A stretch of 64,000 bases of DNA from a virus (lineage: Duplodnaviria; Caudoviricetes), in the IMG/VR virus record IMGVR_UViG_3300031555_004710, positions 1-64,000 of that record. The stretch is one strand, 5' to 3'. Positions 1-64,000 of the stretch are shown here, piece by piece (position 1 is the first letter of the stretch; each line of letters opens with the position of its first letter). The translations under genes and the position numbers were made by a program. The notes below the pieces were generated by a model. That model made no database searches, was not told the DNA's origin, and saw only the letters and a program-made list of their open reading frames with translations.

Positions 1-140
1 ATTATGGGGGGGGGGGGTAATTTTGTATCACCTCACCCACCAAATATATGTATTAAGTATTTAATGAATTTGTTGAAAGTAATTCATTTTATAGTCATAT
101 ATTATTATATTGATAAATAATAAAAAGGAGTTGTTAATTT

Positions 141-812
141 ATGACAAACAAAAGCTATCAATCTTTACTATGGTGCCCTGAGTGTGGGAGTAATTGTTTT
201 CTAAAAAGTGAAATCAATGGAGATATACTTTCGCATGTATTGGTTAAACTAGATCCAGAGTGTTCTGTAAATTCGGATAATTTTAAAATTTCCGAAGCAT
301 CATTACATGGAACCATGTTAGAATTTGAATGTACTAAATGTGGGAATAAAGATGTAGCAATTATCGATTATCCTATACATAAAATAATACTAGATTTGAA
401 TAAAATGGGATATACAACAGCTTTTTCATGTGCAGGTCATACACCATTTGAAAATTCATATATAGCGTTTTCGAGATTACTTGAGACATCTAAAAAAGAA
501 AAACTTATGATGGCAATTTCGGAAAAGCTAACTTATGCAAAATATTTACCATTATATGACATGATTGAATACACTCATACTTTCTTCGATAGTTTTTCTG
601 AAAGATTTATTAATGTAGTATTAGACGATGATATGGGAACTTTTCAGATAGATTTTAAATATTACAATAAAAATTCATTAGATGAAGATACTGATTATGA
701 AGACTATGAAAAATGTCGTGCATTATTTTGGGAATTCTTATCAGATATTATAGAGGAATTGAAAAATATGGAAATTGATGCGTTAGCACAATCAGAAAAT
801 CCTAAAAGTTAA
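141..812 (+). CDS. Hypothetical early protein with two CxxC pairs and an LNKMGYTTAFSCAGH motif
   Basis: 223 aa ORF, AAGGAG RBS, early motif at 98-113; CPECG and CTKCG suggest a zinc ribbon. Confidence 0.55.
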   Translation: MTNKSYQSLLWCPECGSNCFLKSEINGDILSHVLVKLDPECSVNSDNFKISEASLHGTMLEFECTKCGNKDVAIIDYPIHKIILDLNKMGYTTAFSCAGHTPFENSYIAFSRLLETSKKEKLMMAISEKLTYAKYLPLYDMIEYTHTFFDSFSERFINVVLDDDMGTFQIDFKYYNKNSLDEDTDYEDYEKCRALFWEFLSDIIEELKNMEIDALAQSENPKS

Positions 813-918
813 ATAAAGAGTAGGATAATCTACTCTTTATTTTTTTGATATTATTATGGTTTAACAAAACCCTAATATTTAACTAGAATACCTTATAATA
901 GAAAGGTGGTTTATAATT

Positions 919-1653
919 ATGCTTTATAATTTTTCTGAGTTCCTTACTCAGATTAAAGAAGATATAGGTATTAAAGACGTTCCTCTTCCTGTAGATGATG
1001 CTGCTCTTACTAAGAGATTCATTACAAGTGCTCTTAGGGAATTCTCAGTGCGTTATCCTAGGTTTGAGGAGATTATACTTACTCAAAATGATGCTGTAGA
1101 TTTATCTACAAGAACTACTATAGGTGCAGTTACATATATAATCCCAGAGAAGTATTATAGAGGTAGTCAGATACTGACAGTTATGTCAATAAACTCAACT
1201 GGATATGGAGCAGCAGAGAATATGTATATGCCCAGTGTAATGATAGGCTCTGCGGATACAATGCTAACTTCAATTGCTGGTATAAAAATGGCGGCTGCAA
1301 TGGGAAGTATGATGGGACACGCTCCAACATTTAGATTTGATCCTCCTAATAAGTTAGTTATTTATAACGGCTGGACGGGAAATTCATTCCGTGTGGAAGT
1401 TGGAATGCTGCACGACCCAAGCTTATCAACAATTCCACCTGGAGCAATGACTCATTTGAGACAGCTAGCAGTTTTGGACATTGAAGAATTTTTGTACAAT
1501 AAGATGAAACGTCTTACAGATATCGATACCGGTATTGGTACAATTAATCTCAAAATTGATAACTGGGAAAGTGCGGCTTCAGAAAAACGTGACCTTCTCA
1601 GAGATTGGGATGAGAGCGTTAACATTGATCTAGATACGATTAATTATTTCTAG
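919..1653 (+). CDS. Virion structural protein, probable neck/head-tail adaptor (T4 gp13-like)
   Basis: Late motif 863-874; C-terminal YNKMKRL..IDTGIGTINLKIDNWESAASEKRDLL resembles gp13-family C-termini. Confidence 0.5.
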   Translation: MLYNFSEFLTQIKEDIGIKDVPLPVDDAALTKRFITSALREFSVRYPRFEEIILTQNDAVDLSTRTTIGAVTYIIPEKYYRGSQILTVMSINSTGYGAAENMYMPSVMIGSADTMLTSIAGIKMAAAMGSMMGHAPTFRFDPPNKLVIYNGWTGNSFRVEVGMLHDPSLSTIPPGAMTHLRQLAVLDIEEFLYNKMKRLTDIDTGIGTINLKIDNWESAASEKRDLLRDWDESVNIDLDTINYF

Positions 1654-1765
1654 TATCAATGATTTTCGTATACAGTGACTATTATAATGATATATTATTA
1701 ACGTGAATATAATGGATAAAAACATTATATTCACGTTAAAATTTTATTATAATAAAGGGAGAATA

Positions 1766-2275
1766 ATGACTATGGAAAACAAAATTAATGAAAAAGAATT
1801 TTTCGAAGATCTTCAAAAGAAAATGGAAATTGTTGAACTTGAAACTCTTGTAGAGGATGTTAAAGCATCAAAGAAAAAGGTAAAATTTAAAATTGCCCTA
1901 GATGTAATTAATACAATTGCATCATCAGTCCTAACTGGTTTCTGTATTAATACTGCAGTTAAAGTTGTTAAAGATGATGAAATTGGTATAGGATTTAAAG
2001 GGCTTGCAATTAGTTCAGCAGTGGCTTGTATCGGAATACAGACAGAAAATATTTATAAAACTGCTACTAAAATCAAAGATCTTAACGAGTTGAATAAGAA
2101 GTATAAACCTGTAATGAATTTAATTGAAAACGTTTCCAGATTAGAAAATCCAAACAGAAAATCTGAAACTCTTATAGAAGCTCAGGAAAAGATATCTAAT
2201 GCTACATCAATATCAGAAGCATGTGATATTGCATTGGCAGCTTCTAAAGAGATTGAAAATAAAGAGAGCCTATAA
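1766..2275 (+). CDS. Early membrane-associated protein (paralogue of 31511-32242)
   Basis: Two hydrophobic segments; KKKVKFKIALDV..IASSVLTGFCI aligns with KRKITFKTALTV..IGAGLVAGVCI; start moved to the ATG after the AAAGGGAG RBS. Confidence 0.6.
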   Translation: MTMENKINEKEFFEDLQKKMEIVELETLVEDVKASKKKVKFKIALDVINTIASSVLTGFCINTAVKVVKDDEIGIGFKGLAISSAVACIGIQTENIYKTATKIKDLNELNKKYKPVMNLIENVSRLENPNRKSETLIEAQEKISNATSISEACDIALAASKEIENKESL

Positions 2276-2293
2276 AGCTCTCTTTATTTTTTT

Positions 2294-3034
2294 TTATTTT
2301 TTACCTTTGTCATTTTTGAAATGTCTTTCCAGCATCTCAATACAAATATCATATACTCTCTTCAAAGTAATATATCTTTGAAGTAATTCATCATATTCTA
2401 AAGATGTTAGATTTTGAGTTAATGTCTTATAAATATAATCCTTACAGTTTCTAAGATGATTTAAAACGACATTTAATATATTTATCGTATTCTGGTCATT
2501 TATATTTGTAAGAGAATTTACAAGAATTTCAATATCTCCAGATATTATAGTATATAATTGGATGAGATTATCTCTAACTCTATTTTTCTGAGTGAATAGT
2601 AAATCCACATTATCAGTATTATTACCACCATCTGGATTATCGTCTTCTTCACCAGCACCAGGATCTTCTTCCATATTATCATCATTTCCAGAATCTTCAG
2701 GGTTGTCTGTTGAAGGGTCACCGCCATTTTCTCCACTACCAAAGATATCATCAACCTTTTCGAGGTCTTCTTCATCATTAGTAGGAAGATTTTCTGCTCC
2801 TTCGGCTTTATCCTTTTCTGGATTTCCAGAAGGACCATCAGCAGGTTTCTGTGTACCAAAGATGTCATCAACCTTTTCGAGGTCTTCTTCATCTTCTCTT
2901 TTATCTGCATCAGTTTGAGTACTCGGAGTTCCTCCTATAGCACTTTTAACTTCATTTGCAGTCTGAGATGTGATGTCATCTGCTTCCATTGCAATTGTCA
3001 TAGATTCTAAAAAATCTAAAAATGAATTTGCCAT
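2294..3034 (-). CDS. Acidic head/scaffold-like virion protein
   Basis: Very acidic, duplicated DEEDLEKVDDIFG, N-terminal FLESMTIAME|A protease-type site, co-transcribed after 3052-5169. Confidence 0.45.
   Translation of the reverse strand: MANSFLDFLESMTIAMEADDITSQTANEVKSAIGGTPSTQTDADKREDEEDLEKVDDIFGTQKPADGPSGNPEKDKAEGAENLPTNDEEDLEKVDDIFGSGENGGDPSTDNPEDSGNDDNMEEDPGAGEEDDNPDGGNNTDNVDLLFTQKNRVRDNLIQLYTIISGDIEILVNSLTNINDQNTINILNVVLNHLRNCKDYIYKTLTQNLTSLEYDELLQRYITLKRVYDICIEMLERHFKNDKGKK
2737..2893. repeat. 40-bp direct repeat (2737-2776 and 2854-2893, 1 mismatch) encoding DEEDLEKVDDIFG
   Basis: taccaaagat[a/g]tcatcaaccttttcgaggtcttcttcatc occurs twice. Confidence 0.9.
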
Positions 3035-3051
3035 AAGTATTAACTCCTTTC

Positions 3052-5169
3052 TTATACATTATCTCGATATTCGTTATTTACATATTTCTTTGCAATACGC
3101 ATATCTTCTTTAGTTGCTTTAAGATCATATTTTATTTTATCTCTTGCACGTTCTAATTCAGTCTTAGTTCGCATAAGAGCATATTTAGCTCTTCTATTTC
3201 CATCACCACGAGCATCTTCAATTTTTTCATCCATCATTTTTAATTCAGTTTCAATCTGAAGTAAGATTTCACTTTTCTGCTTTTTGGTTCTTCTCTTACT
3301 AATAGTATGAGATACCAAAAGATATATAAAACCAGCAGTTTTAGAATAATTAAAGATTGCTCCGGTAATTAAAATCTTTTTAAGAAGTCCTAATGGAGTA
3401 AATTTTTTACCCTCAATTATTTCTTCAGTTTTATCTTGAGAGAAAGCTCTTTTAGCAGCACTAAGCATTTTTGATAATTGAGAATCTACTTTAGCTTCGC
3501 TATCTTTATATTTTTTATAGGCATTGTAAATTTTACGTTCACCATCAGACTGAACTTTACTAGCCTTCTTATAACCTTTAGTAGATTGCTTAGCTTCTAT
3601 CTCTGGTCCATCATAATTTTTCTCATATTCAGGATCCTCTTCAATTCTAGTTGGTCCTCTATTACCATTATTAGAAGAGCTTTTTCTATCATCACGAGGT
3701 TCTTCATCTTCATACTCAGAGTCGTCTTCAGTAAATTCTTCATTCTCCTCTTCATAATCTGGTTCTTCCTCTTTCTTAATAGGTTTTTTCTTAACACGTT
3801 TCTTTTTAACCTTTGGAGGTTCTTCTTCATATTCTTCCTCATAATTAGATTCCTCATCTTCGGATTTATCATCACCAAGATTAGTTCTACTATTAACAGC
3901 ATATACTCTATTACGCCCTCTTGCTTCAGTTGCAACATCCATCTCCTGTTCAAGGGTACCAATAAGTTTTTCAGCAAGCTCTAATTCAGGATTTAAATAC
4001 TTATGAAGATATGTAGCATATACTCTATCTGGGATAGATGAATGTTTAGTATTTTCTGTGAATTCTACCCAAAGTTTAAATGCTTCATCATTATGTAGAT
4101 AACTTTTAATCCCTTCAAAATAGTCTCCTCTTAAAAATACATCTTCATAATCCCCAGATTCAGTATATGAACCAACTATACTATTGATTATAGTCTGAAC
4201 TGTTTCAGGGATTGCAAAACTACTAAAGAAAAGAGTTTTAGCATCTCTTAAAAGCATCGAAATTTCTTTCGTACTTAATTCGTTTTCAGTATAATTAAAA
4301 TGAATGGTATTTAAAAATCCTAACATGAATTGTCCAACTACTGGGTTAGCTACATTTACATATCCAGTAGAAGCTAATCTAGTTTTTAATTCATGAAAAC
4401 CCATTATAATATCATTAAAGAACATTAAATATACATCCGATGAAGTTTTATTTTTTGATACTTTACTATATCTATTTGCAAGTTCTCTCATTTTTTCATC
4501 AATTAAATTTCCCCATTCGGTAACATTTAATTGATTTAATAATGTAGAATGATCGATATTGTGACATATATTTATAAATAATGCCTGAAATGGTCTTATA
4601 ATCTCATTAATCTTATGATAGTCTTTATCCTTTGATAAATCAATTTCATATTTATTTTTAAAATATGAATCTAATTCTTCCATTGTCTTACCTTGGATTA
4701 TCAAATCTATTGATACTCTTATTTGCTCCATAAGTACAGGATTATTAATATCTTCATCGGTTCTAGCTAAATACCACTGACATAAAGTATTTATTAATAC
4801 ATCTTTCTTTTCAGAAGGTAATTTAGATATGAAGGTCTTGTCATCTGCACATATAGCAGCTACCATAAGTGAAAAATCATCAAGTTCGAAAACAAGGTTA
4901 TCGAAATTGGATACTAATTTATTACAAAAATATCTAAGCAGATTTAATGAAGATTCACAATGTTCGGATATTGTAGAAGCCCAAACTAAAGATCTTACAA
5001 ATCTACTATAAGATGTAGAAAATCCTAATGAATCAACTGCATTTTGTAAGTCTGGATATACATGATTTATAACATTTTTTCTTACACATAAATCAACTAC
5101 ATCTGCAAGTGAATCATAGTTCTCACAAGTTGTAATTCTATTAATATATTGCTCAAGAAGTTGAGCCAT
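3052..5169 (-). CDS. Large putative inner-head virion protein
   Basis: Late motif 5212-5223; internal VATE|A site followed by an acidic/basic low-complexity linker and a helical C-terminal domain. Confidence 0.5.
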   Translation of the reverse strand: MAQLLEQYINRITTCENYDSLADVVDLCVRKNVINHVYPDLQNAVDSLGFSTSYSRFVRSLVWASTISEHCESSLNLLRYFCNKLVSNFDNLVFELDDFSLMVAAICADDKTFISKLPSEKKDVLINTLCQWYLARTDEDINNPVLMEQIRVSIDLIIQGKTMEELDSYFKNKYEIDLSKDKDYHKINEIIRPFQALFINICHNIDHSTLLNQLNVTEWGNLIDEKMRELANRYSKVSKNKTSSDVYLMFFNDIIMGFHELKTRLASTGYVNVANPVVGQFMLGFLNTIHFNYTENELSTKEISMLLRDAKTLFFSSFAIPETVQTIINSIVGSYTESGDYEDVFLRGDYFEGIKSYLHNDEAFKLWVEFTENTKHSSIPDRVYATYLHKYLNPELELAEKLIGTLEQEMDVATEARGRNRVYAVNSRTNLGDDKSEDEESNYEEEYEEEPPKVKKKRVKKKPIKKEEEPDYEEENEEFTEDDSEYEDEEPRDDRKSSSNNGNRGPTRIEEDPEYEKNYDGPEIEAKQSTKGYKKASKVQSDGERKIYNAYKKYKDSEAKVDSQLSKMLSAAKRAFSQDKTEEIIEGKKFTPLGLLKKILITGAIFNYSKTAGFIYLLVSHTISKRRTKKQKSEILLQIETELKMMDEKIEDARGDGNRRAKYALMRTKTELERARDKIKYDLKATKEDMRIAKKYVNNEYRDNV

Positions 5170-5265
5170 AATGGTCACCACCTTTTCTAGTGATTAGTTA
5201 TGTTTACGCATTAGGAGATTGTTAAAATCATATAAAATAAAGAAGAGTGCATAGCACTCTTCTTT

Positions 5266-5919
5266 TTATTTATTGCTAAATTGTGATGCAGATAAATAAC
5301 CATATTTTCTAGCCTCAGAAATAAATTCTTCTGATGGGCAAAGATATGCACTTATTATACAATCATATTTATCTCCATCTTCATCAATCTTTTTAATACA
5401 CTGCAACTTTTTTTCTGATATAAAAGTTTTTATAGATTTATAAAGACTATTAAACTTTGGATAAAATTCCTCAGAGAATATATCAATCCATTCATCGTCT
5501 TCATCTCTATTATAAGCTTCAGATTCATCCTTTTTCATATATTCCCAGAAGTCAGTGTATGCTAAGCATGTATAATTTTCATCTAAAAATTTACCATATG
5601 ATTTATTTAAGAAATAGGAAACCCCATCTTCATTCTTATTTAAACCATAGATTCCACTTATTTTTAAATTTCTTATCTGAGTATTAATAAAATTATTTAG
5701 TAAATTTAATTCCTTTTTTCTTAATGTAATTTCTTTACTTATTACATCTGCTGGAATCTTTTCCATTACTTCAGTAAGTAATTTATTATATCCATCATAA
5801 TCAAATGATTTAGATTCCTTTTCTTTTTTCTTCTTTTTGAAAAGTTCTTTTATTTTACTAATCAGACCTTCTTCTGCAATCATATATGATTCTAATATAT
5901 CAGCATATGATTTATTCAT
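5266..5919 (-). CDS. Leader-family putative head/ejected protein
   Basis: N-terminus MNKSYADILESYMIAEEG. Confidence 0.6.
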   Translation of the reverse strand: MNKSYADILESYMIAEEGLISKIKELFKKKKKEKESKSFDYDGYNKLLTEVMEKIPADVISKEITLRKKELNLLNNFINTQIRNLKISGIYGLNKNEDGVSYFLNKSYGKFLDENYTCLAYTDFWEYMKKDESEAYNRDEDDEWIDIFSEEFYPKFNSLYKSIKTFISEKKLQCIKKIDEDGDKYDCIISAYLCPSEEFISEARKYGYLSASQFSNK

Positions 5920-5937
5920 ATTAAATCAACCTCATTT

Positions 5938-6996
5938 CTATTTTTTAGTTGTTACTTTTTTCTTCATATAAGTATTAAATGATTCAGCCATTACTTGATT
6001 ATACGTATATCCTAAGAAATAAACTTTCTTAAGTTTTTTATAATTGCTGCTAGAATCACTAATAACATAACACACTCTTTGATTGTCTACAGGTTTACCG
6101 TGTAAATTAAAAGAGCTAGGATGCTTATAATTAAACTTGAATACTTTTTCTCCATCATCGAGTTTAATTCTTTTCTCAATAGGCTCAACGCTATTATGCA
6201 TGCCCTCCTGAACGCTATAATTATCATAATAATATTTTATATCAAATGTAAAATATTTAACGATTTCCATAGCTTGGTTCATTAAGGACTGCTTATAAAA
6301 TTTTTCACTATTTTCAGCAACTGCTTTATTTGTAAGCTCTTCAACTTTTTCACTTCTTAAAGCTTTTGCAATTTTACGTTTTTCAGCTTCTTCTTTCTTC
6401 TTAATATCTTTAGATTTTTTGATATTTTGAAGAGCTTTACTTTCATTACCATTTAATGGTCTAGTAATTGCAAAATATGTTGGATATTCTCCTCGCTCAA
6501 CCTTAAATCCTCCACCTATATCATTCTTTACAATTTCGGATAAAATAGGTAACATTAATTGAGGAAATCCAGGAGCATCATATCTATCGATATTATTACA
6601 ATGAATATTAATATATAAATTATTCATTGTAACATCTGGTGGATATTCTGAAAAATATACACTACTTAAATATATTTTAAAATCATTAATAGATACATTA
6701 TAGTCAACTTTATCAGTAAAACTTTTAATTTTTTTACTATAGTTTTCTGATGATAAACTTTCAATAAGAATATCATTAAATCTTTTTTGCCAATTTGATT
6801 CATAGAAAAATTCTTCAATTTTATCTTTTAGTGATTTATCAAATCTACCATTAGTATCAAACTGAAATTCAAACATTTCTTTTGGATAACTAATAGGATA
6901 TTTTTTAATAATTGAATTAACATTTAGACTTTCTAATGCTACATCTATCATATAACTTTCCAAAGTTTCAGCATAATCATAATACATATTAATCAT
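5938..6996 (-). CDS. Leader-family putative head/ejected protein
   Basis: N-terminus MYYDYAETLESYMIDVALES. Confidence 0.55.
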   Translation of the reverse strand: MINMYYDYAETLESYMIDVALESLNVNSIIKKYPISYPKEMFEFQFDTNGRFDKSLKDKIEEFFYESNWQKRFNDILIESLSSENYSKKIKSFTDKVDYNVSINDFKIYLSSVYFSEYPPDVTMNNLYINIHCNNIDRYDAPGFPQLMLPILSEIVKNDIGGGFKVERGEYPTYFAITRPLNGNESKALQNIKKSKDIKKKEEAEKRKIAKALRSEKVEELTNKAVAENSEKFYKQSLMNQAMEIVKYFTFDIKYYYDNYSVQEGMHNSVEPIEKRIKLDDGEKVFKFNYKHPSSFNLHGKPVDNQRVCYVISDSSSNYKKLKKVYFLGYTYNQVMAESFNTYMKKKVTTKK

Positions 6997-7086
6997 CTCA
7001 CTTTCATTATTTATAAATACATTATATAAAAGTTCAATATTTTTACCAAAAAAATAAGAGGTGGTATACCTCTTATTTTTTATAAA

Positions 7087-7329
7087 TTAGATTCTAAGGT
7101 CTTCGACTATTTGAAGAAACTTTTCTTCTCCTATCAAATCCTCAATGAAATTTTCAAGTTCTTCAATATAGAACGTTTGTGCTGAAATAACTCCATTCTT
7201 AGCTTTACTTATTTTAGATATATCTCTATATCTACTTATGAGTGTAGCTATTGCTAAATATGATGTTGCTTTAGCTAATTTCTTAGTTTTATTACTAAGT
7301 GAAAGACTTAATTTATTTAATAATACCAT
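7087..7329 (-). CDS. Small early hypothetical protein
   Basis: GGGGAGGTG RBS; early motif 7358-7373; flanking terminator. Confidence 0.6.
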   Translation of the reverse strand: MVLLNKLSLSLSNKTKKLAKATSYLAIATLISRYRDISKISKAKNGVISAQTFYIEELENFIEDLIGEEKFLQIVEDLRI

Positions 7330-7442
7330 TTAATTCACCTCCCCTATTTTATATCATTCACATAAATAATATACCACTGAAATAATTATAAATATACCCA
7401 ACAATTCAAGTAAATAGTATTCATTTTAATTATGAATATTAT

Positions 7443-7454
7443 AACAAATTATTA
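7443..7454 (+). promoter_or_regulatory. Late promoter AACA-N6-TAA (representative of 20 exact copies)
   Basis: Copies at +863, 7443, 12343, 17508, 25198, 26084, 29000, 33083, 37552, 39422, 45409, 47801, 63211 and -5212, 14289, 16182, 17476, 55786, 59405, 63184. Confidence 0.8.
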
Positions 7455-7512
7455 AAAATTATATAAGAATACAAATATGACTTTAAAGTAAAATAAGGAG
7501 GTACACCATATT

Positions 7513-9267
7513 ATGGCTATGTACGATAATCACGTAAAAGCTCCTAACGTTGTTGGTAACATTAGCATGTCTGACAGCGATTATGGGTTTAAAAATGAGA
7601 TCAAAGCCGTGTTTGAAAGTTATACTCAACAGGGTGTTGATCTGATTCATGATCTTCCTAGCATCATTTCTTCTCCGAAGTCTAAACAGGACTTCATTGG
7701 AGCTATCACAGAATCTATGTCAGAGTCTCCGCTTTATCAGAACGCTGCTTGTTCTAAAGCTCCTTTCTATAGCAACTACGCAGATAGAGTTGACCAGCTT
7801 TTATCTAACACTCTTGATAGCATCGCTACTGAGTCTGTTATGACTGGTTATGCTCCTATCGTAGCATACAATCCTTTCTTCTTAAAGAAACAGTGGATTG
7901 ACTGTGTATGGAAAGACGTTCTTATGACAGAAATTCCTAAGACTCCTGTTATCGAATTCGGTTTCGAAAGAAGATATTTAAAAGACATCGAAGGAAACGA
8001 ATATCCGCTTCCTGAAGCTCTTTATGATGATGAACTTGTTAAGACTCTTATGGATGCTGCAACAGGTTTAAACATCAAAGAAGAACCTATCGATATCGCT
8101 ACATGTAAAGATCTTTCTTTAATAGATCCTGCTTACATTCCTGGCGTAATCGCTGGTGATCACACTGTAGAATTAACACCTGGTATCAGCATTTGTTCTG
8201 TACAGATGACTGACAGTGAAGGTGGAGTTCATGATGTTCCTGTAAACATCACAGTTGATATCTCTACTCACAACTTCGTTAAAGGTGCTATCAAATTTGA
8301 TGTACTTGACGAAAATGGTGAAGTTAAAGAAACTCTTACTGATGAAATCATCGGTAAAGTAAACTTTAAAGACGGTAAAGTAACAGTAATGAGCACATCT
8401 GGTGCAGTTACAAAAGTTTGCTTCCGTGGCAAAACTGCTAATAGATACAACCAGAGATCTTTAGACGTTGTAAGACGTGTTGAAAAGATCGAAAAAGTTA
8501 TGCCTGAATCTGGCCCAAGACTTAATGCAGCAGTTACAATCGAAGACGCTGCTGATGCTCTTGCTCTTCAGAATATTGATATCATCGCAGATAATATCAA
8601 CGTAATGGGCGCAACTTTAGCTAACTTTGAAGATGCTGAAATCAAATCTTTCCTTGCTGAATCTTTTGAAGCTCAGAAGAGAGGAAATGCTGCAGGCATC
8701 AAATATAATGAACTTGGCGATAACTCTATGATCGTTGAAGGTAGCTTCAATGCTATGCCTTACGATGGTTACGCTTACACAATTCCTGAATGGATGAAAG
8801 CTTCTAGAGAATACTTTGAAAGAGTAGTTGGAGCTCTTAAACTTAAATTAAGATCTTCTAACGTTATCATCGTTGCAGTTGCTAACCCTAACATTGTAAG
8901 ATTCTTACAGGATGGTATCAACTGGGTATTCTCCGATGACACTCAGATTTCAGGTGTTAAATTATCTTACAACTTCGGTATTTATACATCTGCACAGGAT
9001 AGAGTACACATTCTTACATCTATGAGAATGAGCGAAGCTGAAGGTATCAGATTTGTAGTTATTCCTTTAACTAACGAATTGATTACATTCAAAAACTACA
9101 AGTACAATGTAACAATCGATAGAAACTACAGACATCCTTTATTCTCATTAGTACCAAATATCATGGCTACTCAGAGAACACTTCAAATCGAGATTTTACC
9201 TGTTGCTGGTCAGATGTTAATTGAAGGTAGAGAATTATTCTCACCTGACACTCTTACAAGAGCGTAA
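7513..9267 (+). CDS. Major capsid protein precursor
   Basis: 584 aa; codon usage typical of highly expressed genes (ATC/TTC/AAC/GCT); IATE|S propeptide site near residue 107; late promoter; strong terminator; near the prohead protease. Confidence 0.8.
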   Translation: MAMYDNHVKAPNVVGNISMSDSDYGFKNEIKAVFESYTQQGVDLIHDLPSIISSPKSKQDFIGAITESMSESPLYQNAACSKAPFYSNYADRVDQLLSNTLDSIATESVMTGYAPIVAYNPFFLKKQWIDCVWKDVLMTEIPKTPVIEFGFERRYLKDIEGNEYPLPEALYDDELVKTLMDAATGLNIKEEPIDIATCKDLSLIDPAYIPGVIAGDHTVELTPGISICSVQMTDSEGGVHDVPVNITVDISTHNFVKGAIKFDVLDENGEVKETLTDEIIGKVNFKDGKVTVMSTSGAVTKVCFRGKTANRYNQRSLDVVRRVEKIEKVMPESGPRLNAAVTIEDAADALALQNIDIIADNINVMGATLANFEDAEIKSFLAESFEAQKRGNAAGIKYNELGDNSMIVEGSFNAMPYDGYAYTIPEWMKASREYFERVVGALKLKLRSSNVIIVAVANPNIVRFLQDGINWVFSDDTQISGVKLSYNFGIYTSAQDRVHILTSMRMSEAEGIRFVVIPLTNELITFKNYKYNVTIDRNYRHPLFSLVPNIMATQRTLQIEILPVAGQMLIEGRELFSPDTLTRA

Positions 9268-9283
9268 GTAAAATTTAAATAAA

Positions 9284-9316
9284 AAATAAGAGATAGCAAT
9301 ACGCTATCTCTTATTT
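9284..9316 (+). terminator. Intrinsic terminator after the capsid gene
   Basis: aaataagagatagc-aatac-gctatctcttattt. Confidence 0.8.
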
Positions 9317-9370
9317 AATTCTTTATACAATTTATTAATACTATAAAAAACGAAATGAGGTTGATTTAAT

Positions 9371-9952
9371 ATGAATAAAAGTTATGCAGATACTTTAGAA
9401 TCATACTTAATCGATCCTGTAGAAGAAGGATTTCGGAACATCGATAAGGAATCTACTAATACAATAGTTAATCTTATAATGAAAATAATGAATAGTATTG
9501 AATACGGCTGTTTTGATAAAAATGGAAAAGAATTAGATATTAAAGATATTTGGTATAGCTATGTTCAATCTCCTCAAGATACATTAAAACATAAAAAAGG
9601 AATGTGCCTAGATCAAGTTGAATTAGAAAAATTTTTATTTGATAAAAAATCCATTAAATATAAAACATTTTATGTTGAATATACTGATGAAGATGGTGAC
9701 CATCCTTCACACGTATTTCTAACTTTCAAAGATAATAAAAAATATTATTGGTTTGAACATTCGTGGAATTCTTGTAGAGGGATTAAAAAATATGACTCTT
9801 TAAAAGAGTTATTAAATGATGTGGCAGTAAAACATTGTAAAGAATATATTAAAACTTGTAGAATTTGTGAGTATAAAGAAAAATTATGTCATAAAGGACA
9901 ACAAGAAATTATTAATTTAATGAGTCATAAACAAAATTTATACAAAAAATAA
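9371..9952 (+). CDS. Leader-family protein with a transglutaminase/papain-like Cys-His-Glu domain
   Basis: Leader MNKSYADTLESYLIDPVEEG; QSPQDTL...GMCLDQ...SHVFL...YWFEHSW. Confidence 0.65.
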   Translation: MNKSYADTLESYLIDPVEEGFRNIDKESTNTIVNLIMKIMNSIEYGCFDKNGKELDIKDIWYSYVQSPQDTLKHKKGMCLDQVELEKFLFDKKSIKYKTFYVEYTDEDGDHPSHVFLTFKDNKKYYWFEHSWNSCRGIKKYDSLKELLNDVAVKHCKEYIKTCRICEYKEKLCHKGQQEIINLMSHKQNLYKK

Positions 9953-9970
9953 TAAGGAGGTTGATTATAA

Positions 9971-10741
9971 ATGAATAAATCATATGCTGATGTATTAGAA
10001 TCATATCTAATTGAACCTGCTGAAGAAGGTATTGGTGGATTTCTAATTGGTACAGCTGGATTTATAGCTGGAGTTACACTTCTTGGAAAAATAACTGATG
10101 CTAGAAGCAGAAGTAAGTTAAAGAAAGAAATAAGAGCTAATGCCGGAAAGCCTGCTCAATATAAAAACATGTATTCAATACTTAGGAAATACTCTAAAGA
10201 TATTACTGGTGTATTAGAACCAGTTAACGGAAAATTATATCTTAAACTATGGACTGAATTAGAAGTTATTTCTAGAGAATGCGATAATCTAAGAGATGCT
10301 TTCTCAAGTATATCAGAACCGACAGATCCTAGTTCAATATCTAAATATAAACAGATAAATTCAAAGATTAAGAATATGCAATCTAAAGTAAATGTAATTA
10401 TTGAGAAAATTAAAAATATTGATTTATCTGAAGTATCATCAAATACAGTACCCTTACCATCATCTAATATAGAGAAAATAGAAGATATAGTGTGGGATGT
10501 ATTTAATGATTTATGGCGTGGTGGACATGATGGATGGTCATTAATTATGACAGATGATTACTATTTCAGTGATGCTGGAGGAGTTATTAAATCTGGAGCT
10601 GTACCAGAAGCTGATGAATGTGTCGACAACTTTGATAATCTCGTTAGAAGTATTGAAGATGATGACGACCCAGATTCTTATATTAGAAAATATATTTCAA
10701 AGTGTAAATTTGCAATAAATCCAAATTCTAACTTAAAATAA
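9971..10741 (+). CDS. Leader-family protein with a hydrophobic segment directly after the cleavage site
   Basis: MNKSYADVLESYLIEPAEE|GIGGFLIGTAGFIAGVTLLG. Confidence 0.6.
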   Translation: MNKSYADVLESYLIEPAEEGIGGFLIGTAGFIAGVTLLGKITDARSRSKLKKEIRANAGKPAQYKNMYSILRKYSKDITGVLEPVNGKLYLKLWTELEVISRECDNLRDAFSSISEPTDPSSISKYKQINSKIKNMQSKVNVIIEKIKNIDLSEVSSNTVPLPSSNIEKIEDIVWDVFNDLWRGGHDGWSLIMTDDYYFSDAGGVIKSGAVPEADECVDNFDNLVRSIEDDDDPDSYIRKYISKCKFAINPNSNLK

Positions 10742-10859
10742 ATAATAGATAGAACCTAAATAGGTTCTATCTATATTAACCCGTATCAATCGTTAATTGA
10801 ACTCATATATTATTGATGCGATACACTGATAATATTTACATATATGAAAGGAGATTGAT

Positions 10860-11330
10860 ATGAAATTATACGTTTTAGAAAATCCTGATGGAGGATATTA
10901 TGACACTGCTTTTATAAGTAAAGCAATAGCTGAGAAAATTAGAGAGGTTATAGCTACTTATACTGAATGGGATTTTGAAATTTCTGAATTAGAATTTCCA
11001 GCTATTGGAAAGTATTTGTACTACGTTAAAGGATACTATGGATTTAAATATGACCCTCTAAAATCTCCACCTCTAGAAGACGTTATATCATTAAGCACTG
11101 TATATCCTTCTAAGTATTTAGCTAAAAAAGATAAGATATGGACTGATGCATTATCTAAAGTTAAAGAAACACCAGAGTATTATATAATAAAAGATAGACT
11201 AATTGCAGTTAATGTTGGAACACTTGAAAACGTTCCATTTGCATTTGGAAAATACGAGGAAGGAAACTTTAATATTAAAATTGAAAAGATTAGAATAGAT
11301 ACAAAATCAAAAATAATTAAGAAGAAATAG
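10860..11330 (+). CDS. Early hypothetical protein
   Basis: GAAAGGAG RBS; early motif 10806-10821. Confidence 0.6.
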   Translation: MKLYVLENPDGGYYDTAFISKAIAEKIREVIATYTEWDFEISELEFPAIGKYLYYVKGYYGFKYDPLKSPPLEDVISLSTVYPSKYLAKKDKIWTDALSKVKETPEYYIIKDRLIAVNVGTLENVPFAFGKYEEGNFNIKIEKIRIDTKSKIIKKK

Positions 11331-11447
11331 AATACAATAAAGGTATGTAGATAATGCATACCTTTATTTTTTTTGTATATTTAACATTACTTTCAACAAA
11401 CTCCTTAAATACAATGAATAATTATTAGACGAAAGGAGTTATATCAT

Positions 11448-12290
11448 ATGCCTAATATGTATAATGATAATTATCTTGATTATTATGTAGTAATGGAGCA
11501 AACTTCTCCTGAAAATAATAAAATAGAAATGATTGCAGATGGTACAAAGAATGGTCTTAATTTCTTAAGATTCTCAACATGTTTACAATCATTCAGAGGA
11601 CGTAATAGAAATCGTAGATTGTGGAAAGCTGACCAAGTAAAAGCAATGGTTAATGATAGACCTGTTCAAGAATTACTTGAAAAAGGTTCATTCGTTGGTG
11701 AAGCTGGGCATCCTGTTCCTATGGACGGTAAAGTTACAATTGAAAGAATTCTTACAATAGATCCTCTTAAATGCTCTCATAGAATAATATCATTAAGCTG
11801 GCCTACACCTGATGAAATTCATGGTGTCGTAGAAACACTTGATGAAGGTCCTGGTAGCCCTGGTGATAGATTTATGAGAAATATAATGCAAGGTATAATA
11901 CCTGCATTCTCATTGAGATCACTTGTACCTCAGAGAAAAAATGCCGATGGTTCAACAGACGTTATAGGCCCAGGTAGATGTGTATGTTATGATAGAGTAT
12001 ATTTACCATCTCACCAGGAAGCATATATGAACGTTGAAATTCCTGTAAAGCAAATAGTTACAAAACCTAAATTCGAAACTGTAATGGAATCATATTGTAA
12101 CTTTGTAACTTCTCATTCTGATAAAGTAAGAAGAATTGTAGATGAATTAGAGCCTGCAATGGAATCTGCTTGTTTCGATGAGAAATCACAGATGATGTCA
12201 ATTCCTACAGCAGAAGGTAGAATTTTTGTAGCACCTGAAATGAAATACAGAAAAGAAATTCAGGGTATAATGAACGATTTTAATTTTTAA
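11448..12290 (+). CDS. Prohead (head maturation) serine protease, T4 gp21/phiKZ gp175-like
   Basis: NRNRR, GEAGHP, SHRI, PAFSLRS, YDRV..PSH motifs; C-terminal PAME|S self-cleavage site. Confidence 0.85.
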   Translation: MPNMYNDNYLDYYVVMEQTSPENNKIEMIADGTKNGLNFLRFSTCLQSFRGRNRNRRLWKADQVKAMVNDRPVQELLEKGSFVGEAGHPVPMDGKVTIERILTIDPLKCSHRIISLSWPTPDEIHGVVETLDEGPGSPGDRFMRNIMQGIIPAFSLRSLVPQRKNADGSTDVIGPGRCVCYDRVYLPSHQEAYMNVEIPVKQIVTKPKFETVMESYCNFVTSHSDKVRRIVDELEPAMESACFDEKSQMMSIPTAEGRIFVAPEMKYRKEIQGIMNDFNF

Positions 12291-12392
12291 TTTAAATAAG
12301 ATACTGAGAATATTCTCAGTATCTTCATTTTTGTATCCTAAAAACACCTCATTAAATATCTACAAAAATAATAGAAATGGAGTTGATTTAAT

Positions 12393-13490
12393 ATGAATAA
12401 ATCATATGCTGATGTATTAGAAAGTTATATTATAGAGCCCGCAATTGAATCAGTTGGAATCGTACCTTTAAATCAATCTAGTAAACTAATTCCATCATCA
12501 ATAAATAACATGAAAGACTTAGCTAAATTAGAGCTCATTGCAGATGGTTATAGTAGAAAAATACATGATAGTGTTAAACGTGATGGTGAAATTTTTGTTA
12601 AAAAAATAAAGAAGCAATTAGTTCCAATTACAGAATATGATAATAGTAAATTGGAAAGTAGTGTGCTTACAGAAATACAAAAAATATTAAAATTATATAT
12701 TAGTAGTCAAGAATTTAAAAAATATTGCAGTATTTATACTAATCTAGTAAAATTTAACTATACTAAATCATCACCAGGTTCATATAAATCTAATAATGAA
12801 GAGAAATATTATGGTACTATCAATGCTACAGTATTTGATACAAATAAACAATGGGTATTTGAAGAAAAATGGGAAAAACAATATAAAGATTATATTAATA
12901 AGATAAATAAATTACCAGAAGATGATATTAAAAAATTATATAAAGATAATGAAGGAAATCCATATTGTTTTGGAACTATTGTGAGAGGTTTAAATCCGTA
13001 TAGTTTCAGAATTTTTAACGATATTGAAAGATCAATTGATGATGTTATAAAAAGGTGTTTAAAAATTATTTTCTCTAAAAGTGATGTTAAAATTGATATG
13101 TCTCAAGGTGGTCTTACGGTGCATTATGGAAGTTATAGAGACGGATTATCAAAAGATGCTAAAGAGAAAATGATGAATTTAATTATTAGTGATTTTAAAT
13201 CATCCATGAAAAATTATAATATATCCGAATCTAATAAAACTTATAAAATATCAAAAGATCTTTTTAATGAAGATTACCCACAGATTTCATATGTGTATTA
13301 CGATGAAGATTATAGTGGGGATGGTAGTGATTATGATAATGGATTATCTAAATCCGATATTGATGAAAATAAAAAATTTGAAAAGATTTTATATAAAGTA
13401 TTAAAAGAGTTAGAAACTAAATATCCTAAAGTAATTTTTGATAATGATGGATATCGTGGACATGGAAGTATATGCATTTCAATAAAATAA
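12393..13490 (+). CDS. Leader-family putative head/ejected protein
   Basis: MNKSYADVLESYIIEPAIES; late motif 12343-12354. Confidence 0.6.
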   Translation: MNKSYADVLESYIIEPAIESVGIVPLNQSSKLIPSSINNMKDLAKLELIADGYSRKIHDSVKRDGEIFVKKIKKQLVPITEYDNSKLESSVLTEIQKILKLYISSQEFKKYCSIYTNLVKFNYTKSSPGSYKSNNEEKYYGTINATVFDTNKQWVFEEKWEKQYKDYINKINKLPEDDIKKLYKDNEGNPYCFGTIVRGLNPYSFRIFNDIERSIDDVIKRCLKIIFSKSDVKIDMSQGGLTVHYGSYRDGLSKDAKEKMMNLIISDFKSSMKNYNISESNKTYKISKDLFNEDYPQISYVYYDEDYSGDGSDYDNGLSKSDIDENKKFEKILYKVLKELETKYPKVIFDNDGYRGHGSICISIK

Positions 13491-13537
13491 AAGTTTAAAA
13501 GATAGAACCCACTGGGTTCTATCTTTTATTTATTCAA

Positions 13538-14248
13538 TCAAGTATATATTAAATCAAAATGTATCCAGCCTTTACCTGATTCATCATTCTCTGTAAGATA
13601 ATGCATATATCTATGAGAGACATACATTATCAATACATCAAGTATAGCATTTGTTCCATATCTCCAGTAAAATGAACGTTTACAACACTCGAAAGCACAG
13701 AAGTAGTTTTCATCTATATATTGACCTATTTTAAATTGACTTTTAACCCATTTATTAGTCATTGTATCTGGCGCATAATTTTCTGCCATATCATAAAATT
13801 TTTCATTTCTTTCTTCTTTAGGACAATTATTATATTTTCGACAATATTCATCTATTCCATCATTTACTTCTTTAGTAGCTAAAATTTTTGGCAAAGCCAT
13901 TTTAAGATCTTTACTAACTAAAGCAGCTATACTACTATTTAAAATTTTTTCATCTTTATCTGGAAGAGGATTCAAATTTAACCCAGATTCTTCTAAAGCT
14001 TTTTTACGATTAAATTGTAAATAAATTCTACTCTTTTCAGTAGCTTCTTCTTTTTCTTTTTTACGTTGTAATTCGGCTTTTCTAGCTTTTTCTTTATCAG
14101 CTTTTCTTTTATCTATTGCAGCATACTTATGAGGATTTTTCTTCCTATCCCATTTTTCTAATTTATTTATACCAGACTTTATTTTATCAACAAAGCCTTC
14201 TTCTGCTATCATATATGATTCCAATACATCAGCATATGATTTATTCAT
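13538..14248 (-). CDS. Leader-family putative head/ejected protein
   Basis: MNKSYADVLESYMIAEEG; late motif 14289-14300. Confidence 0.6.
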   Translation of the reverse strand: MNKSYADVLESYMIAEEGFVDKIKSGINKLEKWDRKKNPHKYAAIDKRKADKEKARKAELQRKKEKEEATEKSRIYLQFNRKKALEESGLNLNPLPDKDEKILNSSIAALVSKDLKMALPKILATKEVNDGIDEYCRKYNNCPKEERNEKFYDMAENYAPDTMTNKWVKSQFKIGQYIDENYFCAFECCKRSFYWRYGTNAILDVLIMYVSHRYMHYLTENDESGKGWIHFDLIYT

Positions 14249-14369
14249 TATAAATCAACCTCATTTCTATTTTTTTTTTGTAGATATTTAATGAGGTGTT
14301 TTTTCTACATAAACTATGGACAAATTACATAAAGCTTATTGTAATTAAAATATAAGGATGTGATTTACA

Positions 14370-15419
14370 TTGTTGACAAAATATGAAAATCCTAGTAATA
14401 ATTATGCGGACATATTAGAAAGTTATCTCATTCCCGCAGAAGAGGGATTCTTATTTACTCAAATTACAGAGGAAAATATTAATAAATTAGGAGAAAAACG
14501 TACTTTAATAGTATTTACTACCGATGACTCTTTAAACTTTGGTGGTATTAATCCAAAGAAATATATGAATAAGTATCATTTCTCAAAAGTAATAGATTTC
14601 CCATTATTTAAATATTTATTATTTAGAATTGAGATTACTGATAAATGCCCACATATAGACTCCGATTTAAAAAATCTTTTAGATGACCCAAAAAATGTTT
14701 CAGTATCCGATGATGCTAAAATGGGTGATGTTGTATATGACATACTTACAACATGTGACAAATACTCAAAACTTAAAAATACTTTAGTAGTTGCACATTT
14801 ATCGGATGTAATGAGTTTTAGCTATAAATGTATGAGAGAGTATCCTATCATTATAACACAGGTATCAATGGTTAAATCTACAATGAATAGACTTGCAGGA
14901 AATTCAACTATGAATATAAAACAGATAAGAAACATGTATAGAAACTTTGAAGTATTTGATAAAAATATTCCAAAATCTTTATATATTAAAAATATGAAAT
15001 TTGATTTATTTCATATTTCTCCGAACCCAAATATTAAGGAGCTTACTCCAAGAATAACTGATAAGCCATTAGATTTTGAGAATGTAATTATTAAAAGAAT
15101 TTCTACAGCACCATCAGTTGATGCATGTTTTAGAGCAATAGGACTTAATGGTATTGGTAGAGAAAAAGATAAGAAGCGTACATATTATGTATATAGAATT
15201 GTAGTTGATAAAAATACAAGAATAGTAAAACCTACAACGAATATGGTTCCAGATCAATCATATACAAATGAATATTGGATATTAGATACAGTACCGGTTG
15301 AAATGATAGGATCAATAATAGTATCTATAGATAAAAATAATAATTTTATTTTTGATACTAGTAATATGCCGGAAGACCCATTAATTACGACTAAACATAA
15401 ATATAGATCTAAAAAATAA
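14370..15419 (+). CDS. Leader-family protein with a C-terminal ADP-ribosyltransferase-like domain
   Basis: NYADILESYLIPAEEG; C-terminal FHIS..LTPR..RISTAPS..YVY..VPD..TNEYW pattern resembles an ART fold. Confidence 0.45.
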   Translation: MLTKYENPSNNYADILESYLIPAEEGFLFTQITEENINKLGEKRTLIVFTTDDSLNFGGINPKKYMNKYHFSKVIDFPLFKYLLFRIEITDKCPHIDSDLKNLLDDPKNVSVSDDAKMGDVVYDILTTCDKYSKLKNTLVVAHLSDVMSFSYKCMREYPIIITQVSMVKSTMNRLAGNSTMNIKQIRNMYRNFEVFDKNIPKSLYIKNMKFDLFHISPNPNIKELTPRITDKPLDFENVIIKRISTAPSVDACFRAIGLNGIGREKDKKRTYYVYRIVVDKNTRIVKPTTNMVPDQSYTNEYWILDTVPVEMIGSIIVSIDKNNNFIFDTSNMPEDPLITTKHKYRSKK

Positions 15420-15450
15420 AGAGATACCAAATGGTATCTCTTTATTAATT

Positions 15451-16143
15451 TTAAGAGTATAATACTTCCTGTACAGTGATATGCACATCTTTACAGTATG
15501 CATATAATTCTTTTTCAAGATAATTATTTGAATGATAATTTTTCAAAGTATGTCTAAATACTTTCTTGAGAGTAGATTTAGATGCGTGCTCGTTTATATA
15601 TGTGTGTGCAAGAAGAATTGTAATATCTCTATATATTCTCTGAAATTTATTTAATGAATCAATAAGTTTCTTTTTAAAAGCATCATCCATCTCAACTATT
15701 TCTCCATCAAATTGACGATTACCTCTATTTGCAGCATGATTATAATCTAACAAAGTCGGAAGACATTTACGAAGACCTTCTGCAAGATTTGTAAGAACTT
15801 CATTATTCTTTGTAGCAATAGCTTCTCTAAACTTGGGACCATTAGATTTTACATACTGCTCAGCAGTTAAAAGTTCACTAGTAACTTTACTTAAAAATGA
15901 TAATCCTTTTTCCTTAAATTTCTTAGTAGTTTTTGAATGGGATTCTATAAACACTTCTGCCCATTTAGTCCCAATTACATCCAATTTAATTCCTTTATAA
16001 TCTACAGTTTCAACAACATTTGTACCATAAGTATTACTAATTGAAGTTTTAGGATTTTTATCATCCATAAAGAAACCTTCCGTTGCAATATCCGTAGAAT
16101 TGCAGTGATCTGCAAATGGAATATAATATTGATCAAGATTCAT
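15451..16143 (-). CDS. Divergent leader-family protein
   Basis: Same promoter/RBS DNA cassette as 13538-14248; N-terminus ends in DIATE|G. Confidence 0.5.
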   Translation of the reverse strand: MNLDQYYIPFADHCNSTDIATEGFFMDDKNPKTSISNTYGTNVVETVDYKGIKLDVIGTKWAEVFIESHSKTTKKFKEKGLSFLSKVTSELLTAEQYVKSNGPKFREAIATKNNEVLTNLAEGLRKCLPTLLDYNHAANRGNRQFDGEIVEMDDAFKKKLIDSLNKFQRIYRDITILLAHTYINEHASKSTLKKVFRHTLKNYHSNNYLEKELYAYCKDVHITVQEVLYS

Positions 16144-16251
16144 ATTAAATCAACCTCATTTCGTTTTTTTTTGTAAGTATTTAATGAGGTGTTTTATGAT
16201 ATAAAGGTAATAATAGTAAGTAGTCGAAATTGACTACTTACTATATTTATA

Positions 16252-17427
16252 TTATTTAAGATAGGTTGCAGATGAGTAACCCGTTATTCCTCTATATGTA
16301 ACTTTGTACCATCCAGATTTTAAATCTGATACAGGTACTTTAGTACCTTTAGGAATAGTTGCTAAAGTTCTTCCAAGGATACTTCTATAACTACGAATAC
16401 GTAATGCAGCCGTTGTAGTTTTTGTCATTGTAGTAGGAGCTGATGAAATATTTGAAGATGTAGAATTTATCTTTATATAAGAAGCACTAACCCATCCAGC
16501 AGAAATATTATTTGTTTTTATATAATACCAACTACCAGAAGAATTAGAACCTAAAATTGTAACAACTTCACCTTTCTTTACTTGCCCTATTACAGTATAC
16601 GCTTCATTAGTACCATCACCAATCCTAACATTAAGTGAACTTGCAGTCACAGTTCCCGATTTTGTAGGGGAATACGTGATATCGGGTGCTTTAATAGTCG
16701 TCTGTTTAATTTCTTTAGGACCATATACCATGAAAGCTGTACCTATTGGCCTATGATAATTACTTTGTAATCTATTCACAGTTTTTCCATTTAAATACAA
16801 TTCACTACTTCCACCGCCATCCATATTAACAGCTATCTTACATCCAAGTGCAGTCATTATATCTGACATATGTACAGTTGTTAATCCTGAAGAACCAGTA
16901 CCTCTACCATTTGTTACAACCATTACAATAGTACCGTCATACTTCTGACCAATCATAGTACGAGGATTTCTTGTATACGGGTGACCAAACATTCTGGTCA
17001 ATTCAGCTTTACTATATGTATAATCAACTTTACCATCAACTATTAATGTCCAACCAATACCAATAGCAAAGAAAGCATTACCTTGATAATATGCTAATCT
17101 TTCCTGTGTAGGATTATGTTCAATTGTCATTGTATAATCTTTCCATAAAATTAAAGTTGGATATCCTGGCATTGAAGGAGTATAATATAAACCCTCATCT
17201 ACAAATGTTGAATATGTATCTCCACTCTTACCATTCATATCAAAGAATGAAGCATTCATCTTTGCGATAACTTTTTCATTCTCTTTAGGCTGTCCAGCAA
17301 TATTAGGAATAGTTTCAAGTTTTCCACGTACACCAAGAGTAACGTCCAATCTATATTCCTTAGGATTGAACTCTAGAATATGACAAACTGTAGAATAGTA
17401 GTTTTTAGTATAGTATTTATAACTCAT
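16252..17427 (-). CDS. Phosphodiester glycosidase (NAGPA-like) domain with two SH3b domains
   Basis: NASFF, RNPRTMIG, NMDGGGS; LNVR..GWVSASY and LRIR..GYSSATY SH3b repeats. Confidence 0.8.
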   Translation of the reverse strand: MSYKYYTKNYYSTVCHILEFNPKEYRLDVTLGVRGKLETIPNIAGQPKENEKVIAKMNASFFDMNGKSGDTYSTFVDEGLYYTPSMPGYPTLILWKDYTMTIEHNPTQERLAYYQGNAFFAIGIGWTLIVDGKVDYTYSKAELTRMFGHPYTRNPRTMIGQKYDGTIVMVVTNGRGTGSSGLTTVHMSDIMTALGCKIAVNMDGGGSSELYLNGKTVNRLQSNYHRPIGTAFMVYGPKEIKQTTIKAPDITYSPTKSGTVTASSLNVRIGDGTNEAYTVIGQVKKGEVVTILGSNSSGSWYYIKTNNISAGWVSASYIKINSTSSNISSAPTTMTKTTTAALRIRSYRSILGRTLATIPKGTKVPVSDLKSGWYKVTYRGITGYSSATYLK

Positions 17428-17562
17428 ATTAAAATCTCCTTTCATTATAATATTTTTTCTACATTTGCTAATAATTACTAAAATGTTTTTATGCTGGAAT
17501 ATTCAAAAACAGCCCTTTAATACTTTGAACAAACATTTTTGTATTGTGAGGTGAAGATATAA

Positions 17563-18930
17563 ATGGCTCAAATATTGAATGTTGAAAAACCACAATATAT
17601 CAATCAAGTTATAGATATTTATGCTAAAAATAAAATTGGTCAATATAGTAAGTTTTTAGATAAAGTTCCAACATATGTAACATATTATCATATAAATGAA
17701 GCATTATCTAGAGCAGACGTTGGTACTGGTAATATTGAATCTGAACTTGGTGAAAGAAGTCCAATTAGATTTAATAAAATTACAAATTTTCCAATTTATA
17801 ATATACCAGAACTTAAACCAGATATTGAATACGATGAAACTGGATATGATATAGAATTAGATTGTAATGATTTGGTAATTCTTCCAAATACAATTAAACC
17901 ACGTCCTGGAGATTATTTTATAGTAACCTTTCCAGGAGTTAAAGAATACTTATTCAGAGTAAATAATTTCAGATACAATACAATTCAATCAAATGATTAT
18001 TATACAATTGATGCGGATGTTAAGGATATTGGAGTAGATCTAGAAGATAAAAGAATTAATATTCAAATTGTAGAATCATATTTAACGGTATTTGAAAATA
18101 TAGGGACTCAAGATAAATGTTTTGTCAAAACCACTGACATTGAATATCTTAATGGATTAGCAGATTTATATTATAAACTTAGAGACTATTATAAAAATGC
18201 TTTCTATATAAGAGATTTAAATTGCTTTACATATCAGACAGGTAAATGGTCTGAAACTGGTAGACCTATCTATAGATATGATATGTATCTAGAATCATTT
18301 ATAAATAAATCTCATATCTACTACGATGAAAACTCTGAAGAGAGCTTAATGTTAACTCCTGCAGATGTAGTAGATGGTGATTTTAATTTTACTTTTGATT
18401 TCACTTTATTCAATGCATTACTTGAAAAGAGTTTAGAATTGCTTAGACCGTATTGCTATCTCACAACCAATGTGATTACAATGAGATATAGTATATTTAA
18501 TGTAATGCAATATTTTGGAGAAAGTGTAAAACTGTTTTGTTATAAAAATAAAGTATCAAATAAAAGTTCTAATACTCAATCATCTTGCGGCTCTTGTCCA
18601 AATATTCCAACACAAATTACTGGAGAAACTTGGTATGATTTAAATCCAGTTCCAAATTGTACTCCAACATGGAGCTTAGAGAATGGCATTGAGTATTTTA
18701 ACTCAGATTTTCTAAATATGATATTGAATGGTAGAATTGATACAGATGATTATTTTGAATTAATTATCTTCAACTATCTACGTGATATATCTATGAAAAT
18801 CGATAGAAAAGAAATTATCGACTCTCTTGAAAAAGATGAAAGATGTTTCTATTATTTACCAATGGTAATCTATATTATTGGTACTATGTATAGAAAATAC
18901 TTTGTATCTGAAAAAGAGATAGATGTTTAA
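17563..18930 (+). CDS. Virion structural protein, possible neck/head-closure (T4 gp14-like)
   Basis: Late motif 17508-17519; KPRPGDYF..YLFRVN resembles the gp14-type motif. Confidence 0.45.
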   Translation: MAQILNVEKPQYINQVIDIYAKNKIGQYSKFLDKVPTYVTYYHINEALSRADVGTGNIESELGERSPIRFNKITNFPIYNIPELKPDIEYDETGYDIELDCNDLVILPNTIKPRPGDYFIVTFPGVKEYLFRVNNFRYNTIQSNDYYTIDADVKDIGVDLEDKRINIQIVESYLTVFENIGTQDKCFVKTTDIEYLNGLADLYYKLRDYYKNAFYIRDLNCFTYQTGKWSETGRPIYRYDMYLESFINKSHIYYDENSEESLMLTPADVVDGDFNFTFDFTLFNALLEKSLELLRPYCYLTTNVITMRYSIFNVMQYFGESVKLFCYKNKVSNKSSNTQSSCGSCPNIPTQITGETWYDLNPVPNCTPTWSLENGIEYFNSDFLNMILNGRIDTDDYFELIIFNYLRDISMKIDRKEIIDSLEKDERCFYYLPMVIYIIGTMYRKYFVSEKEIDV

Positions 18931-18947
18931 TTTAAGGAGGTAAACTT

Positions 18948-19814
18948 ATGTTTATTTTAGCATTAGACCCTGGTCATGGTATTAATACAGCTGGTAAAAG
19001 ATGCGACAAACGCATCGACCCAAATGAAACCAGAGAATGGGTATTAAATAGTAGAATTTGTAATTACATTGAAAGCTATTTAAAAGACTATACTGGTTAT
19101 AGCTTATTTAGAGTTGATGATATTACTGGTAAGAACGATATTGCACTTGCAACTAGAGTGAAAATGGCTAACAATAAGGGAGCTAGTTTCTATTTAAGTG
19201 TACATGCAAATGCGGGAATCGATGGAGGTTCTGGTGGCGGTATAATGTCATTCTCTTACAATAATTCTAAAACAGAAAGTCCTGAATGGAGAGATGAATT
19301 ATACGATGCATTGATAAAACATACAGGCCTTAAAGGAGATCGTTCCGATCCTACAACTACAGCTAATTTCTATGTATTGAGAAATACTAAAATGCCTGCA
19401 GTTCTTCTTGAATTGGGGTACATGGATAGTAAAACTGACGTTCCTGTAATTCTTACAGAAGATTTTGCTAAGAAGTGTGCTAAAGCTATAGTTGAAGTTA
19501 TAGTTAGACGTGGCAACCTTAAGAAAAAAGCTACATCTACAACAACTACCACAAATACAAAGACTCCTGGAGCTACAATTAGTAGTGCTCCTTATAGAGT
19601 GCAGGTAGGGGCTTATAAAAATAAAGCAAATGCTATTAATCTTCAGGGAGAACTTAAGAAATTAGGTTATTCTACAATTATAAAATCTGAAAAAGATGCT
19701 AAAGGAGTTACTTTATATAAAGTACAGGTAGGTGCTTATAAAAATAAAGCAAATGCTATTAAAACTCAGGTTGCTTTAAAATCTTTAGGTTATAATTCAA
19801 TTATAAAAGTATGA
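18948..19814 (+). CDS. N-acetylmuramoyl-L-alanine amidase (Amidase_3) with two SPOR domains; probable endolysin
   Basis: LDPGHG, E, SVHAN, PAVLLELGY; two YRVQVGAYKNKANA repeats. Confidence 0.9.
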   Translation: MFILALDPGHGINTAGKRCDKRIDPNETREWVLNSRICNYIESYLKDYTGYSLFRVDDITGKNDIALATRVKMANNKGASFYLSVHANAGIDGGSGGGIMSFSYNNSKTESPEWRDELYDALIKHTGLKGDRSDPTTTANFYVLRNTKMPAVLLELGYMDSKTDVPVILTEDFAKKCAKAIVEVIVRRGNLKKKATSTTTTTNTKTPGATISSAPYRVQVGAYKNKANAINLQGELKKLGYSTIIKSEKDAKGVTLYKVQVGAYKNKANAIKTQVALKSLGYNSIIKV

Positions 19815-19936
19815 TAAAAAAATAAAAGTCCCATATAATATATTATATGGGACTTTATTTATAAATTTAAAAACAACCACTGTAAATATGTAAATAAAAC
19901 GAATTTTTTGTTATCCTTTGAAAGGGGGATTATAAA

Positions 19937-20383
19937 ATGTCTTTATTAGATGGACTTAAAGAAGCAATGGCTAATCCAATTTTCGATTCAGTTACAGAAT
20001 CAGATATTGATGCTGAATTAGATTTTGAATTTGCTCTTGAAGCTGCAGTTGATAAACACATTGAACTTAGCGATGATGATATTAATGCTATCATGGATGA
20101 TAATAATCCTGATAATATAGTTGCTGATATAACTTCTAAAGATGAGAATATTGCAAAAATTGCAGATGATGCAGTTGAAGATGATTTTAAAGCTTTAGAA
20201 TCAGCATTAGATGAATTATTAGCAATTGAAAGTGAACAACCTGAAGATGACGATCCTTCTGATGATCCTGAATCACTTGAAGGTTGCAGCTCAAAAGCTT
20301 GTGAAAATGATGATGAAACAGAAGAATCTGATGATGATTACGTATCACTTGATTCTTTACTTGATTCAGTTTTTAATCAATAA
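19937..20383 (+). CDS. Highly acidic scaffold-like head protein
   Basis: Multiple A-x-E|[AS] sites (FALEA, KALES, LAIES). Confidence 0.45.
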   Translation: MSLLDGLKEAMANPIFDSVTESDIDAELDFEFALEAAVDKHIELSDDDINAIMDDNNPDNIVADITSKDENIAKIADDAVEDDFKALESALDELLAIESEQPEDDDPSDDPESLEGCSSKACENDDETEESDDDYVSLDSLLDSVFNQ

Positions 20384-20426
20384 TTAATATATAGAACTAG
20401 AGTAATCTAGTTCTATATATTTTTTG

Positions 20427-22745
20427 TCAATCTACATAATCTTCGATATTGAATCCTTGACTACCACCATCATCTAGGAAATTTGATTCCCAAACACCTG
20501 AATCATATTGATTCCAAAAAGCATCGTCCATTGGTGCTGCTGAAGGAGTAATGGTTGCTCCTCCACCCATACCATTATCTGTAGCCATTTCGGCTGCATT
20601 TATTCTTTTAGCATTTTGTAATTCTTTATAATATGCTTCAGCATCGGTTACAGGATTCTTTTGCTTGAAAGCGCCTGAAATTAATTCTCTCATATTATCA
20701 GGTAAACTTGGAAGCATTTCTTTTAACTTTCTTAATGTGCCTTCTTCAGTAATTTCACCTTTTTCATCGTAGTCGGTAATATCATCGCTTGCACCTCTAC
20801 GAATTCCATATTGCTCAAGTTTTTCATATGGAGAGTGAAGATAGACAAACATACCTATCAAATATGACATGATATTATCATCGTGCAAACCCTGAGCTGC
20901 TTCGACTCGACCGTTAGGTTTTCTGATAAGACCACATACATCTTCTACTAAGTATGGAGTAAGTAATAATTCTTTGCGTTCCTCCATAATATTCTCCAAT
21001 ATTGCATAATATTGTGCTCTATTTGAACCTGTCCATATACCATATGCTCTTCTTTGCATTGCTTCTCGTTTAAGAGCTCCATATGGATCAGTTTTCTCTA
21101 TTACCTGGTCCCCAAGCTTTCCATCATCATAATATAATTGATATCTATACTTAGTTTCCAGAAAGCAGTTTATCAATTCTCTACCTTTATTACTTTCGAC
21201 AACTATCATTGATTTAGGACAGTACTCATCTAAGAATTTGCAACATAATCTACATAAATCAGGTTGACTAATATATGGAGATTTAAATTCCGCTACAGCT
21301 TTTTGTGTGCTAGGATTTATCAATGTAAATGAGTTATTATCTTGAGCCAAACCTTCCGATGGGTCTACCGATAATATATAAACTTTATTCATCTTTATTT
21401 TCTCATATATCATGATAGGACAAAGATTTTTACTATAATCGATTTTTGCAATTGGTTCCAATTGATGATTCATTAAGTACATTAAATCAGAACGTTTAAA
21501 TGGCGAGTTGCTCGAACCATGAATACGCTTTAATTCAATTTCACGCATAATAGTTTCCATATTAAATGAAACAAGACCACATTGTTTCTCATACCATTCC
21601 ATAGGAAGTTTTAATTGTCGCCAAGAATGCTCGACGAACACGAATCTGTTGTAGCTAGGACCATTAATTATCTTTTTTAATTTATCAATGGGCTCATCTA
21701 ACATACGGTCTTCCCACTTAAGCATTTTAGTAACATATTCACTTGCAGCAGCACCATCTCTCATATCAAGATCACCTGGTGTGCTAGAGAGTATTCTACC
21801 ATATAAACTTCCGTGAGTTTCAGCATTTTTTGCCGCTGTAGAATAAGCAAATGAAGCAGCATTCATAATTTCTAATTGATATGGAATAAAGTCAAATTCA
21901 TCTAAATATTGGAGAGCTGCAGTAGCACCACGGCCTAGTTTCATTGCACTTTCCTTTGAAGTCGCTTTTCCCATAGTCATTATTGTATTTCCATTTACAG
22001 GATTTCTAATACTCTTTGTATTATCAATACCCTTATCAAATTTACCATTCTCATTCATTATAGCACGCATCTGTAACCATGCAGGCATCATATCTCTTTG
22101 GCATTTTAATCTATACAAATTCATATTTGCTTGATCTTGGTCTTTATTAAAGAATAATGCCGTAGATGCCATATTACCAAAATGATATGCATAATTGAAT
22201 TTAGCTACACAATCCTGTGTCTTACCTTGCTGACGGGGTTTTGATTGATAATGATCTATTCCATTTAGAAATAGATACCAACAAGCAACGTTATTTCTAT
22301 CTATCTTATATTGTACTCCTCCACCAACTTCAATTGGAAGACCATCGACAGGAATTCTTAAAACTTCACGTAACCAATACCATGGATTAATTAAGCATTC
22401 AATAAATACTTTTATTTGCATTTCCTTTGGTAGCACAGGAGAATATACATCTACGCCTTGTAAATCTGTATCATATAGACGTAAAAAGAACTTGTTATTT
22501 TTTACTCCTAATCTATATAAGTCTTGATATAAATCAAGAAACGATTTATTTTTAGTTTTAAAATCATAGAATTTCTTTTTACTAACTCTCTTAGCATACT
22601 CACCAGCTTGATTAGCAAATGATTTAAACATTCCCTCATCTTCAGCTGACATTGTAGATTGATCCACAAGCATTTGTGATTCAGAAACTTTTTCATCACT
22701 ATACACTACAGAAGTATCATATTCTGAATTTAAAATTTGAGCCAT
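20427..22745 (-). CDS. terL: Terminase large subunit
   Basis: Walker A KPRQQGKT, Walker B YLDE, SSTPG coupling motif, RNase H-like SVDPSEG...HDDNIMS. Confidence 0.9.
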   Translation of the reverse strand: MAQILNSEYDTSVVYSDEKVSESQMLVDQSTMSAEDEGMFKSFANQAGEYAKRVSKKKFYDFKTKNKSFLDLYQDLYRLGVKNNKFFLRLYDTDLQGVDVYSPVLPKEMQIKVFIECLINPWYWLREVLRIPVDGLPIEVGGGVQYKIDRNNVACWYLFLNGIDHYQSKPRQQGKTQDCVAKFNYAYHFGNMASTALFFNKDQDQANMNLYRLKCQRDMMPAWLQMRAIMNENGKFDKGIDNTKSIRNPVNGNTIMTMGKATSKESAMKLGRGATAALQYLDEFDFIPYQLEIMNAASFAYSTAAKNAETHGSLYGRILSSTPGDLDMRDGAAASEYVTKMLKWEDRMLDEPIDKLKKIINGPSYNRFVFVEHSWRQLKLPMEWYEKQCGLVSFNMETIMREIELKRIHGSSNSPFKRSDLMYLMNHQLEPIAKIDYSKNLCPIMIYEKIKMNKVYILSVDPSEGLAQDNNSFTLINPSTQKAVAEFKSPYISQPDLCRLCCKFLDEYCPKSMIVVESNKGRELINCFLETKYRYQLYYDDGKLGDQVIEKTDPYGALKREAMQRRAYGIWTGSNRAQYYAILENIMEERKELLLTPYLVEDVCGLIRKPNGRVEAAQGLHDDNIMSYLIGMFVYLHSPYEKLEQYGIRRGASDDITDYDEKGEITEEGTLRKLKEMLPSLPDNMRELISGAFKQKNPVTDAEAYYKELQNAKRINAAEMATDNGMGGGATITPSAAPMDDAFWNQYDSGVWESNFLDDGGSQGFNIEDYVD

Positions 22746-22869
22746 ATGCAATGACCTCCTTTCATTCATTATATATTAATTTAAAGTTTTGATGTTTGTT
22801 ATATTAAAAATATATCCTAGATATGACATATATGTAAAGCAAATAAAAAAGACTCAAAATGTAAAGTAG

Positions 22870-23724
22870 GTGAAAATAATGTCTTATACTAATCCTGATA
22901 CAATGATGGAAGTAGCTAATATATTGGAATCATTTGATGAGGAAAATCTTTATGAAATTTTTAAATCTCAAATTACATCTGATGATGGATATACTGATTT
23001 ACAAATAAATCATTTAATGCCTTTATACAATTCATATCAGAGAGTTATGAATCTTGCAGGTATTGATGAAGATGATAAAGAAGTTATCAGAACTAGATTC
23101 CAAAATGTGTGCTTATCCATTATTAATTTTATATGTAGTAAATTTGGTATTGAAATTGATATGAATTGGGTTGAGACTAATTATGGAAAACTACCAGCAC
23201 TAACAATGTGCTTATATCAATTCTTTGTACTGGATATATTTTATGTAATACTTAAATCACTTAATAATTACATTAGTAAAAATATTGATGACTTATTTAA
23301 TGCATTTGCTGATTCTATTCAATCAAAAGATGTATCTACTGCAACTAATATGAAGATTTTAGATCCTAAATATGCTGCAATAGTATCATCAATGTATGAT
23401 GTTACTGATTATACATTTACTATGATGGACAGTGAATCAATATTTGAGTATATTGACAATAAATATGTACCTGGAGCAGTTTTAAGAAACTTAATGGATT
23501 CTGGAGTGCTTACAGGAGACTTTGCAAATGTATTTGCTAATATATATAAAGAAAATCTTGCTTTAAGATCAAAAATTACTTTTGAATTAATTTTCAAGAT
23601 CAAAGAGCAAGGATACTTATCATTTAATCCATTGATTATAAATGAAACTCAATTAGCTGAAATTAATACAACTGAACCTGAAGTACATGTTAACACAGAT
23701 ATTTCAGATGATGTTGATGAATAA
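22870..23724 (+). CDS. Hypothetical late protein
   Basis: 284 aa ORF; GACA-N6-TAA variant at 22825. Confidence 0.55.
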   Translation: MKIMSYTNPDTMMEVANILESFDEENLYEIFKSQITSDDGYTDLQINHLMPLYNSYQRVMNLAGIDEDDKEVIRTRFQNVCLSIINFICSKFGIEIDMNWVETNYGKLPALTMCLYQFFVLDIFYVILKSLNNYISKNIDDLFNAFADSIQSKDVSTATNMKILDPKYAAIVSSMYDVTDYTFTMMDSESIFEYIDNKYVPGAVLRNLMDSGVLTGDFANVFANIYKENLALRSKITFELIFKIKEQGYLSFNPLIINETQLAEINTTEPEVHVNTDISDDVDE

Positions 23725-23748
23725 AAAATATATTAGGAGGAGCTAAAA

Positions 23749-25146
23749 ATGGAAAATAATAATTTACCTAATTACATGACGGATAATAGAGGTATCAAAC
23801 TTGAATCTGTCAAAACTGATCCTAACAATCCTGGTTCATTTACAGTAAGTGAAGAAGAAGCTGAAAGATTAAAAGCAATGGCTATGGCAAATTCTAATTC
23901 TGAACTTACAGAAGAAATGAAAGCTGCAATGGGTATGGTAAACGGTGATTATGACAAACAGATTCCTGATAGAGTACATAATCATATCTGTTATGATGAG
24001 GCTAAAAGAAATAATGAGCAGTATGCAAAAGAATCAAAAGCATTTACAAATTTAGTAGTTCCAGATGAAGCTACTAGAGAACTTCTTGATGAAGATGATG
24101 CTACATCAGATTTATCAAATTTTGATTTTGGTGATATTGATGAATATTGTGAAAAATTAGGTTCTCTAAGTTTTCTTGAAGCAGTATCATATAAAAAGAA
24201 AATTGATGTTGAGATTGCTAGATGGAAATCTTGTAAGAGTATGCTGAAAGCAATTTCAGATTTAAGATTGGATGATGAAACTAATAGAGAATTAATGAAA
24301 ATCAATGCAATGGAAAAATACGATTTTCTTGAATCTATTGATGATTTTGAATCTCACTATGAAGATAATTTAAACAAGCTTGAGACAATATCTTCAAAAC
24401 TTGTTGAAATAGTAAGTGCTCATAAAGATGAAATGGATTCCACTAAATTCCTTACAGATGAAATGATTCATTTAATGGAAGGTAAAGTTAATAAATTAGA
24501 TCCTGAAGGAATGAATTATACTTTTAATAAAGGAAAAATGGAAACTGTTATAAATGCATTTAAGAATCGTTTAGATTTAACATATCTTTCAACTAAATTA
24601 GACTCATATCTTCTTAGCAGCAAAGCTAACATTAGAAGAGATTTGAGAAACTGTAATTCTAATAATCGTGCTAAATTTATAAATGATTTAGTAAGATACT
24701 TTAGTGAAGATATTATATATGGTTTATATGAAAGATTGATGTGTGCTTTTAATGATGATGCAAAATCGGTTTATGTAATGATGGGACTTCTTGCAAAAGT
24801 CATGAATACTGAAAGAAAAACATCTAGAGATGTTTGGGCAAAAGTATTTATATTAAACCTTGCAGATATGTATAATAATATCTTCGATATTGAAGAAGCC
24901 TCTACTGAAGAAGGTTATGGATACATGGCTAGAATTGCTATTACATTCCATGAAAAGATTAAAACCTTTGTAGATGCACAAAAAGATATTAAGATACCTA
25001 ACTATAAAGTTAATTTTGGATTAAAAACTCCAACTAAAAAACGTAAGGAGTTATGTGAAGAATATACAGCTATTCCTCCTACTGAGGAAGATAGTGAAAA
25101 TTCTCAACCTGTTGAGAATACTGAAATTAATTCAGAAAACGAATAA
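23749..25146 (+). CDS. Hypothetical helical protein
   Basis: 465 aa ORF with AGGAGG RBS. Confidence 0.6.
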   Translation: MENNNLPNYMTDNRGIKLESVKTDPNNPGSFTVSEEEAERLKAMAMANSNSELTEEMKAAMGMVNGDYDKQIPDRVHNHICYDEAKRNNEQYAKESKAFTNLVVPDEATRELLDEDDATSDLSNFDFGDIDEYCEKLGSLSFLEAVSYKKKIDVEIARWKSCKSMLKAISDLRLDDETNRELMKINAMEKYDFLESIDDFESHYEDNLNKLETISSKLVEIVSAHKDEMDSTKFLTDEMIHLMEGKVNKLDPEGMNYTFNKGKMETVINAFKNRLDLTYLSTKLDSYLLSSKANIRRDLRNCNSNNRAKFINDLVRYFSEDIIYGLYERLMCAFNDDAKSVYVMMGLLAKVMNTERKTSRDVWAKVFILNLADMYNNIFDIEEASTEEGYGYMARIAITFHEKIKTFVDAQKDIKIPNYKVNFGLKTPTKKRKELCEEYTAIPPTEEDSENSQPVENTEINSENE

Positions 25147-25245
25147 TTATAATGTAGATAGTGCTATTCTGGTACTATCTACATTTTTTATAAGTTTAAC
25201 ATTTGATTAAAGAATAGAATGAAAACCTAAAAAGGAGGTATTCTA

Positions 25246-26010
25246 ATGTCAAATGTACTTCTAAATGACGGAAAATATATATTCATAAATACTCCATATG
25301 CTGAAGCATATATTCCAGACGATTTATTTGATAGACCTAATGAAGATCCTTCTCCATCAAGTTTAGCATATAAAACAGGTGAGAGTGTTACTACAATAGG
25401 TATTTTCTATATGAGATTTTTTGATTCCGATGAAAATGCGAGTATTCAAAGAGATAAAATTAAAGTAAAAACTTTAGCTTATCCAAATAAAATTGAAACT
25501 TTCCCATCTGGAAATGCAAGTAAAGAAACCCTTACAATAAATGGTGTTACTGATACTTATCAAGTTCTCAAATATTATAAAGGTGATATTTTAATGTCAT
25601 CAGCATCACAACAGTCTGCTGATAATGCTGAAATGTTTACAAAACTTGTGATGGCTGGTAAAGTTCCTAAATCATTATCATATGATGAACTTTATTTTAC
25701 TTGGAAAAAGAACTTTGAAGTTAATGGGGTAAATGCTGCAATCCCACCAGTATTGCTACAAGCAATATTATCTAAAGTTTGTAGAGATTCTGATAATACT
25801 AATGAAGAGTTTAGAAAACTAGTAGGTAAAAAGAAGATTGACCCACATAGTTATACTATGCTTAGTATGAATCAGATTTCTGCATATTCATCTGTAATGA
25901 CTTCAATGGCATTTGAAAGATTTGCAGAAAAATTAACAACTTCATTATTGATGTCTAAAGAGGGCACAGTACAAGAAAAATCACCAATTGAGAAGGTTAT
26001 TACAATGTAA
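25246..26010 (+). CDS. RNA polymerase beta-prime C-terminal fragment (probably virion RNAP)
   Basis: NGVN..PPVLLQAILSKVCR and SSVMTSMAFERFAEKLTTSL..SPIEKVI match the beta-prime C-terminal QGV..KHIEVIVRQM / SFISAASFQET..L..ENVI segments; late promoter. Confidence 0.6.
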   Translation: MSNVLLNDGKYIFINTPYAEAYIPDDLFDRPNEDPSPSSLAYKTGESVTTIGIFYMRFFDSDENASIQRDKIKVKTLAYPNKIETFPSGNASKETLTINGVTDTYQVLKYYKGDILMSSASQQSADNAEMFTKLVMAGKVPKSLSYDELYFTWKKNFEVNGVNAAIPPVLLQAILSKVCRDSDNTNEEFRKLVGKKKIDPHSYTMLSMNQISAYSSVMTSMAFERFAEKLTTSLLMSKEGTVQEKSPIEKVITM

Positions 26011-26148
26011 AAGAAGAGACGATATCGTCTCTTCTTTATTTTTAATTTTATAAAATACTCTATAATCTAAATGAAAATCTATTAACAACGTAATAAAATA
26101 TTTGAATAAAACTATTTATTTTTTAATTATATGAAGGAGGTTTGTAAA

Positions 26149-28056
26149 ATGCCAAAACCTTATCAGATTATCCCACAAGGTAGTATGTTTCGTCCTAAAA
26201 TAGAGACACATATTAATGATAATACTGAAGTTATTAATGAAAATCCTTCTGGTGGCGGTACTGTTACATCCGGACTTTTTGTTTTCTCCTCTCCTAGAGG
26301 TAGAGATGGAAAAATCCTAACTATTACAAACGGATTATCCGAATTTGTAAATGAGTATGGAATGGGTCCTTATTCAAAATATGGCCAGCCTTTATTAAAT
26401 GCGTATGCTGCAGCTAGAGCTGCAACTTCCTCAAATGCAACACTTCACTGTTTACGTGTAACTCCTGATGATGCTGCATATTCAAATGCTACATTGATTG
26501 CAAAGTACAAAGTTAATGGAGAAAATCTCAATGTACATTTTGTTGTCAAAGGTAGTGACGCAGATCTTACAGATTTATCTACTTTAGATAGTTGCTGTAC
26601 AGTTGCAGATGACGCTGATGAAGCTGGTTACACTGCAGTAAAACTGTTCACTATTGCTTATAGTGGTAAAGGTGAATGGGGTAAAAATATCAGATTCAGA
26701 ATCACTAATGATGCTGCAACTGATAAAAATAACAACTATAAAAACTATAATTTCCAGATTTTCCGTAATGAATCAATTCTTGAACAGATTGAAAACCACA
26801 ATGTCGCATTTGTTCCTGATGCGGTTTATAACGGAGCATCAATTTACACAGAAGATGTATTGAATGATAGTGTAAGTGGTTCAGATTATACTGCAATATA
26901 TGTAAATGAAGAAGGTTTCAAGGCCTTATACGATGCATATAAAATTGCAGTACCTGATACAACATTTACAATTAACGATTTCGATGCTCTTTTAGGTATT
27001 GATAAATATGTTCGCAATAATACTATACCTAACCTTGTTATAGAATCTGCTGATACAGTAACTCCTGCTGAAGGCGAAACTGCTGTTAATGTAAATATGG
27101 ATACCGGAATCGCTTTATTTGGTGGCTATGATGGTACAATCGAAGAAGATTCTACAGATAAAGATGGTAAATATGTAGCGGGCACTTTAAATCAATTATA
27201 TAAGAAAGCTTTTAAAGGCGAAATTGATGAAAATATTAAATCAAAGAATAGATACCCTTCAACATTTATCTTTGATGCTAATTTCGATGTTGATACAAAA
27301 TTAGCAATTTACGAATTAGCTAAAAAGAGAACAGACTGTATGGCAGTTCTTGACTTTGGTTTAAATATCACAACTAAAGCATCTGTTGGTTCATATTTTG
27401 ATACTAATTTTGATGACTTAATTGATGATAGAATTTGTACATTTGAACCTTATTGTATGAAGGTTCGTGATCCTTATACACAGAAGGCTGTTACAGTTAC
27501 TTCAACAAATTGGTTAGCATCAGAATACTTTATTCATATCAACAACTGGAACGGTAAACACCGTCCATTAGCTGGTAATAAATTTGGTATAATTTCTGGT
27601 CATATCAATGATTCTATATATCCTGTATTTGATGACGATCTTGACGTTGATATGCTTGATGAACTTGCTGAAAAGCATTGTAACGTTGCTAAGTATAATC
27701 AGAATCAGGTAGTTGTTCGTTCTATGCAGAACACAGCTCAGTCTAAGATGAGTGCATTAAGCGAAATGAATAATGTATTAATTCTTTTAGATGTTAAGAG
27801 AGACTGTGAAAAAATCTGTGCTATGAACGAATACGATTTTAGTGAAGCTGAAGACATTGCTCGTTTCAATATTTCTATGTCAAGTCTTGCTGATAAATAT
27901 GCAAATGCACAGGTTCGTAGCATTGGAGCATATTTTGATAAGAATGCTTGGGAAGCTGAAAGAGGAATCTTACATCTTTACGTTGAGATGGTTCACAAAG
28001 ATCTTGTTAAAACTACGATCATCGAAATCGATGTTAATCGTAGTGCAAGTAACTAA
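26149..28056 (+). CDS. Contractile tail sheath protein
   Basis: RP.IE..IND N-terminus, CLRV, G.WG..I, R.DC, C-terminal LSEMNNV; directly upstream of the tube gene. Confidence 0.85.
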   Translation: MPKPYQIIPQGSMFRPKIETHINDNTEVINENPSGGGTVTSGLFVFSSPRGRDGKILTITNGLSEFVNEYGMGPYSKYGQPLLNAYAAARAATSSNATLHCLRVTPDDAAYSNATLIAKYKVNGENLNVHFVVKGSDADLTDLSTLDSCCTVADDADEAGYTAVKLFTIAYSGKGEWGKNIRFRITNDAATDKNNNYKNYNFQIFRNESILEQIENHNVAFVPDAVYNGASIYTEDVLNDSVSGSDYTAIYVNEEGFKALYDAYKIAVPDTTFTINDFDALLGIDKYVRNNTIPNLVIESADTVTPAEGETAVNVNMDTGIALFGGYDGTIEEDSTDKDGKYVAGTLNQLYKKAFKGEIDENIKSKNRYPSTFIFDANFDVDTKLAIYELAKKRTDCMAVLDFGLNITTKASVGSYFDTNFDDLIDDRICTFEPYCMKVRDPYTQKAVTVTSTNWLASEYFIHINNWNGKHRPLAGNKFGIISGHINDSIYPVFDDDLDVDMLDELAEKHCNVAKYNQNQVVVRSMQNTAQSKMSALSEMNNVLILLDVKRDCEKICAMNEYDFSEAEDIARFNISMSSLADKYANAQVRSIGAYFDKNAWEAERGILHLYVEMVHKDLVKTTIIEIDVNRSASN

Positions 28057-28074
28057 GAAAGGAGGTAATTGATT

Positions 28075-28941
28075 ATGGCTACAAAAGCTCCAAAAACTAT
28101 ACAGAGCACATCTACAAAATTTAGTGATGGTTCTATACAAGTAAATACTAATAGTAAGACATTTGAGAATTTCTCATACTTCCTTGGTGGTATTGATGTA
28201 ACACATCAGAATCTTGATCAGTTTACTCCTTATATTCGTGGAGTATCTCGTATTTTCTTGCATAAACCACCTTTATTTATGAGTAAGCAATATCCTACTC
28301 AGACAAAAAGTTTCAAAACATATATTGAAACTGGTTACAAGAGTATAGATGGTATTGGTGATATTTCTGTTGACTTTACACAGTTCGAAGGCGGATTTAA
28401 TGGTCAGCAATTCTCAACACCTCAGTCTGCTCGTGATGATACAGAATCAGTTACAATTTCTGTATATGAACTTTCAGGATCACCTGTTCGTGAATATCTT
28501 GACACTTGGGTAACTGGTGTAAGAGATATTAGATCTGGTATTGCACACTATCATGGTGCTATGGAAGGTGCCGACGGTTTAAAATATTCTGAAATTAATC
28601 ACACCGCTGAATTTATATATGCAACATACGATCCTACTGGTATGACACCTGAGTATTGCTGTATGTTTGCACACTGTTTCCCTCGTAGAGTTCCTAAGAA
28701 TCACCTTAACTATGAAGCTGGTAACAGAGACAATGTTCAGATGGATATCGAATTCGCTACTACAAAGTACGAATCTCCTGCTATCAATGACATTGGTATC
28801 TGGTATACTATCAATTCTAAAGTTAAGTGGAATTACCTTGATTTCAGTCCTGAATCTAACAATAAGGGATATATGAGTACTTCAGGTAATGTATATACTT
28901 ACAACTATGGTGATGGAACAGGTAAACAGAACTCTTATTAA
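28075..28941 (+). CDS. Tail tube protein
   Basis: Follows the sheath gene; LDTWVTGVRD..SG, CFP..VP..LNYE pattern of myophage tubes. Confidence 0.75.
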   Translation: MATKAPKTIQSTSTKFSDGSIQVNTNSKTFENFSYFLGGIDVTHQNLDQFTPYIRGVSRIFLHKPPLFMSKQYPTQTKSFKTYIETGYKSIDGIGDISVDFTQFEGGFNGQQFSTPQSARDDTESVTISVYELSGSPVREYLDTWVTGVRDIRSGIAHYHGAMEGADGLKYSEINHTAEFIYATYDPTGMTPEYCCMFAHCFPRRVPKNHLNYEAGNRDNVQMDIEFATTKYESPAINDIGIWYTINSKVKWNYLDFSPESNNKGYMSTSGNVYTYNYGDGTGKQNSY

Positions 28942-28947
28942 TTAATA

Positions 28948-28976
28948 AAAGAGAAGATGCTATGCATCTTCTCTTT
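28948..28976 (+). terminator. Intrinsic terminator after the sheath-tube operon
   Basis: aaagagaagatgc-tat-gcatcttctcttt. Confidence 0.8.
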
Positions 28977-29057
28977 ATTTATAATTCTTTAGCGATTTTA
29001 ACATTTAACTAATACATCTATTCTAATCATTCTATATATAGAAAGTTGGTGAAACTA

Positions 29058-31469
29058 ATGGCCAAAAATAATAAATCTTTAGAGAAAAATAAAGTTGATC
29101 CTAAGATAAGTGTCTTAGATGTCGCTGCTAAAAAATTAATTAGTACCATAGATACTAATTATAATGAGCGAGAATTACTTTCTCAAAAAGATGCTAGAAT
29201 TCAAGAAATTATTAATGGGGAATTAGATCTTGCAAAAGGTATTTCCCAAGGTAGTATTATTGATTTTGTAACTACAATGGCTAAAGATAGTGCAAAACAT
29301 CAAGGAGCTAATCCAGATAATATAGATGGGTATTCATTATTTACAGAAAACATTGGAGACTTATTTGGATATTTCCAAGATATGTATAAAAATAGATATA
29401 TTGAATTAGCAGACCTTAAATTTATTACAAAATTTATACCTGCTATTGGTGAAGCGGTTAAAGTAACACTTGATTCAATTGTATCTTCAGATGATTTTTC
29501 AACTTCAATTAGTAGAAACTTGGAATTTGGTCCTACTCTTACAACAGAAGAAAAGGCCACTGTTCAAGCAGAAATTGAAAGAATTGAAAGAGATGAAAAA
29601 CTTCTTAAGAAGTTTAAAAATATTGTATACCAGAAAACATTAGTTTCTGGTACTAATTATGTTTACATGATTCCATATGCAGAATTATTTGCAGAATATG
29701 ATAAGCTTCGAAAAGAAGGGAAAATTATTAATAACGTACTTGTAAATAATTCTATTGCAAGAACGTCTGCAAATAAATCAAAAGATAAAGGATTTAATGT
29801 AAAAGAACTTAAAGGTCAAGGATTTGCGGCTAATGAAGCTGCGTTAAATTATTCATCAATTGATTTCAATGAATTTAGTGATGATAATAAGAAAATTATT
29901 GACGTTGCTATTGAGAGTCTTGGTAAAGAATATAAAGATGATGAAAAGAAAAATATCCGTAATCAATTAGTTGATACATTTAATCACATTAATATTATAG
30001 ACTCACATGTTATAGCAGATGCTTTAGAAGGATACTCCGCATTGGATCTAATGAAAGAAAATCTTTCTAGTTACAAAGATGTATTTAGTGGTATTGGAGT
30101 TATTGAAGATGAAATAAATAATGTTCCAGATGGAACTTTTTCAAATGAAATTAAACCTGAAAAGTTTAATACTCAGGGCTCTTATATTAAATATATTGAT
30201 GCAGGTAAACTGGTTCCTATTAGAGTATATAACCAAGTAATAGGATACTTACATGTGCATGATATGAGTGCTAGTAAAAAAGCAAATGTAATTGATAGTG
30301 CAGGTTCTGTACAAACTAATGTTCTTGGTGGCACCAACATATTTAATTCAATGATGAATATGACTGCCGACAAAAGAAATCATGCAGTGCAGACAATTGT
30401 AGATTCAATTACAGATGGTATCCTTACTAACTTTTCAAATAAATTCGTTAATAAAAATGCCGATTTTAAAAGATTGATTGCAGATTGTATTGTGGCAAAT
30501 GGATTTGTTAATAATGCATTTCAGATACAGTTTATTCCTGCAAAATATATAATCCCATTCACAGTTAATGAAAATGAAGATGGTATTGGACAATCTATTT
30601 TACAGGATGCATTATTCCCTGCTAAGATGTTATTGTCATTAGTAGTATCAAAATTACTACTGTATATGAATAAAAGTGGTAATAAGACTATTGCATATGT
30701 TCGTAAAGGACCTATAGATATCAATACAAGTAATCACGTTCAACGAACAATTCGTATGCTACAGCAGGCAGATATAACTTTTGCTGATTTATTATCTACA
30801 AATTTATCATTCCAGAAATTTAATAGAAATGGTAATATTCAATTACCTATGGCTAAGAATGGTGATAGATTAATAGATTTTGAAACTCAGGAAGGACAGG
30901 ATGTTGACCTAAATACTCCTATGGAAGAATATTTAGAAAAACTTGCAATTATGGGAACTGGTGTTCCATCAGTAATATTGGAATATACAGATGCTGCAGA
31001 TTATGCAAAATCTATAGTTACAGCAAATATTAAATTTGCTGGAAGAGTAGCTTCGCTTCAATCTGATTTAGAAGAACCTACTACAGATGTGTATAAAGGA
31101 TTAATTGCAACATCTAATCTACCTGACGATCTTAAGAAAAAAGTTATACCGACATTCGAATTTAAACTTTGTAGACCTAAAGTACTTACCAATACTAATA
31201 TGGCAGATTACTTATCTCAAATGGAATCTGTTACCAATAGTATAGCAAGATTATATTTAGGTGAGAATGATGCCGATGATGATGCTATTGACTTACGCCG
31301 TAGATTCGTTAAAGAAATATCTACTCAATATTTACCATTTATTTCATGGGATGAATTTGAGGGATTATTACAAAAAATAAAAGTTGAAGCATCTGGTGAA
31401 AAAGACCTTGATAAAAAAGGTTCTACCGATGATTTAAGCGGAGAAAGTTCAGATGATGAATTTCTTTAA
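29058..31469 (+). CDS. Portal protein
   Basis: About 800 aa; GQSIL..A, GTGVPS, NIKFAGRV..LQ typical of T4 gp20-like portals; late promoter. Confidence 0.75.
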   Translation: MAKNNKSLEKNKVDPKISVLDVAAKKLISTIDTNYNERELLSQKDARIQEIINGELDLAKGISQGSIIDFVTTMAKDSAKHQGANPDNIDGYSLFTENIGDLFGYFQDMYKNRYIELADLKFITKFIPAIGEAVKVTLDSIVSSDDFSTSISRNLEFGPTLTTEEKATVQAEIERIERDEKLLKKFKNIVYQKTLVSGTNYVYMIPYAELFAEYDKLRKEGKIINNVLVNNSIARTSANKSKDKGFNVKELKGQGFAANEAALNYSSIDFNEFSDDNKKIIDVAIESLGKEYKDDEKKNIRNQLVDTFNHINIIDSHVIADALEGYSALDLMKENLSSYKDVFSGIGVIEDEINNVPDGTFSNEIKPEKFNTQGSYIKYIDAGKLVPIRVYNQVIGYLHVHDMSASKKANVIDSAGSVQTNVLGGTNIFNSMMNMTADKRNHAVQTIVDSITDGILTNFSNKFVNKNADFKRLIADCIVANGFVNNAFQIQFIPAKYIIPFTVNENEDGIGQSILQDALFPAKMLLSLVVSKLLLYMNKSGNKTIAYVRKGPIDINTSNHVQRTIRMLQQADITFADLLSTNLSFQKFNRNGNIQLPMAKNGDRLIDFETQEGQDVDLNTPMEEYLEKLAIMGTGVPSVILEYTDAADYAKSIVTANIKFAGRVASLQSDLEEPTTDVYKGLIATSNLPDDLKKKVIPTFEFKLCRPKVLTNTNMADYLSQMESVTNSIARLYLGENDADDDAIDLRRRFVKEISTQYLPFISWDEFEGLLQKIKVEASGEKDLDKKGSTDDLSGESSDDEFL

Positions 31470-31510
31470 TTAAATACAAAAAATAAAGAGAGCTAATGCT
31501 CTCTTTATTT

Positions 31511-32242
31511 TTACTTGCGTTTAAATCTAAGAAGTGGTGAAGACTTTGATACTTTAGCAGTATTCTTTTTTAGATAAATATTATCTTCTTTCACTTCAAG
31601 ATCAACGTCACCATTTTCAACTGCGGTTGTAATAGCAGAACCAATCACATCAACAACTTCATCATCTTTACCATCGTTATGTTCATTTAATTCATCGAGT
31701 AAAGTGTCAAGTGCTGCACTATTTTCTTCCTGTTTTTTCGCAATTTCTTCATTATTCTCATCAATACAGTTTAAAGTCGTATTTAAATTAGATACCGGAT
31801 TACATACTTCGCATATAGCAGAATCTGTAGATTCATCTGAAGGAACTGAATCTTCTTTCAATTTACCAGTGTCACGTTTTTCAATTTTAATGGCCATGTC
31901 GATTAATTCATTAATACCTTTAGATATTTTCACTACTTCTTGATGAGTTGCAATAGCATTAGCAGCATCACATGCTTTACCAATAACTAATCCACTTGCT
32001 ATAGTTGCAATACCAGCTGCAAACATTTTTGATGAAGTATCGATATTTTTATCATCGAATGATAACTTAGCGGCTCCTATGCAAACACCTGCAACTAAAC
32101 CAGCTCCAATTGCTTCTCCTACTGTCAATGCAGTCTTAAAGGTAATTTTTCTTTTTGCTGCTTTTACTTTAGCTTTACATTCAGCTAAATCAATTTCCTG
32201 TGCTTTTCCAATAATGCAGATTTTTTCATTTGTGTTTTTCAT
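31511..32242 (-). CDS. Early membrane-associated protein (paralogue of 1766-2275)
   Basis: Two Gly/Ala-rich hydrophobic segments; early motif 32294-32309. Confidence 0.6.
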   Translation of the reverse strand: MKNTNEKICIIGKAQEIDLAECKAKVKAAKRKITFKTALTVGEAIGAGLVAGVCIGAAKLSFDDKNIDTSSKMFAAGIATIASGLVIGKACDAANAIATHQEVVKISKGINELIDMAIKIEKRDTGKLKEDSVPSDESTDSAICEVCNPVSNLNTTLNCIDENNEEIAKKQEENSAALDTLLDELNEHNDGKDDEVVDVIGSAITTAVENGDVDLEVKEDNIYLKKNTAKVSKSSPLLRFKRK

Positions 32243-32337
32243 AATTAAATTCTCCTTTGTATTATTATTATTTTATTAATTTGCCTATTGTATTCATAAA
32301 AATAATATATTATTTAAAACTATAAATTATACGATTT

Positions 32338-33021
32338 TTATATAGTTAAAAATGCAGCATATGTGTAAATATTACCAATATCTTCAGATTGTTTAAATTT
32401 TAAAACTAATTTATTATCTTCTTCCGATATTATCCTATATCCTACATATGAAGTTTTCTTTAAATCTCCTAAGAATGGTCTAGCTAATAAAATAGATTTG
32501 CCATTAACTGAAATTTCACATAATTTTTTATCTAACATATTTTCTATAAAGTCTTCTGATAATTTATTATATTCAGATGAACTTTCTTCACATATAAATT
32601 CGTCAATGTTAGAAGAATCCCAATCGGGAATATTGTTATATGTAGCAGATATAATATCATTAATTGCATCTGAATTATTTATTATCGGTACTTTACAAGG
32701 GTCCATATCAGGATTTTTTACAACAAGATAATTTACACCGTTATTCGTATCCCATTCAATCTCACTTTTAGTTTTTCGAAACTTTGTATTTATTTTAGAT
32801 ATTTCAGGTATTGATAAGAATGAATATAAGAAATTAGAATAATCATATTCTTTATTAAGAATCATATAACTTCTAATTCCAGTAATTAATGACTGCATCA
32901 ATATTTTATTATCTGGGAGTAGCATTATATTGGTAGCATGCTGTTTCATTAATCTACATAATGGTATTACCGTTGAATGATAGTTTGATACGATGGTTTT
33001 TGTTATATTTTTTTCAGACAT
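32338..33021 (-). CDS. Early hypothetical protein
   Basis: AGGAGG RBS before MSEKNIT; early motif 33045-33060. Confidence 0.6.
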   Translation of the reverse strand: MSEKNITKTIVSNYHSTVIPLCRLMKQHATNIMLLPDNKILMQSLITGIRSYMILNKEYDYSNFLYSFLSIPEISKINTKFRKTKSEIEWDTNNGVNYLVVKNPDMDPCKVPIINNSDAINDIISATYNNIPDWDSSNIDEFICEESSSEYNKLSEDFIENMLDKKLCEISVNGKSILLARPFLGDLKKTSYVGYRIISEEDNKLVLKFKQSEDIGNIYTYAAFLTI

Positions 33022-33093
33022 GTTTTTATCCTCCTTTTTATTATTCACAAAAATAATACATTATAATAAATAATTTTCAAATAACATCAATAT

Positions 33094-33280
33094 AATGAGG
33101 GAGAGGCTAGAATTTATCCTCCAATAAATCTTGTTAGTATACATGCTGATTTTTTACTAACACTCCTTTAAAATGTAAATTTTACCCATTTGCTCTTTTT
33201 GCACTTTTAACCACATTTAATCTCCCTCAATTATATTAAATCCCTAGTACACTCTTTGCCAAGTGTACTAGGGATATTTT
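33094..33280 (+). ncRNA. Candidate structured small RNA with anti-SD loops
   Basis: Own AACA-N6-TAA promoter (33083-33094), closing stem TGAGGGAGA/TCTCCCTCA, three internal stems, 14-bp terminator; no ORF with a usable RBS. Confidence 0.55.
33240..33275. terminator. Strong 14-bp, probably bidirectional terminator
   Basis: atccctagtacact-ctttgcca-agtgtactagggat. Confidence 0.8.
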
Positions 33281-33510
33281 TATTTATAGTTTATAATAAA
33301 ATGCAGTTCGTCATTTTCGAGAGTACATGATACATCTTGAATTGAATCTTTTTCATTAAACACTTTATCACAAAAATCCAAGAATTGATGAAAATGCTTA
33401 CATGCAATAGATTCTAATATATTTAATTGTACTCCACTTAGCTCATCGACTGCAAGATGTTTAAAGATTTCGACTCTATCCGCATTTTTGAGCTCCGAAA
33501 TATTTTCCAT
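33280..33510 (-). CDS. Small hypothetical protein
   Basis: 76 aa from MENISELK, GGAAAGGCGGTG RBS. Confidence 0.55.
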   Translation of the reverse strand: MENISELKNADRVEIFKHLAVDELSGVQLNILESIACKHFHQFLDFCDKVFNEKDSIQDVSCTLENDELHFIINYK

Positions 33511-33559
33511 TTGCAAGCACCGCCTTTCCATGGATTTTTTATGACTGCCCGAAATTCAA

Positions 33560-33778
33560 TCACATTCCTGCAATAGATTGGACAGCGTCCGCTTGAGCAA
33601 CTTTATTATTAGACAACATCTCTCTTCGATGTTCTCTAAGATAACCTAACTCTTTGTACGTCATCTGATAAATATCGTTTAGTGAAAGCTGTCCTCGAAA
33701 TTCGAATAAAACTTCATCTACTAAAGCAAGAAATGTTTTTAATTGTCTATCTCTACCATGGAATCTCGGGCTATCAGA
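33560..33778 (-). CDS. -1 frame extension of the tail chaperone (gpGT-like), 72 codons
   Basis: Open -1 frame SDSPRFHGRDRQLKTFLALVDEVLFEFRGQLSLNDIYQMTYKELGYLREHRREML...; no start or RBS of its own. Confidence 0.6.
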   Translation of the reverse strand, partial: SDSPRFHGRDRQLKTFLALVDEVLFEFRGQLSLNDIYQMTYKELGYLREHRREMLSNNKVAQADAVQSIAGM

Positions 33779-35361
33779 AAAATCAGATTCTCAATGCTAA
33801 CAGGAATCTCACTTGTCTTACCACAAGATGGGCATTTTGATGATAGAATAAATTGAGGAGCATAATATAATTCATCATGAATCTGTTTAGCAAGCATATT
33901 AACATCTTCATTGCTTAAAGTTTTCATAGTTTCAAGCATTAAATCTGTTTCATCTGCTGTAACTTCAACATAGCTATTTTTAGCTTCATTATATACTAAT
34001 ATTCTACTCATATATAATGCAATTGCAGATAAGTATGTCATTACATTATCTTCCTGATTAATACGTTTAAGTAAATCGATAGCTCTAGCTATAGAAGGAT
34101 AAGAAAGATCGTAAATATTATTTGTGAAAGGTGATTTATATCTCTTTACCTTTCTCATATCTTCATATAATTTACGCATTTCAATATCATTACTCTTATT
34201 CTTTAATATACCATCAACTCTATTTTTGAAAGCATCAGTTATCGAATCAAACTTCAATAATGATTTAAGATTGTAAGTCTGTAACCACTGATGCGAGCAT
34301 GATGTACATGTAAGAGAAGTGCTATTTTCTTCCATAGAAGATGCACATAATATACCATAAAGTGCCATATCAATATCCTGATATGGGAATTTATTTGCAA
34401 ACTCATTATATGACATAATGTTTTTACCAGTTCCATCATACTTATGAAGAATATTTCCACCGATGAGTTTTTCATATATTAATGAAGATTTAGTACTAAT
34501 GATTTCATCAATTCTAGCATCTTCATAATTAACTATATTAACCATCTGAATCATCTGTGCGCCTTTAAAGCTAATAAAGTCTCCTAACATAGGCATTGGT
34601 ACAGAATATTTAGAAAGTGAGCCTTCAATACTGGTTATATAATCTGCCTTATGTTCTTCATCAGGACGTTCAATTGTAATATTGGCTAAATCAACATCTT
34701 CTACTACGACAAGACGAACTTTCTTAACTTTTTCAAGTTTCTGATGTTCTTCTTTTGTAAGTCCTAAATTGTTAGGATCGTCTGTTTTATTAATTTCAAT
34801 TACACCAACATCGCTATTAGTTTTACCAGAATTATATTCGTCTGTAAGCTTTTTACGAATCTGTGTATTTGCTGCTGAGTTTGCTTCATCTACAGTGAAT
34901 CCCATTTTAATAATAAGATCTTTCGCTATAGATTCTCTTGTATTTAATAAAGGAAGAGCTCGCTCAATTCTTTCTTCAATTGAAAGGTCTGGCATTATTT
35001 CTTCCAACATATCAAGATCTTCTTGAGATAATCCCGAATTACCAGCTTCAACATCGTTAGCCTTATTTTCTACTTCAGGAATATTAACCATTGGAGTTTC
35101 TAAAGTATCTAAATCTAATCCTATGGCTGTAGGAGTAGGAGTGCTCATAATATCATTGACAAATTGAGCATTGGGCTCACTAGTATTTTCTTTACTAGGA
35201 GGAGCTAATACTACAGGAGTATCTCCAACATAAGTTACGTTTTCATTTCCTTCATCCATATTAGCAAGTTCGGATTCCGGATTATTGTTTTCTAATTCTT
35301 TCGCGTCAACAGATTTTGCAGCATTAATTGCAAGATCTTTTAATGTGTTAGTGTTTTCCAT
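33739..35361 (-). CDS. Tail/baseplate assembly chaperone (T4 gp26-like, Zn-binding)
   Basis: CTSC and CPSC pairs, D..MALYGILCAS, YPS motif; downstream of a gp25-like gene; frameshift-type end. Confidence 0.55.
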   Translation of the reverse strand: MENTNTLKDLAINAAKSVDAKELENNNPESELANMDEGNENVTYVGDTPVVLAPPSKENTSEPNAQFVNDIMSTPTPTAIGLDLDTLETPMVNIPEVENKANDVEAGNSGLSQEDLDMLEEIMPDLSIEERIERALPLLNTRESIAKDLIIKMGFTVDEANSAANTQIRKKLTDEYNSGKTNSDVGVIEINKTDDPNNLGLTKEEHQKLEKVKKVRLVVVEDVDLANITIERPDEEHKADYITSIEGSLSKYSVPMPMLGDFISFKGAQMIQMVNIVNYEDARIDEIISTKSSLIYEKLIGGNILHKYDGTGKNIMSYNEFANKFPYQDIDMALYGILCASSMEENSTSLTCTSCSHQWLQTYNLKSLLKFDSITDAFKNRVDGILKNKSNDIEMRKLYEDMRKVKRYKSPFTNNIYDLSYPSIARAIDLLKRINQEDNVMTYLSAIALYMSRILVYNEAKNSYVEVTADETDLMLETMKTLSNEDVNMLAKQIHDELYYAPQFILSSKCPSCGKTSEIPVSIENLIFLIARDSMVEIDN

Positions 35362-35390
35362 AAAATATCATTTCCTTTCTATTTTATATT

Positions 35391-35810
35391 TTACCAAGAA
35401 ACATCAAAATTTAAGAAGTTTCTTTTAGATACGTTAAGTGCTATTGCGGACGTTGCTGTCCCTTCATCCACATTAAAAAATAATTGTATTATCAAAATAG
35501 GTTGCCCATCTTTTTCCATTTTCGAAACATTGACTTGGGATAATGGAATATCTGGAAGATATGTCTGTTGCTGGTTAGTTATAGCAGCAGTTAATTGATC
35601 AATAGCAGTATCCATATACTCATATTGATAATCTTCAATCCCAATACCTAATTCGGGAATAGAAGGATACGTACCAGGTTTGATAAACATCAAATTCAAT
35701 ATTAATTGAGACCAAGCTCCTACAGATGACAACTCTTTGGGTTTATCAAAAGAGTTGATATCAAGTGTAAGTTCGGATTTTCTTGATTCCATTGTACCCG
35801 ATATCTGCAT
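35391..35810 (-). CDS. Baseplate wedge subunit, gp25-like
   Basis: 139 aa; ILNLMFIKPGTYPSIPELGIGIEDY motif. Confidence 0.7.
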   Translation of the reverse strand: MQISGTMESRKSELTLDINSFDKPKELSSVGAWSQLILNLMFIKPGTYPSIPELGIGIEDYQYEYMDTAIDQLTAAITNQQQTYLPDIPLSQVNVSKMEKDGQPILIIQLFFNVDEGTATSAIALNVSKRNFLNFDVSW

Positions 35811-35923
35811 ACTTATTTCTCCTTTCTAGGAGTCTAAATTGTTCTATTTGTGATTATAATTTTGTGTAAACGTTCAAAAAAATATATAAAAAAGAAGAGG
35901 GTAAACACCTCTTCTTTTTATTT

Positions 35924-37477
35924 CTATTGGCCATTCTTATAAAGATTTCTAAAATTGTCTACAATCTGTTTTTCGATTTTTCCATCAGTGATTTTTATAT
36001 AAGATTCAAATCTATTATATAAATTTCTAAATAAAATATCAGATGAACTCAAGTAAACTCGCTTATCTTTTCCAGATCCAAAGATATAAACTCTTGCATG
36101 TTCAAGATATTTTCCAACAACAGTTTTACAATTTTTCAACTCTCTATTATGGAATCCTCTTGTGGTTCTCACAATAAGTTTCACATCACATTCGCGACGC
36201 ATTGCTTCTTTCAATAAACTCACAATCAATTTATTGTCTAAATGATTTGTCTGTATCCAGATTCTACCATTTTTACCTTTAGCAATCTCGGTATAAATTT
36301 CATTGGTTATAATATTTGATATTGAAGATAGTACTGGCTGTTCACTATTCCATAATACTGAAAAGTTTCGTTTAATCATATCGGTTACATTTTTCTCACA
36401 TGAAATATAATGATAATCTTTGTAAACTAACGCACTAGTAGCATTATAATTTCCAGTACTAAATACACCAATCGAAGGTGCATCTTTTAATCCAATATAT
36501 ATCATTTTTGCATGAACTTTAATTCCATTATATCTTACTTTGATATCGAGGAATTTATGATCTGCTTCTTTTAATATTTTTTCAAGATATATTATATCCT
36601 GTGAAATTTCACCTCTGGCATTTATTTCAAGATATAATTTACATTTAATCTTGTTCTTAGACGCATTAATTATAGAATCTATAATTGAAGAGTTTGACCC
36701 TAATCGGTATGCAGTAATATATATTGAATCTACTCTATCAGGATAATTTGCAGCCACAGATATCAAATCAGAAATATTCTCAAATGAATCATTTGGAACA
36801 TTTATGAGAACTGGTTTTGGGATAAATTCTGGATTATATCCATTAATAAATGACATAAAGTCATCTGACTTACACTTATCACCGTCAGAATAACATTTAT
36901 GCGAATTAGATGCTTCCCCAAATATATTAATAACCTTTAAAGGAAGATATATTATAATATCATTAGTTGGAGTTATTATAGCTATATCATCTTCATTGTT
37001 ACGTGATACTATACCTGTCTCATAAATACGAGGATAATTAAATCGAGTGTAGTATCTGTCTGTATCAATATTTTGTGTCTGAGCTATTGATAAATCTCTT
37101 TCTATTATATCGTAATTAATATCTATATAATCAAAGGGATTTTCTATCATTGTATATTTATATAAATCAATACTTATACTATTAGGACGTACATCATCAT
37201 ATATTTCATCACATTTTTTATAAATAGCTTTAAGATTCCTAATAAATAATTTGAAAGCAGATTTCAATTTATATTTATATGGATCAGTCTGAGCTCTCGC
37301 AATGGCTTCACAAGAATTTTTATACGCGATTAATACAAAATTGGCTCTAAGTTCTCTTGGGTAATTATCATTATTTGCTTCCTTAAGAACTTTTAATGCG
37401 AAATCAAATGCGCTATCTGTACGACAATCTACCACCCAAGTCTTTTTACTAGCGCCTTTCTTTTTATCTTTTTTCAT
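35924..37477 (-). CDS. ppk1: Polyphosphate kinase 1-like protein (shortened)
   Basis: F..KVLKEA..P..LRANF..I..N N-terminal motif; P.DSF, ITAYR, EINAR, KVHAK, TGNYN, KYLEHARVY, SSD..RNL..RFE. Confidence 0.75.
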   Translation of the reverse strand: MKKDKKKGASKKTWVVDCRTDSAFDFALKVLKEANNDNYPRELRANFVLIAYKNSCEAIARAQTDPYKYKLKSAFKLFIRNLKAIYKKCDEIYDDVRPNSISIDLYKYTMIENPFDYIDINYDIIERDLSIAQTQNIDTDRYYTRFNYPRIYETGIVSRNNEDDIAIITPTNDIIIYLPLKVINIFGEASNSHKCYSDGDKCKSDDFMSFINGYNPEFIPKPVLINVPNDSFENISDLISVAANYPDRVDSIYITAYRLGSNSSIIDSIINASKNKIKCKLYLEINARGEISQDIIYLEKILKEADHKFLDIKVRYNGIKVHAKMIYIGLKDAPSIGVFSTGNYNATSALVYKDYHYISCEKNVTDMIKRNFSVLWNSEQPVLSSISNIITNEIYTEIAKGKNGRIWIQTNHLDNKLIVSLLKEAMRRECDVKLIVRTTRGFHNRELKNCKTVVGKYLEHARVYIFGSGKDKRVYLSSSDILFRNLYNRFESYIKITDGKIEKQIVDNFRNLYKNGQ

Positions 37478-37594
37478 TGTACATCATATCCTTTCATTTT
37501 ATTCATGTAAATAATATACGAATAAAAAATGATTCTTAAATGATGGATTTTAACAATTTTGTAATATTTAGACTAGATTACTCTATAGGAAGGA

Positions 37595-39358
37595 GTGATA
37601 TTTGTGGATGGAATTATATCATTAGCTAATGGCTCATCGAGTAGTTTATATGGCTGCATTGGTTGTGCTGTTAAGGATATGATTATTTCTAAATTTCCAA
37701 GTAATTATTTTAAATATACTTCAGTTTCATCTGAACTTGCTACAAGAAATATACGTAGAACTTTTGGTGGAAGTAACTCAACAGCTGAAATAGTTAAGAG
37801 AGTTAAACCATATTTAGTTATTCAACCAACGTATTCTGTAATGGATCAAGATGGTCCTTTACAAAGTATTCCTTTAACAAAAAACTTTGATGACCTACAA
37901 TATCGTACGGATAAACGATATCTATTTGAAGTTATACGAGATAAAAAGAACGGTTATAATCTCAAATTTAAATTGAATAGAGATAGGATTGAATTCAATG
38001 TAACTGTTACGGTAAGCACATTGCATCAACAGCTAGATATTTATAGAACTATCCTAAACCAAATGATATGGGATAGATCCTTTTCATATAGAATGGCGTT
38101 GGAATCTGTAATTCCGAAGAAAATGATTGCAATAATGTCAAAATACTGTGGAATGGATTTGGAGCAGAATGAGGAATATATTCCTATTTTATTAAAGAGA
38201 TTAAATTCCTGCTCAGGATATCCTATCACATATAAACTTAGAAATGCTAGTGCTACAGATGAATGGTTTATGTATTACACACATAATGTAATAATGACTT
38301 TCACTGATTTAGAACTAGAAAGTGGTAATAAGAAAAACATGACTGATGACTATTATAATATCACATTCAGGGTTACAGCAGAGTTTAATCTGCCAGGTGT
38401 ATATATGATAGATGGTAGCATTGATCAGTTAAATGCAATTGATATTACTTTAAGAACTAAAGAATATCAGGAAGAAAATGATTCATATTTTCCATTGTAT
38501 TCAGTCAATAATTTATATTCTAGATTTCCTGCGGAAATGAATGGTATGCAATTGTATGGAACTACAATTTTTCAAACTACTGCTGAAAAAGGTCAACTAG
38601 AAGATAGAATTAATATTACGTCCGTATTAGATAATGACCATATTAGAGTTATTCGAGCTCATAACACATGGAATATGGAACCTAGCACGTTATTAAATGC
38701 ATATGTATTAAAAGATGGCGAGCTACTGCAATCAGAAAAAGATTATCACATTGATTGGAATACACTCGACATCGTTGTTACTAATATAGATAACACATCT
38801 ACATATCGACTGATACTATATTTCAATTATGATACAGTAAATGAAATACTTAATAATACGGCATATGATCGTAACTTCGATATAAATACTCTTAAAGAAA
38901 ATAGATTTCCAGATACAGGTCTTGCATCGGGAGAAACTGATATCTATGATAGTGTCAGTGATACAGAAATCCATAATGATAATATATATGATGAAAGTAA
39001 TATCCCTGAAGACGATACTGATTATTCAGATAATGTTATATTAGAGCCGGATCCAACATATGATGCAGACGATCATGTAATTGAAGACCCAGACCTAATA
39101 TTATACAATAATAGAGTTATTCTTAATTCGGATGATAATAGAACTAAGCAAGTATCATCTGAAATCTTTTTAGAAGGTCATGTAGATGAAAATGTTGAAG
39201 ACCCTACAATTCTTGAGGATGACCCAACTTATGATGCAAATGAAGATCATGGAGTAGACATTAATTCAATTTCTATCGCTGCATTAGACGATGCTACTAC
39301 TGCAGATATTCACAATTCATCAGTTAGTACTAAGAAAAGATTTTCATCATCAATTTAA
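37595..39358 (+). CDS. Virion structural protein (possible tail completion/terminator) with an acidic repetitive C-terminus
   Basis: Late motif 37552-37563; ILE[P/D]DPTYDA repeats. Confidence 0.4.
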   Translation: MIFVDGIISLANGSSSSLYGCIGCAVKDMIISKFPSNYFKYTSVSSELATRNIRRTFGGSNSTAEIVKRVKPYLVIQPTYSVMDQDGPLQSIPLTKNFDDLQYRTDKRYLFEVIRDKKNGYNLKFKLNRDRIEFNVTVTVSTLHQQLDIYRTILNQMIWDRSFSYRMALESVIPKKMIAIMSKYCGMDLEQNEEYIPILLKRLNSCSGYPITYKLRNASATDEWFMYYTHNVIMTFTDLELESGNKKNMTDDYYNITFRVTAEFNLPGVYMIDGSIDQLNAIDITLRTKEYQEENDSYFPLYSVNNLYSRFPAEMNGMQLYGTTIFQTTAEKGQLEDRINITSVLDNDHIRVIRAHNTWNMEPSTLLNAYVLKDGELLQSEKDYHIDWNTLDIVVTNIDNTSTYRLILYFNYDTVNEILNNTAYDRNFDINTLKENRFPDTGLASGETDIYDSVSDTEIHNDNIYDESNIPEDDTDYSDNVILEPDPTYDADDHVIEDPDLILYNNRVILNSDDNRTKQVSSEIFLEGHVDENVEDPTILEDDPTYDANEDHGVDINSISIAALDDATTADIHNSSVSTKKRFSSSI

Positions 39359-39478
39359 TAATAAAATGAGTAGATTTTAAATCTACTCATTTTTTATCTT
39401 TACTAGGTACTGCTCAATTTTAACAATCGATTAATACATTTTTATCCATTTAATTATTATCGAAAGGAGGTAAAAAAC

Positions 39479-40354
39479 ATGCCGCTTTATACACCACAAG
39501 AAGTATTACCAATTTATCCTACCTACACAACTATTGTGAAAGATGGGGTAAAGTATAAAGCATATTTCGAAACAGATTGGCATCAGGTTATAACTGAAGA
39601 CGGTGTTCCTTTATGTGAACTTCTTCAATCAATGCCATCTATTAATGCTGATAATATGTATAAATACTGCGGAATTTTTAAATCCTCTCCGCAGAAAACA
39701 GCAATAGATCAATTATATGAACTATCTAATCAAAATACTGGAGACGTTTATTTAATTGAAACTGACATGTTAGTTGATGGTGGATATGTGTGTGAAGCTT
39801 ATGTTTGGCTCGGTAATGAACCTGGATGGGTTTATTGTGGGACAACTAATAGAAAAGCTTCAATAAATAGAGACCTTCCAGAAGTAGTAAAATTATTTCC
39901 AAGTGAAGTTGGTGAACCTGGGCAGATCCTAGTAATCGGGGATGATGGTAAATCAATTACTTGGGGGACTATTTCTGAAATTTCTACAGATGGTCACAAT
40001 AGTGACCCAGATGCACATCCATCATTACAAAAAGATATAGAATTAAAAGCTGATAAACTTAGAATTTTTAATGACATATTAAAAACTAATTCATGGGTTT
40101 ATAGTGAAGCTAACCAATGCTTTGAATATCTTTATCAGAGTGAAAAATTGCCATTAAGTTCTTACTTTGAATTAACTGCAATAGTTAATTCAGATGAGGA
40201 TTCAAAGATAATGGCAGGTGCATCAATTTCACCTGTATATAAAATACAATACGGTGAAAATAAGATCCCTTATACAATATTAAGGGCAAAACATGTACCA
40301 AATGCAGATATAGGTATCTGTGTAAAAGTATTTGGTACTTATAACGAAATCTAA
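39479..40354 (+). CDS. Tail fibre-associated protein
   Basis: GDVYLI, GQILV..DG..ITW, HN.DPDAH fibre motifs; first gene of the fibre operon. Confidence 0.55.
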   Translation: MPLYTPQEVLPIYPTYTTIVKDGVKYKAYFETDWHQVITEDGVPLCELLQSMPSINADNMYKYCGIFKSSPQKTAIDQLYELSNQNTGDVYLIETDMLVDGGYVCEAYVWLGNEPGWVYCGTTNRKASINRDLPEVVKLFPSEVGEPGQILVIGDDGKSITWGTISEISTDGHNSDPDAHPSLQKDIELKADKLRIFNDILKTNSWVYSEANQCFEYLYQSEKLPLSSYFELTAIVNSDEDSKIMAGASISPVYKIQYGENKIPYTILRAKHVPNADIGICVKVFGTYNEI

Positions 40355-40395
40355 TCACATAAATATATAATTTTAAAAGAAGGAGTGAAATAAAA

Positions 40396-41592
40396 ATGGC
40401 TTCTATTTTTGGATCTTTCAGCCTTCCAGTTCCTGAGGCTGAAAAAATTAATATGTATCCTCTTACTAAAACAAGTCTGGATACAACAGATGATAGTCTT
40501 TTACAGACAATTACTACACCTGTACAAGGCGATATTGCAGTAATCGATACTGTATTAACAATCACAAAAGAAGATGATACTACTGAACAAAAAAATGTTA
40601 ATAAAGCTGCATACATGTGGAATGGAACCCAGTGGGTTGCATTAAACGGTAATGTTGAAGCAAATAAAGTAATCCTTACATCTGACATAACAATGGCAGG
40701 TAACTATACTCAGGTTGGTAACCTTACTAAAACACAGACTGGTACTGCAACATTTGCTACAAAAGGTATGTCTGTTGCTAGTGCTTTATCAGAAATTTTC
40801 TCTAAGAGACTTCAGCCTTCTATAACAGCTGACCCTAGTCTTGGCACTGTTACAGTTTCTAAATCTGGAACAGTTGAAGTTGGTACAGTTGTAGAATCTG
40901 TAACAATTTCTGCAGTTACTTTTAGTGCTGGTACTTACTCATATGGACCTGCTACAGGAGTTACAGTTTCATCTTGGAAAACTGAAAGAGTTACCACAAA
41001 AGGTTCTGCAACAGCAACTACTGAAGTTACTGGTGCTGGTGCTGGTGGTGCAGTTACAGATAATGGTCCTTTCACAATTGGTGACCAGGATACAGAATAT
41101 AAATCTATTTCTTACAAAGTAAGTGCTACTTATGGAGATGGCGTATTAGCAAACGATAACCTTGGAGATCCTTGTACTAATAATACTAAGATCACTGGTA
41201 CAACTATTTCTAAAACTTCTAGTGCTATAACTCCTTTCCGTAAATATTTCTATGGAGCATTAACAACCGTTCCTGCTACAATTGACTCAGATTTCATTCG
41301 TGATAATCTTACTCATTCTACTGGAGCATGGTCTAACGGTAAGAAACAAGATATTACAATTCCTGAAGGTGCTAAAATTGTAGTTATTGCATATCCTGCA
41401 ACTTTCAATGATCTTTCTATGATTTGTGATAAAGCTGCATTCGGTACCGATATACTTGGTAGTAGCTTTAATAAAGAAACTATCGCAGTTGAAGGTGCTA
41501 ATGACTATCACGCTATAAACTATAAAGTATATGTGTATAAACCTGACACTGCTCTTGGAGCAAACACATATAACGTAAACTATAAGGCGTAA
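40396..41592 (+). CDS. Thr-rich tail fibre/appendage protein
   Basis: QGDIAVI, YMWNGTQWVAL, beta-rich Thr/Gly composition. Confidence 0.6.
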   Translation: MASIFGSFSLPVPEAEKINMYPLTKTSLDTTDDSLLQTITTPVQGDIAVIDTVLTITKEDDTTEQKNVNKAAYMWNGTQWVALNGNVEANKVILTSDITMAGNYTQVGNLTKTQTGTATFATKGMSVASALSEIFSKRLQPSITADPSLGTVTVSKSGTVEVGTVVESVTISAVTFSAGTYSYGPATGVTVSSWKTERVTTKGSATATTEVTGAGAGGAVTDNGPFTIGDQDTEYKSISYKVSATYGDGVLANDNLGDPCTNNTKITGTTISKTSSAITPFRKYFYGALTTVPATIDSDFIRDNLTHSTGAWSNGKKQDITIPEGAKIVVIAYPATFNDLSMICDKAAFGTDILGSSFNKETIAVEGANDYHAINYKVYVYKPDTALGANTYNVNYKA

Positions 41593-41614
41593 AGGTGAAA
41601 GGAGGTAATTAAAT

Positions 41615-44600
41615 ATGGCTAGTTATGTTGAAGCTCCTCAGGCTATTGCTAAGCTTGACTGGAGTATGAGTTTCCAAAGAACTGGTAAATTCCCTATTGA
41701 CCGTTCTAGTATGTTTGAATCATACGCTGATGCAGTAAAATATGCTGCAGGCGATGCCACAAAACCTGATAAACGTGGTCTTTGTGGTACATCTTATGTT
41801 GGACAGGTTATTACTGTATTTGAAAATGATGTTGTAACCGTATATAAAATTGAACCTGATAGAACTCTTGCAGAAGTAGGTAGAGCTACAGCTGGTGATG
41901 GTAAATCCATATCATTATCTGAAGATGGAGTTTTAAGTATTAAAGGTTTTGAAAATGCTACTGCAGGTCAACAGCCTCGTATAGTGAATAAAGGTACTGC
42001 AGAAAAACCAGATTTACAGATTGAATGGTATACACCTGATACATCTACTGTTACAGGTCTTGCTGAAACAGTTGGTGCATTAACTGAAACTGTTAATGGT
42101 GTAACAGATAAAGAATCTGGAGAAGTAACTAAAGAAGGTCTTGTTCATAAAGTTAATGCTTTGGAAGCTAATAAAGCTAACAAAACTGATGTTTATACAA
42201 AGGGCGAGATCGATGGTAAATTAACAGGTGCTTTACATTATAAAGGTACTAAAGCTACATTCCAGACTTTATTAGATGAAATTGCTGCTGAAGGTAGCAC
42301 ATATGTACCTGCAGTTGGTGATGTATGGAATATCACATCAGTTGGTACTGGTGAGAATGACACTAACGTAGACGCTAGCGGTGTTTCAATCGAAGCTGGC
42401 GATAATGTTATATATAATGGTACTGGATGGGATGTATCATCTAGTGCTGTAGATCTTAGTGGATACTACAATAAAACTGAAATAACCGATCTTTTAGATG
42501 GTAATGAAGAAAAGGGTATCGCTGGTAAGGTTGATAAAGTTGAAGGTTCTAGTCTAATGACTACCGAGCAAGCTGAAAGACTTGCCGAAGTTACTAAGAC
42601 TGAAGCTTCTGAAATAAATGGTAATATTAAAATAGATGATCAAGAAACTACAGTTTATACACTTCCTACAGCATCTGGTGGTGTAAAAGGTGGTATTAAA
42701 ACTTCCACTGCTAATAATGGTATCTCAGTTGATGCTGATGGTGTTGCATCTGTAAATAAAGTTGATGCTTCAAAAATTGATGGAATTGTAGCGGAAGCTT
42801 CTAAAGTAACCAATAGTATTACTATCGGTGCTAAAACTTTCGATGGTTCTGCAGCTATTGAAATCAAAGCAGAAGATCTTCCTATTCCAGAGGATATTGT
42901 TAGAGATACAGATATAGCTACAGGTGATGCTTTAGGACTTGTAAAATCTTCTGAAGCTCAGGATAAAGTACTTGTAGAAGCTGATGGCACTATGACAGTT
43001 AATGATATTAGTGCTTCTAAAGTTACAGGAGTAGTTTCTGAAGCTGCTAAAGTAACTAACAAATTAACCGCTGGTCAGAAGACTTTTGATGGTTCTGCAG
43101 CTGTTGAAATCAAAGCAGAAGATCTTGGTGCTGCTAAAACTACAGATCTTGACAATTATGTTAAGAAGACAGACATTGCTACTGCTGCCGCTGCAGGTAT
43201 TGTAAAGAGCTCTACTGCAAAAGATAATATCGCAGTTGACGCTGACGGTGTAATGTCTATTAATACAATCTCTGGCTCTAAAGTAGATGGAGCTGTTGCA
43301 ACTGCTACAAATGCTGAAAAGCTTGGTGGAGTTGCTAGTGCAGATATTCTTGACGGAACTTCTGGTAAAGTTAAGAGTGCTGCAGCCGCTGATAAACTTG
43401 CTACAGCTAAGAACATTAATATCACTGGTGATGCTACAGGTACCGCATCATTTGATGGTTCTGCTGAAGCTAATATAAATGTAACTCTTAAAGAAGTTGG
43501 TACTGCTGGTACTTATACTAAAGTAACAACTGATGCTAATGGTAGAGTTACAGCTGGTGCAGATCTTGCTGCAACAGATATCCCTGATCTTACATTAGCT
43601 AAGATTACAGATGCTGGTGCACTCGCTGGTAAAGATGAAGTTGCAAAAACAGATCTTGCTGATGCTCTTGTAACTGAACTTAATGAACTTGGGACAAATT
43701 CGCATACACACGATAATAAAACAGTTCTAGATGGTATTTCATCTGCTAAAGTTACTAGCTGGGATGATGCTGCTAGTAAAATAGATAGTAAAGCTAATGC
43801 AGCAACTACTATTGCTGGATATGGAATCACAGATGCTTATACAAAAGCAGAAGTTGATGGTAAAGTTTCTGGCGCATATCATTTCATGGGTAGTTACGAA
43901 ACATTTGCTGCTCTTGAAGCTGCTGTAACTAATAAAGAGATAACTCCTCTTGCTGGTCACGTATATAATATTATAACCGCTGGTGGAACAGATAAAAATG
44001 GTAATGTAATTCATGCAGGTGATAATGTTGCGTATGTTGTAGAAACTGGAGAAGGAAAAACAAGTGGCTGGGATGTTCTTGGCGGAACTATGGATCTTTC
44101 TGCATATGCTACAACTGCAAAGGTTAATGATGAATTAAATAAAAAAGCTGATAAAACTACTGTAGAAGGAATAAGTGGTAAAGTTGATGCACTTGAATCT
44201 ACAGTTGGTGATGATAATAATGGATTAGTAAAAACCGTAGCTGATCATACAACAAGATTAGATGCAGACGAAAAAGATATTGCTGCTCTTAAAACTACAG
44301 TTGGTGACAAAGATTCCGGCTTAGTTCAAAAAGCTGCTGCTAATACAGCTGCAATCGAAACTCTTAATGGTGAAGCTACTAAAGAAGGTTCTGTAAAGAA
44401 CTTAATCGCTGCTTCTGCATCTGATATAAATGCAACTATTGAAGGTATTACTAAAGATGGTGGAACTATTGATACAAAAGTTTCTACTGCAATTAATACC
44501 CACAATACAGCTGAAGATGCACATAGCGATCTCTTCGCCGCTAAACAGAATAAAGCAATTCAAGCTTCTATCACATTCGAAGTTGCTGACTTCGTTGAAA

Positions 44601-44818
44601 GTGATAATGGTTATAAAGCAAGTAAAGCAGTTACTGGCTTAGATGTGGCTAAGGATTATGCTCCTGCTGTTAGTCCTACTTTAGCTTCATGTGCAACTGT
44701 TGCAGCTGCACAGTTCTATCCAACAGCAGAAGTTAATGCTGGACAGCTTACTCTGTACTGTGTAAATGCTCCTACTGCAGCGATTGTCGTAAATGGTACT
44801 TTTACTGAAATACAGTAA
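41615..44818 (+). CDS. Long tail fibre protein
   Basis: YKGT..GDVWNI..GDNV..WD duplicated module, GIVKSS/FDGS repeats, GTYTKVTTDANGRV, GYGITDAYTK. Confidence 0.75.
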   Translation: MASYVEAPQAIAKLDWSMSFQRTGKFPIDRSSMFESYADAVKYAAGDATKPDKRGLCGTSYVGQVITVFENDVVTVYKIEPDRTLAEVGRATAGDGKSISLSEDGVLSIKGFENATAGQQPRIVNKGTAEKPDLQIEWYTPDTSTVTGLAETVGALTETVNGVTDKESGEVTKEGLVHKVNALEANKANKTDVYTKGEIDGKLTGALHYKGTKATFQTLLDEIAAEGSTYVPAVGDVWNITSVGTGENDTNVDASGVSIEAGDNVIYNGTGWDVSSSAVDLSGYYNKTEITDLLDGNEEKGIAGKVDKVEGSSLMTTEQAERLAEVTKTEASEINGNIKIDDQETTVYTLPTASGGVKGGIKTSTANNGISVDADGVASVNKVDASKIDGIVAEASKVTNSITIGAKTFDGSAAIEIKAEDLPIPEDIVRDTDIATGDALGLVKSSEAQDKVLVEADGTMTVNDISASKVTGVVSEAAKVTNKLTAGQKTFDGSAAVEIKAEDLGAAKTTDLDNYVKKTDIATAAAAGIVKSSTAKDNIAVDADGVMSINTISGSKVDGAVATATNAEKLGGVASADILDGTSGKVKSAAAADKLATAKNINITGDATGTASFDGSAEANINVTLKEVGTAGTYTKVTTDANGRVTAGADLAATDIPDLTLAKITDAGALAGKDEVAKTDLADALVTELNELGTNSHTHDNKTVLDGISSAKVTSWDDAASKIDSKANAATTIAGYGITDAYTKAEVDGKVSGAYHFMGSYETFAALEAAVTNKEITPLAGHVYNIITAGGTDKNGNVIHAGDNVAYVVETGEGKTSGWDVLGGTMDLSAYATTAKVNDELNKKADKTTVEGISGKVDALESTVGDDNNGLVKTVADHTTRLDADEKDIAALKTTVGDKDSGLVQKAAANTAAIETLNGEATKEGSVKNLIAASASDINATIEGITKDGGTIDTKVSTAINTHNTAEDAHSDLFAAKQNKAIQASITFEVADFVESDNGYKASKAVTGLDVAKDYAPAVSPTLASCATVAAAQFYPTAEVNAGQLTLYCVNAPTAAIVVNGTFTEIQ

Positions 44819-44864
44819 TAGATCATAGAACGATGAAATATATCAGTAAAGGAGTTGTTAGTAC

Positions 44865-45365
44865 ATGGGAAAAGTATCCGGGAGTTTTTCGCTCCCAACA
44901 GCTCAGCGTACAAGTCAACTCATTAATGATACCAGATTTTCATCGATTCGGGAATATGTCCTGAACTCATCTACTCTAGCTGATTCTTCTCAGTTAGATA
45001 TATCTGATCTATTATCTGGTTCAGTTATATATCGTATTGACTTAATCGTTCTGAGTGCTTTTAGTGATGCAAGTGGTAGACAACATGATATCGAAATCAC
45101 TTGCGATAATGGAGGAGTTTTAATGGAAAGTGAATGGAATGACCCTAATAATATAGGTAGCTATTCAACTAATTGCTATGCAAGTATTAGAACTCCAGAA
45201 GATCTTGTACATGTTAACCATACTCTTGGTAATATAATGTCAGGATCTGCAATTCTAAGATTTTATGTATATAATAATATCGATACATATACCAAATTAC
45301 TTACCTCAGATGGTTTATACTATCACACAAAAGATAATATTGGTGTAGATGTAGTTGATAAATAA
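44865..45365 (+). CDS. Small fibre-operon protein
   Basis: N-terminus GSFSLP shared with 40396-41592; RTSQLIND motif. Confidence 0.5.
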   Translation: MGKVSGSFSLPTAQRTSQLINDTRFSSIREYVLNSSTLADSSQLDISDLLSGSVIYRIDLIVLSAFSDASGRQHDIEITCDNGGVLMESEWNDPNNIGSYSTNCYASIRTPEDLVHVNHTLGNIMSGSAILRFYVYNNIDTYTKLLTSDGLYYHTKDNIGVDVVDK

Positions 45366-45369
45366 ATAG

Positions 45370-45406
45370 ATTTAATAACCTTGGGAATTTCCCAAGGTTA
45401 TTAAAT
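45370..45406 (+). terminator. Intrinsic terminator ending the fibre operon
   Basis: atttaataaccttggga-att-tcccaaggttattaaat. Confidence 0.75.
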
Positions 45407-45463
45407 TTAACAATTTTTTAATAGTCTTATATAATAATCAATAATTGTAAAGGATGGAAAAAT

Positions 45464-47746
45464 ATGAGTTATTTATTAAAAAATGAAATGATACCATATT
45501 ATATCGATAATGAGATTTCTCTTAATGATGGATCACTTTCTAAAGTCACCATTGATGGGGTTACTCATTTAGAAATAGCTACTTATCCTGCACAAGGAAA
45601 ATATGATAGTGAAATTATAATAGGTTTTGCACAAAGACCTTTCATTGACTTTGCAATCTCATGTGGACTTGCTGGAGCAATGAGCGAAGGAATGATTGTT
45701 GCAAAGTATGGCGACCAAGTTCCTGTCAAATTAGCATCTGCATTAGCAGCAGATTTTTCTAGAGAATATAATAACTATGTAGTTATTCCCGATGGAATAT
45801 CAGCTGCCATTACTGCAGAGCCTATTATTTCTATTTACGATATAATGAATAAAAATAGAAATGATGGTGGTATAGTATTAAATGATCCAAAAAATAATTT
45901 TGCATATAGTGCATATACTACAGCATCTGGTCAAAGAACAGTAGCTGGACTGTTGGGTTATTATTATTCATCTATAGAATTTGGAAAAGCAATAGGTTCT
46001 AAATTTGAAAATGGGGAATTAATGACACTTTACGGTCCTTGTACTATAACACTTTCAAAAAATCAAGAAAATTTATTTAATAATATTGAGCCTGAAACGT
46101 TTGATGTTTCCTATGCTATTGGAGATGTTATATCAATTGTCAATAACACGAAATATCCAAATTGTGGAGTTATAACAGGTATATCAAATAACAAAATAAC
46201 TGTAGACAATCTTCCGTTTGCTACAATAGTCCCAAATACAGATTTATATGAAGAACTTGATTTAGATGATTATACTATATATGTAATTGAAAAACCTCAG
46301 AGTGGAGAAGTTTCATTAGGTTATGGGGCACATTCTGAAGGCGAAGGTACTCATGCTTTAGAAAGAGCTTCACATTCAGAAGGTAGAGATACACTTGCCT
46401 ATGGTCGCTATAGTCATGCAGAAGGTAGAGAAACAAAGGCGTTTCATGCATCTCACTCTGAAGGACAAGGTACAACAGCATCAGGTCAAAACTCACACTC
46501 TGAAGGTAGAGATACAGTAGCTTCTGGAAAACATTCTCATTCAGAAGGTTATGCTACTATTTCTTCTAATTATGCTACTCATGCAGAAGGTAGTGAAACT
46601 GAGGCAGTAGGTGCTTATTCACACTCTGAAGGTTATCAGACTCACTCAACAAATAATTCAAGTCATGCAGAGGGTAGAAGTACTGAAGCGATTGGGTTCG
46701 CTTCTCACTCTGAAGGGCAAAATACGAAAGCAGAAGGTAATAGCTCTCATGCAGAAGGCAATGGAACGAAATCAATAGGACAGAGTTCGCATGCAGAAGG
46801 CAATGGCACAGAAGCAGCTGGTGATTATTCTCATTCTGAAGGGTATCAAACAACTGCATCTGGTAATTATTCGCATGCGGAAGGTACTGGTACAGAATCT
46901 TATGGTTCAGAATCTCATGCAGAAGGCCGCGGTTCTAGATCGATAGGACAGAGTTCGCATGCAGAAGGAAATGGAACGAAAGCAGCAGGTAATAGCTCTC
47001 ATGCAGAAGGCAATGGCACAGAAGCAGCTGGTGATCATTCTCATTCTGAAGGGTATCAAACAACTGCATCTGGTAATCATTCTCATTCTGAAGGGTATAA
47101 AAATGTTTCTTCTAATTACGCATCTCACTCCGAAGGTTCTAATACAACTGCATCTGGAGCGTATTCGCATGCGGAAGGAACACTTACAGAAGCATCTGGA
47201 TCAGAATCTCATGCAGAAGGCCGTGGTTCTAAATCAATAGGACAGAGTTCTCACTCTGAAGGATATCAAACAACTGCATCTGGTAAATATAGTCATTCGG
47301 AAGGGGCAAATACAACCTCTTCTAATTTTGGATCTCACTCCGAAGGTTCTGGTACAACTGCATCTGGTAATTATTCGCATGCGGAAGGAACACTTACAGA
47401 AGCATCCGGATCAGAATCTCATGCAGAAGGCCGTGGCTCTAAATCAATAGGACAGAGTTCTCATGCAGAAGGTACTAGTACAATAGCATCAGGTAAAAAT
47501 CAACATGCTCAAGGTAAATTTAACATTGAAGATACCGAACATAAATATGCGCATATAGTTGGTAACGGTAAATCGGATACTGAACGCTCAAATGCACATA
47601 CTGTAGACTGGAACGGTAATGCATGGTATGCTGGACACGTCGAAGCCGATTTCATAATACTGAAATCTTCTACAGAAGGAAGTAATAAACGTTTTAAAAT
47701 AACAGTCGATGATGGCGGAACTATTTCTGCTACAGAAATTAATTAA
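45464..47746 (+). CDS. Tail fibre/adhesin with YadA-head-like 14-aa SH[A/S]EG repeats
   Basis: 28 [S/A/T]H[A/S]EG repeats plus one degenerate copy; IVGNG..RSNAHTVDW. Confidence 0.75.
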   Translation: MSYLLKNEMIPYYIDNEISLNDGSLSKVTIDGVTHLEIATYPAQGKYDSEIIIGFAQRPFIDFAISCGLAGAMSEGMIVAKYGDQVPVKLASALAADFSREYNNYVVIPDGISAAITAEPIISIYDIMNKNRNDGGIVLNDPKNNFAYSAYTTASGQRTVAGLLGYYYSSIEFGKAIGSKFENGELMTLYGPCTITLSKNQENLFNNIEPETFDVSYAIGDVISIVNNTKYPNCGVITGISNNKITVDNLPFATIVPNTDLYEELDLDDYTIYVIEKPQSGEVSLGYGAHSEGEGTHALERASHSEGRDTLAYGRYSHAEGRETKAFHASHSEGQGTTASGQNSHSEGRDTVASGKHSHSEGYATISSNYATHAEGSETEAVGAYSHSEGYQTHSTNNSSHAEGRSTEAIGFASHSEGQNTKAEGNSSHAEGNGTKSIGQSSHAEGNGTEAAGDYSHSEGYQTTASGNYSHAEGTGTESYGSESHAEGRGSRSIGQSSHAEGNGTKAAGNSSHAEGNGTEAAGDHSHSEGYQTTASGNHSHSEGYKNVSSNYASHSEGSNTTASGAYSHAEGTLTEASGSESHAEGRGSKSIGQSSHSEGYQTTASGKYSHSEGANTTSSNFGSHSEGSGTTASGNYSHAEGTLTEASGSESHAEGRGSKSIGQSSHAEGTSTIASGKNQHAQGKFNIEDTEHKYAHIVGNGKSDTERSNAHTVDWNGNAWYAGHVEADFIILKSSTEGSNKRFKITVDDGGTISATEIN
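46327..47516 (+). repeat. 42-bp-period coding tandem repeat array
   Basis: Near-identical ~92-nt blocks starting at 47162 and 47372 (2 mismatches). Confidence 0.85.
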
Positions 47747-47849
47747 AGTATTTTAAAGATAGAGAGTTATTATACTCTCTATCTTTTATATATTAAATTT
47801 AACATTTCTTTAATAAGTTATCTTTAATCTTAATAAGGAGGAATTTAGT

Positions 47850-49166
47850 ATGTCAGAAATAATAAATGTTGCCGGTATACATAATGAGGGAAAAGCTGAA
47901 CTCTTCGTTGGTATTAGAAAAAATATGTTTGTAATAAAACGAGAAAATAATACCGATACCGTATATGTAGAAGATCCTATCACTGGCAAAATATTAACAA
48001 TAAATGGTAAAGATATGTATACAAAAGACGAGATAGACTTAATGATATCAAAAATAGATCCGAATGGCACTAGTTTAATTTATTCAAATGTACCATATAG
48101 TACGATATCTGGAATTGATGAAAAAAGATATATAATTAAAGCATTTCATCCTATTTCATATAATGATGGTAAGATATATTTAGATAGTGTGACTGACATA
48201 TGTAAAGGTCAAAATATAAATATATTTACAATAGCGGATGATGGTTCATATGAAAAATATCGAGGTAGTATCGATGATGTTGGTGACTCATATATAGTAA
48301 CAAATTCATCCCAAATTAATAGTCTGATGAGTACTTTACAATTTCCTATCACAAATATATCATTGGAAAATAATATTATAATAAATGGTGGAACCATAGG
48401 TAGTTTCGAAATACAGTTCGAAAATAACGCCCCGTTTTTTGTAAATATTACTGGAATAAATAATGAAGCTGGATTGAATGCGTCTGCAAATGGTATAGGA
48501 ACGAAAGCCCTAGGGTATTGCTCATCTACAGATGGATATCATACCACTGCACAACATGAAAGAGATAGAGCAATCGGCTATAAAACAAAAGCTGCTGCTA
48601 ATGAAGGATTGGCTACAGGATGTGCAACCGAAGCATATGGATATGCATCAGCTACCTTTAATAGTCATACAAAAACTTTAAAGGATAATACAGTTGCAAT
48701 GGGATATCATACAACTGCAGATTGCAGAGAGCAATTATCAATCGGAAGATATAATAAACCAGAAACCGATAAATTATTTGTAATTGGTATTGGTACAAGT
48801 GATACTAATAGAAAGAATGCACTGACAGTTAAAGAAAATGGTGAACTTTGGGTAAGTAAAGGCATCTCTATTGGTTCCGGAAATTACTCTCCAACTATCG
48901 ACTATGGAAAGCGTAATCCAGTATGGTTAAAGTATGTAAGCATGATTGGAGCTGGGTTTGTAACAATAACTGATTATGCGTCCGATACTATTACTGGGTT
49001 AAATAAATTTACCGAGCAATTAGATGAAATGCCAGTTTGTTCTATCAAAGTAAACGTAAAATCTAATGCAGCTGTTACACAAATATTAGATAATGGTATA
49101 ATTAGATTAAAACGAGTTGGATGGGGAAATAATGATTCTAATTGGGGGCAGTGGGAAGAAATATAA
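47850..49166 (+). CDS. Tail fibre/adhesin with degenerate YadA-like repeats
   Basis: G..TKA/G.HTTA repeats, LFVIGIG..RKNALTV, C-terminal WGQWEEI. Confidence 0.6.
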   Translation: MSEIINVAGIHNEGKAELFVGIRKNMFVIKRENNTDTVYVEDPITGKILTINGKDMYTKDEIDLMISKIDPNGTSLIYSNVPYSTISGIDEKRYIIKAFHPISYNDGKIYLDSVTDICKGQNINIFTIADDGSYEKYRGSIDDVGDSYIVTNSSQINSLMSTLQFPITNISLENNIIINGGTIGSFEIQFENNAPFFVNITGINNEAGLNASANGIGTKALGYCSSTDGYHTTAQHERDRAIGYKTKAAANEGLATGCATEAYGYASATFNSHTKTLKDNTVAMGYHTTADCREQLSIGRYNKPETDKLFVIGIGTSDTNRKNALTVKENGELWVSKGISIGSGNYSPTIDYGKRNPVWLKYVSMIGAGFVTITDYASDTITGLNKFTEQLDEMPVCSIKVNVKSNAAVTQILDNGIIRLKRVGWGNNDSNWGQWEEI

Positions 49167-49176
49167 TAAATATAAA

Positions 49177-49206
49177 AAAGAGAAGACGGATAATCGTCTT
49201 CTCTTT
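49177..49206. terminator. Bidirectional terminator between convergent genes
   Basis: aaagagaagacg-gataat-cgtcttctcttt with A/T tails. Confidence 0.8.
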
Positions 49207-49210
49207 ATTT

Positions 49211-51889
49211 TTATTCAGAATCAAGTTCTTCATCATATAAATCATCTATATCGCTATCTTCGATTTCATCCTCTTCTTTTTGCTGTAATAAAAGAAGCTC
49301 TTGCTGTCGTAGAAGTTCCTCTTTCTCAGCTTTTGATTTACGTCCTCTCTTCTTAGGTGCGGTATTTGAGGAGTCTGAAGAAGTTATAGTTCGTGTAGAA
49401 GGAGTTTTAAGTTTATCTATGATGGATGATACATGTCCTTTAGTTGTTGCTTTTAACTGCTCTTTCAATTCATCAGTAAGTTCATATTGTTTATTTAACT
49501 CGGAATCATTGAAAATTTCATCCCAGCACATATCACATTTTTCGCCACGATATGATTCAATTGTAATAAAAGAATTCATCTTCTTATTAAATAAATCAAA
49601 TAACTCTTGATACATTTTTCTATTTCTAGGATAGTCATAAATAACATATTCTCCAAAATGTAGTGCACAGACTTTTGTGTCATCATGAATTTCAACTCTT
49701 CCTTCTGGAATAGGAGAGAAATACAAACGTAATCCCATAGTCTTTAACTTGGCTGCAAGAATATCAGCATTTGCATTTGTGTAAGTATCTTTTACTTTAA
49801 GTTTTTGAATCTTTAAAGGATTTCCATCGGCAGAAATAATTCTATCCAATGATTTTCTTCCTAAAGCAGAAGAACGCATAAATATGTTATATTCAGCTAA
49901 ATCCGAACCATTTATAGATGCCATTAAATTATAGATTTCAGAAAGTCTTACAGGAGTTCTAGCATAAGAACTTCTATTAGTTTTCTTCGCAATATCTTTT
50001 GCAGGAAGATTACTTCTATTTACTCTGAATGTACTTCTTGCAGAAAAGTTCTTATTTGAATTCTGTTTAAGAATTAAGATATACTGATAACCTATAACAC
50101 CTTGTCTCATAGTTTTTCTCTGTTGCATTCCGAATAAATCAACATATATATCTACAGGTTTTATATCTGGAAATGCATCATATAATCTAACTACATCATC
50201 AAATAATAACGGTTTATGAGGTGCTCTTACAATATAAAAACCATTTTCTTCAATATCTCTAATGAATGCTTCTTTATATTTTGGAGCCATGAATCTTATA
50301 GTTACACCATTAACCATCTTAGTTTCTTCATAACTATTGTAAAGAGTTTTAAAGAATGATGATTGGTCAGCATTTACACAATCTAAGAACTTAAATAGAA
50401 TTTCTTCTTTCTGTTTAAGAGTTTTAGCATTCTTAATCTTATGCTGAACCTGTTCAGCAATAAAATTTGTTTCAACTTCTACTAACTGTCCTGGATTAAG
50501 ACGACGAATTGCTCCACTAGAATTGGATAATACATCTGCATATACTCTTTTTCCATCTTGAATATAGTATGGCATACGTTCATCATCAACTATTGATATT
50601 TTAGATTTAAGAATTCTTCTATCATCTTCAGATAAAGTTCCATCATCTACCAAATCAATAATAGAATCTTCCAGAGAATTTGTATTATCTTCCATTAGTC
50701 TAGATATAACACCTTTATTACCATAACGTCCAGTTATCTTAGAACCTAATTCCAAACCAACGATAGATTTTACCTTAAATTCAAGTACAATATGTGCAAA
50801 TGCTTTATCTTTATTTTTCCATTTATACTCATTATCATTGTATCTTAAATATCTTGATCTAAGATAGCTAACATTGTTAGTATAATTACTTCCAGAGTTT
50901 TTAATGATATTACATGCTTCTAAAATTTCCCTTGCATATCTACAATTATCATCATAATATCTTTTAAGCTGACGATTAAATAAATTGCTTGGAAATTCTT
51001 CATCTCCATTATAATAAACATTTATGTCATAGACTATAGAATCTTTGGATGTGTAATAATCGGTATCAGTATCCATAAGTTCTCTCATATGTTCTTTCTG
51101 AAAATCATATAATAAATGTGCTTTATTAATTCTTCTAGTTGCACATATAAGTGAATCTTTTACTGGTTGCCCTATTTCGGGAAAAGGAATATAATTTTCA
51201 TTATCACCATAAAGATTTAATAAAACATCATTATCATTTACTGGTACTTGAACTTTATCTACTTCGACAGATTTTACATCATCTGCCCAACCTTTTCTTA
51301 TAACGATAGCATCTTCTATCGTATCAGTAGATGTTGAGTAAAATACTCTGGCATTCTTTCCATATCTATAATTCATATGGTCATCATATGCTGTAGATTT
51401 ATAAAGAATTTTATCGGTTATTTTATCACCAACTTCTAACGTATCCATATAAGAAGTATTATAAACATAACCAAATTTTTCGGTAAGATTTTCAGCAATT
51501 GGTTTTTCGATTATATCATAAGTATCAGTTTTCTTATTATATAATACTAAAGTATAAATCTGATGTTTTATTGTATTTGGGTCACTTAACATTTCATCAG
51601 TGAAACTAAATTTTGGAATGATTTGTTTAACTTCCCAAGTACCCTCAAGTTTCTTGAATGAGCGATTGTATTTACCAACAGAATTTTCAAACCCTGTTTG
51701 TAGATGTGGTACATCTGGAGATAATAAGGTCAATGATTGTTTTATATGCTGATTCCACATATATGCTCTACTAGAGTCGATAGTTGACCATGTTAATGAT
51801 GATGGTCCGAATAAACGAAACATCTCATCTCCACCATATTTATTATCTAATTCTTCTAATGTGTTCTTTAAATGTATATCAACAGGCAT
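49211..51889 (-). CDS. RNA polymerase beta subunit C-terminal half (probably non-virion RNAP)
   Basis: R..M..QH..Q, EDAIV, GSKITGRYGNKGVIS, RRLNPGQL.E, FSARS; lies in the early operon after UvsX. Confidence 0.85.
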   Translation of the reverse strand: MPVDIHLKNTLEELDNKYGGDEMFRLFGPSSLTWSTIDSSRAYMWNQHIKQSLTLLSPDVPHLQTGFENSVGKYNRSFKKLEGTWEVKQIIPKFSFTDEMLSDPNTIKHQIYTLVLYNKKTDTYDIIEKPIAENLTEKFGYVYNTSYMDTLEVGDKITDKILYKSTAYDDHMNYRYGKNARVFYSTSTDTIEDAIVIRKGWADDVKSVEVDKVQVPVNDNDVLLNLYGDNENYIPFPEIGQPVKDSLICATRRINKAHLLYDFQKEHMRELMDTDTDYYTSKDSIVYDINVYYNGDEEFPSNLFNRQLKRYYDDNCRYAREILEACNIIKNSGSNYTNNVSYLRSRYLRYNDNEYKWKNKDKAFAHIVLEFKVKSIVGLELGSKITGRYGNKGVISRLMEDNTNSLEDSIIDLVDDGTLSEDDRRILKSKISIVDDERMPYYIQDGKRVYADVLSNSSGAIRRLNPGQLVEVETNFIAEQVQHKIKNAKTLKQKEEILFKFLDCVNADQSSFFKTLYNSYEETKMVNGVTIRFMAPKYKEAFIRDIEENGFYIVRAPHKPLLFDDVVRLYDAFPDIKPVDIYVDLFGMQQRKTMRQGVIGYQYILILKQNSNKNFSARSTFRVNRSNLPAKDIAKKTNRSSYARTPVRLSEIYNLMASINGSDLAEYNIFMRSSALGRKSLDRIISADGNPLKIQKLKVKDTYTNANADILAAKLKTMGLRLYFSPIPEGRVEIHDDTKVCALHFGEYVIYDYPRNRKMYQELFDLFNKKMNSFITIESYRGEKCDMCWDEIFNDSELNKQYELTDELKEQLKATTKGHVSSIIDKLKTPSTRTITSSDSSNTAPKKRGRKSKAEKEELLRQQELLLLQQKEEDEIEDSDIDDLYDEELDSE

Positions 51890-51907
51890 GTGTATTCTCC
51901 TCCTTTA

Positions 51908-52099
51908 TTATGAATTAATAATACCGAAAAATATTCCGATAAGTATACTAAGTATTATTGAACCCCAAACATGGATTTTACTATATAACAATAATAAATA
52001 TATTAGTATTGTAGATAGAGCTTCAATTATCATAAATGAAATAATTGCTGATATTACAAAAGCTAATATACTACGCAATATTCGAGTTAATCTTTTCAT
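51908..52099 (-). CDS. Small two-TM membrane protein
   Basis: MKRLTRILRS.., AGGAG RBS, two hydrophobic helices. Confidence 0.6.
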   Translation of the reverse strand: MKRLTRILRSILAFVISAIISFMIIEALSTILIYLLLLYSKIHVWGSIILSILIGIFFGIINS

Positions 52100-52112
52100 A
52101 TTATACTCTCCT

Positions 52113-52286
52113 CTACTTACTAGCAATAAAAATACTAACTGCTGTTAATATTCCTAAGAATCCAATTAACGGCAGTTTTATTTTATTAATAAGCGGTAGC
52201 ATAAGCATTCCAATATAATAAGAAATCCAATATATTGCTACACACATTATAATTAATAATATAAGCTTTATTATGGGTTTTATCAT
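52113..52286 (-). CDS. Small two-TM membrane protein (57 aa, not in the ORF track)
   Basis: GGAGG RBS; MIKPIIKLILLIIMCVAIYWISYIIGMLMLPLINKIKLPLIGFLGILTAVSIFIASK. Confidence 0.6.
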   Translation of the reverse strand: MIKPIIKLILLIIMCVAIYWISYYIGMLMLPLINKIKLPLIGFLGILTAVSIFIASK

Positions 52287-52359
52287 TATTAAAATCCTCC
52301 ATTAAATATTAATTATATCTATCGAAGTGATTTAAATCACTTCGATAGATATAATATTT

Positions 52360-53565
52360 TTAAATTTCGTTCAAATCGATATCACCATATGCTAATCTTT
52401 CAGTATCTTCCTCTGAAGCATCTACTTTCTTAGCTCCTAAAAGACCTTCATAATATGGTTTAAGTACTCTAAGAACCCCTTCTCTAAAATCTTTATCAAC
52501 GCTCATCAGAGATATGAATTCTTTACGATTAAATTTTCGCTCATCAAAGCCTTTTATAGATAAGTATGGATTTCTTCCTTGTATTAACCCTAAGGAATTT
52601 GCAAATTCGTATATGGAATATATTGGATCAAATCCCTTTGCACTATTAAATGTGACTGGGAAACTTGTACCAACTACATTTGTCTTAGTTTTTGCAAGAC
52701 TAATATCACACTTATATCCAACAAAACCATCATCATCTATTGTATATGCAGCGGATTTCTTTGTCTTGATTCTAAAATAAGTATTTGAATAGTATTGAGC
52801 AACTGAACCTCTTGGAAGGGTTTCTGTCTGAGGATTTATCATAAGAAGACCCTGTGGAGGTGGAGCATATGGATTCATAACAGTATTCGGTCGTATATGA
52901 TTGATTACAATAAATATACAATTATACTTCCATGCTCTATCAAGAACGTTTGTATAGAATCTAGTAACATCTTTACTAGCTCTCATTTGGTCAATATTAT
53001 TTCCTAAATCTTCAACATTATATTCTTTGCTATTAAATGATGGTAATGAATCTATAATATATACAGTTGGAACATATTGCCAAAATGTTCTTCCACCCAT
53101 CTTAACTTCATACATAAACTGTTTGCCACCAGCTTCTTTAGCATCACATATCTTTGTAAAATTATCAAGAACGTCTTCTATAGAAGTATGTGATTTTATT
53201 AATCTAATTCTCGGTTCTTCATAATCCGCTTCTGCCAATGTTATGACTCTCTGTCTAGTAGAAGTCTTTTCACAGTCAATTATAAACATCATTCCATCTT
53301 CAAATCGTTTTACAATATTCCATCCTATTTGTACTGCTAGAGTTGTCTTTCCAGTACCTGTTGGACCGATAATTGAAACCATGGAACCACCTTGAATACC
53401 TATCACTGGAACTAATATCTTATTGCCATCTGCATCTACAGTTTCATTCCAAAAACCATTAGCATAATCTAATACAGTTATACCAGTTGGATAGCTAGTG
53501 GTATTATCATCTGATTTAAGAATACCTTTCTTGTCATTTGCTTCTAAATCTTGCCATAATGACAT
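52360..53565 (-). CDS. uvsX: RecA/UvsX-like recombinase
   Basis: PTGITVLD, Walker A GPTGTGKT, IDCE, Walker B IIDS, INHIR, KTKT. Confidence 0.85.
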   Translation of the reverse strand: MSLWQDLEANDKKGILKSDDNTTSYPTGITVLDYANGFWNETVDADGNKILVPVIGIQGGSMVSIIGPTGTGKTTLAVQIGWNIVKRFEDGMMFIIDCEKTSTRQRVITLAEADYEEPRIRLIKSHTSIEDVLDNFTKICDAKEAGGKQFMYEVKMGGRTFWQYVPTVYIIDSLPSFNSKEYNVEDLGNNIDQMRASKDVTRFYTNVLDRAWKYNCIFIVINHIRPNTVMNPYAPPPQGLLMINPQTETLPRGSVAQYYSNTYFRIKTKKSAAYTIDDDGFVGYKCDISLAKTKTNVVGTSFPVTFNSAKGFDPIYSIYEFANSLGLIQGRNPYLSIKGFDERKFNRKEFISLMSVDKDFREGVLRVLKPYYEGLLGAKKVDASEEDTERLAYGDIDLNEI

Positions 53566-53615
53566 AATTAAACCCTCCTAAATATATATTATTTAAATAA
53601 GTATCAATGATACTA

Positions 53616-53631
53616 TCATAAAAATAATACA
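53616..53631 (-). promoter_or_regulatory. Early promoter TRTATTATT-N4-TGA (representative of 12 copies)
   Basis: Copies at +98, 1691, 10806 and -7358, 32294, 33045, 37503, 53616, 53983, 54536, 57109, 58596. Confidence 0.8.
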
Positions 53632-53706
53632 TTAAAAAAATAATAAAGATAAAAATATCAAAAAAAAGAGAACGGAGCATAATATCAACCGCCCTCTTTT
53701 TTTGCA

Positions 53707-53925
53707 TTAGAGAGAATCTACTGTATCAATAACCACATCGCTAGCATCTTCAACTACGTCACTTACAACGTCGATAGCTTCAGCGCTCTTGTTAGAGAAT
53801 TTCTCTTTTGCATTAGCAGCAACTTCAGATAAAGCAGTCATCACTGCTCCTTTAGTAAGATAGTTAGCAACGACTAAGCCAGTTGCAACTCCTACACCCA
53901 CTGTTACGATAGTTCTGATTTTCAT
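53707..53925 (-). CDS. Small early protein with an N-terminal TM anchor
   Basis: AGGAGG RBS; early motif 53983-53998. Confidence 0.6.
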   Translation of the reverse strand: MKIRTIVTVGVGVATGLVVANYLTKGAVMTALSEVAANAKEKFSNKSAEAIDVVSDVVEDASDVVIDTVDSL

Positions 53926-54024
53926 CTCTGTTCGCCTCCTATATTAAAATATTTTTTTAATGAAGAATTCTTTTATCATTCTTCATTATAATAATATATA
54001 ATCGTATATTTGAATTTATACGAT

Positions 54025-54204
54025 TTATACTCTTCTTAATTCCGCAGATTCAATAATGCGATTTGATTCTTTTCTTATTCCTGAGAAATCAATATTATCT
54101 GTAATATTTTTAAAATCGATAATTGATTTTATTAATTTCACTGCAGCATATGAAATAAATATATGACTTGATATAAATGCAGTTTTTAAGAGATACTTCT
54201 TCAT
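54025..54204 (-). CDS. Small protein (59 aa, not in the ORF track)
   Basis: AGGAGG RBS; MKKYLLKTAFISSHIFISYAAVKLIKS...AELRRV. Confidence 0.6.
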   Translation of the reverse strand: MKKYLLKTAFISSHIFISYAAVKLIKSIIDFKNITDNIDFSGIRKESNRIIESAELRRV

Positions 54205-54238
54205 TTATTTTACCTCCTATAAGTATTGTATATACCTA

Positions 54239-54484
54239 TTACTTAACCAATTCTTCTGCTGATGTTTTTACCATTGAGCGTAGCAGTCGATTTCCTTCTA
54301 CAAGTTCTTTATTACCTGCAATAATATCTTCTCTACTCTTAGAAAGAATATAATGCACATCTTTTAGGTTTGCAGTAATCTCTTGTGTGGCTTCAGTATA
54401 CTGCTTACTAATTACTAACATTGTGATAGCAGACACTGTAATAACTGCAGTCGAACCAATTATAATTTTTTCAGAAGTATTCAT
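54239..54484 (-). CDS. Small early TM + coiled-coil protein
   Basis: IIIGSTAVITVSAITMLVI; early motif 54536-54551. Confidence 0.6.
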   Translation of the reverse strand: MNTSEKIIIGSTAVITVSAITMLVISKQYTEATQEITANLKDVHYILSKSREDIIAGNKELVEGNRLLRSMVKTSAEELVK

Positions 54485-54599
54485 TGTAATTCTCCTTTCT
54501 TATTTTATAAGAATCAAAAATATAGTTCGCTATATTCACGATAATAATATATGATTGAAAATTAGAACCAAACCTCCAAGTTTGGTTCTAATTATATTC

Positions 54600-55724
54600 T
54601 TAATAATAATTTCTATTATTTTTTCCACGGTTTCCGTTTCTATTTCTTCCACCATTCTTTTTACTACGTTTATCATAGTCATTATCAAACATTCCAGAAT
54701 CCATCATCATTTTATCCAATGAAGGTTTGCTATCTTCATTATTATATCGACGATTATCGTTATAAGAATGGAATTTATTTGGTTTTCTATTATTATTTTT
54801 TCTCATAGAAATCTCTTTACGAATTCCGTTTTTATTAGTGGTAACCATCATATTACCTTCAATAGTAACAGGTTTTTTATTGTTATTATTTGAAGGTCTT
54901 TTTGTATTTACTTGTTTTTTAGATCCTTCATATGTTACCCATAGTGGCTGACCTGGTTCAGCATTCATCATTACAGGTTTATTGATAACGTCATAGTCCC
55001 AGCTACTAATATAATCTCCATTAGGAGATATTATTCTTAAAGTAAAATTTTCGTAATTAGTTTTCTTCTCATTGGTTTCTTGATCATCAAAAAGTGCATA
55101 TGATTCCAACTCAATCTTAATTTCATTGGTATGATATTTATGATCATCTTTGAATAAATTCTTATTAATTTCTATTACTAAATATAATACTTTTCTGTAT
55201 TTTCTATTATTGTAAAAGAATGGTTTTATTGAAGTTGCTATAAGTCCTTTATAGATACGATATCTAGGATCTTCCGGTATAGGTTTAATCATACCATTAA
55301 ACGGAAATGCAACTACGTATAGATTAGCTCTATCATCACCCTGTTCATGACAACGCACTTCCACAGTTGGATGATTTCTATTACCTGAGTTAATATATAA
55401 AGACATCGGTAATTCGAAATTTACTTCTCTACTATCATTTGGTTTAGAAATAAATTCATCAATATTTTTAAGTGGGGCAGATATACGAATAATCTCACGA
55501 TTAATAGGTTTTAATACATCATTTCTAGATTTTATTCTAGAATTTGAATCGTTTTTATTTTTGTTAAAATCACGACGTTGATTATAGTTATTATGTCGTT
55601 GATCATTTTCATATTGCTGCAGTTTATTTGATGATGCAACTTTAATTTTAGTATAATTTTTACCTTTTTCTTCTGTCACAATTGTTGAATAGGACATCAA
55701 TTCTTCATTTACAATGTTAAGCAT
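54600..55724 (-). CDS. Hypothetical protein with Asn/Arg/Lys-rich disordered ends (possible nucleic-acid binder)
   Basis: 374 aa; late-type motif 55786-55797. Confidence 0.55.
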   Translation of the reverse strand: MLNIVNEELMSYSTIVTEEKGKNYTKIKVASSNKLQQYENDQRHNNYNQRRDFNKNKNDSNSRIKSRNDVLKPINREIIRISAPLKNIDEFISKPNDSREVNFELPMSLYINSGNRNHPTVEVRCHEQGDDRANLYVVAFPFNGMIKPIPEDPRYRIYKGLIATSIKPFFYNNRKYRKVLYLVIEINKNLFKDDHKYHTNEIKIELESYALFDDQETNEKKTNYENFTLRIISPNGDYISSWDYDVINKPVMMNAEPGQPLWVTYEGSKKQVNTKRPSNNNNKKPVTIEGNMMVTTNKNGIRKEISMRKNNNRKPNKFHSYNDNRRYNNEDSKPSLDKMMMDSGMFDNDYDKRSKKNGGRNRNGNRGKNNRNYY

Positions 55725-55860
55725 TTCGACTTTAACCCCTTCTTGATTTATTTATTATTATCTAACTAGAGTTATCTAATCAGATTATTTTTCTGTTAAT
55801 TCTAAAATTAAAAATATATACTAAAAAATAAGAGGGAATCTAAATTCCCTCTTATCATTC

Positions 55861-57033
55861 TTATTCATCATCGTCTTCATCATTATCTGAATCAAAATCA
55901 AATGATGGTAATTCGGTATCATCCTCATCCTCATCACGATCAATTTTTATTGATTCAGGTTTATGATTATTATCTTTTTCTTCAACGTTATCATTTTTCA
56001 CATAACGTTCTTGAAATGATTCTATCTGACGAACTCCAGATTTTGTAATCTTTGAAATTTTGTCTGCATAGCGATTGATTGTATCTGTAAGATTATTGAA
56101 ATTTGAAGGTATGCTAAGCATATCAACTCTTAGTCTAGGACCATTTCCATTACGGAATATTCTATCAATTCTCTTAATATATAATTCAATCATCTGTTTA
56201 CGCACATTTTCAGGAGCTCTATCAAGTTCATTCATTGCAAAGTTTGTAAGAGAATCCCATACTTCGCGTACATTATCAAAGTATTCTGTATCACGATATG
56301 CATCAATTCTACGAACACCTTCGAGAAGAATTGATATTGCTACAGAAGATGTCATCTCAGAACCAAAGAATGTTCCAAAATATGATCCCCATTTAATAGA
56401 AGACACATCTTCGATTCCAGAATTACCTGTCCACTTATAAATTTCCTGAAGTAACTGATTTGAGTACATTCCAATTTTATATTTAGGAATATATTTTCTA
56501 TCAGGAATCATGAAATAGGTACTAAATACCATTTCTTTAGGAAGATTACTTTTCTTACAAATTTCTTTTACATTTCCTTTTGCTTTATCTTTAAGAGATT
56601 CCATTAACTCTGAAATATATTCACTATATTTCTCACTTTTCTCTTTATAGCTTTTTACTTCTTTGGAGGAGATATCTCCATTTTTATATCCTTCTGTAAT
56701 TTCTTTATTTGCATTATTTGAAGCTTCTATTGCCTGCTCTACAACCAAGAAGGCTATAGTACATGCACTCTGATCAAAATCTTCAGAAGTTTTACTTTTT
56801 ATGAATTTAATAGCTCTTTTCATAACAGCAGGTGTTGCTAAAGAGCCGAAAATTTTATTAACCATCGGTTTAGTCATTGGCTGTGAATTTGCATTTTCAC
56901 CAATTCCATAAAACCATTCTCTAAAATCGTCTGAGCAGAAAATTGTTTCTAAAACCTTTCCCTGCTTTTTATTAGATAAATCCGAAAATTTACCTAATTT
57001 CTTAACTAGTTTATCATAGTCAAACATGTTCAA
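55861..57033 (-). CDS. Early hypothetical helical protein with an acidic tail
   Basis: 390 aa; early motif 57109-57124; adjacent to tubulin. Confidence 0.6.
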   Translation of the reverse strand: MNMFDYDKLVKKLGKFSDLSNKKQGKVLETIFCSDDFREWFYGIGENANSQPMTKPMVNKIFGSLATPAVMKRAIKFIKSKTSEDFDQSACTIAFLVVEQAIEASNNANKEITEGYKNGDISSKEVKSYKEKSEKYSEYISELMESLKDKAKGNVKEICKKSNLPKEMVFSTYFMIPDRKYIPKYKIGMYSNQLLQEIYKWTGNSGIEDVSSIKWGSYFGTFFGSEMTSSVAISILLEGVRRIDAYRDTEYFDNVREVWDSLTNFAMNELDRAPENVRKQMIELYIKRIDRIFRNGNGPRLRVDMLSIPSNFNNLTDTINRYADKISKITKSGVRQIESFQERYVKNDNVEEKDNNHKPESIKIDRDEDEDDTELPSFDFDSDNDEDDDE

Positions 57034-57207
57034 AAACTCCTTTTCTATTTTAATTTAAATTCGTTATTCTTATAGTAGTTATTTTGGTAATGATAACTTT
57101 TTACTTATTCATAGTAACAATATATGAGTAAAATTATTATCTTAAGTATTGATTAAAGGGAAAATTATGAATAGGTGAAAATATTTTCACCTATTCATAA
57201 TTTATAA

Positions 57208-58389
57208 CTATAAATTATCAAAGAAGTTTGCTAATTTATTAGTCTTTTCTTCTTCATCTGATCTGTCATTTCCTTTGAGGAAATCAGGTATTTCATCTTT
57301 CACATCAGAACTTCTAAGTTCAGTAAGATTAAATTTCTTTTGCTTATTAGCTCTTTCAGTATATTCCGCAACAATTTCATTCATCTTAGCAATTCTTGTA
57401 TAAGGAGTTGTCTGACCAGAAAGAATTATAATCATCTGTCCAGTTGCACCTTGAGTAATTGCATAGTTTTCGAAAATTGTTAAAGGTCTTCCAATATACC
57501 CTATAAGCTCTTCATAATCTGACGCTTTAGATGAATCTGTCATATCATCTGGCATATTTATAATAGCTGCCATCTGTTTTACAATTCCATCTCTCATAAT
57601 TTCTGTAGCAGGAGATTGTTTAATTTTCTTAATCATCATCTGCTGCATAGATTCTTTGTCAAGTTGACTCTGAGATACTTTATTTAAATTGTATACAGAT
57701 AAGTATCCAGGTTCAGCAATTACTGTACGCATATCATTTTCATCTATCATACCATAAGAAGATTTATTTAAATATTTTCCTCTAATGGCATTGATACTAT
57801 CAATGATAAATAGTTGTACATCTCTATATGCCTCATCATTAGGGATTCCTTGATAATAATCTAAATCAGCTAATATATAAGGTACATTTAATTCGGTAAT
57901 TTCCGAAAGACATCCAATGGAATTTTCCTGAGCTTTAACAGAATCTGTTAATCTTGGAAGTATTCCACAATAGATGATAATTTTTGAAGGATATTGCTGT
58001 TTAAGTAATGCTACTAATGACGGACAAACACCAGAGCCTGTTCCGCCAGCTGTAGAACCAGAAACTATAATAACGTCACTTCTTTCACACATATCTGTAA
58101 AATAAGGAACCTGAGTCATAAGCTCCATTCCATTATCCTTCATAAATGAAAGAGCAACTTTACGATTTTTTCCAGCACCTCTAGCTTCTTTACCGATAAT
58201 GAATGATTTAATATTCTTATCGACTACAGAGTTATTGAGGTCTGCATAAGATGAATTGATTGCAAAAACATCAATATCATGTTTAATAGCTTCATTAAGA
58301 AGCTGGTTTCCTGCATTTCCGACACCAATTAGGGATATCTGCAGAGCTGCACGATTTTCTAACATTTCGCTCACCTTTTCGAATTCCAT
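57208..58389 (-). CDS. Tubulin/FtsZ-family GTPase (PhuZ/TubZ-like)
   Basis: IGVGNAGNQ, AINSS..D, GAGKN, signature TAGGTGSG, T7 loop IDEND. Confidence 0.9.
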   Translation of the reverse strand: MEFEKVSEMLENRAALQISLIGVGNAGNQLLNEAIKHDIDVFAINSSYADLNNSVVDKNIKSFIIGKEARGAGKNRKVALSFMKDNGMELMTQVPYFTDMCERSDVIIVSGSTAGGTGSGVCPSLVALLKQQYPSKIIIYCGILPRLTDSVKAQENSIGCLSEITELNVPYILADLDYYQGIPNDEAYRDVQLFIIDSINAIRGKYLNKSSYGMIDENDMRTVIAEPGYLSVYNLNKVSQSQLDKESMQQMMIKKIKQSPATEIMRDGIVKQMAAIINMPDDMTDSSKASDYEELIGYIGRPLTIFENYAITQGATGQMIIILSGQTTPYTRIAKMNEIVAEYTERANKQKKFNLTELRSSDVKDEIPDFLKGNDRSDEEEKTNKLANFFDNL

Positions 58390-58394
58390 AATTT

Positions 58395-58611
58395 TTAGCC
58401 TCCTAAATATATTTTATTATATGATTAACTCATTAACTGAGTAACCCTCTAGATTAGTAGAAGACAAAACTATATTATTTGTATTGATTTATATATTTTG
58501 TCCATTTGTATTAAATAGAAACTACGTGTTAGATAAAATATTTATATTATAGGAGGCTAAGCCTATTCGTAAATACTCTAACACGTAGCTTTATTTCATT
58601 AAAATAATACA
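58395..58611 (-). promoter_or_regulatory. Early promoter plus structured ~200-nt 5' leader of the tubulin gene
   Basis: Anti-SD 58550-58560 is complementary to RBS 58395-58405; 12-bp stem 58522-58533/58577-58588. Confidence 0.6.
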
Positions 58612-58637
58612 CTATTAAATTAATATTTTATATAATT

Positions 58638-59360
58638 TTATACTCTTGGACCAGGTATCTTATTGATATCTCCAATAAGATTAGTTTGAATTCCTTGCAT
58701 AATATAATATGTAGAAAAAGTATTTAATGCAGTTTTATTATAAGGATCTTTTAAATCAAGATCTAATAAAGATACATATCCATTCTTTGCAATATCATTA
58801 TACATCTCTAGTTTAGCTTTTCGATTATCTGCACGAGGTCCCATAAATTCCTGCAGGGCGTTCATTGCTTTGATAGCTGCTAAGCTGTATGTTTCCATAT
58901 CTGAGTTAATAGCATTTCTATCTTCTCCAGTAACCTGGTTAGTAAGAACTGAACGTTTATTAATTTCAGTAGATCCTGCAGATTTTTTAAGAAGAAATTG
59001 CTGCATTCTCTTTTCATGAATATACCCTACAGGAACTGGATACGGAGTAACAATTACATTTTCAGGATCATTTGTAAGATATGGTAATGCAACTCTTTCT
59101 AATAATGGTACATTCATGTATTTAGCACATTTTTCTATATTTTCTATCGATAAATCTCTTTCATATTCCACAATTTCCAAATAGAAATTTTTCTTTGGGT
59201 CTTTAAAGAAATCCCTAATATATTTATCAAACTGCTGATCAGACATCTTCTCAAATTTTTCTTGATATATCTTTGCGTTTTGTCCCGTTGGGTCAAGAAG
59301 ATTCATTACTTTAAGAAGATGGTCCATAAATTTTTTACGTTTATCTTGTATAGATGCCAT
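58638..59360 (-). CDS. RNA polymerase beta extreme C-terminal fragment (probably virion RNAP)
   Basis: PVGYIHEKRMQQ, RS..TNQV.G, SDMETYSL, LQEFM..RADN match the beta C-terminus; late motif 59405-59416. Confidence 0.75.
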   Translation of the reverse strand: MASIQDKRKKFMDHLLKVMNLLDPTGQNAKIYQEKFEKMSDQQFDKYIRDFFKDPKKNFYLEIVEYERDLSIENIEKCAKYMNVPLLERVALPYLTNDPENVIVTPYPVPVGYIHEKRMQQFLLKKSAGSTEINKRSVLTNQVTGEDRNAINSDMETYSLAAIKAMNALQEFMGPRADNRKAKLEMYNDIAKNGYVSLLDLDLKDPYNKTALNTFSTYYIMQGIQTNLIGDINKIPGPRV

Positions 59361-59482
59361 TATAAATTTCACCACCTTTAAATTGGTCAGTTTAGTTTAA
59401 GTATTAGATTTTTGTTAAAATGAGTAATTTATATTCTAAAAATAAAGAAGATAGAACCACATAGTTCTATCTTCTAATTAAA

Positions 59483-62400
59483 TTATAGTAAACCCGCTTC
59501 AGTAAATTGTTTATTATAAAAATCAATTGCAGATTTAACTCCTGGTAGATGAGCTGTGAAATTATCATATATACTTTGACACGTTTCAACGGCTTCAACA
59601 ACACCGAGGTCAAATACAACACCAACTTCAGGTTTCCATAAAACTTTGACATCGTATTCGTGATTATTTATCGAATACTTTTCTTTAATTATAGTATTTT
59701 CACGTGTTTTATCAACTTTAATCATTCTTCCAAGACCAAATTTATTCCAGTTTGGATTTTCTTCATCAGATAAATATATATTAGAAAAATATTTATCAGC
59801 AGGAATTTCAGAAGGTAATATAGAAAGACCAGTAGCTTTACAGCAAGGCATTCCTATATAGTCTATCATCTGTACAGTTGTACCATAATCTGAAATTGCT
59901 AAACATTTACCATTACCATAACAAATTGATACCAAGTTAGTAATGTATTCATATATTACATCTTCATTCCAATTAATACCATCAATAGAGTATACAAATG
60001 AATTAGAATCATATGAGATTGCTATAAATTTATCATTTGTGTATATAACTCTCCACATTCTAATATACTCGTCCAATATATCTCCAGTCCATTCGATACC
60101 ATCGATAGAATAATAATACATATCAGTATTACCATCATTACCTAATGCCACAAATTTACCATTACCATAGCATACAGATAATAATGATGTATTTGTATCA
60201 GGAGAAGCATCAAAAACTACCCAATCAATACCATTAACGGAATATGCTATATTATTACAAACTCCTACAACTACGAATTTACCATCACCGTAACAAATTG
60301 ACTTCCAACCAGTTGTCCAGGTGGAACTATCTATATCGCAATATGTCCAGTTAATACCGTCAGTAGAATACGTATATACGGTGTCATATTCTGATATGGC
60401 TACGAATTTACCATCTCCATAACATACTGAACATAATGACGCTAGATCTGTGTTTAAATAAACTTTCCAATTAATGCCATCGGATGAATAAACTATCGGG
60501 GCTCCCCCACCAGCAACCAATTCTCCAACAGCTACGAATTTACCATCTCCATAACATACTGAATACAGCCTAATATCAATCACATCAGATGGAATATTTG
60601 CGAAATTCCAGATTAATCCATCGGATGAATATGCGATACTCATACAAGGAGTCTCATTATCATAACCGATTGCTATATACTTACCATCACCATAACATAT
60701 ATCAATCCATTCAATATTAGTAGTACCAATGGAACCTTCAATCCAACGTTCAATATAAGCACATTTATCAGCTTCACAATTACACTTGTGAGTTTGAACC
60801 GATGTTGATTTAGTTTTTGCATCAGCTGCAAGTATAACATCTAATTCAGCATGAGGAGTACTCATAGGATACTCTTCGGTACCACCGCCATCATTTGATA
60901 AGGTTTTTTGAATACCAACGTATATATCGCTATCACCAATTGCATCTATTTGATATTCTGATGGGGTATACACATAGTGCGTAACATTTTTAGCAATTTC
61001 AAGATCATCCTTTGATACAGCATCAGAAATATTATAACCAGAGAATGTATTCGGAGTATTTAATATTTCTGAATAAATAGTAGAAGATAAATTGCTAGAA
61101 AAATCTTTTAAACCTTCATTATAATTAGGTGTACCAAATTTACTATTATCAACTATTTTCTTCCAAGTTGCCGCACCAGATTCATCCTCTACATATAATG
61201 TATTACCATTATGATATTTAGAATCCAATAAATCAGCAACTTCTTCAGAAGACGCCAATATATCAAACGAGGAAATTTCATATGCTCTCTCACTTACTTC
61301 AGTAGAGAATTTATCATATGGAAATATTACTATTCCCAATTTAGCAAATACATAATTATTTGATATTGCTATAAATTTTGCATTGCCATATGCAATAGAT
61401 GTCCATTCACCAAATACATCAATAGCATCTTCGATCCAATTTATACCATCGATTGAATATGCGTATATATTTGTACCATAGTCAAGGGCAATGAATTTTC
61501 CATTTCCATGACATACAGTAATCCAATATCTATTACTATTAGCTACTGGTACTTCTACCCATGTAATACCAGTTGTAGAATATGCAATAGTTCCATTCAT
61601 ACCAACTACTACAAATTTTCCATTTCCATAGCATATGTTAGTCCATGAATTATTCGAAATACTGATATTTCCAACCATCCAACTAAGACCATCAGACGAA
61701 TAAGCGAATGTATTTCCAATACCTGTAATAGCCACAAATTTTTCATTTCCATAGCATATAGATATCCAATAATCTGAAGAAATTCCTATGTTTATCTCTG
61801 CCCATATAAGTCCATCGGCAGAATAAGCAAATGTATTCGAATTATATGCAACTGCGATATATTTTCCATTTCCATAACATACAGAATACCAATTTCTTGA
61901 TACATGTGCCATAAGGACTTCAGTCCAAATAATACCATCTGTAGAATATGCTAAAATACTATCGCTAGATATTGCTATAAATTTTCCATTTCCATAGCAG
62001 ATAGTTTTCCAAATTCTATGGGTAGTGCCTACTACTGATATTTTCCAAGAGATACCATCGATCGAATAATAGAATGCGTTAACTCCCATATTATTGAAAG
62101 GTATCGCAATAAATTTATCGTTACCATAACAAATTGATTGCCATTGCATAACGCTCATTGGCATCGATGTCCACTTATCCACTGAACCTGCAATATTATC
62201 AACTGTTACATTTACTCTATTATCTAGATGATGAGTATGCTGCCCAGGTGCTTTTGAATCCCATCCGGCAATCATTTCTGGATTAATATGTGTTGATACA
62301 TGTTTATCAACTTTATCATATGATCCTGAAATAATTTGCTCTGATATAGAATAATCTAAACCATCGCTTATTCTATTTTTTAAAATATTTAATATTTCAG

Positions 62401-63139
62401 TATACAATTCCCCATCTTCAGCAAAAATAACTGGAATGTTACTTGATGGAATAAGGTTATCAAATAATTCTCTCTCATCATCAGTAATGTGGATATCATA
62501 GTTATCTCTATGATTATAAAATCTTGATAATCCTCCATCAACAAATATATCTATAGCTTCAACTACTGCTAAATATGGATCTTTTTGCACATTATTTGGA
62601 TCATATATATTTTGCAACATCTTATTTACAATATTATATGAAACCCATGTTGTTCCATTATAATATTTTAATGAAATTGTATTATTGGTTTGTAAGTTAG
62701 ATGTATCTATCCATAGCATGGTTGTATTTGTAGGAGGATTATTTCCGATACTAAATGGAGTTATATTATTTCCACTACTATCAATATCAGAAATGTCTGA
62801 CCATACGACAGGACTTGTTACTGAAGTTAATTCAGTAATATATTTAGTATTCCCCCCAGCATCACAGGTAATAAGCTTTTTACCATTTTGCTCATATACA
62901 GATATATTTACAAAATCTGTAGCTAAAGGAGAGTTTGGGAGGTTTGTAAGTTTATAATTACCAACTGGTAAATAGTATAAACTATTTGATTCCGCAGTAA
63001 ATTCGGAACCAATTGTCTCATAATTCTGCTCTGTATATCCCCATATTTCTGGCTTATACGAAAGTAAATTTCCTACAAGATTGTCAAATGATATACCATT
63101 TTCAATCTTTTTAGAAATGTAAGACAAAATATCTACCAT
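59483..63139 (-). CDS. Large tail fibre/receptor-binding protein with two beta-propeller-like repeat blocks
   Basis: About 13 W.S[IV]CYG[ND]GKF[VI]A...YS.DG..W repeats; LWIDT..LKYYNGTTW; late motif 63184-63195. Confidence 0.7.
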   Translation of the reverse strand: MVDILSYISKKIENGISFDNLVGNLLSYKPEIWGYTEQNYETIGSEFTAESNSLYYLPVGNYKLTNLPNSPLATDFVNISVYEQNGKKLITCDAGGNTKYITELTSVTSPVVWSDISDIDSSGNNITPFSIGNNPPTNTTMLWIDTSNLQTNNTISLKYYNGTTWVSYNIVNKMLQNIYDPNNVQKDPYLAVVEAIDIFVDGGLSRFYNHRDNYDIHITDDERELFDNLIPSSNIPVIFAEDGELYTEILNILKNRISDGLDYSISEQIISGSYDKVDKHVSTHINPEMIAGWDSKAPGQHTHHLDNRVNVTVDNIAGSVDKWTSMPMSVMQWQSICYGNDKFIAIPFNNMGVNAFYYSIDGISWKISVVGTTHRIWKTICYGNGKFIAISSDSILAYSTDGIIWTEVLMAHVSRNWYSVCYGNGKYIAVAYNSNTFAYSADGLIWAEINIGISSDYWISICYGNEKFVAITGIGNTFAYSSDGLSWMVGNISISNNSWTNICYGNGKFVVVGMNGTIAYSTTGITWVEVPVANSNRYWITVCHGNGKFIALDYGTNIYAYSIDGINWIEDAIDVFGEWTSIAYGNAKFIAISNNYVFAKLGIVIFPYDKFSTEVSERAYEISSFDILASSEEVADLLDSKYHNGNTLYVEDESGAATWKKIVDNSKFGTPNYNEGLKDFSSNLSSTIYSEILNTPNTFSGYNISDAVSKDDLEIAKNVTHYVYTPSEYQIDAIGDSDIYVGIQKTLSNDGGGTEEYPMSTPHAELDVILAADAKTKSTSVQTHKCNCEADKCAYIERWIEGSIGTTNIEWIDICYGDGKYIAIGYDNETPCMSIAYSSDGLIWNFANIPSDVIDIRLYSVCYGDGKFVAVGELVAGGGAPIVYSSDGINWKVYLNTDLASLCSVCYGDGKFVAISEYDTVYTYSTDGINWTYCDIDSSTWTTGWKSICYGDGKFVVVGVCNNIAYSVNGIDWVVFDASPDTNTSLLSVCYGNGKFVALGNDGNTDMYYYSIDGIEWTGDILDEYIRMWRVIYTNDKFIAISYDSNSFVYSIDGINWNEDVIYEYITNLVSICYGNGKCLAISDYGTTVQMIDYIGMPCCKATGLSILPSEIPADKYFSNIYLSDEENPNWNKFGLGRMIKVDKTRENTIIKEKYSINNHEYDVKVLWKPEVGVVFDLGVVEAVETCQSIYDNFTAHLPGVKSAIDFYNKQFTEAGLL

Positions 63140-63278
63140 ATTAATTTCACCTCACATAATTAAAATATTCTTGTTATCAGAATTAAGGCTTTGTTTTTGG
63201 GTATTTTGTCAACATTTTTGTAATAGTTTATTATATAAATACAAACACAATTAATAAAAAATGAAAGGAGTAGTAGAT

Positions 63279-63536
63279 ATGGCTAGTTATTGTGATAAGT
63301 ATATTAAAATCATAGCAAGACACTATATTTACAAAAAGGACGCAACATTAAAATCAACAGCAGAATATTTTGATATTTCTAGATCTGAGCTAAACTCAAT
63401 TCTTAACGAAGATTTAAAAATCGTTAGTCCTAGATTGTATGGCAAAGTTCAAGAAAAGAAAATCAGTAATACTCTAAAAGTTAGATTTGGTAATAAGAAG
63501 ACTAATTGGTTCACAAGATTATTTAAGAAAAGATAA
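63279..63536 (+). CDS. spoIIID: SpoIIID-like HTH transcription factor
   Basis: IARHYIYKKDATLKSTAEYFDISRS....L.EDL..VSP.LY.KV mirrors SpoIIID I..YI....TVR..A..FGVSKSTVH.D.TERL..INP.L..EV. Confidence 0.6.
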   Translation: MASYCDKYIKIIARHYIYKKDATLKSTAEYFDISRSELNSILNEDLKIVSPRLYGKVQEKKISNTLKVRFGNKKTNWFTRLFKKR

Positions 63537-63580
63537 TATATAGATATAGAAGATTATATAATCTTCTATATCTATTTTTT

Positions 63581-64000
63581 TTATGATTTCATCATAAACA
63601 TCATTTTTTTATCTCTCGTATATTCTATAAATCCATAGCTCCTATATAAGTTTATAGCAACCTCATTACTAATATCAACAGATAAATTTGTAATTTTACC
63701 AGCACGTATAGCTCTAGAGAATAATTGCGAACCTAATGAACTTCCTCTATATTTTTTACAAATTTCAAAAGCTTGTAACCATATGCAATTATCTTTTTTC
63801 TCTGTTTGATAATATCCTACAACATCATTTTTATCGATAAATATTTCCCCAGTTGTATTTTGATTATATCTAACATGAGTAAGTGAAGGACAATTTGACT
63901 TATATGCATCTATGATAAATTTATCAAGTTTTCCAGATTTAAATTCAGATAATCTCCTCTTTTCATTCTTATTAAAATCTTCATCAAATTTTTCAAACTT
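63581..64000 (-). CDS. GNAT acetyltransferase (5'-truncated by the window edge; not in the ORF track)
   Basis: Open frame: WLQAFEICKKYRGSSLGSQL (motif A) ... VDISNEVAINLYRSYGF (motif B). Confidence 0.75.
   Translation of the reverse strand, partial: KFEKFDEDFNKNEKRRLSEFKSGKLDKFIIDAYKSNCPSLTHVRYNQNTTGEIFIDKNDVVGYYQTEKKDNCIWLQAFEICKKYRGSSLGSQLFSRAIRAGKITNLSVDISNEVAINLYRSYGFIEYTRDKKMMFMMKS

Follow-up and report, generated by a model that had tools for sequence, protein, structure and literature searches.

The window analysed here, a stretch of 64,000 nucleotides, is part of the 236.7 kb genome of an uncultivated phage, a distant relative of Bacillus phage AR9, and it raises the question of why genes coding for apparently unrelated proteins, which surround the genes for the major capsid protein (MCP) and for a gp21-type prohead protease, should begin with related short leader peptides. 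The original prediction described eight such leaders, at 5919(-), 6996(-), 9371(+), 9971(+), 12393(+), 14248(-), 14370(+) and, in a divergent form, 16143(-), and read them as an address tag that loads interchangeable cargos into the head and is clipped at maturation, the cargos being injected as effectors. All eight leaders are present, with matching open reading frames and N-termini.

A leader HMM, trained on the seven clear copies of the window and not on the divergent 16143, recovers its seven and also four copies outside the window, at 165790 (+), 213443/213464 (+), 226565/226559 (-) and 236491/236485 (-), with E values from 2e-6 to 7e-15, the next best being E~1. The scan of the genome and its relatives gave, as anticipated, extra copies of the leader with variable bodies, and the leader is found in at least 12 late genes of this genome (11-12 by HMM), or 13 with 16143. 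Its consensus is M-x-x-[SN]-Y-A-[DE]-x-L-E-S-Y-[LIM]-I, followed by a linker of 0-3 residues and then by [AV]-x-E↓[GSA], where the arrow marks the predicted cut; the whole leader has about 17-22 residues, and the last element, a cut site of the phiKZ/SPN3US type, ends every copy. Among the N-terminal five-residue words common to at least three ORFs of the whole genome, almost all come from the leader. Six codons are in use for its invariant Ser (TCA, TCG, TCT, TCC, AGT, AGC), and Leu is coded by TTA, CTT and TTG; leader codon differences comprise 464 synonymous versus 211 non-synonymous changes, the latter being confined to three positions. This codon pattern shows selection on the leader peptide and not on the RNA; the RBS and 5'UTR of the leader genes are conserved at the DNA level too. 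Taken as sequence evidence, these data support the leader as a separately constrained module carried by unrelated bodies.

Behind the leader, BLASTP and hhalign profiles distinguish 11 families, and all 55 hhalign pairs score below 5% probability, a result to be read with the fact that the body profiles are thin (mostly 1-5 sequences per family) and that hhalign could miss very remote homology at such depth. The claim of unrelated bodies is thus upheld in the sense of families without detectable homology, which include a DUF553 domain, an alpha/beta plus ART-like protein, a protein with a TM helix and a helical orphan. Similarity had also been said to stop abruptly at A-x-E; this is true of most pairs, and fails for the paralogs 14248/165790 (39% identity) and for 226565/236491, which have about 40 post-leader residues in common.

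The gene at 5266..5919 (-) codes for 217 aa, with the leader MNKSYADILESYMIAEE↓G at 5869-5919 (HMM E 6e-12), a Lys-rich helix and then a domain without known match (family B); Pfam and PHROG searches gave no match for this protein, and its ortholog in the relative L003 (38% identity) has the same leader. The neighbouring gene at 5938..6996 (-, 352 aa; leader ...MYYDYAETLESYMIDVALE↓S, HMM E 2e-11) has an orphan body, and so does the 365 aa product of 12393-13490 (leader MNKSYADVLESYIIEPAIE↓S, by leader HMM); neither had a family match in Pfam, PHROG or Atlas. The latter gene forms, together with a late-promoter-like AACACCTCATTA at 12343-12354 and a conserved 5'UTR/RBS, a cassette at 12343..13490 (+). 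The product of 9371..9952 (+, 193 aa; leader MNKSYADTLESYLIDPVEE↓G, HMM E 7e-15) contains a transglutaminase-like (papain-fold) domain: residues 26-128 match Pfam DUF553 (PF04473) with 26.8 bits (cutoff 20.5), and the sequence includes the motifs G-M-C-L-D and S-H-V-F, with Cys and His. At 9971..10741 (+, 256 aa; leader MNKSYADVLESYLIEPAEE↓G, by leader HMM), residues 21-39, directly behind the leader, make up a hydrophobic, TM-like helix with a hydropathy peak of 1.82 at residue 21; the orthologs with 68%, 52% and 46% identity all keep the leader; the layout is like that of the SPN3US ejection protein gp47 (PMC5694885), and comparison of these two proteins gave no sequence similarity.

Another cassette, at 13538..14300 (-), consists of the leader gene 13538-14248 and of a promoter/UTR module at 14249-14300. 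Its 236 aa product (leader MNKSYADVLESYMIAEE↓G, by leader HMM) belongs to family A, in whose alignment the 17-residue leader accounts for 14 of 20 invariant columns; the AF2 model, with a pLDDT of 73, is a helical orphan, and a search with it found no structural neighbour. The same promoter/UTR module (16144-16193) precedes the divergent-leader gene 15451-16143 in the cassette at 15451..16193 (-), coding for 230 aa with the leader MNLDQYYIPFADHCNSTDIATE↓G. This copy is not detected by the leader HMM, and its type of linker has about 10 residues versus 0-3 elsewhere; it is counted as a member because its promoter, 5'UTR and first codons are identical to those of the other cassettes (the AACACCTCATTAAATA...GAAATGAGGTTGATTTAATATGAAT module), and because of the leader of its L031 ortholog (27% identity), ...EALENMMIP...DAQE↓GFIFDDKNP. 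A possible divergent member, a scaffold-like protein of 246 aa, is coded at 2294..3034 (-) and starts with MANSFLDFLESMTIAME↓ADD; it is acidic (pI 4.2), contains repeats and has the same N-terminus as its L031 ortholog (57% identity), but its membership is insecure, since its match to an unbiased leader HMM is no better than E~15.

The gene at 14370..15419 (+; leader ...NYADILESYLIPAEE↓G; PHROG 5043) codes for a 349 aa protein with an alpha/beta domain at residues ~42-197 and an ART-like domain at ~198-335. Its AF2 model reaches a pLDDT of 86, and the sole low-confidence part is the leader, a detached short helix. The top Foldseek matches are cholera/LT A1, pertussis S1, PltA and Arr (probability 0.9-0.97, E 7e-3 to 0.2); VIA-align of residues 198-335 gives Z values of 5-7, middling by the tool's caveat, to KptA, pertussis S1, scabin, ParT, Arr and NatT. 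As candidates for a catalytic triad of the H-Y-E or R-S-E type, residues H215, S217, R243, Y275 and E301 are invariant among 19 homologs. Overall, 264 homologs were found, and all the full-length ones inspected start with a short leader ending in [AV]-x-E↓[GSA]; across 19 diverged homologs P1 is always Glu, with A or V at P3 and G, S or A at P1'. In distant homologs the leader has only about 7 residues (MTPAQE↓G), with the cut site kept and the helical core gone, which indicates that the core is not universally needed for this protein. The C-terminal domain is found in many other phages, alone or within giant proteins that do not carry this leader, and this distribution argues for fusion, not drift.

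The MCP gene lies at 7513..9267 (+; PHROG major head protein, E 4e-35), and its product is 26% identical to the AR9/PBS1 MCP; its predicted maturation site, ...DSIATE↓SVMTGY, aligns with ...AILQE↓SVVAGI of AR9 in the N-terminal alignment. The prohead maturation protease of the T4 gp21 / phiKZ gp175 family, at 11448..12290 (+; PHROG head maturation protease, E 2e-13), is the presumed leader-removing enzyme. It stays just short of the Pfam cutoffs for S77 (24.7 bits, cutoff 27) and S80 (21.7 bits, cutoff 23.4), retrieves by tblastn the annotated proteases of AR9, PBS1 and Staphylococcus jumbo phages with E down to 2e-17, and matches the solved T4 gp21 structure 5jbl (E 0.0024). The motif AACA-N6-TA, the AR9 late-promoter consensus (PMC5312081), occurs at -70 of the MCP gene and is present in 10 of 19 upstream regions, versus 0.05 expected per region; late, structural-type expression of the leader genes appears likely.

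A link with internal head proteins of phiKZ-type phages comes from the 226565 protein, whose residues 5-68 match Pfam PF12699 (phiKZ_IP) with 31.9 bits against a cutoff of 27. The 236491 protein scores 18 bits, below that cutoff, over the same profile region, and none of the remaining leader proteins matches PF12699 at E<0.1. By BLASTP (E 3e-9), LESYIIYDIAEE↓GFGEAIKK of 226565 aligns with LQAYAPHDLSQVALE↓GFGEGVKN of Burkholderia phage SURPRISE13 gp184, where the aligned part is the last stretch of a phiKZ-type propeptide, up to the A-x-E↓G site; this supports homology of the leader to the cleavage-site end of such a propeptide. The leader motif agrees with the A-x-E rule published for the SPN3US protease gp245 (PMC10052503). 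SPN3US gp53 is cut by its own protease to give (E)↓GWKETLKDLFER (PMC10052503), and this site, mapped by mass spectrometry, is matched here both in the A-x-E↓ rule and in a Gly-led amphipathic mature N-terminus. Known phiKZ_IP members are phiKZ gp92-97, SPN3US gp53/gp54 and Goslar gp53-58. PF12699 proteins are present in high copy in virions and are mostly injected (bioRxiv 10.64898/2026.04.21.720040). Whereas the known ones form paralog families with propeptides of about 95-137 residues, here the propeptide seems to have collapsed to ~20 residues, found on at least nine non-PF12699 body families. The set is thus not purely an effector arsenal, as it includes predicted internal head proteins of the phiKZ_IP type and, possibly, an acidic scaffold-like protein.

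Taken together, the leader is probably a two-part propeptide for loading and then clipping, a jumbo-phage counterpart of the T4 capsid targeting sequence (CTS). The short amphipathic helix Y-A-D/E-x-L-E-S-Y-Phi-I would dock the new protein onto the assembling prohead core, and the gp21/gp175-family protease would then cut at [AV]-x-E↓[GSA], beyond the variable linker, freeing the mature protein inside the head; part of the leader proteins would probably be ejected with the DNA. As to its origin, a phiKZ-type internal-head-protein propeptide was probably cut down to its N-terminal tip and its cleavage-site end, and the shortened leader probably spread onto new bodies. The interpretation proposed in the original prediction is thus partly supported overall; from sequence data we infer docking or loading, cleavage, packaging and injection of the leader proteins, as well as an effector role for the injected ones.

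Comparison with relatives points to fast turnover of the putative cargos behind a fixed leader: L031 and this phage have 82% identity in the MCP, only 27-37% in the cargos common to both, and an unchanged leader, and the other leader genes of this phage have no ortholog in L031. A search of the N-termini of AR9, the closest characterised relative, found no such shared leader, a result that counts against the load-and-clip reading. In one relative, leader and cut site occur inside a 481-aa protein, which suggests that they serve more generally for incorporation into the prohead and for processing. A processing module and an address tag would accommodate this internal copy equally well.

A propeptide for processing only, with head entry through the bodies or by co-assembly and with the N-terminus serving as protease recognition and cut site, e.g., keeping enzymes inactive or tethered until maturation, is the unlikely reading that survives best. 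No other element is conserved as deeply as the cut site, with distant homologs keeping ~7 residues that end in A-x-E↓G, and the copy inside the 481-aa protein agrees with it. Moreover, V-L-E↓S within the leader core is a possible second cut site, and the long phiKZ/SPN3US propeptides have several (PMC10052503). Yet a gp21-family site needs about 3-4 residues, and the 10-residue helical core upstream of the linker stays invariant across 12 genes and in several diverged relatives; targeting in T4 is determined by the corresponding N-terminal part (PMC9026906).

A still less probable reading, which we regard as improbable, is that these are ordinary paralogues, i.e., one phiKZ_IP-like family in which the N-terminus was kept by descent and the bodies drifted past recognition. 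Two members do match phiKZ_IP, one above and one below the cutoff, several mature parts open with a similar Lys-rich amphipathic helix (GLISKIKELFKK, GFVDKIKSGINK, GFGEAIKKAGK), phiKZ-like phages are noted for highly diverged head-protein paralog families (PMC5694885), and the body profiles are thin; however, the domain types differ (DUF553 papain-like, alpha/beta plus ART-like, TM protein), the C-terminal domain of 14370 occurs elsewhere apart from the leader, implying fusion, and every hhalign family pair stays under the 5% mark. A signal unrelated to the capsid, sending the proteins to the membrane, into secretion or to a phage compartment within the cell, or a common translation-initiation/regulatory region, would account for the DNA conservation of RBS and 5'UTR and for the one member with a TM helix, but it is very improbable given the codon pattern, the homology to a capsid-internal-protein propeptide with its cut site, the clustering of the genes around MCP and protease downstream of late promoters, and a peptide that, as read from its sequence, differs from Sec or Tat signals in being acidic and amphipathic.

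Within the load-and-clip reading, a more far-reaching proposal is put forward only tentatively: the leader core may be a portable, lineage-specific docking code for the prohead core, derived from a collapsed phiKZ-type propeptide, so that a single ancestral gp21-family load-and-clip system would range from the 10-residue T4 CTS at one extreme to the 100-residue propeptides of phiKZ at the other, the short form swapping ART-like, transglutaminase-like and membrane-active enzymes fast through an injected arsenal. If this docking code were real, a ~20-residue tag could load any protein into such jumbo capsids.

The concept of diverse cargos under one targeting leader is not new, as the T-even phages provide a precedent. 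The T4 CTS, MKTYQEFIAE, is carried by IPI, IPII, IPIII and Alt and removed by gp21, in the account that reviews give of Mullaney and Black 1996 (PMC9026906, PMC3012670, PMC8442874), and the T-even internal proteins are diverse, with only this sequence in common (PMC3012670, PMC9026906). Residues 4 and 7 have been mapped as its targeting determinants, and residues 8 and 10 as those of processing (PMC9026906), and the parallel with the two-part layout of the leader counts for the load-and-clip reading. Both are short N-terminal propeptides common to diverse proteins, with a targeting part followed by an x-E cut site; the protease family is the same, and cargos are hypervariable between related phages behind a conserved leader. 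In sequence, only an outline, M-[K/N]-x-(S)-Y-x-[D/E]-Phi-Phi ... I-A-E↓, is visible in both, 10 residues being too few for statistics on homology to the CTS. Unlike the 10-residue CTS, cut at L/I-x-E and found on about 4 T4 genes, the leader has 17-22 residues, ends at A/V-x-E↓G/S/A and occurs on 12-13 genes of a lineage related to AR9/phiKZ, not T4-like.

In SPN3US, short propeptides of 20 aa (gp45) and 24 aa (gp225) are removed at A-x-E (PMC5694885, PMC10052503), and gp53 and gp54 have identical 15-residue N-termini, which the authors liken to the T4 CTS (PMC5694885, PMC10052503); there, the shared N-terminus is restricted to two paralogs, and a leader across many families is not described. 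Finally, head-packaged ARTs, Nudix enzymes and polyvalent proteins (PMC9503650) resemble the present set in capsid delivery of effector-like enzymes, including those of ART fold. Whereas MuF/portal-domain fusions (PMC9503650) package their cargo by fusion to a structural domain, the leader described here is short and would be removable.

The record (236,671 bp, 29.7% GC, 94% complete according to CheckV), of which the window is the first 64 kb, contains a head module where the genes for the major capsid protein (MCP) and the protease are flanked by eight leader genes, named by their start positions 5919, 6996, 9371, 9971, 12393, 14248, 14370 and 16143; all eight ORFs, with their leaders, are present as the original prediction described them. 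The MCP (7513-9267) shares 26% of its residues with its counterparts in Bacillus phages AR9 and PBS1; jumbo phages of Staphylococcus, Listeria and Yersinia match it more weakly. The product of the 11448-12290 gene is assigned by sequence to the prohead proteases of the T4 gp21/phiKZ gp175 type: it scores slightly below the cutoffs of Pfam S77 and S80, and it matches the PHROG head maturation protease (E 2e-13), the annotated proteases of AR9, PBS1 and Staphylococcus phages (best E 2e-17) and the solved T4 gp21 structure 5jbl (E 0.0024); an IMG/VR scan with this protease as query returned the record itself as the sole match. Inside the head module, two co-oriented genes on the minus strand code for candidate core/scaffold proteins: a very acidic protein of 246 aa (2294-3034), which contains EEDLEKVDDIFG repeated in tandem and whose C-terminal domain is helical, and a protein of 709 aa (3052-5181), with a long Glu/Lys-rich charged stretch and a hydrophobic and coiled C-terminal region; their identities with L031, a contig of a diverged relative, are 57% and 27%, respectively. 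A 397-aa protein with NAGPA (phosphodiester glycosidase) and SH3_3 domains (16252-17445, minus strand), which adjoins the leader cluster, is probably an enzyme that binds the cell wall, either lytic or associated with the virion.

The leader follows the consensus M-x-x-[SN]-Y-A-[DE]-x-L-E-S-Y-[LIM]-I, a linker of 0-3 residues and [AV]-x-E, then G, S or A, the predicted cut (↓) falling after the Glu. The seven clear copies were used to build an HMM, which recovered, in the whole genome, these seven and the genes 165790(+), 213464(+), 226559(-) and 236485(-) beyond the window, with E-values of 2e-6 to 7e-15, the next match being at E~1. The expectation that such a scan would reveal more copies was thus borne out, by four further genes in the genome and by copies on contigs L003, L005 and L031 of its relatives. 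Nearly all 5-residue words common to at least three ORF N-termini in the genome are leader words, and an IMG/VR scan with a degenerate DNA version of the leader yielded the record itself and nothing else. The divergent 16143 has no match to the leader HMM; it is counted as a member with a longer linker, because its promoter, 5′UTR and first two codons are identical to the cassette module, and because its ortholog in L031 carries the leader ...EALENMMIP...DAQE↓GFIFDDKNP. The acidic 246-aa protein (N-terminus MANSFLDFLESMTIAME↓ADD) agrees with the leader at 9 of 18 positions, and it is only a possible member since an HMM built without it scores it at E~15. Two look-alikes, the MCP propeptide (SNYADRVDQLL...SIATE↓S) and the protease N-terminus (YNDNYLDYYVVME↓Q), were dropped, as the HMM gives them no support.

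Across 17 leader copies from this phage and two relatives, the invariant core Ser is coded by six codons of both families and the core Leu by TTA, CTT and TTG; codon differences are synonymous in 464 cases vs 211 non-synonymous, the latter at three positions only. This variation of Ser and Leu codons, together with the predominance of synonymous changes, indicates that selection acts on the leader peptide. Within the leader core, V-L-E↓S (YAD-VLE↓S-Y; e.g. 9971-10000 and 12393-12422) also fits [AV]-x-E↓[GSA], and by analogy with SPN3US gp53/gp54 the propeptide could be cut a second time here and so fall into pieces.

The claim that the bodies behind the leader are unrelated was sustained, as they differ in architecture and profile-profile comparison of 11 body families gave a probability below 5% for all 55 pairs; these profiles include orthologs from relatives and are thin, so that very remote homology is compatible with this result. 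Within the genome, BLASTP of leader-stripped bodies revealed two relationships only, the paralogs 14248 and 165790 (39% identity) and a stretch of about 40 residues in common between 226559 and 236485. The 9371 body scores above the cutoff for Pfam DUF553 (transglutaminase-like). The 9971 body starts with a TM-like helix, a layout in which it is like SPN3US gp47 (TM helix directly after the cut site), with which it has no sequence similarity; no match to the 9971 protein was obtained by tblastn in GenBank phages. The AF2 model of the 14370 body (pLDDT 86) comprises an alpha/beta domain and a second domain for which ADP-ribosyltransferases (ARTs) were the best matches: the Foldseek ART probability is about 0.9, but with an E-value of 7e-3, and VIA-align gave Z of 5-7 to KptA, pertussis S1, scabin, ParT, Arr and NatT, so that the modelled domain may be described as ART-like, not as a proven ART. 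The 14370 C-terminal domain is found alone or within giant proteins in many other phages, which argues for fusion of the leader onto pre-existing domains. In the AF2 model, the 14248 family consists of long helices and a small alpha/beta domain; neither the PDB nor the Atlas offered a structural neighbour for it. Nothing usable came from ESM Atlas searches with the bodies of 12393 and 6996.

The cut site and the helix that precedes it have different histories. A library of 1.8 billion proteins yielded 264 homologs of the 14370 body; all 18 full-length homologs inspected have a short N-terminal peptide ending in [AV]-x-E↓[GSA], and the P1 Glu is invariant in 19 of 19 aligned 14370-type sequences. 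Since this motif is constant while the text upstream of it varies among homologs (MDLEKYLIPAEE↓G, MDYPSVLESYLIPAEE↓G, down to MTPAQE↓G), the processing site is ancient and the YADxLESY helix is characteristic of this clade. The combination of an old cut site but a lineage-specific helix is the main point in favour of a rival explanation, according to which the leader gives the prohead protease a site to cut and has no address role.

The leader itself is conserved while its cargos diverge. Several genes on L003, L005 and L031, partial metagenomic contigs of diverged relatives, have this leader; with L031, identity is 82% for the MCP vs 37% and 27% for the common cargos of 14370 and 16143 type. 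An alignment of the 14248 family has 20 invariant columns, 14 of them in the 17-residue leader, and the bodies are 25-47% identical; T-even internal proteins likewise combine a constant leader with fast-changing cargo (PMC3012670, PMC9026906). Two L031 leader genes and a 481-aa L031 protein (8545-9990, plus strand) match this genome through the leader only, the latter having no ortholog here beyond it. In the 481-aa protein, leader and cut site are internal (...SYSDVLESYLIPVEE↓GFIEN, residues ~350-370) and a second leader-like stretch (~213-241) ends in AIE↓A; the head protease may process this protein as a polyprotein. In a more distant relative (L034, 361-2825), three adjacent genes begin with MDLxxxL: MDLITLESLFIP (a NUDIX hydrolase), MDLNKYLIDDD and MDLEKYLIPAEE↓G. 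The trio has an N-terminal dialect in common, but an A-x-E cut site is clear in the third gene alone, the other two having no obvious one. On a partial contig of another relative (L036), the 14370-type gene (10001-10963) lies among tail sheath and tube genes, away from the capsid gene, which indicates that cargo cassettes relocate within genomes; the 21 kb around it contain no further leader genes. The whole AR9 genome (KU878088) has neither a YADxLESY leader nor an N-terminal word common to many ORFs. Two AR9 proteins only, g113 (MNKKYKMICESLLLIEA) and g115 (MLSKYESLLLVEHEE), the latter an annotated virion protein with a TM segment, have an ESLLL[IV]E N-terminus; they flank the protease g114, and the leader may have its minimal counterpart in these two genes.

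Upstream of 12393, 14248, 16143 and 165790 lies a common module, AACACCTCATTAAATA..., an A-run, then GAAATGAGGTTGATTT-AAT-ATG, and terminator-like hairpins are visible in the sequence before several cassettes. AACACCTCATTA matches the late-promoter consensus AACA-(6N)-TA/G, experimentally defined in AR9 (PMC5312081); of 19 upstream regions examined, 10 have the motif, among them those of the MCP gene and other head or tail genes, where the expectation is 0.05 per region. Other leader genes are directly 3′ of late genes (9371 after the MCP, 9971 after 9371, 5919 after 6996). In the module, CACCTCATT overlaps the promoter-like AACA-N6-TA, and its reverse complement, AATGAGGT(T)G, contains the RBS (12347-12355 with 12377-12386; 14289-14297 with 14258-14267 on the minus strand; the 16182-16190 region); in 226559 both sides differ (AAATCATT ... 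GGATGAT). This pairing was not adopted as an mRNA hairpin, because part of it precedes the point at which transcription is predicted to start: with a start at the predicted TA, the mRNA would lack the 5′ arm CACCTCATT. The genes 226559 and 236485 adjoin replication genes near the opposite end of the linear record, and they would be next to the window's head module solely under circular permutation of the record. Just upstream of 236485, near the record end (about 236,500-236,530), a run of 12 C in this 30% GC genome occupies the place of the promoter module in other cassettes; it could be a contig-end assembly artefact or a slippage-prone tract.

The same two genes connect the leader with the internal head proteins of phiKZ-type phages. 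Pfam PF12699 (phiKZ-like internal head proteins) detects the 226559 protein at 31.9 bits (cutoff 27) over residues 5-68, i.e. leader, cut site and first helix, and the 236485 protein scores 18 bits in the same profile region; there are also matches to PHROG internal head protein families. By BLASTP, LESYIIYDIAEE↓GFGEAIKK aligns with residues 80-97 of gp184 of Burkholderia phage SURPRISE13, LQAYAPHDLSQVALE↓GFGEGVKN (E 3e-9), and the extreme N-terminus of gp184, MSANRYADDLELDLQAYAHD, resembles the leader MASNYADVLESYIIYD. Since both ends have this resemblance, the short leader looks like a phiKZ-type propeptide cut down to its N-terminal tip and cleavage-site end. In gp184, a phiKZ_IP protein, DLQAYA(P)HD occurs at ~13-20 and again at 78-86, just before A-L-E↓G, which suggests internal duplication within long phiKZ-type propeptides. 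In SPN3US the protease gp245 cuts after A-x-E, and mature gp53 begins (E)↓GWKETLKDLFER by mass spectrometry (PMC10052503), resembling E↓GLISKIKELFKK and E↓GFGEAIKKAGK of this phage. Virions hold from tens to thousands of copies of PF12699 proteins, the majority of these proteins being injected (bioRxiv 10.64898/2026.04.21.720040).

We regard it as fairly probable that the leader is a two-part propeptide, first loading and then clipped. Of the predicted loading and clipping of cargos, the leader module, the cut site and the phiKZ_IP link found support; docking and cleavage are steps that we infer. The Y-x-x-Phi-Phi-x-x-Y pattern would give a helix a hydrophobic face, and in the AF2 model of 14370 residues 12-19 (YADILESY) form, at low confidence, a short helix detached from the body. 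This helix would dock onto a core component, candidates being the acidic 246-aa protein, the charged 709-aa protein, the MCP interior and the protease, after which the protease would cut at [AV]-x-E↓[GSA]. For the way in which giant phages of the phiKZ/AR9 group load their heads with tens of different internal or ejected proteins, a short leader that spans many protein families and is related to the phiKZ_IP propeptide offers a testable packaging-signal candidate and a bridge to the paradigm of the T4 capsid targeting sequence (CTS). Its fast-evolving cargos (ART-like, transglutaminase-like and membrane-inserting) are candidates for host takeover, and the leader suggests a simple tag to put foreign proteins in jumbo-phage capsids in laboratory phage work.

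In the T4 CTS, targeting maps to Y4 and F7 and processing to I8 and E10 (PMC9026906), the Y-x-x-Phi spacing of Y4/F7 being equal to that of this leader. Functionally the leader would belong to the CTS-type systems, and by descent, as far as sequence comparison indicates, with the propeptides of phiKZ-type internal head proteins. For giant phages, long and heterogeneous propeptides have been described and no common packaging signal reported (PMC5694885, PMC10052503, Goslar preprint), with exceptions in SPN3US, where gp53 and gp54 have 15 identical N-terminal residues and two proteins have propeptides of 20-24 residues (PMC5694885, PMC10052503). What is new here is a leader of about 20 residues across about 11 body families in an AR9-related lineage, which counts as a new variation because the giant-phage literature stresses long propeptides; the principle is already established in T-even phages, and the present case extends it rather than adding a new one.

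Follow-up and report, generated by a model that had tools for sequence, protein, structure and literature searches.

A conserved small-RNA gene with a late promoter and an unpaired anti-Shine-Dalgarno core, predicted in a phage genome with AR9-type promoters

What is a transcription unit doing in a gap between two genes that are both read from the opposite strand? In the stretch of DNA analysed here (the window, namely the first 64 kb of the 236,671-bp record of an uncultivated phage with a G+C content of 29.7%), two minus-strand genes are separated by a gap of 258 nt (33022-33279), and this gap holds a plus-strand transcription unit. The original prediction had taken the unit for a late small RNA, possibly a repressor of translation. 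Judging from comparison with related loci, we consider it highly probable that the locus is a real RNA gene, and we put the probability that the RNA acts by pairing with Shine-Dalgarno sites at roughly one half. In other words, we see here a conserved and new small-RNA family, one whose functional kind is familiar and whose setting is unusual, and whose members most likely pair with Shine-Dalgarno sites.

The locus and its promoters

Near-identical DNA is carried by animal fecal and gut metagenomes, as found by a sequencing-run look-up, in which no RNA run with this DNA was listed; the contigs concerned are fragments in which the RNA region is identical, and they therefore offer no variation to exploit. 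The tail sheath of the phage is approximately 25% identical to the sheaths of AR9, PBS1, phiR1-37 and Staphylococcus jumbo phages, and the sole match of its 540-aa baseplate protein in the GenBank phage collection, at 23%, is in Listeria phage LPJP1. In the same collection, searched with DNA as well as with protein, neither the gap plus its two neighbouring genes nor the product of the 227-aa flanking gene had a match. That product is probably the DNA sliding clamp of the phage. Namely, its structural model (pLDDT 93) was matched by Foldseek to PCNA chains with a probability of 1.0, an E-value of ~2e-5 and a TM-score of ~0.45, and Pfam and PHROG held no match for it. The features of the locus are collected in Table 1.

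Table 1. Features of the gap and its two flanking genes, in window coordinates
Feature	Position	Strand	Remarks
Early gene, 227 aa, PCNA-like sliding-clamp fold	32338-33021	-	marks the RNA gene by synteny
Early promoter, ATGTATTAT-N6-G, of the clamp gene; start predicted at G33046	33046-33061	-	divergent from the RNA gene
Late promoter (non-virion RNA polymerase type), AACA-N6-TAA, predicted start A33094	33083-33095	+	AR9 consensus
Predicted small RNA, ~185-190 nt (body 33094-33231, then terminator)	33094-33283	+	fold, homologues
P1, 5' strand, TGAGGGAGA, purine-rich	33096-33104	+	9 bp with 33221-33229
CCUCC, anti-Shine-Dalgarno core	33118-33122	+	invariant, predicted unpaired
Hairpin of 8 bp (33132-33139/33155-33162), genome-specific	33132-33162	+	minimum-energy fold; not conserved
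Second perfect AACA-N6-TAA match, spacer CTCCTTT	33159-33171	+	this genome and near-identical copies only
P1, 3' strand, TCTCCCTCA, pyrimidine-rich	33221-33229	+	9 bp with 33096-33104
Terminator, 14-bp stem, 8-nt loop and T-tract	33240-33285	+	intrinsic; head-on, shared with the 76-aa gene
Gene of an acidic 76-aa protein	33280-33510	-	converges on the RNA gene; homologues of 76-79 aa (one called 93)

The clamp gene's early promoter is one of a genome-wide family, RTATATTAT-N6-G, a repeated element found ahead of genes, and this sequence agrees with the early promoter consensus of AR9 (PMC5312081). Promoters of this type at window positions 32310, 33061 and 37519 on the minus strand, as well as elsewhere, head single genes scattered within the late structural block, namely a 243-aa gene, the clamp gene and a polyphosphate kinase gene. 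On the other side of the gap, homologues of the 76-aa gene (76-79 aa) are co-located in those loci where the upstream gene had been called. A type I toxin-antitoxin antisense RNA was considered for this arrangement and rejected, as the 76-aa product is acidic, not hydrophobic, and the overlap consists of the shared terminator only.

In AR9, late promoters read AACA-N6-T[A/G], and the final base of the motif is the mapped start of the transcript (PMC5312081). The promoter in the gap consists of AACA (33083-33086), six bases and TAA (33093-33095), and because the AR9 rule sets the start at the last base of the motif, the RNA is predicted to begin at A33094. The late promoter that had been claimed for 33083-33094 is indeed present there, fits the AR9 rule and represents a motif that is near-exclusively intergenic. 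In particular, AACA-N6-TAA occurs in 55 intergenic copies versus one genic copy in this genome, as compared to 30-61 genic and 3-11 intergenic copies for control spacers of 3, 4, 8, 9 and 10 bases; spacers of 5 and 7 are likewise rarer within genes (8 and 6 copies). For 41 of the 55 intergenic copies, a gene on the same strand starts 10-150 nt downstream. Among the related loci described below, ATAACA-N6-TAA is intact in 11 of the 12 distinct homologues despite diverged flanks, the remaining one (L018) reading AACT with a spacer of seven. The position weight matrix score of the RNA-gene promoter is 10.0, below the median of 14.8 for gene-proximal late promoters.

Seen over both strands of the whole genome, AACA-N6-TAA is nearly purged from coding DNA, as if there were strong selection against spurious late promoters. 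It is because of this purge that orphan late promoters, i.e. those followed by no gene, can be taken as reliable markers of RNA genes, which makes it useful for locating further ones. The gap itself contains a second perfect match, which is absent from every relative examined; it could be the source of a shorter isoform of ~115 nt or a chance match. Its spacer is the CTCCTTT heptamer that had been put forward as a second complement of ribosome sites: the heptamer is located at 33163-33169, as had been said, but it is not conserved, and it coincides with the spacer of this genome-specific promoter match.

Conservation, the closing helix and the coding strand

The clamp protein has 32 homologues (identity 34-96%), and in the syntenic ones that bear the RNA its identity is 38-96%. 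The order of genes is conserved, namely a gp25-like gene, the gene of the ~540-aa baseplate protein, the 76-79-aa gene, the gap and the clamp gene, with gaps of ~160-355 nt according to the gene calls (in L010, ~255 nt after an over-long start was corrected). Our comparisons cover 12 distinct gaps: that of the window (equal to L005 and L006), L007, L008 (equal to L009), L010-L015, L018, L021 and L022. The homologous RNAs, 166-264 nt in length, share one layout of promoter, closing helix P1, CCUCC, C-rich interior and terminator. Scans of IMG/VR with single proteins found no relatives, and a scan with a protein alignment added only L018 and the pair L016 and L017, which are without the RNA. In this pair, the most distant of the relatives (clamp 38% identical), a small protein gene on the strand of its neighbours seemingly replaces the RNA, and the terminator hairpin is kept.

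The Rfam search that had been proposed for this RNA came back empty, as no family (6S, Y RNA, tmRNA, RsaE and all others) matches the window or ten homologous loci; on the RNA itself there are sub-threshold matches only, mostly at the terminator hairpin. In L015, an Rfam match that exceeds the gathering score (RF00028, 58.4 bits) marks a group I intron at 4066-4435 on the minus strand, in the region of the large virion-protein gene.

The 190 nt from 33096 to 33285 fold with an energy of -52.4 kcal/mol, which corresponds to a z-score of -7.7 relative to shuffled sequences. The structure that had been drawn for this RNA was a multi-way junction. Its closing stem, here called P1, is found exactly where it had been placed, 33096-33104 pairing with 33221-33229, and P1 is kept in 12 of 12 homologues by compensatory changes. 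The remaining elements of the drawing are also present at their coordinates in this genome, but the interior helices, and with them the junction, are not conserved. Namely, no interior helix common to the relatives was found among the 12 distinct homologues, and the AU-only hairpin around CCUCC, the hairpin at 33132-33162 and the AAATGT/ACATTT stem are all specific to this genome. What the interiors of the homologues contain is an excess of C over G (292 versus 175, a ratio of 1.67) and additional C/U-rich tracts.

Across the homologues P1 measures 9-25 bp, sets in at +1 to +4 and pairs with the bases directly ahead of the terminator, and its sequences differ widely from phage to phage. Standard alignment and covariance models failed on P1, and for this reason it was analysed by our own table anchored at the RNA start. 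In particular, MAFFT with RNAalifold misaligned P1 and recovered the terminator alone; covariance models of P1 only matched mostly unrelated terminators, and a clean alignment of all 12 sequences was not reached. In the start-anchored table, all 159 pairs are canonical, 12 of them being G.U, and each of positions 3-15 shows 2-6 types of pair. In a model-fitted alignment of four sequences, compensatory changes are seen in 10 of 13 pairs and 94% of the cells pair, a score attained by none of 500 shuffles, and pairing drops to 39-61% when the alignment is slid out of register. What is more, when ~300-1170 windows per locus were compared, the 3' strand of P1 came out at every locus as the top partner of the 5' end, the trivial antisense copy aside.

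The terminator stem-loop occupies 33240-33275 and is followed by ATTTTTATTT; by the T-tract rule it is called on the plus strand only. The claim that a 14-bp terminator ends the gene-free stretch is confirmed by its presence here and in the relatives, where hairpin and T-tract are kept and the stem carries compensatory changes. Structural conservation across related phages, which had been named as a test of the prediction, was in this way found both for P1 and for the terminator stem. T-tracts flank the hairpin on both sides in several relatives. Hairpin terminators are functional with the polymerases of AR9 (PMC5312081).

Which strand does this conservation belong to? Evidence for the plus strand comes, first, from the conserved promoter and from the T-tract. 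The 12 G.U pairs of P1 lie on this strand and would be C.A on the opposite one; the summed energy of P1 is -241 kcal/mol on the plus strand versus -216 kcal/mol on the minus strand, the plus strand being stabler in 9 of 12 homologues; and the C-rich interior also points to the plus strand. The fold energies of the whole body do not discriminate between the strands, the minus-strand fold being about as good overall, and this is one of the points that speak for a 3' untranslated region, a leader or a small peptide gene on the minus strand. The others are a 27-aa open reading frame at 33144-33061 and the fact that CCUCC reads GGAGG on that strand, with GGAGG-N4-8-AUG in several relatives and an AUG at a workable distance in six, as judged by eye. 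We nevertheless hold such a minus-strand element to be very improbable. Seen from the minus strand, it would fall between the terminator and the clamp gene's early promoter; since this promoter sits downstream of the element, the element is not within the leader of the clamp gene. The conserved promoter and the G.U pairs speak for the plus strand, as described above. Moreover, no open reading frame is conserved on either strand across the homologous gaps: the longest one per locus has 10-57 aa and varies in frame, length and sequence, the frame that follows the AUG has, by eye, a length of 3 aa or more, and the insertions and deletions between close homologues are not multiples of three. The claim of a gene-free stretch that is neither a minus-strand untranslated region nor a peptide gene is borne out by these results, and they support a stand-alone, plus-strand, non-coding unit under a late promoter.

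One can also argue that it is transcription itself that matters and not its product. The unit occupies exactly the space from the terminator to the clamp gene's early promoter, and by the T-tract rule this terminator is weaker on the minus strand here, so that a late promoter at this place could oppose read-through of the baseplate operon into the early clamp gene, either by transcriptional interference or by antisense pairing with the read-through RNA. However, this would leave unexplained the compensatory, start-anchored P1, the unpaired CCUCC and the C-rich interior, and in several relatives the T-tracts are found on both sides of the hairpin. We therefore regard the idea as improbable.

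There is similarly little likelihood, in our view, that the RNA is real and has a role independent of pairing with ribosome sites, be it as a structural or assembly RNA, as a stabilising element or as an RNA acting on the polymerase of the phage. The late unit does lie within a block of tail and baseplate genes, and the strand bias of P1 (127 of the 159 bases of its 5' strand are purines, facing a pyrimidine strand) exceeds what the conservation of a plain helix needs. That said, the RNA has no likeness in Rfam to 6S, Y RNA, tmRNA or any other family, and structural or catalytic RNAs do not usually have an interior that lacks a conserved fold.

The anti-Shine-Dalgarno core and its possible partners

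The motif CCUCC is present in 12 of 12 homologues, in 9 of them as ACCUCC, and the 5' end is 25-46 nt away from it, or 101 nt in L013, which is longer. Its predicted probability of being unpaired is 0.64-0.97, versus a mean of 0.36-0.53 for the whole RNA. The unpaired CCTCC that had been described at 33118-33122 has in this way turned out to be invariant and predicted unpaired throughout the family. It is, in fact, the sole primary sequence kept family-wide within the RNA: an anti-Shine-Dalgarno core, and one that is kept unpaired. CAU precedes CCUCC by 3-10 nt in eight relatives, six of which have it at 5-10 nt, and because of this the block mirrors a generic gene start of the form GGAGG, spacer, AUG. 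The 15-mer of the CCUCC block also occurs commonly at the start of genes in phages that are unrelated, and scanning IMG/VR with the pattern GGAGGYGTCAAAATG as a means of finding relatives gave only such generic gene starts in unrelated phages. A second box, AAGUCG(U/A)A, is conserved in the homologues of groups B and C; it is intergenic in 5 of its 11 occurrences, which is a mild enrichment only.

The mechanism that we propose is the following. The gene would probably be read by the late (non-virion) RNA polymerase of the phage, starting at A33094 from AACA-N6-TAA, and the transcript would probably end at the hairpin and U-tract of 33240-33285. The first bases of the RNA and those preceding the terminator would then pair as P1, tucking in the 5' end and closing off a C/U-rich, largely unstructured interior of ~115 nt, in which (A)CCUCC, the core of the anti-Shine-Dalgarno sequence of 16S rRNA, would be exposed in single-stranded form. 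This core, together with weaker C/U-rich tracts nearby, could pair with GGAGG ribosome-binding sites on mRNAs, and such pairing would reduce the initiation of translation late in infection. Pairing with GGAGG is the simplest reading for two reasons, namely that the only sequence kept family-wide is an unpaired anti-Shine-Dalgarno core, and that AAAGGAGG is the type of ribosome site used by the phage itself. The expression of the RNA, its pairing with Shine-Dalgarno sites and the translational repression by it we infer from these features.

Which messages might be the partners? The target prediction that had been suggested gave no phage target by seed pairing, by co-variation with leaders or by complementarity within the genome. 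In particular, the seed showed no pairing preference among the ribosome sites of phage genes, whether early, late or other, and the repressor aimed at early mRNAs that had been envisaged is for this reason not borne out. There was no co-variation with the leaders of the clamp, 76-aa, 540-aa and 805-aa genes, pairing energies within a locus equalling those across loci; predictions of long-window duplexes with the leader of the 76-aa gene gave loose, uninformative pairings; and stretches complementary to the RNA at other places of the phage genome reach 13 nt at most, which is the level of chance. The clamp mRNA was considered as a specific target on the strength of a 10-nt complementarity in this genome, and this idea was dropped because the relatives do not keep it. 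Taken together, no target with extended or co-varying pairing was identifiable among the phage sequences. What is more, a bare CCUCC would also be able to pair with the late ribosome sites of the phage itself, so that a selective action would need some further explanation.

It is here that another explanation has to be weighed, namely that the RNA is a decoy or sponge for a protein, for example by mimicking the 3' tail of 16S rRNA (ACCUCC). It could capture a factor of the host or the phage, a nuclease or toxin that recognises the 16S tail, or a binder of pyrimidine-rich RNA. The lack of an mRNA target and of co-variation with leaders in the phage would agree with this, as would the AAGUCG(U/A)A box, kept in groups B and C with no obvious role in pairing, and the combination of clamped ends with an unstructured interior, which would suit a stable and abundant decoy. 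In addition, five homologues read GACACCUCCGU, which is near to the 16S tail of the Bacillus type. However, the overlap with the 16S tail amounts to just 5-6 nt, and the locus offers no linked candidate for the protein partner, its neighbours being the acidic 76-aa protein and the clamp. The hallmark of the pairing small RNAs of low-GC Gram-positive bacteria is, moreover, just such an open C-rich motif with complementarity to Shine-Dalgarno sites, and on balance we consider a decoy unlikely.

Known small RNAs, the antisense starts of AR9 and further late units

The nearest functional parallels to pairing with Shine-Dalgarno sites are RoxS/RsaE and RNAIII of S. aureus, base-pairing small RNAs of low-GC Gram-positive bacteria with C-rich seeds. 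Like the RNA described here, they have an open C-rich motif complementary to GGAGG, a Rho-independent terminator and a length of 100-200 nt, and like the mechanism proposed here they act by occluding ribosome-binding sites. Unlike them, the present RNA has no Rfam match, is encoded by a lytic jumbo phage and has a promoter of the kind read by a non-canonical phage polymerase. P1 clamps its two ends, and its seed would be a bare anti-Shine-Dalgarno core and not a target-specific extension of it.

A second parallel comes from AR9, whose transcription starts were mapped by dRNA-seq (PMC5312081). Two late starts, 75478(-) and 115851(+), are labelled 'antisense' in Table S3 of that paper by Lavysh et al. 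(2017). Their tabulated values are 3757 and 278, the former being the highest among the rows considered, and the authors do not treat the two transcripts as small RNAs. In the AR9 sequence (KU878088.1), both starts are intergenic and lie behind AACA-N6-TA, and the units that they begin, 75400-75478 (-) and 115851-115940 (+), each have a single-stranded C-rich motif (UCCUCC or CCCCUC) close to the start, then a strong terminator, and no open reading frame. They share with the RNA described here the type of promoter, the orientation opposite to the flanking genes, the C-rich motif mirroring Shine-Dalgarno sites and the terminator. They differ from it in their length of ~75-90 nt, in having no P1 clamp and in their neighbourhood, and no sequence homology was seen between the two units and this RNA. 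To us, they look like unrecognised small RNAs. Since they share its layout, short late RNAs of this kind have mapped starts in a cultivated relative.

The genome studied here contains further orphan late promoters, all outside the window. One of them, at G000:C1:97475-97747 (-), heads an RNA of ~260 nt with no open reading frame and no CCUCC, in which the initial 18 nt pair with those immediately before a strong terminator, a layout like that of the P1 clamp. Three more stand before short stretches free of open reading frames and ending in terminators, at G000:C1:202860-202975 (-), 156160-156266 (-) and 68275-68580 (+); among the RNAs of these three, two would begin with AAGUCG(U/A)A and one ends in ACUCCUUUU.

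On this basis, one may tentatively propose something more general, namely that AR9-like jumbo phages carry abundant late small RNAs, synthesised by the polymerase of the phage itself, which all display an anti-Shine-Dalgarno motif and together re-allocate translation late in infection. We regard this joint claim as possible, and as rather doubtful at present. Such RNAs would mask the ribosome sites of chosen host or early messages, or mimic the 16S tail; the locus described here would be a clamped, larger member of the set, which would also take in the other orphan late units of this genome and, in AR9, the late antisense start that is strongest.

In the literature searched, no small RNAs of AR9-like jumbo phages are described, and the characterised small RNAs of strictly lytic phages are few in general. 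What is new here is a conserved RNA gene which has the promoter of a non-canonical phage polymerase and displays a bare anti-Shine-Dalgarno core. The 'antisense' starts of AR9, mapped and yet unexplained, would gain a testable meaning, AR9 being open to both cultivation and engineering. Finally, if the proposal is true, control of translation at the level of RNA would join the known controls of expression that these phages exert at the level of proteins.
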